A DNA stretch of 64,000 nt from assembly GCF_006345805.1 (NCBI RefSeq), contig NC_043020.1, forward strand, positions 19,902,001 through 19,966,000. Reading direction: 5' to 3'. The stretch's first letter is position 1; each line of letters starts with the position of its first letter. The notes under the pieces were generated by a model. That model was not told the origin of the DNA. It made no database searches and saw only the letters and a program-made list of their open reading frames with translations. Shown piece after piece: positions 1 to 64,000 of the stretch. Source of the stretch: Octopus sinensis. Taxonomy: Eukaryota. A program made the position numbers and the translations under genes.

Positions 1-295
1 CATTATCCTACAACGTCTTAATTATGGCTTGACATTGCAAAGTCCTGCGAAGTACTCACACCCCTCCTACCTGCTTCTTTTAAACTATTATTTAAATAAC
101 ATATTATCTAAATAGTAAACATGGTCCACGAAACTACAAAAATGCATCATGGGAACATTACTTTTTGTATTCCGTATTATTTCGTATTATTCCGCCCTTT
201 AATCACTCACTACTATTCATCCCCACATCTAATGGTAAGTTTTTATTCATATTAAATAATAATAGTATTAATAATACTTTCGCTAAAATTTAGGG

Positions 296-1460
296 TTAGG
301 CGTTATTAATTAGGTATTTCAGTCTATGTTTACATTTAATTTTTCGTTCCTCCTCAGCATTAAGAAGAAGCTCCGTTTTAGCCCATGATATCTCCATGAA
401 TTCATGGGTACATAACAGACATGACCTATTTCCAATTCTATAAGATTTAGCTTTACATATTATCTCCCACTTTAATTCATAATTAATTTCTTTCGTTTTT
501 AAACTCCAAACATATTTACTTAGTCCTGTAGAATTCCTAAGTTTCTTATTTTTACATGAATTCAAGTGCTGTGCTATTCTCTGTTTAATTTTATTCGATG
601 TCGAACCTATATACGTTCTATCTGGGTATATTTCAATATCCGTATTATTTATTCCACTATTTCCATTCCCATCTACTTTTACCGAAGCCGCACATTTATA
701 TACTACATCCCTAACATTACATCTTCCATTAAAATTGCATTGGTTTTTATCTCTACAGTTACGACTATTACGGTCTCTATCACTCCTATTCATATGCTTA
801 TTTAATTTATCATAGTAATATTTATTCAGCCTATACTTATATATTGATGAAATAATATTCCCTACATTATTAGTCGTTGAATACCCCACTCCTATAATAT
901 TTCTAGAGAGTATTTCGATATATTTCTTATTTTCCATAATAAATGATTCAATTGTATTAGTGATATCTTTAATAATATTACTTTTAACTTGAGTACCATA
1001 TGGGACAATCAACCATATTATTTTATTATTATTTTTCTTTATGTTTATATTATTATTAATCCCCTTATCTTTATTAACCCCAGTCTCGTTATTATCTTCT
1101 ATATTATTTACTGTATTGTCTCCTATATGATTTTCTTTTAATTTTAAATCCTTTGCCTTTAATCTCAACCTATCTATATACTTTATATCATTTATATTTT
1201 TCCTGTTTTTTATCATCTTGAATTCCATATTTTTACGGTGTGTTCTTCTATTATTACTTTTATATATATTATTTTTATTTTTTATTTTTATTATAATATA
1301 CATTTCTATTCTCGTTTATATTTACGTTTATATTACTCCCTATATTAACTCTATTTAGGTTACTTACGTTATTCTGTTTTATATAATAATTATTCCTATT
1401 CATATTCTTATTATAGAATTTAATTTCTTCGTTATAACCAGCCTACCTTAATGAGGTCCT
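296..1460 (-). mobile_element. 5'-truncated Penelope-like element: uninterrupted linker + GIY-YIG endonuclease ORF (296-1303), no RT core
   Basis: IWLIVPYG, VVYKC...TYIGSTSNKIKQRIAQH, NSTGLSKYVWSLK, WEIICKA, CLLC..E, KCKH are typical of the Penelope C-terminal endonuclease region. A frameshifted GYNEEIKF remnant of the RT thumb/linker lies at about 1400-1450. Confidence 0.85.
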
Positions 1461-2664
1461 GGACCTAGGATATTTATATGTGCAGAAATAGCACGGTCCC
1501 TATTACGGAAGCAATTTTGCATTGTTTGTTTCTCTTGAGCTGTGTAGAAGTTCAAGAAGTAATAGAAGCTGAAGAATATTCCGTCCATAAGGTCCAGTTT
1601 AGTGGGGATGCAGTTATTGTTACGTTGAATGTGTGAGATGGTCTGGAGACATCCTCAGTGAGTTTACAGTCAAGGTTTTTTTGGTGACTTTGAGTGGTTT
1701 TGCTACGTGTTGTATGGGGCTAAACAGGTTTAACTAGGTAACTGTATCCTTGGTTAAATCTTAGTTTAGGATATGAAAGAGTGACCGTAAATCTGAAAGA
1801 TTGTAGAAATGACGAGAGCAAAATAGAAAGGAAAGAAAAGGAAAACGAGGCAAACCTTATTTCATTAACTTACTGAATATGATACTCTGTATACCGACAC
1901 CCATATTTATTGTGTTTGCAAGTAATGTATTAAGTGTTGCAGAGTATCATATTCGAAATACGCCGCTTCAAAATAGTATTCCCTGTATCAAACACTAGAT
2001 AAAACGCTATCATAAGGTAGCATAACACATGCTAGTAAACACGGTTACATATGATCGTCGTAACAATCGTGTCATTGAGAGAGAGCGAAATAACTTTGTT
2101 ATTGTTGAAGAACATTTATTTACTTGCAATATACGAACTGGTTCGTTTTTCTAAAGAAACAAACTAAACTGAGCGACACTTATTAAGTCCTACTATATGT
2201 AGGAGATTACCGGCTCACTGAGACAGTCTTGGAATTAAAGTTAAGTAAGAATACATTCACATCTTCTTTGCATGAATTTCAACAGTCATAAATACATATT
2301 TGCGAATATGATTTGGGAACTAGTTTTTTTTTCATTCGCAAAATATCCATATTTTAAAATACAGTAAGAAATCTGAATATCGGTTATAATAATAAAGTTT
2401 TAAAGTTTAATTTCTATGAAGATATGATGTTGTGGAGAAAAAAATTGGAGGAAAAAGTTACAGAGGTTTAAAAATCGAAAAAGCTGTATTTATAGCTAAT
2501 AGCAAGACAGAAATTTTCTGCGTTTAGCGAAGCGGTGTCAGCTTTAAGGTTGTATCATGTGAAATTTATAGTTTAGTGCCTGTGAAATGACCACTTCATT
2601 GTAGGGTCCTAAATAAACAGAAATACCTAATAAAATCAACATGTATCATCTTACCGTTTCTTTT

Positions 2665-3070
2665 GCCTCTTCATTCTCTTTTACTCTTTTACTTGTTTCA
2701 GTCATTTGACTGCGGCCATGCTGGAGCACCGCCTTTAATCGAGCCCGGGTCTTATTCTTTTGTAAGCCCAGTACTTATTCTGTCGGTCTCTTTTGCCGAA
2801 CCGCTAAGTGACGGGAACGTAAACACACCAGCATTGGTTGTCAAGCAATGGTAGGGAGACAAACACAGACACACAAACACACACACGCATATATACATAT
2901 ATATACATATATACGACAGGCTTCTTTCAGTTTCCGTCAACCAAATCCACTCACAAGGCTTTGGTCGGCCCGAGGCTATATTAGAAGACACTTGCCCAAG
3001 GTGTCACACAGTGGGACTGAACCCAGAACCATGTGGTTGGTAAGCAAGCTACTTACCACACAGCCACTCC
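2665..3070 (-). mobile_element. tRNA-derived SINE family A (full length)
   Basis: A-box TGGCTGTGTGG, B-box GGTTCAGTCC, CORE-like CCTTGGGCAAG, internal (TA/TG)n, 3' GACTGAAACAAGTAAAAGAG; repeated many times in the window. Confidence 0.9.
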
Positions 3071-5569
3071 TGCGCCATTGATTGTATTGTTTTATTATTT
3101 TTTTTAATTTGTCATATTAATATATTTGTCTGCATGTGTTTACTTTATGCGTATTTCAGTATTATGATTACCTGTCATCTATTTGTATACATCATTAATA
3201 TGTATGTGTGCGCGCGTATGTGTTTGTGTGAAAAGGGGGATGGGGTGTCTGTCTTCAAAACTTCAAAGTTGAGTAACGTTTTCATTCTTGGATTTGTAAA
3301 CTACGACAAGAATAACACTGGTCAACAAAGAATTTGTTTTTGCATGCAGAATTCAAAAATAATGTCAAATTTTCTGTACTAAGTTCACATATTCCATTCA
3401 CCCTCATAATGCCAAGAAACTGTATAAACATCGCTAACAACTTTTGCTTTATGTGAAAAATATATCAAATATGAAGACAATTGTTGAAAAATATCTATAA
3501 TAAAATTCAGATAAATATAAATTTTTATTAAAACAAAATACGTGGGTGAATTAAATCTCGTGATGTGCAGGTGGGACGACACACTGTGCGGTTGTCATGG
3601 AAACAAGCTGTTAGTGCCTAGTTGTCTGTTGATTGGCAAAAATTACCCAACTTTCCCAACTTTAATTCCAAATAACATCAGACTCTTTAATTTATGAGAT
3701 AAAGTAATTGGTTGATCATAATCAAAATTCAGAGTTGCATCGATACACCAAAACTGAAAGCAACCTGAGCAAAATTAAAGGGGGCTCATTTTGCGAATGG
3801 GAAATACTAGATCCATGATTTGTTCTATAGATGAAAATTAATTTTAATTTTAATATATATATTAATTTTAATAAATCTATTAAGTCTTATACTTTCAGTT
3901 TTCTTTCCTGTTTTACTGACGTCACCTCTAGACTTCTTCCTATTTCTTTTTCGATTTGCTTCACTTTCACATTTTTATATTTGCTTCCTAAAATACGGCT
4001 CTTGTAACCGTTTCCTTGATATATGCTACATCACAGAGACAACACAGGAAACAAAGATAACCAATTAACAACAATAAAAAAAAATGAGTAAAAGTGCAAC
4101 AGAACTAACAAATTCCTACCAACAAAGCAGCTTCGAAATAACAAAGCGATTTCTCAAGCTCGGCTTACAAAAACAGAAAGTTAGTGAGAAGCAACACAAA
4201 AATGGCATTTTTCAAAGACCACGACGAGTTCTGACTTAGTATGTCCACACATTTAGGGTAATTTTGGCTGAATAATGTTACGAATGGCGCCAAACTATGT
4301 TGAGGCTGTGCTTTGGAGGCACGCTGGCGAGATTTTCTTCCCTTCGAGGCAAAGAGAGTGAAAACTGATCACAAACAAAAACAGAGAAGCAAAAAAGAAG
4401 GGGGGAGGAGGAGGAGGAGGAGGAGAAGAAGAAGAAGAAGAAGAAGAAGAAGAAGAAGAAGAAAATGACGGCTTAGATGATGGTGATTATGATTAAAAAG
4501 AAAGATATCTGCGAAGTAAAAAGAAAACAAAAATGATAAGAAAACAAGAATAAAAGCAAGAACTTTAGAGCGGATGAAATTCCTATATGGGGGGGGGGGG
4601 TGAGTGGAAGTATGAGAGGGAGAGAGAGAGAGAGGGGTAGAGGTAATAAATGTCCTTCTTTCACTCTCAGCAGGGATTAAGAACACAGAATTCATTGTAT
4701 ATCTAAGATTTGATAGAGTAGATCAAATTTCTTTGTCTTTCAGTTAGCACTTCAAGGACTTCACAGACCGAAATAAGTTCCATACGGGGTACAAATTGTT
4801 TTCTGTAAAGTGGAATAATGGTATAGGATATAACGATGGTCAAGGCGAAGGATTTTTAAACCTGAGCGATCGAATTTATGAAGCGCTGAGAAATAACTGT
4901 TGGTGCAAAGTTAGAAAAGCCTTGGGACTCTGAGAGAAATTTGGTCAGGAAGAACAAGACAGGTTTGGGATTACTGGAGGGTGGAAGAATCTCTCAAAAT
5001 TCAACGGTTTTGTGGTGTTCTTTTTGTCTGTAAGGAGAAATTTGGTAGGCAATCAGGGCGTGGGACTGACGTAGCGATTCAAATCTCCCCACCCTTCTCA
5101 TAGACCCGCATTGAAGTAAATGCGGGTCTATGACCCGCATTGAGTAAACGCCGTACTCATCACTTTTTTCCTAAAATATTGGGCGAATATTGTGTAAACC
5201 CCGAGCCACCAGCATAGACATTATCGTCGCAAAGGACATTGCACTATGTGTTTCTCTGAACCGTCCATTTCGTACAACTTTTGTTTAACATGCTTGTAGT
5301 AATTACATAAACTTCAATCTATCCAGCCTTTTCGTTTAATTTATTATTCTTTTCCCACATTGATCTCTAAATAGATTTCAACTTGTTCTGCTGATGGAAT
5401 GGTTTTCTACTGATATTGTGCTGTTTTTGAGGAAACTACGATAGACTGATTTCGGATCTCTAGTAAATCCCGTTTATACTTTGCAAATTTATATTTATGG
5501 ATATTCCGTGATAGTCTGGTGTAGGGAAAGCGAGCTGAATATTATCGCTGTCCGTTGTTGTCCACAAGT

Positions 5570-5968
5570 GTTGCAATGTTGGCATCCCGATCACTTGGTT
5601 CTGGGTTTAGTCCGACTGCGTGACACCTTAAGTAATTGTCTCCTTGAGCCGACTAAAGGCTTATGAGTGGATTTAGTAGGTGGAAACTGAAAGAAGCCCG
5701 TCAAATTTATGTGTGTATGCGTGTGCGAGTGCGTGTACATGTGTGTGTGTGTATGTATCTTTGTGCATGTGTTTGTCCCCTCTCCTGCTTGTCAACCGGT
5801 GTTAGTTTGTTTACGTCCTTGTAGTAACTTAGCAGTTCGACAGAAGAGTCGATAGAATAAGTACGGGGCTTAAATAAAATAAGTACCTGAGGCCGGTTCG
5901 ACCGTCTAAAACCCCCAAAGGTGATGCCCCAATATGGCCGCAGTCTAATGACTGAAAAAGTAAAAGAT
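5570..5968 (+). mobile_element. SINE family A, degenerate
   Basis: Colinear similarity to 11206-11535 and 23356-23770. Confidence 0.8.
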
Positions 5969-6059
5969 ACATGCGTGTGTGTGTAAGTATAATATACATA
6001 CATACACACACGCACATATATGTATATATGTATATATATATATTGAGTGTGTGTGTATA

Positions 6060-6374
6060 CAGAATGTGGTGAATAAATTGACGTCTAAATTACGCAAAAA
6101 TGAAAACAACACTATATATCTTCACAGATATATTTACCGACATTACATGAAAATATCTTGAATACTAAAGAGTAAATTTATTCAATAAAATCACCATTGG
6201 CTTCAACCACAGCCTCCAAACGACTTCGGAATCTCCTGCAACACATCTGGATGATCTCCTTGTTTAAGTTGGTGAATGCTGCCATAATCCTTGTCTTTAG
6301 TTCATCTTTGATGTTACAAGGAGTTTGGTTGGTCTCTCGCTCAACTACGCCCCACACATAATAATCAAGGGGGT
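6060..6374 (-). mobile_element. Tc1/mariner (maT-like) transposon 3' fragment with terminal inverted repeat
   Basis: NPLDYYVWGVVERETN...RFRSRLEAVVEANGDFIE*; terminus TA-CAGAATGTGGTGAATAAATTGACG at 6058-6083. Confidence 0.85.
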
Positions 6375-7562
6375 TTATCCAAATTGCTATATCTATTAAC
6401 AGTGCTTCCCAGGTAGACAAACTGATCAACTACATCAAGTCGTTTACCATACACATAAATATTTGGTACACTATACTGCTTACCAGGGGCGGGTTGGTAC
6501 ATGACAATTGTTTTCTTGAGACTGACTGTCAATCCTAAGGCAGTGCAAGCATCAGAGAATGCATTCAAAATGTATTGCGCTACTAGATCACAATCATCTG
6601 CATACAAAAGGTATCTTATGATAGAGGTAATACCATTGTTTTTGCAGCAAGGCGCCTGATAATAAATATGCTGCCAGATGTTCGATAATGGATGTAAACA
6701 CCATATCTGCAGTTTCTGAAAGCAATACAGAAATCCATCGCAAAGTATATGGCAAATAGGGTCGGTGCCAGAATATCCCCCTGTTTCACTCCATTTTGTA
6801 TTGAAATGGGCTCCGACATTTTCCCTCTAACATTAACCCTACCCTTCATGTCTTCATGAAAAGACCTAACCAAAGCAAGGAACTTTTCAGGACACCCAAG
6901 TTTCTGGATGTCTTTCCACAATGCTTTTCTATTAACAGTATCAAAGGCTTTTGTCAGATCAACAAAAACCTGATACAAATCCAGAGCCCGTTCCACACAC
7001 TTCTCTTGAAGCTGTCTAGCTGAAAAGATCATATCAGCAGTGCCACGTCCCACACTTGACTTTCTGGAAGAACACAATCTGCAACGTGTTTCAGCAGATG
7101 ATCCAGAAGTACTCTGCATAAAACCTTTCCTATGACAGAAAGCAATGATATTCCCCTATAGTTACCACAATCATTCCTGTTGCCCTTTCCCTTATACAAG
7201 ACCACCATTACTGTATCTCTCCAGTCCTCAGGTACAGATTCACTCGCCCATATCCTGACAAACAAGGAGTGAAGTTGCTGCAGAAGTTTCTCACCACCTT
7301 GTTGTAACAACTCTGCATAAATGCCATCCATACCCGGAGATTTCCCATTATTCAACCTTGAGACAGCCATTGCAACTTCTTCCAACTTTGGTGGTTCCGC
7401 GAGTGCTGCCTTCACAGGCAATCCAGGGATGAGATTGAGAACATCCTCACTAACTACAGACTGCTGATTCAAAAGTTCATCAAACTGTTCTTGCCACCTT
7501 CGCAGAATTCCTTGTGAATCACGAAGAAGTTCTTTACCATCCCTGCTTCGAATCCCTGGCAC
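6375..7562 (-). mobile_element. RTE-clade LINE, internal reverse-transcriptase fragment (frameshifted)
   Basis: KSPGMDGI.AE, NYRGISLLS, DMIFSARQLQEKC, VFVDLTKAFDTVNR, GVKQG..LAPTLF, YADD, FVYLGS. Confidence 0.92.
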
Positions 7563-8107
7563 GCACTCTTTCTTCTCCCCTCTTTAATTCCTTCTTTCTC
7601 TCTCTTCTCCCCTCTTTGTTGCCTTCGTCCCTTTTTCTCTCTCTCTTTGTTTCCTTTGCCCCCTTTCTTTTCTCTCTCTTCATCACGTGACCGCTGGTCA
7701 AAATCAGCCTTTTGGCCTCCGACCACTGCCGTGAGAACATCGTTGTCTTCGTCTGCCGATAAAGGCATTATTTCCAAATACGCCAGCTAAACTTGTACTG
7801 TTTATTAGTCGTAAGACACCCGCTGTTTTTGTCCTGTTTTTACCATTTTGGATTTTATATTCGTGTGGCATCGTCCGTTTTTCTGTCCCTGTTTCGTATA
7901 CATTCGATCCTTCTTCCAAGAAATCTAATGCTCGTAGCTTAGCTTTTCCTTGGGGCTGGCCGGATCGGAGCGATCTCAAGATTAATCAGCTGGAATTGCT
8001 AGGATGATCCGGTTCTTGACTGAAGATTGAAAGCTTCGAATGTCCCGTCCGTATTTTTTGTATCGTCTTCTAAATGTTTTACGTTCTTGTCCCAGCTTGT
8101 ATTTTTC

Positions 8108-8168
<61 letters not shown>

Positions 8169-8634
8169 ATATAAATTAACAATTGAGGATAAAATCTTTA
8201 AAAGAAATTATCAGTAGTCAGCGTGAAAAACCTCGTAAGAGAAAAAAAATCCGTAAATTTTATATATATGTATATGTATATATATAGGTATGCTTTTTAA
8301 TTCTTTGTCCGTTTCCTCGCATACTGTTATTTTCTATTATTCTGATCCCTTCTTGCGGTTGCATTGAGACTGAAGCTCTTATTTCTAAATAGATTGATGT
8401 TCACTGCATCCTTAAGGATTCGTGCTAATTTTATATTTTATAGCTTACACTGTTGTTAAACTTGTGAACCGCCTATGCTACTGCTGTTAATATTATCAAT
8501 TAAAAATATTTTATTTGCCATAGACGGTATTAACAATAGTAACATCTTATTTTGAATGTAAACATTCGAATATTTTTTGCTTATACACACACACACACGC
8601 GCGCGCTAACACATACACACACACACATATTTAT

Positions 8635-8975
8635 ATTTTTATTCTGTTTACTTATTTCAGTCATTTGACTGTGGTCATGCTGAAGCACCAGTCGAGCAAA
8701 TCGACCCAAGGACTTATTCTTTGTAAGCCTAGTACTTATTCTATCGGTTCTTTTGCCAAACTGCTAAGTTACACGGACATAAACACACCACCATCGGTTG
8801 TCAAGCGATGTTGGGGTGTCAAACACAGACACACACACATATACGACGACTTTCTTTCAGTTTCTGTCTACCAAATCTACTCACAAGGATTTGGTCAGCC
8901 CGAGGCTATAGTAGAAGACACTAGCCCAAGGTGCCACGCAATGAGACTGAACTCGGAACCATGTGGTTGGTAAGC
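8635..8975 (-). mobile_element. SINE family A
   Basis: Reverse-complement match to the family A body and head. Confidence 0.85.
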
Positions 8976-9611
8976 AAGTTTATAGATAGATAGAGAGAGA
9001 GATAGGGTGGTGGTGGAAGGGAATGAGGGATGGAGGGAGAGAGAATGAGGGAAGGGAAAAAGAGAGGGGGAGAGAGAGAGAGAGGAGAGAGAATGCAAGA
9101 ATTTGCCAAGTAAATAACGTGAAGATATGCGACAACGACCAACAGTTTGTGAATCGTTTAATGTCAGTTGGCGCGAGTGTGTTGAAAAGACACGAACTGT
9201 CTGACAGGAGTGGATGGAGAGAGAAACGCAACAAAATTGAAAGCCTCTTATCTAATTTCTAAATATTGTAACATAGGCACTTTAACCACACATTCTTACA
9301 TTATATACATGTGTCATAGTGCGTGCGTGTGTGTGTTTATACATTACACACACACACACGTTTGTGTGTGTATGTAAATACGTATGTATCGGTCTCACAT
9401 CGTGAGTAGATCGAATCACAGTATCGATGTCATGACACGGCGTACCTTTGGCATTCTTTTAACTTGCCGGAGCCATAGATAGATACCGATATATAAATAA
9501 ACGTTCATATACACACACACGCATACACTCACATATATGAATATATGTACGTATGTATGTATGCATGTATGTGTGTCTATATACATATCTATCTATTTAT
9601 AATAGTTTCAA

Positions 9612-9808
9612 GTTTTGGTACAAGGCCAGCAATTTTGTGGTAAGTAGACAACATCAACCACAGCGCTCAACTAGTATTTAATTTATCAACCTCGAAAGGG
9701 TGAAAAGCAAAGTCGACCGCGGCGGAATTTGAACTCCGAACATAAAGAGAGACGAAATGCCGCTAAGCATTTTTCCCAGTATGGTAACGATTCCAATAGC
9801 TCACCGCT
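9612..9808 (-). mobile_element. tRNA-derived SINE family B
   Basis: GAATCGTTA...AAATGCTTAGCGG...GAGTTCAAATTCCGCC...GTCGACTTTGC body shared with 16692, 22684 and 30042. Confidence 0.85.
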
Positions 9809-9814
9809 TTCATA

Positions 9815-10245
9815 TGGATGAGTTTTGAAAGAACACCCAACGTCCTCATGTTCAAACAGCTTGATAGTGAGCAGAGGAATGTTGGTCGACTGCGGCTGTG
9901 ATATAAGGACAAACTAAAGAGTAACCTCTCAGCAGTCAATATAACTCACAATACCTTTGAACAAACAGCCTTGGAGCGAACAAAATGGAAATCGTCGTGT
10001 CAAATTAGTATAAGAGACTTTGTTTCAACGACTATTAACAGACTTTAGGGAGCAAGGCAAAGGAGAGGAGGGCTGCAAGTATACCGCCTGCACAGACTCG
10101 CAATGCTCATACTTACAGCATCTGCGGGCTTCCTTAGAAATCATTGGTGGCGCTCAAATGTCACATTCGATATAAAAATCATGTCTCGCAAAGGAGTGTA
10201 GGTTGTCGGAATTTCATATATCAAAACCGACGGGAGAAACCATGA
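9815..10245 (+). mobile_element. RTE LINE 3' end fragment
   Basis: MSFERTPNVLMFKQLDSEQRNVGRLRL*YKDKLKSNL...ALERTKWK is typical of the RTE C-terminal region; ends in a (TA)n tract. Confidence 0.65.
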
Positions 10246-10316
10246 TATATATATATATATAATATATATATATATATATACACACGCGCTCGCGTGCATG
10301 TGTGTATATATGCGCG

Positions 10317-10359
<43 letters not shown>

Positions 10360-11036
10360 ATTTCGGAGTCGATAAAAAATAAGTACCAGTTGATTACTGG
10401 CGGTCGATGTAATCGAATTTCCCCTCTACGAAATCCTGGCCTTGAGCCAAAATTTGGGATAAACCTTTAGAAAGTAGAACTTCCATATAGGAAAACCATG
10501 AAGAGGGAGGAAATTCCAGAGAGCCGATATTCTGGAGATGAAGGATTGGGCACAAGGGTTGGTGCAGAGAAAGTGGAACTGGACGCAACACAAATGATAA
10601 GTGGAAATACGAGTGAGAATAGCTTGTCTGAGCAGAGAACATATGATCCAGCTAGCTCTGAAGAACAGAAGCTGTTATATAACAGCGACAGAAAAGACTG
10701 TGAGGAGATAACACATCTGTGCGTCAAAGGCTGCAGTGTAATGGAGTAACAATCAAGCGAGTGGATCTTTTCTGGATGCGGTCCAAAGTGTCATTGTGAG
10801 AGCAGCATTCTTTTGTAACATTCCATTGTGAAACCCATTTTAGACCTGTAGGTTGTAAATTCTTTTAAAGTCTAAATATTTCTCTTTGGCAGATATATAG
10901 CACAGCAGAGTGCGTCAACATATTCCGATTAACAAAATCCTGGAGTCACATTTTATTAATATCTTTGATAAATCACCAAAGTGGATTCGTCAAACACCAT
11001 CCTGGAACAGGAGTTGAAAAAAGATGAAGCTTAGCG

Positions 11037-11077
<41 letters not shown>

Positions 11078-11205
11078 TATCAAATTGAGGATAACTCGAG
11101 AGATATATCTTATTTGTATGCCTCTGTATATGTACATGTATGTAAATATACATGTATTTTTATAAGTGCATGCATAAATTCCAACTATATATATGTATAT
11201 ATGTA

Positions 11206-11535
11206 GGAGTGGCTGTGTGGTAAGTAGCTTGCTAACGAACCACATGGTTCCGGGTTCAGTCATACTGCGTGGAACCTTGGGCAACTGTCTACCACTATAG
11301 CCTCAGGCCGACCAAAGCCTTGTGAGTGGATTTGGTAGGCGGAAACTGAAAGAAGCCTGTCGTATATATGTATATGTATATATATATATGTATGCGTGTA
11401 TATGTTTGTGTGTCTGTGTATGTCCCCCCCACATCGCTTGACAACCGATGCTGGTGTGTTTATGTCCCCGTAACTTAGCGGTTCGGCAAAAGAGACCGAT
11501 AGAATAAGTACTAGGTTTACAAAGAACAAGTCCTC
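11206..11535 (+). mobile_element. SINE family A (3'-truncated)
   Basis: GGAGTGGCTGTGTGGTAAGTAGCTTGC...GGTTCAGT...CCTTGGGCAA. Confidence 0.9.
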
Positions 11536-11630
11536 TATTTACTCCTTTATTCTTCTAGTTTATTCCTTATAAACTGTGAATTTTATTCTTTGCAAACTGT
11601 AAATTTTCCCTGTCTAAAATATTCATACCT

Positions 11631-11708
11631 GGTCTCTGATGACGGAATTCCCAGTGCGTGGACATACTAACCTACCACTTACGTTCTCCCAGAAACGGCT
11701 GTAAGACT
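11631..11708 (+). ncRNA. Candidate minimal hammerhead ribozyme with disrupted stem II
   Basis: Stem I GGTCT/AGACT; CTGATGA 11636-11642; GAAA 11692-11695; self-complementary mini stem III C-GGCT-G; GTA 11701-11703. Confidence 0.4.
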
Positions 11709-12624
11709 TCACTCTACCCTAATTAAATTATTCTGAATGACTCGAGATACTCGTTCTGCCTTGGTTTTGATTTTCCTCTAATATAGTATAATATAATATA
11801 ATATAATATATATGTATATACATACAAATATATAAATATATATAAACATATGTGCATGTTTATGCATATATGAATATATATACGCATGCCCATACACACA
11901 CATATATATTATGTGCTCGCTAGGAAAGTTACCAATGGTTTCAGGTCTATTATTAGTCTTAGCAATATTGGCAACTCACCGGACTTGATGACCAGAGGCA
12001 CATAACCCATCTAGTAGTGGAGGTAAAAATTCAGCTTTGGTAAGCAAGTTTGTGAAAAAAAAAAGCGAAATGAAATTCTTCGAAGCGAGGTGAAGTTATC
12101 TCCCTTAGCGCGGTTCCAGTTATGTACGATTTCCGTTCATTAGTGAGGAAGCAAGGAAGTCTATGTCTCCAACATAAATTTTCTCTCATGAGGGCACCGA
12201 CTAAATATCTTACTTTGGGATTTTAGAAAACATCCCTCCCAGATGAAACGAATTTTTTAGGATCTTTGCCCTCTCGGCCGAGCAAACTTTGCATCGTTTG
12301 CTCCCGTTGGTGTATGGTCCAGGCTGTTCCAAGATCTTCCATTTCATCCTGTATGGCATTCACTCTTCTTTTAAACGTCAAATATTGTTGACTGAAGACG
12401 TAGCGTTGCACCCCTCTTGGAACCGAAAAGCGAACCTGTGGTTATTTAGCCACAGTTTACATACATACACGTGTGTGTGTGTGTGGTGTGTGTGTGCGTG
12501 CGTGCGTGGAGCGTGCGCATGTATGTATGTGTCTGTGTTTGTGTGTTTGTGTGCACGTGGAGCTGTGTTTGTGTGTCGTTCTGTGTGCATGTGTGAGTGT
12601 GTATGTGTGTCTTTGTGTTTGTGC

Positions 12625-12805
12625 TTGTTCTCCCTTACCGTTTAACACCAGTGTTGGTCTGTTTATGTCCTTGTAACTTTGTGGTTCGGGAGCAGAGACC
12701 GTTGGAATACGTGCCAGGCTTAAAAAAATAATGGGGTCGATTTGTTCGACTAAGCCCTTGAGGGTTGTGCTCCAGTATTGCCGCAGTCCAATGATTGAAA
12801 CAAAT
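12625..12805 (+). mobile_element. SINE family A 3' half
   Basis: GTAACTT..GGTTCGG...GGGGTCGATTTGTTCGACTAA...GCAGTCCAATGA. Confidence 0.75.
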
Positions 12806-12819
12806 AAAAGATAAAATAT

Positions 12820-13530
12820 GCATGTATGTATGTATGTATGTATGTATGTATGTATGTATGTATGTATGTATGTATGGGTATGTGTGTATGTATGTATGTA
12901 TGTATGTATGTATGTATGTATGTATGTATGTATGTATGCATGTATGTATGTATGTATGGGTATGTATGGGTGTGTGTGCGAGTGAGCATGATAATGAGTG
13001 TATTTTCTACGTACGCATTTATGTGCTTCTTTTTCATTCCCTTCCACCATTCAATTCCATACACACTGATACACACACTCACACATACACGCATACATAC
13101 ACACACATAGACACACACAGACACTCAGATTCACACACTCGGACACACACACTCGGACACACACACAAAGAGCTATATATATGCGTGTATGAGCATGAAT
13201 ATGCGCCTCTATATACACATATGCATGTCCATGTGTGTGTGTGTGTGTGTGTGTATACACAAACACTTCCACACACACATACATACACACACATACACAA
13301 AACACAGTGAGAAACAAATAGACAGAGTGAAAGATTGATTAATAAACAGGGAATTTGATATTACCATAGTTTCGGAAGTGTATGCCTGTGAGGCTGTGTG
13401 TCTGTGCTGAGGCGTGGGCTTGAATGTAGTTTAATATTTGCGTGAGTGTGTGTCTGTGCGTGTCTGTGTGTGTGTGTGTGTGTGTATGTGTGCGTGCGTG
13501 TGTGTGTGTGTGTGTGTGTGCGTGCGTGCG
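12820..13530. repeat. (ATGT)n, (CA)n and (TG)n microsatellite cluster
   Basis: Direct reading; explains the many YIHT/CVCV ORFs. Confidence 0.95.
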
Positions 13531-14408
13531 TGTGCGTGTGAAATCTCTACGTTAAAACTGCTCTCATATATATTTATTTATTGTTTAACACATTTGCTGA
13601 GTGATACAGCTGACATGTAAACAGTGGTGTACAAGTCGTCAACGAGTGATGGGCAATATGATGTGGAGTGGAGAACGGGTGTAATCAAATGAGAAAAACT
13701 CAATGAAAAAGAAAACACCGAACAGAGAAATGTATGGCCAGAAACTAAATTGACAACTCGCCTCTTCTTTTACGTTCCCTTGTCTCACCTTACGAATTAT
13801 TTCTTATCTCATCTACTTTATTCATACAAGGCGTGCTTCAACCTCACACTTGGTTTCTGTTATCCTGCGCCTCCTTTACAATGGCAGAAAGATTAGTTAT
13901 CTTATCCCATGTATGTCTGCACATCGCACGGCAGTTCTACTTCAGTGTTCTCCCATCCTATGTATATTTGCCCATCAGGGGTAGCAGCTTTGCTCCCTCC
14001 TTCTCGTTCGGTTGCAAGTTTAATAGATCTTTTATTCCTTAATGTCTATTCATAAATTTCAAGACTCCCTGAAAATGTCTGACGCCATGCAGACCGTGTG
14101 TTTCCCTGACGTCTTCTTCCTTCTGCCCGACTCAATGTTGTTTTATTTATATAGATATTTCATTTGTTGAACGATATTTCGACAGCAAGCCTGTCTTTGT
14201 CGAATTCGAAATAAAAAGTGATAAAAATTTAAAATTAAAGATATTCAAATCTAAAGTATGAACGAGAGCAACTAGCGTTCACACGTTGATGGAATGACAT
14301 AATCAGTCTTTACGTTTCAATTTTATAACTGGCGAAAAGAAAAAGACAAAAAAGACAGAAAAAAGAGAAAAAAGAGGAAAGAAGAAAGAAAAGGAAAAAG
14401 AAGAATAT

Positions 14409-15740
14409 TTAATTAAACAGTTTTGTGTAAATTTGATGAAATTCTCCTGTTATTCTATTCATTCTTCCTGGGCGTGATGTTAATAACCCGCAAACATATT
14501 TCTCCTCATGCATTTTGAGTATTGAAAGTGAAGTAGATTCAGAATATTTTCTGAGAATATGCATTTTCAAGTCGTTTTCAAAATTACAGCCGTTTGAAGC
14601 AAAATGTTCGGCAAGTTCTGTCGAACTACCTGACGTCATATTTGTGTCTATTAAACCCTTTGTTTAATTTCTGTACAACCAGCATAAATCAAGTTGTGCT
14701 TCGTGCATTCTGCCGCGTACACCAAATGGTAATCTCTACATGTCCCACCTCTGTTATGATTCCTGGTGGAATTCACTTGACTCATGTTGTTGCACAATGA
14801 ACAGGGCTTACCTATCTTGCAGCTGTGCAGATACCCCAATGCTAGTTTTCTTGGAATCGGAAACAGTGGTCAATAATTCCCTTATATTCTTATTCTGTCT
14901 AAAGGCTACAATAGGCGGCTGAGGAAATATCTGTTTGAAGGGAGGATGTTTTTCCGCAACATGCTGGTAACTTTCACGCAACACTTTTGAAATTCCAGCA
15001 AAATGTCGGTGCCAGTTAATCACTAAAGGAATTCTGTCATATATGGGTATTGAGTTTGTTAAAATTATGCATGAAGGTTTGACTATCTTTCCTATCTCAG
15101 CTATTTCATTTGCTATTTCCTTTAATCGTGATTCACCGTAACTGCCTGGGCCTATGGATAAATTTCAGAAATCCCTTGCCTGGCAGTGCTACCGAGGGGC
15201 GCTGCCTGTCCTGGATAAACTTTGCAGGCACGGAAGTACCGTCAGCCGGGCTTGCCCGAGAAATGGGCAGAACGATGAAACCGTTCTGCACGCTCTCGTC
15301 TAGTGCCCGAGTAATGCTGATCTGTGGGTTAATGTTGAACACCTACTGTCGCGTGTGGGACGGATGCGGTTACCAACTGAATCCATAGTGAAAATTGCCT
15401 CGACGCTCTCTTTTGGCCGGGAGGTGCAGGCAGTTTTTATTTGTCTGGTGGCTGTAGCGAAAGGGGTAGTATGTGGGCTCGTCTGAAAGGGCTAAAGTTA
15501 GACACTTTCCTCTTTAGCCAAGCCCTCATCAACTTTTTCAAGTTTCACTCGAAAAGGAAGTTGAGGGTGAGGGAGTGTTGCCTTCTAGAAAGTTTGTTGA
15601 AAGGCGGGTGAATGTTGGAAGAATAGCCAGTGTGAAAGGACCAATTCTGAGCATACACCTGTGAAAAATTAAAGAAGGGCTCTTACCCTGTTGATCGGGC
15701 ACCTGAGGCTTTTGTGGGTTTTTCTACGAGGACCTTCAAA
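14409..15740 (-). mobile_element. Penelope-like element remnant (linker + GIY-YIG endonuclease, RT largely deleted)
   Basis: FPQPPIVAFRQNKNIRELL; C..C...GGTCRDYHLVYAAECTKHNLIYAGCTE; LAEHF...EEKYVCGLLT..PG.MN across frameshifted ORFs. The 5' boundary is uncertain. Confidence 0.75.
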
Positions 15741-15944
15741 GCGCCTCTCCTATTGGGAGATTCATGTTGTTTAAATTTTTTTATTGTTTTCAAATGTTTA
15801 GACGGCAGTAAAACCCTTTGTCTCGTGTTGTGTTGTCTTTTATGTTGTGTTTCGTAATTTTATGTTGTTTTATGTAAGCCCTTGTGGCTAATAAAAGAAT
15901 GAATTATTATTATTATTATCATTATCATTATTATTATTATTGAG

Positions 15945-16480
15945 TGAGAGAGCAGTGCGTGCCATCAAGGTGACACTGGGGTAAAATATATGAAGCCCAG
16001 TATACCCATCATGACTACCTGTCTGATAAGGATACACTAAGTACATGCATCACAACCATATATGCGCAACATGGTGATTTCATATCAAGATAAACGGCAC
16101 ATGACCTTGCAGGTGGAGCCTAGTTAGAATTTTCTTCTGGCCGAGTAACCTATCCCGCTCAAAAGGTCCCTGAATAAGAGGTTAGGATGTTTAACGAACC
16201 GCCCATGTTTCCAAAGGTGAATTATCCAAACCTCTCAGAATTCCTTTCAACACACGGCTATGATGCTCCCCCACTACTTCTGCTCACGATCGGAGATGCA
16301 CATATTGTCAGCCACTAAAGGGACATGCTCAACTGGTTATGGTCAAACAACTGACAAGCAAATCAGAATATTTGCTGTAGCCCATCTTTTATACCAAGAC
16401 AAAACAATGTACATAATAACACTTCCAATCAGTTAAGATCAGAAGCCACAAGAGGCACTGCCTGGTACTGCATCAGGGCA
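15945..16480. repeat. Probable interspersed repeat embedded in an (ATT)n/(ATC)n tract
   Basis: Complex non-coding segment bounded on both sides by trinucleotide microsatellite; single copy in this window, so the class is unassigned. Confidence 0.35.
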
Positions 16481-16496
16481 TTTATTATTATTATTA

Positions 16497-16562
<66 letters not shown>

Positions 16563-16691
16563 TATTATTATTATCATTATTCAGTAGTCTTATTTTATGT
16601 GCATTCACTGCACTACCGAGTGCAGCTCTGTGTGTCTTGGGTATGTGCTGTGATGCTCTTATGGTTACTGTATTGAAAGAGATTTTTTTCG

Positions 16692-16942
16692 TAGGCGGTA
16701 GGCAGGCAGACTTGTTAGCACGCCTAGCAAAATGCTTAGCGGTATTTCGGCCATCGCTACGTTTTGAGTTCAAATTCCGCCGAGGTTGACTTTGTCTTTC
16801 GTCCTTTTGGGGTCGATAAATTAAATACCAGTGAAACAGTGGGGTCGAAGAAATCGACTTACCCCTCCCCCCAAATTGTTGCCCCTGTGGTAAAATTTAA
16901 GACCATTGTCTCTCCCTCCTAAAAAGCACTGGCCTTGTGCCC
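16692..16942 (+). mobile_element. SINE family B
   Basis: GGCAGACTTGTTAGCACGCC...GAGTTCAAATTCCGCCGAGG...GGGGTCGATAAATTAA. Degenerate copies also at 10365-10470, 19478-19700, 26935-27085, 44222-44420. Confidence 0.88.
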
Positions 16943-17099
16943 ATTGTCGTTGTTGTTGTTTTGGTATCAGCAAGACATCACTTCGAGTGGCTCACAAGTT
17001 TTGTTTGTTTTAAATGCGTTTTAAAGGTCTTTGTTTAAACCCTTTTACTCTGTGTTATTCTTAAAATTAACATACATATTAGGGAACTAATCAGCTTCG

Positions 17100-19060
17100 T
17101 TATATTTTCTACTTTCAGAGAGGAATTTGGAATTTTTTGTCTGGGATTTACTCATTTTTTTTAAACAAAAAAAAAGAAGAAAAATGGCGTCGAAATCTCT
17201 CCCAGAAAAGCCCGAAGGAATAAAGCAGTAAATGAAAGAGCCCTTTTAATGCTGCTTCCACCAGCTCAAATTAAAGTACCATCACCATTAAAATCACCAC
17301 CAGCTTCACTCGTGCCGATAGAAACAACAGATGTAGCGGCAAACGGCAACAGCTTCAATGAAAATGAGAACCACGAAAACAAACAAAAAAAAAACTTAAT
17401 TGTGGCAACAACACAGTTACCAGTGATAACAACGCAACGACGACGACCGCCACCATCACTAACATTAAAACTAAAACAACAACAAAAATATTTCGAAAAG
17501 CAACACGAAAAGCAAAAATAGCAGCAGCACCAATGGGAGCATGCAGCTAGAACAGCAGCAACAGCTACCGCAACAGTAAAATTGGCAACCACAGCAACAG
17601 AACCTACAACCCCAACAGTGGAAGCAGCAGCAACAAAATCAAGAAAAGAAGTACCACCCTAAAGTGTCACTACACCACTGGCAACAACAACAACAACAAC
17701 AGAACACTCTCAAGACATGCCTCTCCCCACTTCGGACAACTTTGGAGTGGCGAGTGGTGAAGGTAAGCGTGAAGAGCTGAAATGGCAGAAGATGATCAAC
17801 AACAAAAAGTAAGAAGCAAAAGAGAAGAAACCCCACCCTCTCCCCCAAGCCTTGGAGATTCGAACAGAGGAAATACTTCAAGCAAACACACACCGTTTCC
17901 ACCAACAATACCCTCATCAGCTTCATCAACATCATCATCGCCACCACCGCCACCACCGCCATCACAGACACCAACAACATCACAAGCACGAGGACAACTC
18001 AATCTGCACCCAAGCCAACGAGAACAACACCCGCAAAAAAAACATCATAGACTACATGACCATAAATACAAACAACAAAGAACTAATAAATCTCATACAA
18101 CAATGCACAAACATTACACACCCTGATTTCGTCACACTAACAAATAACATACCAACACATATGCAAATTCTAAAAACATCATAATGAGCATGCAACCAGC
18201 TAAAAACATAGCCCGACGGAATCTATAAAAATATGACAGTTAACATACTAACCAGCAGGACGGAACACCTCGCAACAATGTACGTAGACTTTCCTCATTC
18301 CCTTCTTTCTTAGAACAGGGAGTGTAAAAGCATGTAACCTAGGATCGCCATGGAAGCATGGCCACATATTCAACGACTACTGGTTGCTTAATATAGGCCG
18401 CCATCAATGAAAGCACAGCCTCCGAGTCACGAGCCTTCACACCTATTTTCGTTGGATACGAGATGTGCGCATCTTTAAGTAGACTGAAATTTGGAGGCTG
18501 GGTTGTGTGGAAAAAAGTCTTAAGATACGGACCATCATCTTGGACCAAGGAGGTTAGTTGGTAGTACTAAAAGCGATCAGACTAGTAGCCCACTACATTC
18601 CAACAGAAGCGTGGAAACCAGATCGCTTTAGGCATCTAGAGAATTTCCCCGAGTTGTCTCGCTCCTTTGTGCTAATGAGGAAGATCTTGGGTGTACGCTT
18701 AGGAAGATTTAAAAGTTTCACAGGCCTGCTCATGTTTCCACGTGTCAAGCACTTACCGACTGGAGTTTTCGAATGTGTCAATGTGGATATGAGCAAACTG
18801 CATCGGGTTATCAGGTGGTTGTGGGTGCTTTGCTTTGCTGAATTAAAACTGCTATTGTATAACCGCCGTTTAACTCCGAAATTCTGTCAAAAACTTCGAC
18901 ATGCTTTGATTTTAAAAAGATGCTCGAGTTCTGAAATATAATTTACAAAATCCACCCCAACATACAACTAAACTTACCCTTTCCCCAGAATCTTGTTCTG
19001 TGTATTAACACAGAGCAAACCATTCCTAACATAAACTTTTAAAACATTTAAAACAAAGAA
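17100..19060 (+). mobile_element. L1/Tx1-like LINE, internally deleted (low-complexity ORF1 remnant, start of APE endonuclease, jump to ORF2 C-terminus)
   Basis: Thr/Gln/Pro-rich decayed ORF from ATG near 17184; NLGSPWKHGHIFND..AAINES and DQGG.LVVL...IRLVAHYIP...FRHLE (APE-like) at 18330-18650; KILGV at 18681 followed by a short C-terminal region. Confidence 0.55.
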
Positions 19061-21118
19061 AAATTACGAGTAACTAGAAGGGACATCTTGCCGATACCAA
19101 AACAACAACAATACAATATTTTATGCTTTGATGAACTAAAATGGTGAATTGAAGGAAAGTCAATCTTCTGTTTAGAAGTGTAACAAGCGTTTCAGTAAAG
19201 TTAGAGTGAATATATTTAATATGAGACTTTATCGGAACAAGACGGACAACCCCGTACTTCGTTACGTCTGTACAACACTGAGTTATACTGTGTATTACGG
19301 TGGTATATAATTGCTACAAGAGATTAAAATTATGAGTGCTTATAACACACGGGATTTGCTAACAAGATTTTTTCCCAACCCACTTTTTTAAAAAAGCACA
19401 GTAATAAAAATAAAGCTTTGTGTGTTTTTAACGATTATAATTTTTTTTTGCTATTAGATATCAATTTAAAAGACGGAGAGCGGGCAGAATCGTTAGAGCA
19501 TCAGGTTAAAAAAAAAGTTTGCTGCATTTGCTCCGGCTCTTTGTATTCTGAGTTCACATCTCACTAGTTCTACATTGCCCTTTATCTCGTCGGATAGATA
19601 GAATAAAATACCCGGGTCGATATAATAGACCAAACCTCAACACGCCACCACCAGACACCACCAGCACCACCATAAAAAGCTAGTTTTGTGCCTAAATAAG
19701 AACAATTACGTCAATTTAGTGTATATAAAATGGGATATTAAAAGTTAATACTCAGGATTACAATAAGTTCTCAACTATAATCCAAATATTACTTTTTAAT
19801 ACGTGTGTGTGTGTGTGTGTGTGTACATGTATTCATTAAAAAAAATAAAGTTTTATTCTTAAAAAAAAGAATAAAACGTGGCGGGAAACATCGTGCTGCC
19901 AAATACCGTGTGATAATACACTCAGCAACTAATTTAAAACTGACTTTAGAAACGCTCATTATACATTTGCGATAATTAAAACAATAATAATCAAAACTAG
20001 ACAACGTTTTTGCCCCCTCATTTTACTGCATGGTTATTTCTATTTAGCTGTTCCAATGCTCTCTATACGTTAAATACGTTGACAAAAACTTTATTGTTTT
20101 TTTTCATGCAAATGGCATCTCGGAGAGAAAGAAAAATGTTAATCATTTACATTTTAATTATGATAAAAATATTAACGAAAATTTTTATTCCAAAAATGAA
20201 AAACAAAATTGTTTTGGATATTCGTTTTTAATTTTTAAACATTAAAACTTTCAGCAAAAAAAAAAATTTTGAAAAATTATTTGAATTGCTGTTTTTCTTG
20301 CTATTTAAATAGTTTTATTTTCAGTAATTATTATTTTTCTTTAAGAAATCCATATTTGAATTTTATTTCTTGTGTCTATATTGTATGTATATGACGTGTG
20401 TGTATGTATATATGAGTATGTGTATGCGTGATATTTCCCCTGTATGTCTTGTAATCACAGTTTCTGTGTATGTCTGCATTGTCATTGAATATTGCTGCTT
20501 ATTTGATGAACAACCGACTTCTATATTGCAAAATGGAAACTTATTTGCGTCCTAAAAAGAATTCGGGGAGATGACGGGAATCACAAAGCATTTGATAAAA
20601 CTACTAAATCAGGAATAAGTATTGTATAAAATTAATCCTTCATTCTGCCTCATATTTTCACATTTATTTGTCTGTATTGTCTAGCATGTTTGTTTCTTTT
20701 TACTTCTCCTTTCGGCTCATTTCGATTCATCTGAAGAGAATTCCGGGGGTTTTTATTCAGCTGACAGAGCCCATCTATACCTTTCATCTATTTCACAAAA
20801 TATTTAATTAGATGACTTCTCTATGGTTTTTAAGACGTGATGACAGCTTTAGAGAGACAAGACTACAAAATAAATTACTTATACGCTTTCCGCACGAAAA
20901 CTAATAGCTAAGTAGTTAATGTTAACGTATTGAATGTTGATTGTCTTAAATATGTTAACACTATTTTAACAAGGCATTTCTAGAGCTTACAAAGTGTTAA
21001 TCCCAAAGTTATCTTCTGTCTGATATATAGAACAATTTCAGACAAATACTATTTAACGTCGAACATCTGATGTTACTGGCTGACTTATCGTATGTGTGTG
21101 TGTGTGTGTGTATGTGTG

Positions 21119-21179
<61 letters not shown>

Positions 21180-21302
21180 CGTGTGTGTATTTTAATTGTC
21201 AGTTTAGATCACGCATTTGTTTGCTGTATGTCTCAATTGATAGCAGTTTTGGTTGGTGCAGAGGTATGATATCAAACAGGTCAGGATATCGAACAGTTTA
21301 GT

Positions 21303-22311
21303 TTATTTGCCAATCAATGCAGCTACAGAGAACTTAAGCGGGATCTTCGCACGCTCAGTAGTAAAAGTTCTTTCTGTTTGAGATTCCATTTTAAACGAAT
21401 TAATTGCTCCTTCTGCGTAGCTATCGTTTATGTCTGCTGCTTTCGGCCGATTTAATGGTCTGACTAAACATTGAAAAGCTGATCTTCTTTTCAACAGCTC
21501 TTCCGTAGTTATAAGTTTTCTCATGTTACTGAGACCATTTTTACCGATAGTTGTAACCAATGCTAGCGGTGTCTGGCATGTAGGGGATACACTCTCACCA
21601 GGAGACATTCTACTTGTACCACTGTGCTCAACGTTTTTTCCTGGTACTCCGTCGTTGACTTTGGAAGAAATTTCTGTAGATGTGTGAACACAGCCACTGT
21701 AGCTTTTACCACTTTTGCGTTGCTCTAATCCGTCTGGATCTTTCTGGTTTGTGGATGTGTACAAATTCAAGGACAACAGTTGGTAATTAACTTTTTGTTG
21801 CGCACTTTGGAATTGTAGTTTGTCTTTAGTGACAGAAGGGGAAATAGTTGATGGCAACGAAGGTGATGAAGATGAAAGAGACAAAGTATCTTCCGGACAC
21901 TTTGATGTCAACGAGGGGGAAGTGGATGGAATTCTACCTGAAGGCACACTAGTGATGGACGAAAGGATCGGGGATGGTGGCGACAACGATGAATTAAAAT
22001 ATATCGGGTGGTCTGAATTGAAAGGTGATGTGTGAAACGGGTAATGGACGGAGTAGGTTTGGATTAGTTGATTTAGGGTGGCAGGACAATATCCAGCAGA
22101 GTTCATAAAATTGGCACTGTTAGAAGCAACCACCAGACTTGACTTGGTACCTGTGGCTAGGTGTTCAATCGCTCGCTCTAAGCTACCGCCACAACCTTGC
22201 CACACCAGTTCTAAGAGGTTCGGATTTAAGGCCGGGAAAATTCTTCCTAAGAATTCTTTTGGGGTTTGGAGTTGCTGCTGCTGAATTTGCTGCTGCTGTT
22301 GCTGTTGATGT

Positions 22312-22371
<60 letters not shown>

Positions 22372-22648
22372 GATTGATGTTGTGGTCCAGGTCGACGTTC
22401 TCCTGTATAATTTTGCAGATTGTTATTGACCGTAGGTAAACGTAAAGTGCCGACTGCAGAAAGTGCATCTGCACCTATGTTAGATTTCGATTTGGCAACA
22501 ATTTCAGCTTCTTGTTCTCTCTGGTACATCACTACTTCAAGTTCTTTGTCAGCAAAACATCTCCGCTTGCGCATTCTTTCGTTCATGTAAGGCAGGACTC
22601 CTCGAATACTCTCGGGAGAAGGTAGACATTGCAGTCGGGAGCGGTAAC
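21303..22648 (-). CDS. DMRT2: DMRT2-class gene, terminal coding exon 3 (RMRKRR-F-DKELE motif, poly-Q, DMA-like domain, eh1-like C-terminus)
   Basis: Acceptor tatttattttttag|GT TAC gives (S)YRSRLQCLPSPESIRGVLPY in frame with ORF 21303..22586. ERMRKRRCFADKELE matches the DMRT2 conserved block (DRMRKRRAFADKELE). DMA-like TPKEFLGRIFPALNPNLLELVWQGCGGSLERAIEHLAT at 22265-22152. Stop TAA at 21305-21303. Confidence 0.93.
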
Positions 22649-22683
22649 CTAAAAAATAAATATTTAATAATAATAATAATAAT

Positions 22684-22880
22684 AATCCTTTCTACTATAG
22701 GTACAAGGCCTGAAATCTTGGTGGGAGGGCTAGTCGATTACACTGGTACTTAATTTATCGACCCCGAAAGAATGAAAGACAAAGCTGACCTCGGCGGAAC
22801 TCGAACTCAGAACATAGCGGCAGGCGAAAAACCGCTACGCATTTCGTCGAGCGTGCTAACGATTCTGCCCGCTCGCCGCC

Positions 22881-22882
<2 letters not shown>
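22684..22882 (-). mobile_element. SINE family B in Dmrt2 intron 2, flanked by (AAT)n
   Basis: Reverse-complement family B copy ending about 35 nt before the exon-3 acceptor. Confidence 0.88.
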
Positions 22883-22953
<71 letters not shown>

Positions 22954-22954
22954 C

Positions 22955-22993
<39 letters not shown>
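22883..22993. repeat. (AAT)n microsatellite
   Basis: Direct reading. Confidence 0.97.
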
Positions 22994-23041
22994 CCCTTCT
23001 AATATAGGCACAATAATAAGCATGCAGGTAAATGTACAATA

Positions 23042-23272
23042 CAGTAATCCCTCGACTGTCGCAGGTGTTACGTTCCAAAACCCCACGCGATAGGTGAAAA
23101 TCCGCGAAGCAGAAACAGAACTGTACTGTATATATTTTTTATTTTTATAATTTTTATATATTTATTTTATTATAAATGCAAAACAACACCACAGAGGAAT
23201 CGATGTAAGCTTAAATAATAAACCGCGAAAGGTGAACCGCGAAAGGTGAACCGCGATATGGCGAGGGATTGT
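23042..23272. mobile_element. Tigger/pogo-like MITE
   Basis: TA-CAGTAATCCCTCG... left end and ...GCGAGGGATT right end (inverted); internal AACCGCGAAAGGTGA tandem duplication. Confidence 0.65.
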
Positions 23273-23355
23273 GACACTGCTAATCACTGTACATATCATA
23301 TATTACGTAGAGTGTTTTTTCAATACAGTAGAAAACACAAAAACACAATAACCTA

Positions 23356-23770
23356 GGAGTGACTGTGTAGTAAGTAGCTTGCTTACGAACCACATGGTTC
23401 CGGGTTCAGTCCCACTGCGTGGCACCTTGGGCAAGTGTCTTCTACTGTAGCCTCGGGCTGACCAAAGCCGTGTGAGTGGATTTGGTAGACGGAAACTGAA
23501 AGAAGCCCGTCGTATATATGTATATGTATATATATCTGTATGTGTGTGTATATGCTTGTGTGTCTGTTTGTCCCCCCAACATCGCTTGACAACCGATACT
23601 GGTGTGTTTACGTTCCCGTAACTTAGCGGTTGGCAAAAGAGACCGATAGAATAAGTACTAGGCTTACAAAGAACAAGTCCCGGGGTCGATTTGCTCGACT
23701 AAAGGCGATGCTCCAGCATGGCCACAGTCAAATGACTGAAACAAGTAAAAGAGTAGAAGAGTAAAAGAGA
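23356..23770 (+). mobile_element. SINE family A (full length) in Dmrt2 intron 2
   Basis: Near-consensus copy with A and B boxes and GTAAAAGAG tail. Confidence 0.92.
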
Positions 23771-23899
23771 AAACCACTGCGCATCCACAAGCTCTAAAAT
23801 GTTATGGTCGGTTGTACGGTGAAAACACGTTATAAAAATTAAGACAACTGAATAATAATCATTTCTTTATTAGTCGCAAGTACTCAAAAGACAACAAAA

Positions 23900-24277
23900 A
23901 TGGAACAAAGGGCAATACGTATTCAACAGATGGCCAATTCTATCTTGTACAGAACAGAGTGCAAGAGAGAGAGTCAAAACGTAGTATGAACACAAACCGA
24001 AGAGAGTGGCGGAGTCGGAGGCCTGCAAGCCTGCAAAACCCCAATCCAAACAGATCAGGTGTTAGTGCATAACAGAACGGACCTAGTGGTAGTGGACGAG
24101 ATGAACCACATGTGCTATAAAGTTGATGTTGCGTGCTCCTTTGACCCACGAATAATCAAGAAGGAAGGCGGAAAAATATATATATACAATCCTCAGAGTA
24201 CGAAATAGTCCGGCTATGGAAAATGGAAAAGGCGAAGATAGTGCCAATTATTGTTGGGTCCCAAGGACCCAACAACA

Positions 24278-24280
<3 letters not shown>
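23900..24280 (+). mobile_element. Restriction-like-endonuclease (R4/Dong-like) LINE C-terminal fragment
   Basis: PIQTDQVLVHNRTDLVVVD, VDVACSFDPRI, EYEIVRLWKMEKAKIVPIIVG. Confidence 0.7.
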
Positions 24281-24308
<28 letters not shown>

Positions 24309-24329
24309 TGATGATGATGATGATAGTAA

Positions 24330-25100
24330 TTTGAAAGGATGCGCTGAGGCACTGATATGCAGCGCCAGGAACAAACTCTGAGAACTAATTACACTATGTT
24401 CCAAATACATAAGGGCAGTGAATCGCCCCTTTGTAGGATGTGTGGCAGCAAAAACGAAACAATCTCATATATTGTGAGTGAGTGTAGCAAGCTGACCCAA
24501 AAGCACAACAAAAGGAGACACGAAAATGTGGCTAAGTTCATTCACTGGAGACTGTGTGTAAAGTATGGTCTGGGCACAGCACGGAAATGGTACAAACATG
24601 AACCAGAGGCCATCACTGAGAATAATAAATATACGATCCTGTGGGATTTTACAGTCCAACGTGACACTAATCGATTCTCGGAGACCAGAAAAAAGGAAAC
24701 CAGGATGATAGGTATTGCAATACCTGGAGATGAAAGCGTAGGTGACAAAGAGCTGGAAAAGATAGAGAAATACAGACTACTAAAAGACGAAACTGTAAGA
24801 ATGTGAGAATTGAGGAGTGTAGCTGCTGTCTCAGTAGTTGTAAAGGCACTCGGAGCACTAACAACCAGGTTCGAGAAATATGTCGGAGAAATTGAAATTG
24901 AAATGAGGGCAGGGCAGGTCCAAAAAACTGCTCTATTGGGTACAGCTAGGATTTTGAGATTTGTGCTTGGTTGTTAAGTGTCTTCCACGATAAGTTAACA
25001 TCCAGGTATTTGCGGGAAGAGGCCCTGTGAGATCTCTGACAACAGGTTGCTGTCCGCTCTCACAGAACCAACCAGAACAAGACCGAGATCTCTGAAAAGT
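24330..25100 (+). mobile_element. RLE-type (R4/Dong-like) LINE 3' fragment with CCHC knuckle
   Basis: QEQTLRTNY, CRMCGSKNETISYIVSEC, RRHENVAK.IHW, ILWDFTVQ, IAIPGD, KELEKIEKY, LGTARILRFVLG*; ends in (TAG)n. Confidence 0.88.
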
Positions 25101-25133
25101 AAAATAGTAGTAGTAGTAGTAGTAGTAGTAGTA

Positions 25134-25172
<39 letters not shown>

Positions 25173-25757
25173 CGGCGGTGGTAGTTTTTCATTTGACACA
25201 AGGGCATCAAAGAAGGGGATATTACAAGGACAATTAACATTTTGTGCGCATGGAGCGCACAAAAAGATGAGAGTAAGAAAAGGAGAAAACGAGCGATGAG
25301 ATCAAAAGTATATATAATATACAAAATATGCGAATATATGAATGATGGAGAACTTCCAACTGGGGTCAATTAAGGAAACCCACAGATCCAGAATTGTCCT
25401 GATCCCCAGGTGCTTCGGTCCTTGCCCAACTGTTGTGCTCAAGTTTACTGGCGCATGCTTAGTTCTCAACAGGGACCCACATCACTCTCGGTGGTCTATA
25501 TAAGATTTTGTTGTTCAAGCAGAATTAAAAGCGAAACCTCACTCATATCACATCTTATTGACAGTCTTCAAAAGCAAGAGAAGAGAAAATGAAAATAAAA
25601 AGGACGCATTTGATAAGGTACTCGAATATACACTGTGTCTGAATATAAGGCTGAACAATTACGGATGCAGGACTTTTTAACACAAGCCTGTTTAATCATA
25701 ACTGACCAGGTAATAAGCTACAACAACAGCAATACATACATCTCAAAATGGGCTTAC

Positions 25758-25894
25758 TGGAAAGTATTTCTCTAGATAGTGTATGTTGTTGCAAATTCCG
25801 CAGATTTCGGTGGAGTAATTTCCTTTGTTGCAGGACGTTAGCTGCATTCTTTCCCTTGTTCTTCATATTGCTGTTCGCCTCGGTTGCTTGATGC
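25758..25894 (-). CDS. DMRT2: DMRT2-class gene, coding exon 2 (137 nt; not in the supplied ORF track)
   Basis: Acceptor ctttattctcttttataag|G, then (R)HQATEANSNMKNKGKNAANVLQQRKLLHRNLRNLQQHTLSREILS, donor A|GTAAGC. Phase 2 in and phase 1 out match exons 1 and 3. QATE after the DM domain is the DMRT2-type continuation. Confidence 0.92.
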
Positions 25895-25982
25895 CTTATA
25901 AAAGAGAATAAAGTTATATATTAGTGTTACATACCTCTTCCTTATTCTTTCCCTCTCTCTTCCTTCTCTTTATATCTCCGTG

Positions 25983-26041
<59 letters not shown>

Positions 26042-26483
26042 GCAGCTAAACCCAGTTTCACCCGGTCCGTTTGAATGATGTGGCTGTGATCGTTTTCGGT
26101 TAGGCATATGTGAATGAAAATTAAGTGTAGACCCGTACATGGTAGCTAGACCTGGTAGAAATAGCAGCCAAATCTCCCTCAAAACACTCGGCTGTCTTAA
26201 TCCGACAATTCTGCCTATTATGTAGTTTTAATGAGAAACTGTAACTAAAGATTAAGATTATTAACCCCACAAAGTACTCTTGCTGAGTAGAACATGCTTC
26301 GCTGAGAAGGTCTAATAAAACAGAAGCATGTCTGTTCCTTTCACTATTTGCCTTTAATAACCCCATCCACTCCACTTTGTGCTGCCCAAATATTTCGGTT
26401 AACAGAGCCGAACATAGTTATCTTCCTTGAACATCCACAGAGGAAATGTCTAGTCATTGCTCCCTTGAACATTGTCCTTCTAG

Positions 26484-26915
26484 AGGAAGCCGCAGTGCAG
26501 TAAGAAGTTTACTTCCCATCCGCACGGTTCGGGGTTCAGTCCCACTGCGTGGCACCTTGGTGGGCGAGTGTCATTTACTATAGTCTCGAGTCAACCAATG
26601 CCTTGTGAGTGCATTTTGAAGACATATATGTATATGTGTGTGTATTTGTGTGTATGTGCATATGTATGTATATGCGTGTTTGTATCTATGTGTGTGTTTT
26701 TATGTTTGTGTTGTGTTTATCCCCACCCCCACCCCCACCGCTTGACATCCAGTATTGGTTCGTTTACGTTTTCGCAACTTAGCGATTCGGCAAAAGAGAA
26801 CTGATAGAATAAGTACAAGACTTAGAATATAAGTACTGGGGTCGATGTGTTCGACTAAACCTTTGAAGGCCGTGCTCCAGCGTGGCCGCTGTTCAGTGAC
26901 TGAAAGAAGTAAAAG
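26484..26915 (+). mobile_element. SINE family A in Dmrt2 intron 1
   Basis: GGTTCAGTCCCACTGCGTGGCACCTTGG head and family A 3' body. Confidence 0.85.
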
Positions 26916-27431
26916 ATATATTACATATAATCGACCAACTGGTAGAATCGTTAGAGCATCGAATACAATGCTTTGCGCTCAGTGTTCAAACCCCGTCGAA
27001 GTTAACTTTCATTCTTCCAGGATCGATTAATAACGTACCCCAGTTCACAAGTATGATCGATTCTTCTCGTTCCTCACAATAGCTGGAACACCCTGGATCA
27101 TAGCGCTGCTCCATCAGAGCTGATCTAGATAAGTTATATCAACAACAACAACAACAACAACTACTACTACTACTACTACTGCCGCCGCCGCCACCACCAC
27201 TATTTGGGAAGTAACTGCTGCAGCTACTGGGATGTCAACAGCTCCGACTCATCACTGACACCTTCAGATTTTATTGCGGCAAGTCTAATTGAATGTTTAA
27301 TTTATCTGTCAAAACTAATCACCCAACACAGAGTACAAGTCACACCTCCTCTCGCTGTCTGGTTCTCTTTCTCTCTCTCTTTCTCTCCTCTCCTCTTTTC
27401 CTCTTTCTCTCTCTCTTTCTCTCCTTACCTC

Positions 27432-27495
<64 letters not shown>

Positions 27496-27704
27496 GCTCG
27501 CAACCCCTCTGCCATCTGTTCATCTTTGACTTTCTGGTTTTTGCTTTTATCTCATACACTATTAAGGCGAAGACGAAACACGCGCGCGCGTCTATATACA
27601 TTTATCGAAAAAAGCCTTTGTTTCGTTTTGTCTTGGTTTTGTTTTCCCCACCAAACTGGCCAAGACTATATTTACTTCCGTTCGCAAAGAGGCTACGTGC
27701 TTCC

Positions 27705-27778
27705 GTCCAGCAGGTCTGATGAGTCGTCTGTTTTGCCAAAAACAATAGTAGACGTGAAACTAATGGTAACTTCCCGAC
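27705..27778 (+). ncRNA. Candidate type I hammerhead ribozyme (antisense to Dmrt2 intron 1)
   Basis: CTGATGA 27716-27722; stem II CGTCTG/TAGACG with inner GTTTT/AAAAC; GAAAC 27756-27760; GTA triplet 27766-27768; stem I AGGT/ACTT. Confidence 0.45.
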
Positions 27779-29417
27779 TGATTACATGCCATAACCAAGA
27801 ACATACGACTGGACTACATAAAATATATAACTGCGCAAAATTTCTTTTAGAGTGACCTTCTTTATGACTTATGGACAACTAACAGAAGAGATTCAGAGAT
27901 GCTCAATATAGAAAACACTTGGTGGCGCTCAAATGATTTGAACTTACACTCCGAAGTCTTTACCGAGGACTAAGTCTGCGGGGTAAAGAGTTACTGTAAG
28001 ATCATCTCCAGATGATGCAAATAAGCAAAATAAACAAATAAACACAATACAAGGGGGGGGAGGCAGGTTGCTCTTTCAAAGTATATAATAACTGTCCAGT
28101 AGGAACCCGGTGCGAGACTGAAGGGGTCATATATGAGGCTACGGTGATACCTAGACCTAATACCCGTAATAACAGTAATGTGACATCGAAAAGCAGATTA
28201 ACCACGTCTCAGTTGCCACGCCCAGAGATAATAACCAAACCGGGACCAGCATCGCAGAGAGAGCGTCACCGAAGATCTCGATACCACCGCCACCGATAAT
28301 GAACAAATCATAGATGCAGATAGAGAGACCAGTACAAACACCACACCTTGAAATAATGACCTGTCCAGAGCCAGCGACTTGGAGGAGGTATCTGTCATTC
28401 CCGGTTCCACCGATGAGATGACTATCCCCGCCCCATATGTTACCAGGAGGTAACATGTTTATAAATATTTATAAATATCTTTATAAATATATTGGTTCGA
28501 CGAGTACTTCGTTCAAGAAACGTTTTCTTAACCACCAGTCATCCTTCAGAGTCCCAGAAAGATGGTTTGTCTGGCAACTTTTAAAAATTGAGGTATTTCT
28601 GAATCGCTATGCTCAGCCTTTATAACCACAATAACAGCATGCTTCTTCATTTCTTGAGTAAGCTGAAGATCTGCCAATATTTTCTGAATAAAAAAAAAAT
28701 GTAGCAATGACTCACAAAGGTCTGTCCTCAAATGCCTTACGCAACCTGTATATGTAAATAGAGAGAAAACAAAGTCATTGTTTTCTCTCTATTTACATGT
28801 AAACATGTATATATATTTTATATATCTAGCCCAAGCGGTTTGTTTATTTATTTGCATCATTATCTCCCCCCTCTCTCTCTCTCTCTCATATATATACACA
28901 CAAACACACACACATACATACATAATACACTCACACGCATATATACCACTGTGATTAAGAATCACACTTCACAGCCATGAAAGTCCGAGTTCGATCCCAT
29001 TTTGCGTCCTGGATGCTTGTTTTTTTTTTACTACTTTCCTTTTGATCTTTCGTTATAAAGGATTACAAGAAAGATTACGATGCTGTGATAATGATGTCCC
29101 GCCATGACAATGATGTCATTTATACATGGAGACTTTGCCGTGCTATGCTCAGTTGAGTAAGAATTACTTAACTGAAATAGCCAATTTGATAAAAACCGGG
29201 GATAAATAACGGGGATAACTAACAAAAATAAATATAGAATAGGAAAACAGAAGAATGACAAACATTTGTTATCAATATGGAAAGAAAACATAGAAGACAA
29301 AAAATATTAGAAATTAAATGCATTATCTCAACAACATTCAGCTTACGTAGTTGACATTCAATAATACAAAACGCTACACGAACACACAAACTATTTAGTT
29401 ATCATATTTTACCAGCA

Positions 29418-29544
29418 CAAAGAAGCTAACGAACCACAATGGTAATAAGGAGTGCCACTTGAGCCGCCATTACTCTCTGTCGTTCTACAACCAACAAGCA
29501 GTTGGCACATTGACAGTTGCGCCAACTACAATATCATTTATGAC
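29418..29544 (-). pseudogene. Diverged partial duplicate of the Dmrt2 DM-domain exon 3' half plus a piece of intron 1
   Basis: 29450-29544 aligns without gaps to 30393-30487 (85/95 identical) and reads [30 protein letters not shown]. 29418-29448 matches intron-1 sequence 30284-30314. The original donor region is deleted in the copy. Confidence 0.9.
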
Positions 29545-30041
29545 TAGAAATACGGATCCCAATTAGAGAATTGTCAATGAGGCCTCTACAAAAGCTGACG
29601 ATTGATATCTTATGCTTTGTGTAGTACGCCAATCCCCACCAAAAAGCATTGAGGGTTTGATGCTTCACCATCAGCCACAATGATATACAAAAAAATCCAT
29701 CATCGTGTACGGCGGGGAAAAGGGCTTCTCTTAGCGGACAGCCCAATTTGAACAATTTGAACAAATCTATCTAATTGGCTTAAAACCTTGTGACTGCTCG
29801 AGATCGCTCTCTGTGGTGTAGTACTGTGTACTCTCGAATACAATTCTGAGAATCAGATATGACCAGAGAAGCTAAAGAAAGGAGACCTGCATGGAAAGAG
29901 CAAGAGTCCCTCCGGGTTATGACCCTGCTATTACGTTCTCCCACGGTAACGCAGATTTCATGACACCGATAGAAACGCTGATAATCTGGATGTCTTCAGA
30001 GTGATAACCTGTGAGTCTTCAGAGACATGAAGGACGAACCT

Positions 30042-30250
30042 AATAATCCTTTCTACTGTAACCATACTGCAGACCTTATATTCTGGGGGAGCAGCTTGTC
30101 GATTATATCGACCCCAGTGCTCAACTGGTACTTAATTTATCAACCCCGAAAGGATGAAAGGCAAAGTCGACCCTGGCGGCGTTTGAACTCAAAACGCGAA
30201 GACGTACGAAATGCCGCTAGGCGTGCTAACGATTCTGCCAGTTCGCCACT
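30042..30250 (-). mobile_element. SINE family B in Dmrt2 intron 1 with 10-bp target-site duplication
   Basis: AAGGACGAAC at 30030-30039 and 30253-30262. Confidence 0.9.
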
Positions 30251-30387
30251 TTAAGGACGAACTTGATAATAATTTGGCTAACTCAAAGAAACCAACGAAC
30301 CACAATGGCAATAACAATGATAACAGCAAACTCATTCTACAAATAATTGGAATATGCAAAAGAAAAACATAAGAAACATGTTTTTAC

Positions 30388-31019
30388 CTTCTGAGAGCTA
30401 CTTGAGCCGCCATTACCCTCTGTCGTTCCACAACCAACAGACAGTTGGCACATTGACAGTCGCGCCATCTACAATATCGTTTGTGACCCTTTAAACATGA
30501 CACAACACCGTGATTTCGGCAACGGGCACATTTTGGTGTCCGCAGTAAACGACGCACCGAGGCAACAGATTGTTGTCTGAAAGTTGGAGTCGACTTCAAA
30601 TGACTTCCATCGATGTGGTGGGCTTCAGTCCTTATAATTGTTGATTTCAGCGGTCCCGGAAGTTTGTTTTGGTTCAAGGATAACGACAACGTCGACGATG
30701 TTGTAGTTAATGTTGTTTTTGGAGATGATGATGTGGCGGTTGATGAGAATACTGCAGACGATGATGATGACGATGATGATGAGGAGGAGGGTGAGGAGGT
30801 GGAGGGTGAGGAGGTGGAGGGTGAGGAGGAAGAGGATAATGATGACAACGTCGACGATGACGATGATGAGGACGACGATGATGCTGAACGCGGAGAAAAA
30901 GACATTAAAGCTGACGGCAGGTGTTTGGCGTTTCTGTACGTGTAAATCGCACTGTCAAGCAGTCTGTTGCTATAGTGACCATTCCTTATAGAGTTATCTG
31001 GTCTACACTCCACCTCCAT
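30388..31019 (-). CDS. DMRT2: DMRT2/Dmrt11E-class transcription factor, coding exon 1 (Ser/Thr-rich N-terminus + DM zinc-binding domain)
   Basis: ATG at 31019 ([10 protein letters not shown]...). DM domain [51 protein letters not shown] at 30542-30388; VVSCLKGHK and [14 protein letters not shown] are the DMRT2/11E-type residues. Phase-2 donor AG|GTAAAA at 30388/30387. The upstream part of the supplied ORF (MCCCC...) is a (TTG)n repeat and polypyrimidine tract. Confidence 0.94.
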
Positions 31020-31032
31020 ATTGGTTCGTTCA

Positions 31033-31080
31033 CTGGAAATAAAGAAAGAAGCAAAAGAATAAAATGAAGGAGAGAAATTT
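31033..31080 (-). promoter_or_regulatory. Strong 3' splice acceptor 13 nt upstream of the Dmrt2 ATG (implies an upstream 5' exon)
   Basis: tttctccttcattttattcttttgcttctttctttatttccag|TGAACGAACCAATATG on the minus strand. Confidence 0.65.
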
Positions 31081-31172
31081 AAGTAACAACAACAACAACA
31101 ATAACAACAACAACAACAACAACAACACATTGTCTAAAGAGTTTCGAAACCGAAGTTAAGCTGTGTAGTGTA

Positions 31173-31990
31173 CGAAGAGGTACTGAAAAGTTCTTGGCTT
31201 CGAGTAAAAGAAAATATGGTGGTGGGGAGTCAGTTAATTATGATTTTATTTAACATATTCCCCTCTCAGATTCACACACTTATTGCAACGCTCCTTCAGT
31301 TTTTCTAAGCCCTGTAAAAGAACTCAGAAGGTTGGGTCTCCATTCAAGAATCTGTAACAGCGATTACTTCCGAATCGGAGTGAAATTCCGTTATTTTGAG
31401 ATGTTTCTTCAGTTGTGGAAAGAGGTGATAGTCAGAGCGGGTCGAGTCAGGAGAGTAAGGTACGTAGTCAACAAATTCGAAGCCAAAGTCGCGTATTTAC
31501 CGTGGAGTTTCATGTGTTGTGTGTGCTGGTGCAATGTCCTGCAAAAACACGACACTACAGCTCAGCTTTCCACGGCGTTTCTACTTTGAAGCTTCACGCA
31601 ATTCGGCCAACAAAGACATGTAGTATTCTGCGTTGATGACGCGACCCTTTCGCAGGAACTTTATGAGAAGTACTCCGTCTTTGTACCAGAACACTGAAGC
31701 CACAATCTGTGACTTCTGGGTCCGAAACTTCTTGGGATGCGGTGAACCGCTGTGACACTACTCCGCTGATTGCTCCTTGGTCTGGGGATCATAATGACCA
31801 AGTCAAGTTTCATCCATCGTGACTAAACGAGCCATAAAAAAAAATAAAATTAGCCCTTCCGTCCAAAATCACCTTTGATGTCGTACTTTGATGCGCTTCT
31901 GATCTGCATTCAGGCATTTTGGCACCCATTTTGCGGAAACTTTCTCGTGTCCGGAATGCTGTGGATGATGTGGCTACCGTATTTGATGGC
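31173..31990 (-). mobile_element. Degenerate mariner transposon just upstream of the Dmrt2 DM exon
   Basis: Terminus TA-CGAAGAGGTACTGAAAAGTTC; QTKEQSAE*CHSGSPHPKKFRTQKSQIVASVFW. Confidence 0.8.
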
Positions 31991-32334
31991 CTTTTTTTTT
32001 TTTACCCCAAAATGGCTTTAAAAACCCCCTGCGTCCAATGCACTCAAAACTCTTGGACGGCAGGGCGTTGCCAATCGCCTACGGTATGTATGTTTACAAA
32101 GCGTGTGCTGCTATCTATTGGTAAACAATTGCCTATGGTATGTTTATATCGAATATGGATGCAATAAATTGCTTATAATTACCGGTAATAATATAAAGGT
32201 AAGTAGAGGAATTAAAACATTATTTTAGTAGTAGTTTATTTTACAAAAGTATAGCCTAGGCTAGGATGCATCCTATGCACTCGTGCGTCTTATAGGCCAT
32301 CAAATACGGTAACTCTTTCAATGGAATTCCTCAG

Positions 32335-32650
32335 AATTTCAGCTGACTTTAGCTGAAATCCAGCGGTCTTCGAGAATCATGACGTGTACAGCATTGGCTT
32401 TCTTCTCTGTGGTCGCGGATGTTGGCCGTCCTGGCCGGGGTTCATCTGTGACCTCGAAATGACCACGCCGAAACCTTGACACCCAGATTTTCATTGCAGA
32501 GTAAGATGGACAACCATCCTTCAAGACTTCCTTCATCTCGCCATGGATTTCCGTCGCTCCTTTGCTTTACAAAAAGACGAATTTCATGACCGTCCGTGAT
32601 TCAATTTCACGAAAAAGCTGCCATCATGCGTTAAATCTTCAAAAAAGAGA
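32335..32650 (-). mobile_element. Mariner transposase N-terminal (HTH) fragment
   Basis: MKEVLKDGCPSYSAMKIWVSRFRRGHFEVTDEPRPGRP...VHVMILEDR. Confidence 0.85.
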
Positions 32651-33464
32651 AAGATATATTGTATTCCATCATCATTGTTTGCATATCTTCTCGTTACTAT
32701 ACCGGTCTCTGCTCTTCAAGTCTGGCTGGTCTCGTATTCCCCACAACTAAGGCATCTTTGTCCTACTCGTTTTTTTACCTCTCGGCATCCTTTCCTTGCA
32801 CTAATCACTATTCCCGACTCTTCTTCCCCAGAACATATGAACTCTAGAAACTTCTTACTCATGTCATACCAGCAGGTTTTGATCTGCAACAGTTTAAACG
32901 GGACATTAACAGTATTACTTTCACGAATTCCAGAAGATCTGCAAGTTCCAGGGCCTCTGTTCCTTTCTTAAGAGTCGGCGCGAAAAAAAAAATTAGTAGT
33001 CACTTCAATTGAAAACATATATACTTTTCATTCATTTTGAGTTTCTGCAGCTTATAAGGCCTAAATGCGATATTGTTATGATGAAGAGTCTTTCAGTCGT
33101 AACCACTCTATCTTCTTGAGAAGATTCTTACATTAAAGTGTCCTTTCTGGGTTTTTTTTTTTTTTGAGACGTTGGATATGATAGCTACCTTTAGGAGACC
33201 GAGTGACCACTGAGGAAATCCCTCGTTTGTTCATATAGATGGTGCGTTGGAAACAACTGCAGTCCTTTCAGAAATGTTTACCAAATTAATGTTTCTCATA
33301 AAAACAAATATAAAATCAATAAGTACCCCCACCGCCTCTTCCTATATTCATCGTAACCGAATCTTCGTTATCGTATCGTTATCACACTCCATCATTACCA
33401 CTACCATCACCACTACTACCATTACTACCACAACCACCAGCACCTCCACCTCGTCCTCCTCATT

Positions 33465-33592
33465 CTTCTTCTTCTTCTTCTTCTTCTTCTTCTTCTTCTT
33501 CTTCTTCTTCTTCTTCTTCTTCTTCTTCTTCTCTTCTTCTTCTTCTTCTTCTTCTTCTTCTTCTTCTTCTTCTTCTTCTTCTTCTTCTTCTT
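33465..33592. repeat. (TTC)n microsatellite
   Basis: Direct reading. Confidence 0.97.
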
Positions 33593-33615
33593 TACATTCT
33601 GTCTATGATACTTAC

Positions 33616-34060
33616 AGATGGATCAGCTCACTTTGGTATACGTCGTCAGGTGTTGAAGCTCCAACGTAAATCAACAGACAATATCAAAGAGACCCTTTCT
33701 ACTGCATTCTGTCTGTTCCTAGGGACCCTGCAAACGGCACAGACCACCTGCATGCAAACAGGTGAGACCTAATTGAGGAATCTTATAAACAACCGTTCCG
33801 GACATTATCTTTCCGACTATTACGAATTTGTAGAACTACGTTATCTAATGGGCCAGTTCCCTTCTTTTTCTATTTGGTTCTAAAGACGCTAAGGTGAGAT
33901 TTGATGGAGATTTGACTGCTATTTCTAACACATCGGGATTAAGTGATGCGAGATATGAAGAGAGGGAGAGAGAGACAGAGACAGAAATAGTTTTCAACTA
34001 ACAATAACCACGCCTCGGATAACCCTCATTGGCTACGGCACCGCCTCTGCGCAAAGCTGA
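33616..34060 (-). promoter_or_regulatory. Candidate Dmrt2 promoter / non-coding first exon
   Basis: Consensus donor CATCT|GTAAGT at 33616/33615; CCAAT box (34032-34028) and GAGGCGG GC-box-like motif (34047-34041) downstream of a long GA/TC tract. Motif evidence only. Confidence 0.25.
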
Positions 34061-34066
34061 CAGAGG

Positions 34067-34102
<36 letters not shown>

Positions 34103-34104
34103 AG

Positions 34105-34144
<40 letters not shown>

Positions 34145-34476
34145 GGCAGACAGACAGAGAGGGTGAGAGAGATTGAGAGACTGAGAAGTGGATGAAATAG
34201 TAAGACTAAGGTAGATGTGATATGTAAAGTAAATTGTTTAGTAAACCAAAGCTTTATCACCATCACTATGACAACCACTTCCGCCGTCACCCCCATCACT
34301 CGAGCATCAACAATAAACAATAAACTACAAAATCAGCAACAGAAGACGTTTAACTGAGATGTGCAAGAGAGGTGAGCCGATATGACAATGGTGTATACGG
34401 CTCCAAAGAATCGAAACCGGGCCGATAACACAGTTGGCCAAAGGCACCCTCACCCACCCACTCGCTTAAGCTCCCG

Positions 34477-34477
<1 letters not shown>

Positions 34478-34556
<79 letters not shown>

Positions 34557-34580
34557 TCTCTCTCTCTCTCTCTCTCTCTG
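34478..34580. repeat. (CTTT)n/(CT)n microsatellite
   Basis: Direct reading. Confidence 0.95.
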
Positions 34581-34816
34581 TGACACGCGTATGCACACAC
34601 GCATAATGGGCAGACATTTGCTTGCACACACACAGACACACACAAACATATGTTCATGTATACATGCTTGCGTGTATAAGTATGTGTGCGTGTGTATGCA
34701 GGTAGATATATGTATATATGTAGGTGTATGTGTATGTGTGTGTATATATACATATATATGTATATATATATAGTATATATATATATATATTATATATATT
34801 ATATATATATATATAG

Positions 34817-34852
<36 letters not shown>

Positions 34853-34945
34853 TATGTATAGGTATGTATATATATACATATATATACATATATACATATA
34901 TATGTATATATATATGTATATGTATATGTATGTATATATATATAG

Positions 34946-34979
<34 letters not shown>

Positions 34980-34989
34980 GTATAATATA

Positions 34990-35152
34990 TATAGTATATA
35001 TATATATATAGATATATATGTCTATATATATATATATGTCTATATATATATATATATAGACACATATATATATACATGCAATATATATATATTATATATA
35101 TATATATGTATATATTACATATATATATATATATATATATACATACTTATAC

Positions 35153-35223
<71 letters not shown>

Positions 35224-35784
35224 CACATGTATATATCAGCGGGAAGGTGAGATGTAAGTAGGTGTTACATCCACTCCCCTCATAGATTGAATCATTTAAT
35301 AATGCTGAAGTGCCCTTCCCCCTTCACCACCTTCCACACACGCACGCACCAATGCTTATATCCTTACAACCTCGCTTCCCCCATCCCCCTCCTCCACTAC
35401 TTCTCCATCTCAGATACCGATCTCTCAACAGCCCAGTTTACACAGCTGGTTCCACTACAACACACCGCCTTTGTCTTACTATTGCTAAGCCGTATTTACT
35501 GATTTATATATATATATGTAAATATAAATTTCCGTTTAAGCGGATATATAAAATGTACGTGTGTTTTTGTAACTTTTGTGTGTTGTGTGTGTGTTTTTTT
35601 TTATGCCTGCGTGTATGCATGTATATATATATATATTATATATATATATATATTTATACAGAGAGATATATATACATACAGAAACATGTATATATATATA
35701 TGTGTATATTATATATATGTATATGTATATGTATGTATATATATATATACATATATACATATATATATATGTATATATAATATG

Positions 35785-35825
<41 letters not shown>

Positions 35826-35886
35826 GTCTATATATATATATATGTCTATATATATATATATATAGACACATATATATATACATGCA

Positions 35887-35922
<36 letters not shown>

Positions 35923-35953
35923 TACATATATATATATATATATATACATACTT

Positions 35954-36038
<85 letters not shown>

Positions 36039-36437
36039 TATACACATGTATATATCAGCGGGAAGGTGAGATGTAAGTAGGTTGTTACATCCCACTCCCC
36101 TCATAGATTGAATCATTTAATAATGCTGAAGTGCCCTTCCCCCTTCACCACCTTCCACACACGCACGCACCAATGCTTATATCCTTAAACCTCGCTTCCC
36201 CCATCCCCCTCCTCCACTACTTCTCCATCTCAGATACCGATCTCTCAACAGCCCAGTTTACACAGCTGGTTCCACTACAACACACCGCCTTTGTCTTACT
36301 ATTGCTAAGCCGTATTTACTGATTTATATATATATATGTAAATATAAATTTCCGTTTAAGCGGATATATAAAATGTACGTGTGTTTTTGTAACTTTTGTG
36401 TGTGTGTGTGTGTTTTTTTTTATGCCTGCGTGTATGC

Positions 36438-36482
<45 letters not shown>

Positions 36483-36520
36483 CAGAGAGATATATATACA
36501 TACAGAAACATGTATATATA

Positions 36521-36610
<90 letters not shown>
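34990..36610. repeat. Two-copy tandem duplication, unit about 819 bp (unique core + (TA)n-rich part)
   Basis: CAGCGGGAAGGTGAGATG... at 35237 and 36056; the unique cores differ essentially by 1-bp indels. Confidence 0.9.
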
Positions 36611-36614
<4 letters not shown>

Positions 36615-36774
36615 GTATACATACATACATATATACATACGACTGAATCCTGATATTTTTATTCAGCAATTTCGTTCTTAAATTCTTGAATTATCAGATC
36701 TCCTGCTGTCAAAGATTTGCTTTTTGTTTTTACATTATTATATTCATGACGTATACACACACATACACACACGT

Positions 36775-36799
36775 GTACATACATACATACATGCATACA

Positions 36800-36831
<32 letters not shown>

Positions 36832-36945
36832 CATACATACATACATACATACATACATACATACATACATACATACATACATACATACACACATACATAC
36901 ATACATACATACATACATACATGCATACATGCATACATACATAGA
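36775..36945. repeat. (ATAC)n microsatellite
   Basis: Direct reading. Confidence 0.96.
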
Positions 36946-37079
36946 CGCGTTCAGAAACATTACCTACATATACACTAATAAGATAAAACACCAGTCAAGT
37001 ACACGGGGTAAATTTAATATTTCTATAAAGCCTGTGAATGGAAGTATAACGAAGGCGTAATCGCGATCTCGTGTGCAGA

Positions 37080-37310
37080 CATTAAGATAAATTCTTCACA
37101 TTAACGGAACCTCTTTAACGTAGCTTTTGCTTCCTCGAAAATTATTTCATACAGCATCAACAAAGCAACTGAATTCTGAAACGTCTATCATTTGGATCAA
37201 GATTTTGTTGTATCTTCTTGGATTTCGTCAAAGCCTTTGACAACGGTGACCATCGCATCTTTTTTTTATACAAGGTCGTGAAGATAATAATTTTAAACAT
37301 GTAGCTCTTT
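37080..37310 (+). mobile_element. CR1/L2-like RT fragment
   Basis: IFLDFVKAFDNGDHRI at about 37215-37260. Confidence 0.5.
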
Positions 37311-37325
37311 GATCTCCTTATAGAC

Positions 37326-37615
37326 CAGCGTTTACCAACCTATTTTACCCCAGGCTCCACTATAACTTTCCAGAAAAATGTACACCCCTCTAATGATTAG
37401 GAAAAAAAACTATATCTTTGACATTTTATCACAATTATTTAATACAAAAAATCTACCAGTAACTCATTAAATACTGAATAAAATTTTAAAAAAAGTCTAT
37501 TATTGACTAAGAAAAGAAAGATGTCCCACTAAAGAAAAAATATTTGGACCCCACAGCCCACCACAATTGTCCCAGGCTCCACCAGTAGGGCGTATGCCCC
37601 AGGTTGGGAATCACG
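37326..37615. mobile_element. hAT-like MITE
   Basis: Imperfect terminal inverted repeats CAGCGTTTACCAACC / GGTTGGGAATCACG. Confidence 0.5.
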
Positions 37616-37959
37616 AATATCAAGTGATGAGCGACTAACAGTATCTATTCATTACTGAGCATCTACAAGGTCGCTCGACCAACTAGAAATAGTAACCAAA
37701 TTCCCTCAAATTACTCTTCAACTGTTAAATGATTTTAACATTGTTAAAAGATTTGGCAGGCTGATAAAAACTTATCGTATGGACAAGGTGTTCGGGTTAA
37801 ATTTGACGTTTTGCTATAAAAGGAAAAGAAATCCGAATATCCCATCCAAAAATATAATTATTTTTTTAAAAATCAAAAGCTGTCAACTAGATTATGACTC
37901 AAAGTAGCCACCCTCAGCTTTCGCCATAGCCTGAAGACGGATCATGGTGCATGCGCTCC

Positions 37960-38437
37960 GCATTGTGTCCCTGGGACTAACTCGGCCTTGTTGTTGTGCA
38001 AGCAGAGCAGTTGGTGTCTTCATCAGCTGCGCCCCATACATAGTAATCCATTGGATTACAATCGGGAAACTAGGGGGCAGAAATTAAGGCTTTGTTCAAA
38101 GATGTGGGGCAACGTAATGTCACCCTCACGGAAGACCCACCCAGAGACCATCATAGTTTGGCGGGTACTTGGTTTTCATGATTTCCATGTCATGTCTTAC
38201 AACCTTTGCAGTGGTCACAGAGCATTGAGCAGCAGTCCTGATCTCGGCATGTTGGTAACTGGTGCCAATCATCATGATACAGGTAACTCTTTTTCAGGCC
38301 TTCATATAAGCTAACGTTTTTTCAACTACAACTTTAATCTTCATGCTCTCCACCGCCGTTGACTGTTCAGTAATACATGCAGCTGTTCCTGAAAATAGGA
38401 GTCACAAAAAAATCGTCAATTTAACCTGAACATCCTG
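37960..38437 (-). mobile_element. Internally deleted maT-like Tc1/mariner element
   Basis: Terminus TA-CAGGATGTTCAGGTTAAATTGACG (shares TAAATTGACG with the 6060 end); PSFPDCNPMDYYVWGA-type motif near 38020-38070. Confidence 0.65.
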
Positions 38438-38459
38438 TATGTATGTATGTATGTATGTA

Positions 38460-38469
<10 letters not shown>

Positions 38470-38490
<21 letters not shown>

Positions 38491-39115
38491 GTGGTTTTGT
38501 GTCTGTCACCCTTCACCACTTGTCAACTAGCGTTGGCTCGTTTACGTCCCCGTAACTTAGCAGTTTGACAAATGAGTTCAATAGAATAAGTACCAGACTT
38601 CAAAAAAGTAAGTACTGGGTTCGATTTGTTCGCCTAAACCCTTCAAGACGGCGCCCTGGTATGACCGCAGTCACACATGCATAGATGCATACATATGTCT
38701 TTTATATTTTAGTTTTTATCTGTTTCAGCCATTTGACTGCGGCCATGCTGGGACACCGCTTTGAAGAATTTTTAGTCGAACAAATCGACCCCAGGACTTA
38801 TTTTCTTTAAAGCCTAGTACTTATTTTATTGGTATCTTTTGCCGAACCGCTAGGTTACGACGACGTAAACATGCCAAAACCGGTTGTCATGTGGTGGTAG
38901 GAGACAAACACAGATACAAAAACACACAGGCACACTCAGACACACACACGCACATATACGCGACGGGCTCCTTTCAGTTTCCATCTACCAAATCCACTCA
39001 CGAGGCTTTGGTCAGCCCGAAGCTATAGTAGAAGACACTTGCCTAAGATGCCACGAAGTGGAACTGAACCTGGAACCATGTGGTTGAGAATAAAGTTTCT
39101 TACCACGCAGTCACA
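38470..39115. mobile_element. Two family A SINEs tail-to-tail (+ strand 3' half 38470-38672; - strand full copy 38705-39115)
   Basis: The shared 3' body occurs in opposite orientations. Confidence 0.8.
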
Positions 39116-39559
39116 AACACACTTACGTGGGTAGATACAATCAAAATGTAGAAAATAAATAACCTCCTACATGACTCGAACCCAGAATCTGTTGGTGACT
39201 GTGTAAAACAATTTAGCGAGTATATCAGTGCCATTTGTAACCAGCCAGTCACGTAGATCTCACGTAAACAGCAGAACGTATTTTCGGGTTGAAATGACAA
39301 GAAGTGAAGCCATAGAAACTCGGATTAAATAAATTATGATATTCAAACGTTGTGCAACTATTGTGTTAATTATCGAGACAGAACGAAATAGACATAGAGA
39401 GAGAGAAAAAGAGAGGGGAGAGAGAGAGAGAGAAGGGAGGAGAAAGAGGAGGATAGGGAGAGAGTGAAAGAGGTGGAAGTCGATATTGTGTGTATTTGCG
39501 TGCGCGTGTGGAAGTGTGTGTGCACGTGTGCGCGCGTATATGCGTTTGTGTGTCCTTGC

Positions 39560-39645
39560 ACAATACACATAATATACCTCTATATATGTACACACACACA
39601 TATATATATACACACACATACATATATATATACATACATATATGT

Positions 39646-39679
<34 letters not shown>

Positions 39680-39752
39680 ACATACACACATATGTACGCA
39701 TACATATATATATATGCCTCTATATATATATATTATATACATATACACACAG

Positions 39753-39793
<41 letters not shown>

Positions 39794-39929
39794 CACATAT
39801 ATACATATAGGCATAGATTTATACATATATAAGCATATATATGTGCGTATATAATAAACATATAAATATACGTGTAAAGAGAGGAGACAAAGATAGTGTG
39901 AAAGAAACTGAGATACACACACACACACT

Positions 39930-39999
<70 letters not shown>

Positions 40000-40002
40000 A
40001 AG

Positions 40003-40095
<93 letters not shown>
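39560..40095. repeat. Compound (TA)n/(CA)n/(GA)n/(AGAT)n microsatellite
   Basis: Direct reading. Confidence 0.95.
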
Positions 40096-40097
<2 letters not shown>

Positions 40098-41469
40098 GTG
40101 GTATGCAGGTAGGTAGATTGATTTCAATACGATAACCTTTGTCATAACCCAGACTAAACCTCCATATCACTACAAACCTGTGATTTAATGACACAGTGAC
40201 GTTGCGTTGTGTTAAATTGCCAAATCGTTTGTATTTCCGCTTGGGTAAACCTGAATAGGTTTCTCTTTGATCTACCGATGTCCAAGAGAATCAATGCTTC
40301 TCAGCTTTCCTCAATCCAAACCTCTTCAAGTCCTGCAATTGTTTCGGTTGGATATTTATTGTAGAGATATGGTGATGGTAGGTATGTGGGTGGTGATGTG
40401 AATTGATGGTGAAGGAAGTAAGTGACGCTGCAACAGTTTTCACGTATACGTATGAATGTTTATGTTATAAGGTAAAAGCGATTACACACCCGGACCGCAA
40501 GTTCGTTCATTAGACTCTTCGGTCTAATGTACACAGTAACAATGGGTTAAGGATGAAGTCATTTACCCATAATAAATATCTAGCATACGTCAAGTGGGAC
40601 CTTCTTGAAATTCCTGAGAAAGAAATTGGATGTAAGTCACTGGATGGAAATGAATTCGCTGCTTTAATTATGATGGTGAATAAAGTGGAGTTTCTCTGTG
40701 AGGCAGGTATTTGCAGAGCTTTTATCTGTTCTTAAATATCTAAACATAATATGGTAATATGCCTTATCTAACACTACTCCTGCAATACTGGTGCTCTATC
40801 TTTTGTTTCCCGGTTTCAAAATATGCTTTGAAAGTTAGTGCCATTGACTTTTGAACGAGTGTCTCAATTCCAGGTAACTTTTTTTTAATTTGATCATTTG
40901 CATATTCACTGCCAAGGAGAATTAATAATTTAATGAAGTGAAACAGCGTGTTTGTGGATAAAGGATAAATGTATTCAAATGCATACATCTAACGAAGATA
41001 TGTACATCTTTGTTGATAGAATAAATACATTCTTCTTGACGAATTGACAATGGCTAGTGGAATGAGTCGTTTTTTCTTTTGTTTGAAAACTAATCTAACC
41101 TTCGTCTCTAGCTGAGAATATTTTAACCAATATAAATGGTGGAAAATCTCAGTCGTTCGGCAGCAAGGATTTAGTTATTTAATCAAATGAATCACCTGCT
41201 CCTGAATTAACATAAAATGATCTAAGCATTCCACAGACATGTATACCCTTAACACAAATCTGAAGTAGAACAAGCGTGAAATAGTGTGTGACAACATCGT
41301 ATCTTTTGAATTCTAGATACAATCCACCCGACGGGCTCCTTTGCAACTTCCATCTACTCAGTTTTACTCACAAATTATGGATCAACTTGAGGTCATAGAA
41401 AGTGGCATTTTATATATATAGTCTTTGATTCAAAACTGTCCCAACCATAACTGTCCGGTACTTTTCACA

Positions 41470-42185
41470 CATACTAGGTCTGATCAATCCGGACTGTTGC
41501 CATACTAACGAAGCTAAAGCACGCAGAATGAAGCCGTTTGGCAAAGATTGACCTTGAACTCTGCTGTGCATCCGCTCTAAGCTTTAATGTTCTAGTTTAC
41601 TTCCGATGTTTACCGCAGTGCTTGGAAGAGGGGCCTACACAAAGTCGCAGAAAGTGTATAGAGAGGAGTGTATGAGCTGCACACAAGTGTACGAGTGGTT
41701 CAGACGTTTCCAAGATGGCAGAATAAATGTCGATATTGACGAACGCTTTGCGGGATCCGCAATCAGCAGAATTGAGAAAAACATCGCAGATGTGTGGGCA
41801 GCTGTGAGAGGAGAAATCGTCAAATCACTAACCGTGAGTTATCAGAGGATGTGCAGATTAGTTATGGTTCAGTTCCGTCCATTATCACTGAAGTTTTGAG
41901 TATGAGACGCGTGTCTGCCAAAACTGCTTTCAGCTGACCAAAAAGACAATCAAGTTTCAGTTGCATAAGATCTCCTTGATTGCGTCTAGAACGATGAAAA
42001 CTTCTTGAAAACTTTGCACAGGCCACTGAGCAGGTATCACCATGCTTTTGGCAAAGTTTTTGGTCAGTGTGATTATCATACGCTACACAGCTTCCTTCCA
42101 AGCACTGCTGTAAACAGCGGAATTGATCTAGAACGTTACAACTTAGTGCGCATGCACAGCAGAGTTGAAGGTCAATCTTAGCCAA
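41470..42185 (+). mobile_element. Internally deleted mariner element with long inverted repeats
   Basis: GGCAAAGATTGACCTTGAACTCTGCTGTGCAT (about 41540) inverted at about 42150-42183; VYREECMSCTQVYEWFRRFQDGRINVDIDER HTH. Confidence 0.8.
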
Positions 42186-42335
42186 GCGGTTCCCTATTAC
42201 ATGGTTCTGGGCTCACTCCCACTGAATGGGCTATTGGGCAAGTGTCTTCTACTATAGTTCTGGACCGAGCAAACTCTTAAAAGTGGATTTGATAGACGGA
42301 AACCGAAAGAAAACTAGTTGTATGTATATATGTAT

Positions 42336-42426
<91 letters not shown>

Positions 42427-42486
42427 TATATATGTATATATGGTGTGTGTTTGTGTGTGTATATAGTTGTGTGTATATATGTAATG

Positions 42487-42579
<93 letters not shown>

Positions 42580-42635
42580 TAGATGTATATATATATGTAT
42601 ATTTATCTCTCTCTGTCTATCTATCTATTTGTCTA

Positions 42636-42675
<40 letters not shown>

Positions 42676-42683
42676 CTCTGTAC

Positions 42684-42743
<60 letters not shown>

Positions 42744-42764
42744 ATATATATATTATATATATGA

Positions 42765-43022
42765 GGGTGGCTGGGTGGTGGTAAGTAGCTTACTTACCAA
42801 CCACATGGTTCCGGGTTCAGTCCCACTGGGTATCACCTTGGGCAAGTGTCTTCTACTATAGCCTCGGGCCGACCAAAGCCTTGTGAGTGGATTTGGTAGA
42901 CGGAAACCGAAAGAAACCTGTCGCATATATGTATATATATATGTGTGTTTTTGTGTATCTGTGTTTGTCCCCGCAACATCGCTTGTCAACCGATACTGAT
43001 GTATTTACGTCCCCGTATCTTA
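42765..43022 (+). mobile_element. SINE family A (5' two-thirds)
   Basis: GTGGTAAGTAGCTTACTTACCAACCACATGGTTCCGGGTTCAGTCCCACTG. Further partial copies at 42185-42310, 43810-44000, 46945-47080, 56870-57005, 57880-58045, 59400-59520. Confidence 0.88.
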
Positions 43023-43632
43023 GATATTATCTGCACAGCTCGAAGTAAGGTGAATAAAATCCAAATAAGCAACAGGATGTCAAGTAATGATGCACTACTA
43101 CTGTTTCAAGCAGTGCCATTTAATTGAACAATGCAATCATTACATCAATGCATTGCTATCTTCAGCTGTACAAATAAATAAATAGAATTTTAACTAGTCG
43201 GACACATTAATATAATGTTTCTCAAATACTTTAACAGAGCAAGAAGATGGAAGAAAATCATGTTGTCGCTTTTGTAAGAATAGACTACACTTCCAAGAAT
43301 CGCCTGAAGCCCAGTGGGGTCATAGTTTGTAAAGGATTGTACTTCATCTCTAATTCATTTATCCCTTTATCAACTACTAATTCTAAGACTAGAAGACTGT
43401 GCCTGTTTTGAATAAAGGGCAAGAGTGAGTTGATAACTCAAGGCTAGGTATTGTCATAAATATTGTCATATGTATCCCTTTTGCTAAGGGAGGAAGAAGA
43501 CAATTAGGAGTAGTACGTATGTATGTATGCATGTATGTACATATGTATGATATATATATGTGTCTATATATATTATACATGTTTGTGTATATATACATAT
43601 GTATATATATATATAATATATATTATATATAT

Positions 43633-43681
<49 letters not shown>

Positions 43682-46084
43682 TATGTATATATTATATATA
43701 TATATATACATTATGTATATATGCAAGCATGCAGTGATGTATGTATGTATGTAGGCATGTATATGTATGTATATAGTATGTATATATGTATGTATTTATT
43801 TGCACCTGTCTGTGTGTATCTTTGTGTTTGTCCCCGCATCACTTGTTGAAAAGTGGTTTGTCTTCGTTTCCATAAACTAGCAATTCAACAAAGAAGACGG
43901 AAAATACTAGTCATTAAAAATAAGTGGTCGGCTTTAAAACCCTCCAAGGCGGAGCCCCAGCTTGTCCGTAGTTCAATGGCTGAAATAGGTAAAGTTAAAG
44001 GATAAATTATCCGAAAGTTCCCCATATCCGAAAGTTTCCCGTATCCGAAAGTTCCCCATTTCGAACATTAATTATTAAGATTTATATTTAAAAATCCAGA
44101 AAAAGTCCTCGCATATTTTCTTGAATTAAACTAGTGGTTATTCTTACTTGGGGTTGATTTAGAAGAAGCTAATTGCTGCAATAAGTGGAATTCTGTTCAC
44201 CCTCATCTTGTGGCTGGGGAGAGCGGCGAATTGGAAGAATCAATAGAGCGTTAGTTAAAATTCTTTGCAGTATTATTTCCAAATTTCTTAGCTCTGATTT
44301 TGGAGATTTCTAAAAAAAAGAGTATTGATCCAAGGCAGTGAATCGGCAGATCATTTAGAGCATCGAAAAAAATGTCTTGCAGCTTTTGTTCGGACTCGTT
44401 GTGTTCTGAAGACAATGGAGGGAAAGTGAGTAAGAAGAAAAGGCAAAGAAATGTGAGAGAGAGGGAATGGAAGAGCAAAGAGTGGAATGAACGAATAAGT
44501 GTGAAAGGGCTGATAGACAGAAATAGAGTCGTACAAGATTTAGAAAAATGTGTACTTACATATACGAGACCAAAGTGTACGTACGCTGATATATTTATAT
44601 ATATATAATATATATATATATAATGTATTTTGCAAGCATAAAGTGGATTCGATCCACCACAGCCAAATTTAAATTAACACTGCAACAGAACTGTTCCCAT
44701 GGTGGAACAATGGTTTTTCTCTGACAGCAGTTTTACATTTTCCAGATGCCTTTAGCTAGGCCGAAATAATGTCTTCACCACTTGACCATTTGTAACCTGT
44801 TCTACTTCATCAAAAGCTAGAATAGAGATAACAAGACCACCAACTAAATCTATTGTTCTCAATGATATATCTATCCGTCTGGATCTTTATATAAACAAGC
44901 ACACCCCAAACAAATATCAGTTCGTCACAGTCGTGACGACTCAACGGAGTTAGTCACCTTGGTTACAAACTCGTGAGTTGAGAGAGAGCTAACATCAGTT
45001 AGTGAACTGAGCACTAGAATCATGGAGGCAGGCAGACAACACGGCCAGAGGGAAAAGAAAGACAAAGTCCCACACTCTCTCACTAGCTCCAATTCTGTTC
45101 TCTTACAACATCATTCTATCTCTCTCTCTGTATTTACTACTAAACAATGAAGGAGACACAAACACAAACTTTACTTCGCATGCTTTTGGATATATTATAA
45201 CTTGCTCGTCGAAGCAAGGTATTGTAACGTAACGGTAAATAAATACTTTCTTTAAACTTCATGCGTTGTTCATCTTTCACATCCTACAGTAAACAATTAT
45301 AACCACAAATTATTATTGTTACCACTGCCTCCACCGACATTTCATAATAATGTTTACAAATCTATTAAAACCGTTACACACACACACACACGTACGTACG
45401 TATGTATGTACGTACGTACGTATGTATGTATGTATGTATGTATGTATGTATGTATGTATGTATGTATGTATGTATATGCATATAAACATACGTAGATCCA
45501 TACGTTTTCAGTATAGAAGTTTCTACAATAAAACCAAATGTAACGGCAACATTTATCATTGAAAAACTTTCGATATGCTGATAATAAATAACTAATTCCC
45601 ATTCCTTATAAGAGAAGCTTCCCATTAGAGGGATCAGACAGCACTACAGTAAATCGCCACCAGTCAACAGATGAGAAGTTTAAAATGTCGAAATTCACTG
45701 TTGTCTTTAGAGAAAAGAATGATTTCACTGGAAAGTTTATTTGTCTAACGTGTGTATGTGTGTTGTGTGCATGCGTACGTGCGCGTGTGCGTGGATGTAT
45801 GTGTGCATGCGTACGTGTGTATGTGTGTATGTGTGTATACGTGTGAGTGCGTGTGTGCGTGTGTGATTAAGTCATTTATTTCTAAGTTTATCTCTTGTTT
45901 CACACAAGGAATGTTTCGTTTTTTTTTTTCTACGTCTTTATTTCTTTCATATAAGAATGCAAAACGGATGTTTTGGTGATTGAAATGGAAAGAAAAAAAT
46001 TCGATTATATGCAAAACATCTGCAACTGTTTATATGTGTATGTGTGTGAGTGCATGCATGTGATGTGGATGTATGAGTGTATAA

Positions 46085-46171
<87 letters not shown>

Positions 46172-46208
46172 TATATACAAACATACATACATATATATAT
46201 ACATGCAG

Positions 46209-46241
<33 letters not shown>

Positions 46242-46261
46242 ACACACACACACACACACAC

Positions 46262-46304
<43 letters not shown>

Positions 46305-46540
46305 ATTAATATATATATATAATATATATGATGTGCAGCATTATATTTACAACTAATTATTTAAGTTTCACAGTGGGGAAAAAGATATCTGACCTGTTGT
46401 CACTTTACTCGGCAATTGTCAGCCCGACTTAAAATGTTTAAAAAATTTCGGACAAGACCACTAATTTCGGTGGATTGATAGATAGATAGATAGATAGATA
46501 GATAGGTAGGTAGGTAGTGATAGATAGAGTATGTATATAG

Positions 46541-46587
<47 letters not shown>

Positions 46588-47088
46588 TGTTGTGCATTAT
46601 ACATATGTCTATTTGTATATATGTGTGTATGAACATATATATTTGTATGTATATATATAATATGTATGTGTATATAAATATATTATATATATATATATAT
46701 ATAATATATATATATATATAAGATATATATATGTATGTATGTATCATTATATATTGGGATGATCTTATTTTTGCCCAATAAACATACGCACTATATGCTC
46801 GTGCTACACTTCAGCTTTATTGTTGTTATTATTTTAGTATCCTTTGTCTGAAATCTTTCGTCACGCATTCTGTGACCTCTTCAGCAACTCTCCATCTCAC
46901 GTGTCTCTTCCTGTTTTGTTTAGTCCATTCTCAAATATATAAAAGCGCGGTTGTGTGGTGAGAAGTTTATTTCCCAACCACATGGTTCCGAGTTGGGCAA
47001 GTGTCTTCTAGTATAAACTCCGGCCGACCAAAGCCTTGTGAATGGATTTGGTAGGCGGAAACTGGAAGAACCTCGTCGTAAGTATGTT

Positions 47089-47120
<32 letters not shown>

Positions 47121-47175
47121 AGAGAGAGAGAGAGAAAGTGTGTGTGTGTGTGTATGTGTGTGTATCTGTATGTGT

Positions 47176-47251
<76 letters not shown>

Positions 47252-47662
47252 CAACTCAAGTAAACAGAGAGTCGACAAGAAAGCAGTAGACGTTATTCGA
47301 AATACGGTGCTGAACAGGTATCATCTCCATGCGTACGGACGATCCGATTCCACAGATGCGGTTTTCGCGAATAAATGAGACTTTTTCACAGGGCTCTTGA
47401 CAACTCTTCTAAGTTCCCTTGTGCTCTTGTTGCTTTACGCATAAGTATTACCATATTTTGTTAACTGAGCACCAAGAAAAAAAAATGCTTTACCCATTTA
47501 TATTAGCAAGCAACACCTGTGCATGGATAAAATCTAGGATATCAGTTATTAAAGGATATCATAGCTTTCACTGCACCACATCATCTTAGCCATGTACAGA
47601 ATCACAGAAAAACAAAGTAAATATTACTATCATTGGGTTGCAGATCTAAATTATATTAGTTT

Positions 47663-47743
<81 letters not shown>

Positions 47744-48088
47744 GGGGCGTTGTATTATGTCTGTGTATCTTACACTCTGTATGTTTATATATGTCTACGC
47801 GTGAATGTATATAGTAGTTGCGCTGATTTTATTTACGAAATGTTGTAAATTGTTTAAAATAGTATTTTTCAGGGAGCGAATTTGGGTTCCACCATATTTT
47901 GACAGCTGCAACAGCAGCAACAAAAACAACAACAGCTACAACATCGTGAACAACAACAATAACAACAGCAACAGCAACAACAACATCGTCAACAGCAACA
48001 GCACACAAATAAGAATGACGGCAGCAACTGCAACAAAATAACTGAAACAACTAAAAGAAAAGATAAAAATATGTGTGTGCGTGTGTGG

Positions 48089-48173
<85 letters not shown>

Positions 48174-48872
48174 AAACTCTATAGAATCCTAAAACTGAAC
48201 AGAATTCTTTCAACCAGTAATGAGAGCTAGTATAGAATGAGAGCTCATATTGAGTAATTTAGGAAGTAAATCATATAAAGTAGAACAGCTTCAAATGGTG
48301 AAGTGTTATACACGAAAAATGTATATACATATATATACAAGTACACATAGTGTATTATTTATTGATTTCTCACTCTGTATATATAGACACATATATACAT
48401 ACACACGTTTGCACATAGGTGCCAAAAATAGTACTCGAATTTCAAAGCTAAAGTAAGATGCTATTTTATAAAACTGAAAAATATTTAGTTACTCAGAGTT
48501 TCACGTAAGCGTTCTTTAGATAATATAAACTGGTTTTAAAAAATTACAAATTTCTTTCCTAGTCTGTATTATCACAACTGTCTGATGAACGGCTACTCTG
48601 AGTAACACTTTTCAAAGTTTTCATCGGCTTTGATAAAATAGCATATATACATAGAGATAGATAAATAGAGAGAGAGAGAGAGAGAGGAGGGGAGAGAGAG
48701 GGAAGAGAGAGAGGGGGGAGATACTGAGATATCTCTTGGTTTGCCCGTGTATGTATGCATGCGTAAACGGATATACGTGATTATATGATTGTGTAGCACT
48801 TTCTCTCTCCCTCCACACACTCTCTTTACAAAAGTATGTATGTATATGTGTGTGCATATATAGCTATAGCTA

Positions 48873-48911
<39 letters not shown>

Positions 48912-48913
48912 TG

Positions 48914-48969
<56 letters not shown>

Positions 48970-49019
48970 TATATATATTATATATATTATATATATCTAT
49001 ATATATATATATAATATGA

Positions 49020-49813
49020 AGGAATATTATTCCAAACCTACAGGGAAAATTCAATTTAAAAATACTAAATCAAATTTCACAAAATATAAATATATATAAA
49101 TTAGAAAAAAAAAAACAACCTTTTATCAATTTAAAATGAAAAATTAAATTACACCTTCTAGAAAATTACATATAATAGAAAGATTAAATATATGATAAAA
49201 AATATAATGATGATTAAGTAATGTGCAAAATAATAAATAAAACGTATATATTTGGTAGAGTATAATTTTAATTTAATATAATGTTAATTTTAATTTAATA
49301 ATGGGTAAATCCTAACCATTACATAAAATTAATGAAAATCTCAGATATATTTATGCTTATAGTAATCATCCACCTTCTGTTAAAAAATCGTTGATAAATA
49401 ATGTAGGTAAAAGAATATCATTACTTTCTTATGATTTAGAGATTTCTAATAAACATGCACCTTATTATAATAAAGCCCTGCATGAGGCAGGATACAATAA
49501 TAATAATATTAAATTATTTAATATTTGTAAACATAATTATAATTTAAAGGAGAATAATTTTAATGATTAACCTATAATGATTAACCTAATTATATGAATT
49601 ATGATAAATTTTATTTAGGTATCTATCGTCTTAATAATTTTAGGAATTTTGATGATGTAAATCATAAATTTAATAATAAAAGGAGTAATATAAATAAAAA
49701 TAAAAATAAGATAAAATTTAATTCAATTAATGAAGATAATAAATTTAATAATATTACAAATAAATATAGTAATAATAATGATAATAATAATAATAATAAT
49801 AATGATGATGATG

Positions 49814-49855
<42 letters not shown>

Positions 49856-50620
49856 TAATAATAATATAATAATAATAATAATAATAATAATATAAAAGAT
49901 AAAAATAAAAATAAAATATGGTTAATCGTTCCTTTTGGGGCTCAAGTTAAAACAAATCTTATTAAAGAGATTTTTAATATAATTGAAATATTCATTAGGG
50001 ATAATAAAAAATATAACATTTTTTCTAATGATAATTTTGGAGTTGGGTATTCAACTACTAATAAGGTTGGTAATATTATTTTTTCATGTAATATATTTAA
50101 ATTAAAGAAATCTATAAAGACAGATTAAATATTGATTCCAATAATAATAATAATAAAGACCAAGATTTAATTTATTGGACATGTAGGGATAAGACTACAT
50201 GACAATTTAATAATAATTGTAATTTAGATAATGTAGTCTATAAGTGTATGGTAACTATAATAGATGATAAGAATTTGAATTATCATAATTTAAATACTAT
50301 TTGTATAGGGTCCACTTCGAATAAAATTAAATCTAGAGTATCTCAACATATGTATTCTTTTAGGAATAAAAATCTTATAAATTCAACAGGTCTCAGTAAA
50401 TATATTTGGGACCTTAAATCTAGATCCATTAAATATGAATTAAATTGGGAGATTATTTGTAGGGCTAAATCATATTCTATAGGGAGTAATTATTGTTCAC
50501 TGTGTAATTAAGAATTTAAAGAAATATTATTTAATAATAATTATGCGTTAGTAAACTCATTGGAGGAACGTAAAATAAATGTAAACAAAATTATTAAATT
50601 AATATAATAGATTTAGCTAA
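49020..50620 (+). mobile_element. Degenerate, very AT-rich Penelope-like element of the same family as 296-1460
   Basis: YSNHPPSVKK...KRISLLS...APYYNKALHEAGYN (RT thumb), IWLIVPFGAQVKTNLIK, VVYKC..CIGSTSNKIKSRVSQH..NSTGLSKYIWDLK; 45/69 aa identical to copy 1 across the endonuclease core; several stops and frameshifts. Confidence 0.85.
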
Positions 50621-50823
50621 TAAATAAATATATATAAATTTTAAAGATATATTATTATAGTAATATAAATTTATTTTAAATATAATAGATATATATTTAG
50701 TTACTTATTATTTACACTTAAAATTATAGTAAATAGTCATTTAAAATTAAATACTATAATAATTTTATGTAATATATTAATACATTAACTTATCTTTCAG
50801 TATGTATTAAACTTATTTCGTCT

Positions 50824-50923
50824 NNNNNNNNNNNNNNNNNNNNNNNNNNNNNNNNNNNNNNNNNNNNNNNNNNNNNNNNNNNNNNNNNNNNNNNNNNNNN
50901 NNNNNNNNNNNNNNNNNNNNNNN
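50824..50923. other. Assembly gap (100 N)
   Basis: A run of exactly 100 N, typical of a scaffold join of unknown size. Confidence 0.99.
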
Positions 50924-51015
50924 ACGGCCATCCATTTATTATATGTACATATGTATATAGTTGGCTGAATTGTGGATGTGTGTGCCAGGTGCGTATTTGG
51001 TGTGGTGAACTGTGA

Positions 51016-51125
51016 GGGCGTGTGTGTATACATACATAAAGAGTGTTGGGGTGTGTGTGTGTATACATACATACATACAAGAGTGTAGGGCGTGTGTGTG
51101 TATACATAGATACATACATAAGATG
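51016..51125. repeat. Short minisatellite, about 35-bp unit x3
   Basis: GGG(C)GTGTGTGTATACATACATA(C)AAGAGTGT repeated next to the gap. Confidence 0.7.
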
Positions 51126-52129
51126 TGCGCACACGCACGTACACATTGTAAATAAGCAACGGCATGTGTGTTGAATGGCTTCTAACATTTCTCGTTCTCA
51201 GAAATGTTTATCGAAAGTAGATAGCTTCATCATCATCACAGCCTTTGTTCTCTTTTCAGGCAGCATATTTTAGAAGGTTTGTAAGTTTTCCTTGGAATAC
51301 ATCACACATTAGTTTTAGTGAGTGATTGAAATGGCATCTTAGTCATTCGTAGGGACCATGTGGTAGAATCTGACAAGAAAGCAGGTTGTAAATGTCTTGC
51401 AAGTATCGCCTGGTTTCCCGAGCACGGTAACATTGACAAAATTCAGGGTGGAGCGGGATGTCACCTAGATCGTACCTTGAGTAAAAAGGAAAATTATTTA
51501 AATCTATTAGATTTAGCAAAGTAATAGCAACGGGAGCGTAAAAACGGAGGAAGTAATCAATTGATAAGATGTAGTTGCAACAAGAATAAACCCTTGACCA
51601 CTTCCTCGGTCTGAAACAAGAAGGACGTGTTGTTAGGGATGGGAGGCGTACTTTGACACTCAAGAGTTCCAATACCGTTCGATGGGTTTGAGTGATGGAA
51701 ATGTAGCATGGTAAGAACGTTACACTTTGATATTCGGCGAACCACAGTGGGTGGGTGCTAGCCATTTCAACAAAACTTTATTACTGCTGTCATAAACGGA
51801 GCATCTTCTGGGAGTACTTTAGACCATATAGTCGATAAAACTTTTTCTTTAATTTTACTGCAATTTCTAAAGAAAGCAACACATCAGAGTTGTCTCAATA
51901 CTCTAGTTACATTACCACAAAAATATCATACTGCTTTTTTCTTTCGCATCCTCCCCAAAAAGGTGGAGGGGGTCCTTCAAACGGGTTTAAAATGAAGATT
52001 CAGCCGTCGTTCAACAAATGTCCAGCAGCCCCTGCAGCACTTAACAGTCGCCTAACAACTGGCCCACTCACGTGAATTGAACTTTATACGTCATTCAATG
52101 ACTTGGTACCGCATCATCTGAGTTAAGTT

Positions 52130-52920
52130 GCTAATTTATGAGAACAAATATTTAAACCCCATGCTATGTTCTTTTCATGTTACCTTAAACATACACAGAC
52201 AAATACACTGCTTAAATTAGCAAGAATATTGTTCAAGTGTTCCGAATTTTAAAATTCGAAATAAAAAGAAAACAAGAAATTCTTGGAAAACAGTACCCAA
52301 CAATGTTAAGTGGTAAGAGAAGAGAACGCATAGAAGCAACAGATATTCAAGAATTACAAAGAGCAAAAAACAGTTTAAACACGCCTCATAATCTACTTTA
52401 CATCATATGATCCAAAGAAATACAAAAGCATTTTTTTAATTAAAAACAAGACCCAAACGCTCGAAATACATAAAATTAACAATACAAACACAACCAAAAT
52501 CCCTAAAACGGTTGTTTAACATTGCCAAATTACCCCTTAAAAACAACACTGATAGCCATAGAGTGTTCGTCCGAGAAACCCCATCAATCTTATTCACTTT
52601 CAGTTAGTACATATTTTCACTATAAAGAAAAACACCCATTCATCAAACGATTTAAGTTATGCGATTAAATTTAATGGGTGTAACAAAGATTATATAGGAC
52701 AAACTAAATTTACCTTAAGAGACTGCTTAACTATTCATCGGCAACAAATACGAGATTCTAATATTAGACAGATTCCACAAAGTGAATATTTACATTTATG
52801 TGCAACCAACAAATCACCAAAATTCAAAGTTTTCCCTTTGTTCTGACAAAGCCACAGATTAAATGAAACCAGATAAAGAAAATGTTCATTAAAAACGACA
52901 AACCACGACTGAATAAGCTA
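52130..52920 (+). mobile_element. Penelope-like element remnant (GIY-YIG)
   Basis: YAIKFNGCNKDYIGQTKFTLRDCLTIHRQQIRDSNIRQIPQSEYLHLC at about 52660-52805. Confidence 0.65.
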
Positions 52921-53229
52921 TAACATTTTCAACATATGCACTAACAATCAAATCAACAAGACATTACACTATTTTGTTCACATTCTCACTCACAGACAAC
53001 CATATACACACATACATACGGATATGTAACTCACTATCACAGGCATACAAACAGCCTATTTCTCTATTTTTAGCTATTCTGACAACCTGTTATATTATCA
53101 CATATTCACTGAACTTAACTCTGGCACAATTATCGTTCATAATTACATTCTCTAGTATATATAATTCACATAGTCAAACGCTCAAATTGTAACGTGTATT
53201 CCTTAAACAGAAGATTGGTTCTAAAATTT

Positions 53230-53690
53230 AAGTTTAATTTGAAGAAATTATATAATACATTTCAAAGAAAAGATTACGTTTAAAATTATTGTTCAGTAAA
53301 GCGTAACTTACAATGGAGCACTTCAAATCGTAGTAAATATTCCTGTCTTTCAAATCCCAAATGCATTTACTAAGATTCTTGGAATTACACCTAAATTTAC
53401 ATCAAGAAAAATGGTTATATAATCTATATTTCCAAATTGTATCAGAAAAACCTATGTACGATCCCCTGCAATAACCATACATTGATATACTAGATTCTTT
53501 CTTAAACACTGATTTTCTAAAAGACATATAAGGTTGTTTTTGAAATTACAAAGGCGTTTATTTAACCTACTTGGTTAAATTCATTTCTTTCGTCTATGAT
53601 TTCAAAAACAGGATTATTTCCACCAAAATACCTCAATTATTATTCATATATGCATTAGAGCTGGGACTACTATTACTACCATTATTTTTA
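53230..53690 (-). mobile_element. Penelope-like GIY-YIG remnant related to the 296-1460 family
   Basis: CLRKNLVYQCMV and, after a frameshift, NHFS*CKFRCNSKNLSKCIWDLKDRNIYYDLKCS. Confidence 0.5.
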
Positions 53691-53699
53691 TTTTTACCA

Positions 53700-54440
53700 T
53701 TAACACACCAAGAAGCTGATCAACAAGTTGAAGCACCTGCTGGAAGCAGACATGATGTGGCTCTTCTCCGACGAGAAGACTTTCTGCCAAGAGAAGATGA
53801 ACTCCCAGAACAACAGGTGGATCGCTGTCTCACGCAGTCATGCAGACGAAATTCCCAAAGACAATCATGGTCTTCGGTATCGTCATGCCACCCCATTTCT
53901 TCCCTGAGATCCTCAAGCTGCAAACCGATGGCTACATCCGCGTTCTGAGCGTGGTGAAAGCCTGGATCAACCGGGTAACTGCAGGGAGGTCGTACGTGTG
54001 GCAGTAGGACTCTGCACTTTGTCACACCAGCCAAAAGACTCAGGCCTATCTGTCAGAGAATTTCTTCTATCAAACAGCACCTGACATTTGGCCTCCCAAC
54101 TCGCCTGATGGCAACCCCCTTGACTTCTTTGTGTGGAGTGTGGTGGAACGAGAGACTAACAAAGCAGCTGCAACACAAAGGACAAGCTGAGGGCTAGGAT
54201 TATCAGGGCCTTCTGGGGTCTAAAACGTGAGATAGTGACGAAGGCCTGTGGCCTGTTCCAAGGTCGCCTGGAGCCTGTCATCGAAGACAACAGCAGGTTC
54301 ATTGAATGAGATCGACAGAATATGTCATGAAAACAAACTGACCCAAATTTGACGAATATATCTCCAAAAATAAACAAGCTTTTATTTTTCAAGAGATAGC
54401 CATCATGTGAACAAATTCTATCCGCATGTATGTATATACG
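53700..54440 (+). mobile_element. Tc1/mariner DD37D (maT) transposase remnant
   Basis: WLFSDEK ... WQ*D-SALCHTSQKTQAYLSENFFYQTAPDIWPPNSPDGNPL-DFFVW, with 37 residues counted between the last two Asp; stops and frameshifts present. Confidence 0.9.
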
Positions 54441-55582
54441 ATAGAGAAGTGTATTAAAGAGGTGGTTGATAAACTGATGTGCTGAATACATTGTGGTATT
54501 TAGTCCACATATGCAATTTCTTATTGTATCAGTTACAGATCTTTACAGTGTTCAAATCCCATCTTGGAGTCAATTTAATATTTCTCTAGAGCATCATGGA
54601 AGTGAATGGAGTTATAAGACTAAAACTAATGCTGATTTACCTAACATGACAGAGTCTGATGACTGAGATCAACATAATACAAGAGAATAGGAGACACCTT
54701 TTGAAGATGTGAATTCAGAAAACTGAAGGAAAACAATTTTAAGAAAAATAATTTCAAACAAATAATTTTTCAGATGCTTTTAATCAGTTAGTGTATAGAG
54801 AATCAGTTTATAAGATTAATTATATTAGTATGCCAAAGTTGAACGGGTTTTTTCATTTTCTATTTACAATGTCTTTCTGCCATCATAGATTCTGGTAAGT
54901 GATCATGTGACCCCTTATAACTTTCAATACAAACGAAAATGGAGTCACAATGATTTCAGCATCATTAACAAAAAGGGAGAAAAAAAGAAATCAAAACAGT
55001 CTTTGTGTCTTGAATTCATCATTCAAAAGTCAATAATTTGTGGTTGTGATGTTACATTGCAATCTACCCATCATGGTGTGTGTGTGTGAGTGTGTGTGTG
55101 GTGTGTGTGTGTGTGTGTGTGTGAGTGTGTGTGTGTGATCAGCTTGATTAACAACAGCAGCAATGTTGTCACACCATTTCTGACAGTAGTTTATATACAC
55201 AGCCTAAAATAGTTAGTCAGTCAGTTTAGGTAAGCTTTGTCTGACTGTTTTACAAAGCTTCTAAACAAGACCAAACGAAATATCAATACCATTGCTCTCT
55301 CTTCTTACACTGTATGAAATAAATTATAGTCATAGATGCAAATTAAACATTACAAACGTAAAATAATAAGTCAGCTATTTTACAACACAATGAGAAGTTT
55401 AAAAGAAAACTCAAATAATAAAAATAATAATAATAATAATGAATTCATATTCAAGCATGAAGCCCTAACACAAGCACAGTCAAGTATCTTGCTGAGGGGC
55501 AATATGTAACACCTGTAAAGAGATCTGCAAGCCAAAAATGGTTGATATCTTGTCCACTTTGTAATTGATTAAACTCAACAAA

Positions 55583-55621
<39 letters not shown>

Positions 55622-56754
55622 CACAGCAAAGATTTTACTTTTCTTTTACAAACGTGACATAAAACCCAAAACATTTTCTTGAATTTAAGAAAATAAAAAA
55701 ATATTTGAAATTTTCACAAAATTTAATTTTTTCATTCTACTCTGAATCCTCCCCCATCAAGTACATGCCTTAAAAAAGTACAAAAAAAAATAAATACGAC
55801 TAAAAGAAATGCTAATTCAGCAGCAAAATTCAGATGGAAATATTTTTGGTGGGGAAAAAAACTGTAGAGAAGAAGAGTCCATTGAAGTCTGGTCATATAA
55901 CCTGAACAATATTAAAATAAGGTAAAACAAATAAAAGGGTTATAATCTTCTGCCTTAATAAGGAGGTGGTGGTGGTGGTGTAGACTGTGAGTATGTTTGT
56001 GTGTTTTAATGAGTTGTGTATACAGGTATATTGTTAAGTCTTTAGAGAGAGGAGCTAGTTTATGTATAATAAACTATATATAGTATGTATGTGTGCTACT
56101 ATGAAATTGTTAAATCTCTAAGGAAAATAAAAGAGAAACATTATAAAAGACAGCATTATGTAGAAAGGTTTGGTGAAAAGCAGAAGTCACTTCAGAGAAA
56201 AAGAACAGAGAAGTACAATTTTGAGTTTATATTTTAAAATGTACAAACATATTGTGTGTATATGTAAATGCTGTGCATGCATGTATGCTTTTGAAATGTG
56301 TGTGTGTGCGCGTGTGTGTATTTCTTCCACTTTCAGTTTTCTCTAGTCGACTCGCTACTTCAAATTTCACCTTCATTTCCCAATATGAAAATTTCTTGAT
56401 TACATCACATTTTTAAAGAAAAAAAAAAGCAAATGTAATAAACTTTTTTGTACCTTTTACATTTTTTAAATAAACTCTTTCTTTTAAATATTTAATATTG
56501 TATTTACTCATTCATTTTTTTTTACTGTCATGTCTTTCTATATTTTTTTTGGTCTGGTTTGGTTTTTTTCCTCCCCTGCCCCTTAACACAATACTGTTTG
56601 CAAATAGCACCTTGTCTTCCAGAAAGGCTCATTGAATCATTGGTTGTATTGAACCTGAAATCTTTGCTGCTAAAATTAGCAATGAAATCTGCACTTCTAA
56701 AGCAGTTACACATCCAGAATTCCTAAAGTACATGGTGAAGAGTGATGACCTACT

Positions 56755-56814
56755 TCACTGTGCAGTGGAATAGACAGATACCAAAGAGTCAGTGCATCCC
56801 GCCGCAAGTTTGAC
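56755..56814 (-). CDS. RPTOR: Raptor, terminal coding exon
   Basis: Acceptor ttctgtgtgttttcag|GTC; VKLAAGCTDSLVSVYSTAQ-stop (TGA 56757-56755), corresponding to the Raptor C-terminus HLAVGSNDYYISVYS. No further upstream Raptor exon was found in 61407-64000, so the gene continues beyond the window. Confidence 0.9.
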   Translation of the reverse strand, partial: VKLAAGCTDSLVSVYSTAQ

Positions 56815-57041
56815 CTGAAAACACACAGAAATAAAACATAAATTAAATGTCAAAATACCTGAGAGGAATTTCAATCTTTTATCTTTAACTTGTTTCAGTC
56901 ATTAGACTGTGGCCTTGCTGGAGCACCACATTGAAGGGTTTTGCCTAACAAATCCATCTAGTGCTTAATTTTTTTTTTCAAGCCTGATACTTATTCCTGG
57001 ATCTCTTTAGTTTTGCTCACAGATAAAAAAATTTTCTTTTT

Positions 57042-57833
57042 AACAGTTTGAAACTTCATATACTGGTGTAATTTCTCTGAACATGGTTGTTTTTCATTGA
57101 ACATGGTTTACTTTCAACATTTTTAACAGAATTTCGTATTTTAGAAGTTATTTCATGTTAAAGTTGTCATATTTGGGTAATTGTAACCAACCAATCAACA
57201 ATGTGTATTCAGCTGAAGAAAGTTACTGCTGTTTGTGATAGTAATCGAAGAGGAACAACTTCTGGGTCATCTCTACTAAATGTCACCATTCTGTTCTATT
57301 TTATTTGTTTACTATTGCCTGTGTTGCATATTAAATGCTTTGTTTTCTTTTCTTTTTTTTTGCTTTTTGATTGCCACTTTGTACAAGTGGTGAAAATGCA
57401 AATGTACAAAGAGGTGATTGAAAAGCAAACAAAGCATGTAGTATGCAACACAGGCAGTAAACAAAAATAAAATATAGCAGATTGATGAAAATAATCACAA
57501 AATTAACACAGGCAAATGTACAAAGAGGCGACTGAAAAGAAAAAAAAAAAAAAAAGCGTATAATATGCAACACAGGCAATAGTAAACAAATAAAATAGAA
57601 CAGAATGGTGACATTTAGTAGAGATGACCCAGAAGTTGTTCCTCTTCGATTACTATCACAAACAGTAGTAGCTTTCTTCAGCTGAATACACATTGTTGAT
57701 TGGTTAAAATTACCCAAATGTGACAACTTTAACATGAAATAACTACTAAAATACAAAATTTTGTCAAAAATGCTGAAAGTAAACCATGTTCAGCATGAGA
57801 TATTACACCAGTATACGAAATTTTAAACTGTTT
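57042..57833. repeat. Long inverted repeat (foldback/MITE-like) in the last Raptor intron
   Basis: Arms about 57042-57385 and 57516-57833; core 57191-57333 has 2 mismatches in 143 bp against the reverse complement of the right arm; a third partial arm copy lies at 57400-57481. Confidence 0.92.
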
Positions 57834-58049
57834 AATTAGAAAAAATTAATAAAAAAATCTGTGAACGAAACTGAAGAGATCCTTATTCCCTTGGTCTGAT
57901 TTGCTGAACCACTATGTTATGGAGATGTAAATAGTTGTGAAGCAGCGATGGAGGATAAACACAAACACAGGTATATATATATATAATAGGCTTCTTTCAG
58001 TTTCCCTCTATCAAATCCACTCACAAAGCTTTGGTTGGCCCAGTGAAAA

Positions 58050-58700
58050 ATAAACCTCTGTACTTGGCATCTGTTGACATGGAGAAAGCATTTGACAGGG
58101 TCCCTCACTCCCTCATCTGGTGGACGGTGTGGAAGCTAGGAGTAGATAAGTGATTGGTGAGAGCCATCCAAGCCTTGTGCAGGGATGCTGTCAATATAGA
58201 GGAAGTTGGTAATGAATATAGCAACGAATTTAGTGTGCAGATAGGAGTTCAACATGGACAGATTCTCAGGCCCCTTTAGTTTATCATAGTCCTCCAAACC
58301 ATAACAGAGGAATTCAAGATTAGTTGCCCTTGGGAATGACACTGTCCTTACAGTTGAATCTCTACAAGAATTAGAGAAGAAATTTCAGGTGTGGAAGCAA
58401 GGACTGTGAAAAAAGAGCCTTAGAGTTAATTTATCAAAGACCAAAGTACTATTAAGTAGGAAAGCAGACAAATTACTAATACCTTCAGAGAAATTGCCCT
58501 GCTTGATGTGAAGAAAAGGTATAGGTAGAAATTCCATGTGATGTACCCAGTGCAAACTATAGATACATAAGAGGTGCAGTGGAATCACTGGAAGGTTAAA
58601 AGAGGAAGTAGTCTTTATGTTTGGCAGATGTCCAGAAACTATAAACATTTAGAATGTACAGGAAATAGACTTCCTCAGATATCCAGTGGGGATCCTTAGA
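58050..58700 (+). mobile_element. RTE-like LINE RT fragment in the last Raptor intron
   Basis: KPLYLASVDMEKAFDRVP..LIWW..WKLGV; GVQHG; FIIVLQTITEEFK..CPWE. Confidence 0.75.
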
Positions 58701-59139
58701 AGTAATAATTTCCATTGCCTAGGTGACTCCCACAACACCCCACTCATGACCACTACCCAATACAAGTCCCTTCCACTCTCCATATGCCTATCCACACATA
58801 ATCACAATGCCTTCACATATCTACCACAGAGCCCTGATCCACTATTTCTTTCACCATCATCTCTGCCTCATCTCTAACCATCTCTCCTCGCCTCCCTCTA
58901 TCCCCCACCAGTCCACTTACCCTATCCAATCTTCTGTACCATATATATTAAACCCCAACCCCTCTATACATCGTCAGTATGCCCCAACACATCTTACCAT
59001 CATCTATATCTCTCTCTCACTTAGTCTGCCTATCTTTCTCTCCTTTTCCAACTAGGGGAGCCGAATATCTCCTTTATAGCAAAACACCTATTTCTATCCC
59101 TCTGTTATACTTTAACCTCTCAACTGACACAAAGGCACC

Positions 59140-59400
59140 TCCCTCAATACTACTCTCCCTCCCAGTCAGGGATACTGTCTTGTAAGTTACTTAGCAACCT
59201 CTTCTGGTGCTGGTGCCATGTAAAAAGTACCCATTACACTATGAAATGGTTGGCATTAGGAAGGGCATCCAGTCACAGAAACCTTACCAATGCAGACAGT
59301 AGAGCCTGGAGCAGTCCTCTGGTTTGCCAGCTCCTGTCAAACCATCTAACCCATGCCAGCATGGCTAATGGGTGTTAAATGATGATGATGATGATGATGA
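59140..59400 (-). mobile_element. Interspersed repeat family C (second copy on + at 62915-63115)
   Basis: (CAT)n-TTTAACA...CCATGCTGGCATGGGTT...GGATGCCCTTCCTAATGCCAACC shared between the two copies. Confidence 0.75.
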
Positions 59401-59628
59401 TGGACTTCACAACTTCCATCAACCAAATTTCACTCACAAGTCACTGGTCAACCCAAGGCTAAAGAAGAGACACTTGTTCAAGGTACCACACTGAACTTCT
59501 TAACCACATGGCCATGCCTGTGCCTATTCCGCACAGTTTAGAAGACCTTTACATATATAGGAGACACCATACACTTGGAAATCAGGCGGCACTATATTTT
59601 ACACAACAAGCTTCATCAATGTACTAAC

Positions 59629-59755
59629 CTTGTATGGGTGGAAAGTCAAACATCGGACCGGTCCGATTCTCTGGCCGAGAAAGCCCTCGTGATTTTTTAT
59701 AACACTGCGCTGTTCTCCAGCATGGTTGAAGATCACTATTGCTTGGTTGGAACCA
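59629..59755 (-). CDS. RPTOR: Raptor, penultimate coding exon (WD40)
   Basis: Acceptor tttttattttgtcattgcag|T; (S)GSNQAIVIFNHAGEQRSVIKNHEGFLGQRIGPVRCLTFHPYK; donor AAG|GTTAGT. The Raptor hallmark xDGFMGQRxGxxxCLxFHP is present and phases match both neighbours. Confidence 0.94.
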
Positions 59756-60129
59756 CTGCAATGACAAAATAAAAAGATGGTTGATAAATATCTGATCTAC
59801 AAAAATAATTGAGTCTTGGTGTTGAGTCCAAGCTACTCGTAATTAAGTTAAAATAATCCAGTATTCAAATAATTCAAAGTTTTGATCAACATCAGTGTAG
59901 TAAATTCTGAAGGCAATTTAAGAGCAAGAAAAAAACAAAAGTCAAAAAAGCAACAGCAAAATATCAATGTATTTTGCTGAGAAGACATATAAATATGGTG
60001 GACAATGTCTTTTGTCAAGACAGAGAAAAGGAAAAGAATTAGCTAGAGAGCAAAATATTTGTGTATGTTGTGACAGAAATGAACATGGGTAAGTGGTCTC
60101 TGGCAGAGGAGAGTGTACTGAGTAAGGTA

Positions 60130-61000
60130 GTAGCAATTTAGTCTAATATTATTGTAATAGTGTATGAGCTAGCATATATTTCACTGACATCATGAAACAA
60201 ATACATGAGCAGATCTGTGGGAAAAGACGTGTATGTAGCAAGTAAAAGTGGTTTGGAGTGTAAAAATACATGTGAAGTGGGTGGGTGGAAGAAAGTGAAT
60301 GTGTAGACGTTTATTAGTGTAGGAGAAGTGGGTAGCAGAAAGCTAACTGATTATTGCTACCATCAGTGACAAGGGAAGTGGATTGGAACCATACAATTTA
60401 GTAGTGTTCTGGACAAGGGGCATGAGAAGGATCTGGATATGAAAATGGAAAGTGAAGTTAACTGTGGGCCAGAAGATCACCTGCTGTGGCAATCATACCT
60501 GAAGGAGGGGAAATGATGTTCATGAAAGCTGATGGAAATGGCTGGATTGGATTGAAGGAAACAAAAGTTGTGCAAGATGGTGCATTGGAAACATGAAGAG
60601 ACAGGATGAAAGGTGAAGAGGAAAGGAATGCAGTCAGCAGTGGAACTGGTATGAGGTAAAGAGGGTCAAAGTGTCGTCAGATCAAAGTAAGATACAACGA
60701 TGAGCTGCATCAACAGCAGCTTGAAGGTAACTACAATGGAGTAAAAAGTGAACTATATGGTAAGACTTAATCTTGATGTCAAAAGAATTTGCTCTATCTA
60801 AGGTGGAGATATTGTGAGCAGGGGATAACTTCTTTAGTGTGAATGGGTTGGGATGAGGAGGAATCAAGGTAAGGGTCAGTAGGTTTGTAAAAGAAGAGGA
60901 GGTTGGAGTAATAATTTGAAATGGCAATGACAGTTAAAAGGAGATGGTAGTGACACAACCATAAAGCTCTGGGCTAGGGCAGTTGAAATGGTGACGATCT
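60130..61000 (-). mobile_element. Old Penelope-like remnant in a Raptor intron
   Basis: IPFLFTFHPVSSCFQCTILHNFCFLQSNPAISISF resembles the Penelope/Poseidon linker (IPLVLTYHP...I..NF..LQ.DP....IF). Confidence 0.5.
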
Positions 61001-61289
61001 TGGACTCAAAGAAACAACAGGTAGGCATAGTTAGGACCTGCCCTAGCACCAATGTCCAGTATCTTACTGTATGATTTCCTGGGCAACAGAAGAGGAAAAA
61101 CAAGTTCAGTGAACTGGGAAAAGAGTAGAAATGTTGTATCTGAGTTGGTGCAACAAAACAAGAAGAAATTGGAAGGTCATATATTTAAATATTTATTTAT
61201 ATGCAAAAATATCAGTTAAAAAGTATTGTGTGTTAACATCTTAAATAGCTCAACTTGAAGAAGAAAAAGAAGGAAGAAAACTCAGTTAC

Positions 61290-61406
61290 CTAGCAATCAC
61301 ATCAGCATATTGATGTAACTCAATTGCAGTCAAACCTTGTTGCAGCTGAAACTTCCGAACTGATTCCGGATGTCGAATGTCCCAAAATCGTATGTCACCA
61401 GCAGAA
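61290..61406 (-). CDS. RPTOR: Raptor (regulatory-associated protein of mTOR), antepenultimate coding exon (WD40)
   Basis: Acceptor ctgttttttgttacag|T; SAGDIRFWDIRHPESVRKFQLQQGLTAIELHQYADVIA; donor AG|GTAACT. Resembles Raptor SVNGDVRIFDPRMPESVNVLQIVKGLTALDIHPQADLIA. Confidence 0.9.
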
Positions 61407-61749
61407 CTGTAACAAAAAACAGGATTGATAAAAGCCTTCCAATTTCTATTTTATTTAATATAATACAAGATTCCTCCACTTTACAAGAGTAATATGTCCC
61501 TGAAAATCTTGCTGTAACTCAAATACCATAACATGAAATTAATTTCCCGTTAATTTTAATGCTATGATAGAGATTTTTGAAAAAGCAGAAGAAAAAAGTA
61601 ACATGACCACTTTTATGCATGAAAATAATTTCTAAACATACACAGTATAATATACATCCATAAAAACATTTGAAGTGAAATCTGTAAGGAGATAAAACTT
61701 ATAGTAGTAGGGTATGTGTTCACCATAACAGATGTTGATTATTTTGTGA

Positions 61750-62500
61750 GGGGTGATGAGGAAATGAAAGTTACTGGAAGGATGAGGGACATTATTTTCT
61801 TATAGTTCATTAATAATATCTACTACTTGAATGATAAAGAAAATTGTTTGATATTTATGGCACAACATTACTTTGTACAGCTCAGTATCGGAACTGAGTT
61901 CATTGTAAACTACTCTTGTAACCTTTGTGTTACATTCACAATTAGAATTGTTATCAGCAAAATTTGCAAGTTTTTGCTCTATAAGTGCCAACCCTTTAGC
62001 AATATTTATTCTTTGCAATCAATTTAAGCAGAGTTGTTACAATTTCTGTACTCTCAGCTTCTTATTAGATAAACTTCCTCCATGGCAACTCAACTACATC
62101 ATCCTCTATGACTTCTTCTATGACGTCATTTGTAAGTGTACACTTCCTGCTTGTGGAAAATTTATAAAGTCACAGATACAGTCTGGCTATATATTTTTGA
62201 GATCCATGCACCCAAGAGCTGTCCATTTTAAGCACCACATTAGCTCTATAAAAAGAAAAAGGTCTGATCAGTCGATGGGGTTACTTGATTTAATTTTCTC
62301 TCTACTCTCATATATTGTTCTCACTGTAGACATTGCAAGCTTTAAAGGTTTGGCACTGCAGTTAACTTTTTTGCCTGCATCAAATCTTTTTAAAGCATCA
62401 AGTTTAACATCCAGTGGAATGCTTTTATGGTTTCCTTTTACACTACTTACTCCCAGATTTCTTGAATTGTAGGTAAATCCAACAGTAGCCAGTGATCAAC
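61750..62500 (-). mobile_element. Tigger/pogo-like transposase remnant (internally deleted)
   Basis: KSIPLDVKLDALKRFDAGKKV...LKLAMSTVRTIYESREKIK (psq/CENP-B-type HTH) and GLALIEQKLANFADN...TKVTRVVYNEL (Tigger-like C-terminus). Confidence 0.6.
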
Positions 62501-63651
62501 AACTATACACAATAATTATGTAGTAGAAAGAACAGCTTTGTGAGAGTAAAACATTACTTGTCTGATTCCTATGAGTGTAAGAATGGAAATAAGAAGATGA
62601 AAGGATGACGGAGTGAAGTGAGAAAAAGTACTGATTACAGTTAACACACTATGTTGACATTTAACATATACAGCTGTATATTATGCTGATATTATAATTG
62701 TTGCCAATCAGTTATTCAAAAGTTAGTAGGTTGGTTGTATTGGTTTTTAAAGTATTGATGATGGGGGTGGAGCTATTGCATGTGGTGGCAGTGAACATAT
62801 TGTTCATGTTAATTGTATAGGTATTGGAATAGTTTTAAACCAATTCTAAATGAGCAAAGATCAAAGACATTTCATTCAACACTTAAAATGCACTACAGTA
62901 CCACGTTATCTCATGTGATTCATCATCATCATCATCATCGTGATTTAACATCCATTTTCCATGCTGGCATGGGTTGAACAATTTGACAAATGCTGACAAG
63001 CTGGAGAGCTGCATCAGGCTCCAATTGTCTATCTTGGCAAGATTTCTATCGCTTGATGCCCTTCCTAATGCCAACCACTTTACTGAGTGTACTGGATGCT
63101 TTTACATTACACAGCAAGGGTGTTTTTTTTTAATCTAAAATGAAGATGCTTATCTTGTTATTATTAGTGGTCATTAAGGAATTGCTGTATTGGTAATGGC
63201 AGTGGTTGTACTGGCTTTGGTATTGATGCTGGTTGTGATAGTGATGATAGATAGAAGTAGTAGAGGTAGTGATGGTGTATGTGTGCTTATGTAGATATAT
63301 GAATAGACAGTTACTCATTATGACCTAAGAAAATATACATAAAAAAAATTCAGTGAAAAATTTCATCCCACACTCCATATCTAAAGTGATGTGTGTGTGT
63401 GTGTGTGCACAAGTTGTGATTATAGGTTGTTTTTCAAATTAACTACTTTGATCCTTAGCTAAATCAGCAAGAAGTGATCTTTTTCTGAAGAAATGTAGTT
63501 TTTAGAGTCTCAAAATTTATCCAAGTTTTCATAAGATTGAAATTAGAGACCATATCCTGAAATTAGGAGTCATACTTTACAATTTACATAAGCACAAAAT
63601 CACATAACCTCAGGTAGCCATAATGCAGGGGATACCTGGACCCACTCACTG

Positions 63652-63965
63652 AAGGCACGTGGCTTAGTGGTCAGGATATTCAGCTCACAATCGTATGGTC
63701 GTGAGTTCAATTCCTGGCAGCATGTTGTACCCTTGAGTAAGACACTTTATTTTACATTGCTCCACTCCACTCAGCCGGCAAAAATGAGTTTTATCTGTAA
63801 TACAAAGGGCCAGCCTTGTCACATTCTATGACACACTGAATCTCCTTGAGGACTATGTTAAGGGTACAGGTGTCTGTGGAATGCTCAGCCACTTGTAGGT
63901 TAATTTCACAGACAGTTCAGTTGATCAGATCAACTGGAGCTCCCATTGTCGTAACTGACAGAATG
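63652..63965 (+). mobile_element. tRNA-derived SINE family D
   Basis: TGGCTTAGTGG (A box), GAGTTCAATTCC (B box), CORE-like CCTTGAGTAAGACACTTTA. Confidence 0.7.
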
Positions 63966-64000
63966 TAAGTTATTTAAACCTGTATCCACTACATGGTAGT

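What the first reader, a model, noticed from the sequence alone, without database searches (positions are those of the whole stretch)
29413..29543. Duplicated DM-domain half-exon in Dmrt2 intron 1 looks like a ready-made poison/alternative exon
Seen: a 95-bp copy of the DM exon 3' half lies about 850 bp into intron 1 in the same orientation. It also carries a piece of intron 1, so it arose by DNA-level duplication rather than as a retrocopy. Its 5' edge is a candidate weak acceptor (CTAAT branch point at -20, gtatttctAG at 29545-29544). A GTAAAA donor identical to the exon-1 donor hexamer sits at 29412. Splicing exon 1 (phase 2, AG) onto it reads AG+T CAT AAA TGA = Ser-His-Lys-stop, a protein ending right after the intact DM domain or an NMD target. 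Known: regulated splicing at weak acceptors producing truncated or sex-specific products is central to insect dsx/tra. Inference: this could be an undescribed splice switch on a cephalopod Dmrt gene, or simply a dead duplicate.
Basis: partly seen in the sequence, partly recalled or inferred. Interest (0 to 1): 0.75.

Follow-up and report, generated by a model that had tools for sequence, protein, structure and literature searches.

The report
Decayed half-exon copy in Dmrt2 intron
A 139-base, decayed copy of the end of the DNA-binding exon of an octopus Dmrt2 gene sits in that gene's first intron; it is real, but it looks like an ordinary dead duplicate, and whether it is ever spliced could not be tested here.

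Summary
On the minus strand, 29544-29450 copies the last part of Dmrt2 exon 1 (30487-30393) at 85/95 identity. The next block, 29448-29406, copies intron 1 (30314-30272) at 81%. It is therefore a DNA-level duplicate, not a retrocopy. The AG at 29545-29544, the GT at 29412-29411 and the Ser-His-Lys-stop reading are all as described.

The "ready-made poison exon" reading gains no support. The 78 nt missing from the copy include the native exon-1 donor. The GTAAAA at 29412 aligns to non-donor intron sequence, and that hexamer occurs 3 times in the intron against 2.2 expected. The acceptor ranks 68th of 325 intronic AGs. A better AG lies 42 nt upstream. Ninety other pseudo-exons in intron 1 have both sites at least as good. 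The copy covers only DM-domain positions 19-47 and carries a CpG nonsense change.

Expression and conservation could not be tested. The only other octopod sequence the collections returned was one O. bimaculoides protein. All three cephalopod Dmrt2 products seen use the canonical exon 1 to exon 2 junction.

Best explanation: a decayed local partial duplication. This is a new member of a known kind and of low interest.

The parts
30388..31130 (-). Dmrt2 exon 1, coding part at its maximum extent. In-frame ATGs at 31130, 31019 and 30905; the true start is unknown. It encodes the whole DM domain. Donor AAG|GTAAAA, with GT at 30387-30386 and two bases carried over.
   Evidence: junction VALRR|HQATE shared with P0001-P0003
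30393..30487 (-). Parental exon segment: 95 nt from the 3' part of exon 1 (GHKRYC...AQVAL). This is the source of the copy.
30315..30392 (-). 78 nt of the parent with no counterpart in the copy: the last 5 nt of exon 1, the native donor and 73 nt of intron.
30272..30314 (-). Parental intron-1 segment that is also duplicated.
30040..30252 (-). SINE inserted between parent and copy, flanked by the direct repeat GTTCGTCCTT (30262-30253 and 30039-30030). Without it the copy would lie about 640 nt from exon 1.
   Evidence: four family copies in the window
29450..29544 (-). Exon-derived part of the copy, 85/95 identical to the parent. It covers DM profile positions 19-47 only. The 10 differences are 7 synonymous and 3 non-synonymous, including CGA>TGA.
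29406..29448 (-). Intron-derived part of the copy, 81% identical to 30272-30314.
29413..29543 (-). It lies between AG 29545-29544 and GT 29412-29411. The in-frame TGA is at 29536-29534, 121 nt before the candidate donor.
25758..25894 (-). Dmrt2 exon 2, 137 nt. Acceptor ttttataAG|G, donor CCA|GTAAGC.
21303..22648 (-). Dmrt2 exon 3, ending at the stop codon. It contains the DMA motif and a poly-Gln tract.

Best explanation
The feature is a decayed partial duplicate, a pseudo-exon relic.

Inferred origin: a local DNA-level event copied about 216 nt spanning the exon 1/intron 1 boundary of Dmrt2 (30487-30272) into intron 1, a few hundred bases downstream and in the same orientation.

Shown: the copy never contained the first 18 positions of the DM domain or a native acceptor. 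It lacks the 78 nt that hold the native donor, either through a later deletion or a template jump during the event. It has drifted to about 10-19% divergence, including a CpG nonsense change. A SINE later inserted between parent and copy.

Inferred: the AG and GT that frame a 131-nt 'exon' are chance dinucleotides of the quality that AT-rich introns supply in large numbers. The copy is most likely spliced out with the rest of intron 1 and has no function. If it is occasionally included, the result would be low-level noise removed by nonsense-mediated decay.
For: - Homology is confined to 95 + 43 nt and does not extend on either side, with or without the SINE.
- The native donor is absent from the copy, and the candidate donor aligns to non-donor intron sequence.
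- Acceptor rank is 68/325 and donor rank 20/300. Ninety equal-or-better pseudo-exons exist in the same intron. GTAAAA occurs at the chance rate. The PWM-free pyrimidine measure gives the same acceptor rank.
- The copy covers only DM positions 19-47. It has an in-frame TGA, and a second stop at 29428 would end the frame even without it.
- Exon-part divergence (10.5%) and intron-part divergence (10-19%) fit a neutral copy next to a constrained parent.
- All cephalopod Dmrt2 products retrieved use the canonical VALRR|HQATE junction.
- None of the three predicted truncated ...VALRSHK products, one per in-frame ATG, is in a 15-billion-protein collection.
- Unannotated intronic homologues of exons are common in animal genes (PMC9013439).
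Against: - There are no RNA data for this species, so rare or tissue-specific inclusion is not excluded.
- The splice-site matrices were human-derived values recalled from memory, not a cephalopod model. The real exon-3 acceptor also scores poorly (-1.6), so the ranking is coarse.
- The 7:3 excess of synonymous changes is somewhat more than a neutral copy predicts (P 0.03-0.09).
- The acceptor happens to keep the parental reading frame. That is a 1-in-3 coincidence.
Confidence: 0.8

Rival explanations
1. Regulated poison or alternative exon. The 131-nt segment is included under some conditions. That would give a nonsense-mediated-decay target or a truncated DM-only protein, and so tune Dmrt2 output.
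For: - AG, CTAAT at -20 and GT are present.
- The frame is kept, and the stop lies 121 nt upstream of the next junction, which meets the usual >50-55 nt rule.
- Sense orientation inside the pre-mRNA.
Against: - Signals are at background level: 90 equal-or-better decoys, with a stronger AG 42 nt upstream.
- The inherited donor is lost.
- Nearly any intronic pseudo-exon would introduce a stop, so the stop is not special.
- No truncated product is on record.
- Divergence fits neutral drift.
Confidence: 0.07
2. Relic of a once-used duplicated DM exon. An old tandem duplication of the exon-1 region gave a second coding copy that stayed under protein-level selection for a time. It was then disabled by truncation, the 78-nt deletion and the nonsense change.
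For: - Seven of 10 differences are synonymous, and 7 of the 8 non-CpG differences.
- At the three synonymous sites where both decapodiform transcripts agree, they carry the parental base. This suggests those changes occurred on the copy's lineage.
Against: - The skew is not significant under the proper null of a neutral copy and a constrained parent (P 0.03-0.09).
- The outgroups are too distant to polarise synonymous sites reliably.
- No trace of the 5' half of the exon exists upstream of the copy.
- No second DM sequence occurs elsewhere in the window.
Confidence: 0.09
3. Assembly artefact: a misplaced read or haplotype fragment.
For: No evidence in its favour was found. It is listed only because a single assembly was seen.
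Against: - The copy is 10-19% diverged from the parent, has unique flanks and carries an internal 78-nt gap.
- Collapsed or chimeric assemblies give near-identical copies.
Confidence: 0.02

Closest known systems
Unannotated intronic homologues of exons (tandem exon duplication relics; Ivanov & Pervouchine 2022, PMC9013439)
   Same: An exon-derived segment in the adjacent intron of the same gene, in the same orientation, arising at the DNA level and absent from the gene model.
   Different: This copy is only part of an exon plus a piece of intron. It has no inherited splice sites, and its frame is closed. Functional tandem duplicates are usually whole exons of matching length and phase.
Poison exons coupled to nonsense-mediated decay (SR-protein genes, Tra2b, SCN1A 20N; PMC11791180, PMC7790302 as listed)
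   Same: If included, the segment would place a stop more than 50 nt upstream of an exon junction.
   Different: Known poison exons are defined by observed inclusion and, typically, strong conservation. Neither could be shown here, and the splice signals are at background level.
Sex-specific splicing of insect doublesex/transformer
   Same: The gene family (DM domain), and the idea of a weak regulated acceptor.
   Different: dsx is a different DMRT subfamily. Its switch uses defined enhancer repeats bound by Tra/Tra2, and no such element was looked for or found here. From my own knowledge, no splicing-based control of Dmrt2 is known. The paper searches found no report for cephalopods.
Processed pseudogene / retrocopy
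   Same: A non-functional fragment of coding sequence.
   Different: The copy carries intron sequence and lies within the parent gene, so it is not reverse-transcribed mRNA.

Membership tests
DMRT2 (Dmrt11E-type) gene | Complete DM zinc-module DNA-binding domain | tested here: met
   Pfam PF00751, profile positions 1-47 of 47, E 4.6e-23
DMRT2 (Dmrt11E-type) gene | Closest relatives are DMRT2 orthologues | tested here: met
   93% identity to an O. bimaculoides protein. The next hits are named DMRT2/DMRT2-like in gastropods, brachiopod, amphioxus and fishes, though a few source names differ (A2-like, dmd-4-like). No phylogeny was built.
DMRT2 (Dmrt11E-type) gene | Conserved intron position just after the DM domain (…VALRR | HQATE…) | tested here: met
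   The same junction appears in P0001 and in two cephalopod transcripts, P0002 and P0003
Poison exon (alternative splicing coupled to nonsense-mediated decay) | Observed inclusion in transcripts | not testable with these tools
   No transcripts of this species were found in the collections. Exact look-up of the predicted truncated products found nothing.
Poison exon (alternative splicing coupled to nonsense-mediated decay) | Premature stop more than about 50-55 nt upstream of a downstream exon junction | tested here: met
   TGA at 29536-29534, 121 nt before the candidate donor. Almost any intronic pseudo-exon would also meet this.
Poison exon (alternative splicing coupled to nonsense-mediated decay) | Splice sites that stand out from intronic background | tested here: not met
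   Acceptor rank 68/325, donor rank 20/300, and 90 equal-or-better pseudo-exons in intron 1. The matrices were approximate.
Poison exon (alternative splicing coupled to nonsense-mediated decay) | Conservation across species above the neutral level | not testable with these tools
   No octopod genomic sequence of the locus could be retrieved.
Tandem exon duplication giving alternative or mutually exclusive exons | Sequence homology with a neighbouring exon of the same gene | tested here: met
   85/95 identity
Tandem exon duplication giving alternative or mutually exclusive exons | Whole exon copied with both splice sites and an open frame | tested here: not met
   Only the 3' part of the exon was copied. 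The native donor is missing, and the frame has stops at 29536 and 29428.
Retrocopy | Intron-less copy of the mRNA | tested here: not met
   The copy contains 43 nt of intron 1.

The most novel reading that the evidence does not exclude
The half-exon copy is a genuine regulated cassette. Its inclusion, perhaps specific to sex, tissue or stage, would switch Dmrt2 between a full-length factor and either a decay-targeted message or a DM-only truncated protein. That would be a splicing-level control of a DMRT gene outside insects, built from a duplicate of the gene's own exon.
Probability: 0.06. Interest if true: 0.6.

Novelty: new member of a known kind. Interest (0 to 1): 0.15.

Why it matters
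As it stands it matters little. It is one more exon-derived relic in an intron, of the sort that exon-homology scans find in many animal genes.

Two small practical points follow. It could mislead gene predictors, because a second DM-like tblastn hit lies inside the gene. And it marks a dated local duplication that can serve as a presence/absence character among octopods.

If junction reads showed regulated inclusion, it would be an example of a gene making its own off-switch from a duplicate of its exon, in a family central to sexual development. That would deserve attention.

Tried and rejected
- **More copies or longer homology.** The window holds no third copy. Nothing extends beyond the 95 + 43 nt blocks, with or without the SINE. 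The flanks of the copy are not repeated in the window apart from simple repeats.
- **Transcript evidence.** Exact look-up of full-length, truncated (...VALRSHK) and exon-1 read-through products from three start codons, plus the 76-aa intronic ORF: none is in the collection.
- **Other octopod sequences.** Two homology searches returned only one octopod protein, from O. bimaculoides, and it has no contig on record. One metagenome scan with a 26-nt pattern covering both parent and copy found nothing. Conservation therefore could not be tested.
- **Polarising the differences.** Two cephalopod (probably decapodiform) transcripts were used as outgroups. They are too distant for firm conclusions.
- **Selection on the copy.** The synonymous excess is not significant under the appropriate null.
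- **Splicing origin of the 78-nt gap.** Rejected, because its ends are not GT...AG.
- **dsRNA or antisense roles.** Rejected, because parent and copy are direct repeats and no inverted copy exists nearby.
- **RNA genes at the site.** No tRNA and no Rfam family there.
- **Literature.** No report of Dmrt2 splicing in cephalopods.

Full report
**1. What the locus is**

On the minus strand the window carries a three-exon gene.
- Exon 1 has an open frame reaching back at most to 31130 and ends at 30388 with the donor AAG|GTAAAA. Two bases (AG) carry over to the next exon. It encodes ...[51 protein letters not shown](R).
- Exon 2 is 25894-25758.
- Exon 3 is 22648-21303.

The joined product is open throughout and has a complete Pfam DM domain and a DMA motif. 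Its best match is O. bimaculoides XP_014784056.1 at 93% identity. The next matches are proteins named DMRT2 or DMRT2-like from gastropods, a brachiopod, amphioxus and fishes. The O. bimaculoides model and two Logan transcript contigs from other cephalopods (46-49% identical) all join ...VALRR to HQATE.... That is the canonical exon 1/exon 2 junction.

**2. The observation**

- The repeat finder and blastn show 29450-29544 matching 30393-30487 at 85/95, ungapped and in the same orientation. The E-value is 6e-30 against the whole window.
- One base further on, 29406-29448 matches intron 30272-30314 at 81%, with a 31-nt core at 90%.
- The 78 nt of the parent between these two blocks (30392-30315) have no counterpart in the copy.
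- No further homology exists on either side, whether or not the intervening SINE is removed. There is no third copy in the window.
- The AG at 29545-29544, the CTAAT with its A at -20, the GT at 29412-29411 and the reading AG+T CAT AAA TGA (Ser-His-Lys-stop, TGA at 29536-29534) are all present.

**3. Anatomy that bears on the interpretation**

(a) *The native donor is gone.* The missing 78 nt are the last 5 nt of exon 1, the native donor and 73 nt of intron. The one splice signal the copy could have inherited is exactly what it lacks.

(b) *The candidate donor is not inherited.* Its GT aligns with 'CC' in the parental intron (copy GCTGGTAAAAT, parent GTTAGCCAAAT). GTAAAA occurs three times in the sense strand of intron 1 against 2.2 expected from base composition. 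The identity with the exon-1 donor hexamer is therefore coincidence.

(c) *The candidate acceptor is not inherited.* It sits at the 5' breakpoint of the homology. Pyrimidines make up 0.59 of positions -20 to -4, against 0.82 and 0.65 for the two real acceptors, and a T follows the AG.

(d) *The copy is a partial, closed domain fragment.* It covers only DM profile positions 19-47. It has CGA>TGA at a CpG, and a second in-frame stop at 29428 would close the frame even without the first.

(e) *A SINE separates parent and copy.* It has three other copies in the window and lies at 30252-30040, flanked by the direct repeat GTTCGTCCTT. The original spacing was therefore about 640 nt rather than 844.

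**4. Are the splice signals more than chance?**

I scored every AG and GT on the sense strand of intron 1 (4,493 nt) with simple position matrices. The values are human-derived and recalled from memory, so the ranking is coarse.
- The candidate acceptor ranks 68th of 325 AGs. The candidate donor ranks 20th of 300 GTs.
- Ninety AG...GT pairs spanning 40-300 nt have both sites at least as good as the candidate.
- A matrix-free count of pyrimidines gives the same acceptor rank, with 69 of 325 as good or better.
- A better acceptor lies 42 nt upstream at 29585. Paired with the same donor it reads in frame into the same TGA.

The premature stop lies 121 nt before the candidate donor, so it meets the usual distance rule for nonsense-mediated decay. 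Almost any intronic pseudo-exon would meet it too. None of this separates the candidate from ordinary intron background.

**5. Divergence**

Of the 10 exon-part differences, 8 are transitions. Seven are synonymous and three are not (R>stop, R>S, D>N), and two of the non-synonymous changes are at CpG sites. The appropriate null is a neutral copy beside a parent that accepts only synonymous change. Under it, 7 or more synonymous changes out of 10 has P = 0.03-0.09, depending on transition bias. That is suggestive, not significant.

At the three synonymous sites where both distant outgroup transcripts agree, they carry the parental base. The outgroups are too far removed to rely on this.

Total divergence is 10.5% in the exon part and 10-19% in the intron part. 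This fits neutral drift of the copy.

A mariner relic upstream of exon 1 is shared with the O. bimaculoides gene model and is about 82% identical at the protein level. This hints that neutral divergence between the two species is of the same order as the parent-copy divergence. The copy may therefore predate their split. That is a testable inference, not a result.

**6. Expression and conservation**

Neither could be tested.
- Two protein searches found no octopod sequence for this gene other than the O. bimaculoides protein. That protein has no contig on record.
- Exact look-ups of the full-length, truncated and exon-1 read-through products found nothing.
- A metagenome scan found nothing.
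- The paper searches turned up Dmrt1 expression work in O. sinensis and a sex-chromosome study. They found nothing on Dmrt2 splicing in cephalopods.

**7. Explanation**

The best-supported reading is a decayed partial duplicate. A local event copied the exon 1/intron 1 boundary region into the intron. The copy lost, or never received, the native donor, and it has since drifted. I put this at about 0.8.

The rivals are:
- a regulated poison or alternative exon (about 0.07);
- a relic of a once-used second DM exon (about 0.09), which rests only on the synonymous excess;
- an assembly artefact (about 0.02).

One speculative point cuts against the 'ready-made' idea. Immediately after the duplication, the copy would have carried a strong native donor inside the intron. 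The loss of exactly that segment is what selection against mis-splicing would favour.

**8. Comparison with known things**

Intronic, unannotated homologues of exons are common. In human genes about 2% of exonic nucleotides have a homologue at 80% identity or more within the parent gene (PMC9013439). The present case belongs to that kind, but it is a fragment rather than a whole exon.

It fails two defining features of functional tandem-duplicated exons: a whole exon with its splice sites, and an open frame. It meets only the trivial feature of a poison exon, namely stop position. It is not a retrocopy. The analogy with insect dsx/tra is a lead from memory, not something tested here.

**9. Verdict**

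The feature is a new member of a known kind and of low interest.

Noticed in passing
window 31584-31929 (-): A mariner-type transposase relic (Pfam PF01359, with in-frame stops) lies just upstream of Dmrt2 exon 1. The O. bimaculoides RefSeq model XP_014784056.1 splices the orthologous relic onto the DM exon as its N-terminus. That is probably an annotation artefact, and it shows the insertion predates the split of the two species.
   Followed up: partly
window 30040-30252 (-); also about 22690-22890, 9650-9770, 16760-16860: A SINE family of about 210 nt has at least four copies in the window. The intron-1 copy has a 10-nt target-site duplication, GTTCGTCCTT. ARAGORN calls no tRNA in any copy.
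   Followed up: partly
window 33977-34058 (-): An Rfam U4 spliceosomal RNA match (69.6 bits, E 2e-13) is only 82 nt long although it spans model positions 1-138. It is likely a truncated U4 pseudogene about 3 kb upstream of Dmrt2.
   Followed up: no
window 29450-29544 vs 30393-30487: Seven of the 10 parent-copy differences are synonymous, as are 7 of the 8 non-CpG differences. This is a borderline excess (P 0.03-0.09) that a purely neutral copy does not quite predict.
   Followed up: yes
window 21303-22648 (-), exon 3: This Dmrt2 carries a DMA motif (PF03474), as do the other invertebrate DMRT2-like hits. The fish DMRT2a hits list only the DM domain. Exon 3 also has a Gln-rich tract of about 40 residues that the O. 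bimaculoides model lacks (a 42-residue alignment gap). Exon 1 has a long poly-Ser region.
   Followed up: no
window 29534-29764 (-): A 76-codon ORF in the intron runs in frame into the copy and ends at the same TGA. It is not in the protein collection and is most likely a chance ORF.
   Followed up: yes
window 6616-7562 (-): Reverse-transcriptase fragments (PF00078, E 3e-12) from a decayed non-LTR retroelement.
   Followed up: partly
P0121 (Trichomalopsis sarcophagae protein, not in the window): A 174-aa wasp protein consists of an 87-residue block containing a DM domain, repeated twice almost exactly. This is either another DM-exon tandem duplication or an assembly or annotation artefact.
   Followed up: no
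window 25981-26041 and many other sites (for example 36500-36620, 42320-42440, 48080-48170): Very abundant (TA)n and other dinucleotide microsatellites, one of them about 90 nt upstream of the exon-2 acceptor.
   Followed up: no
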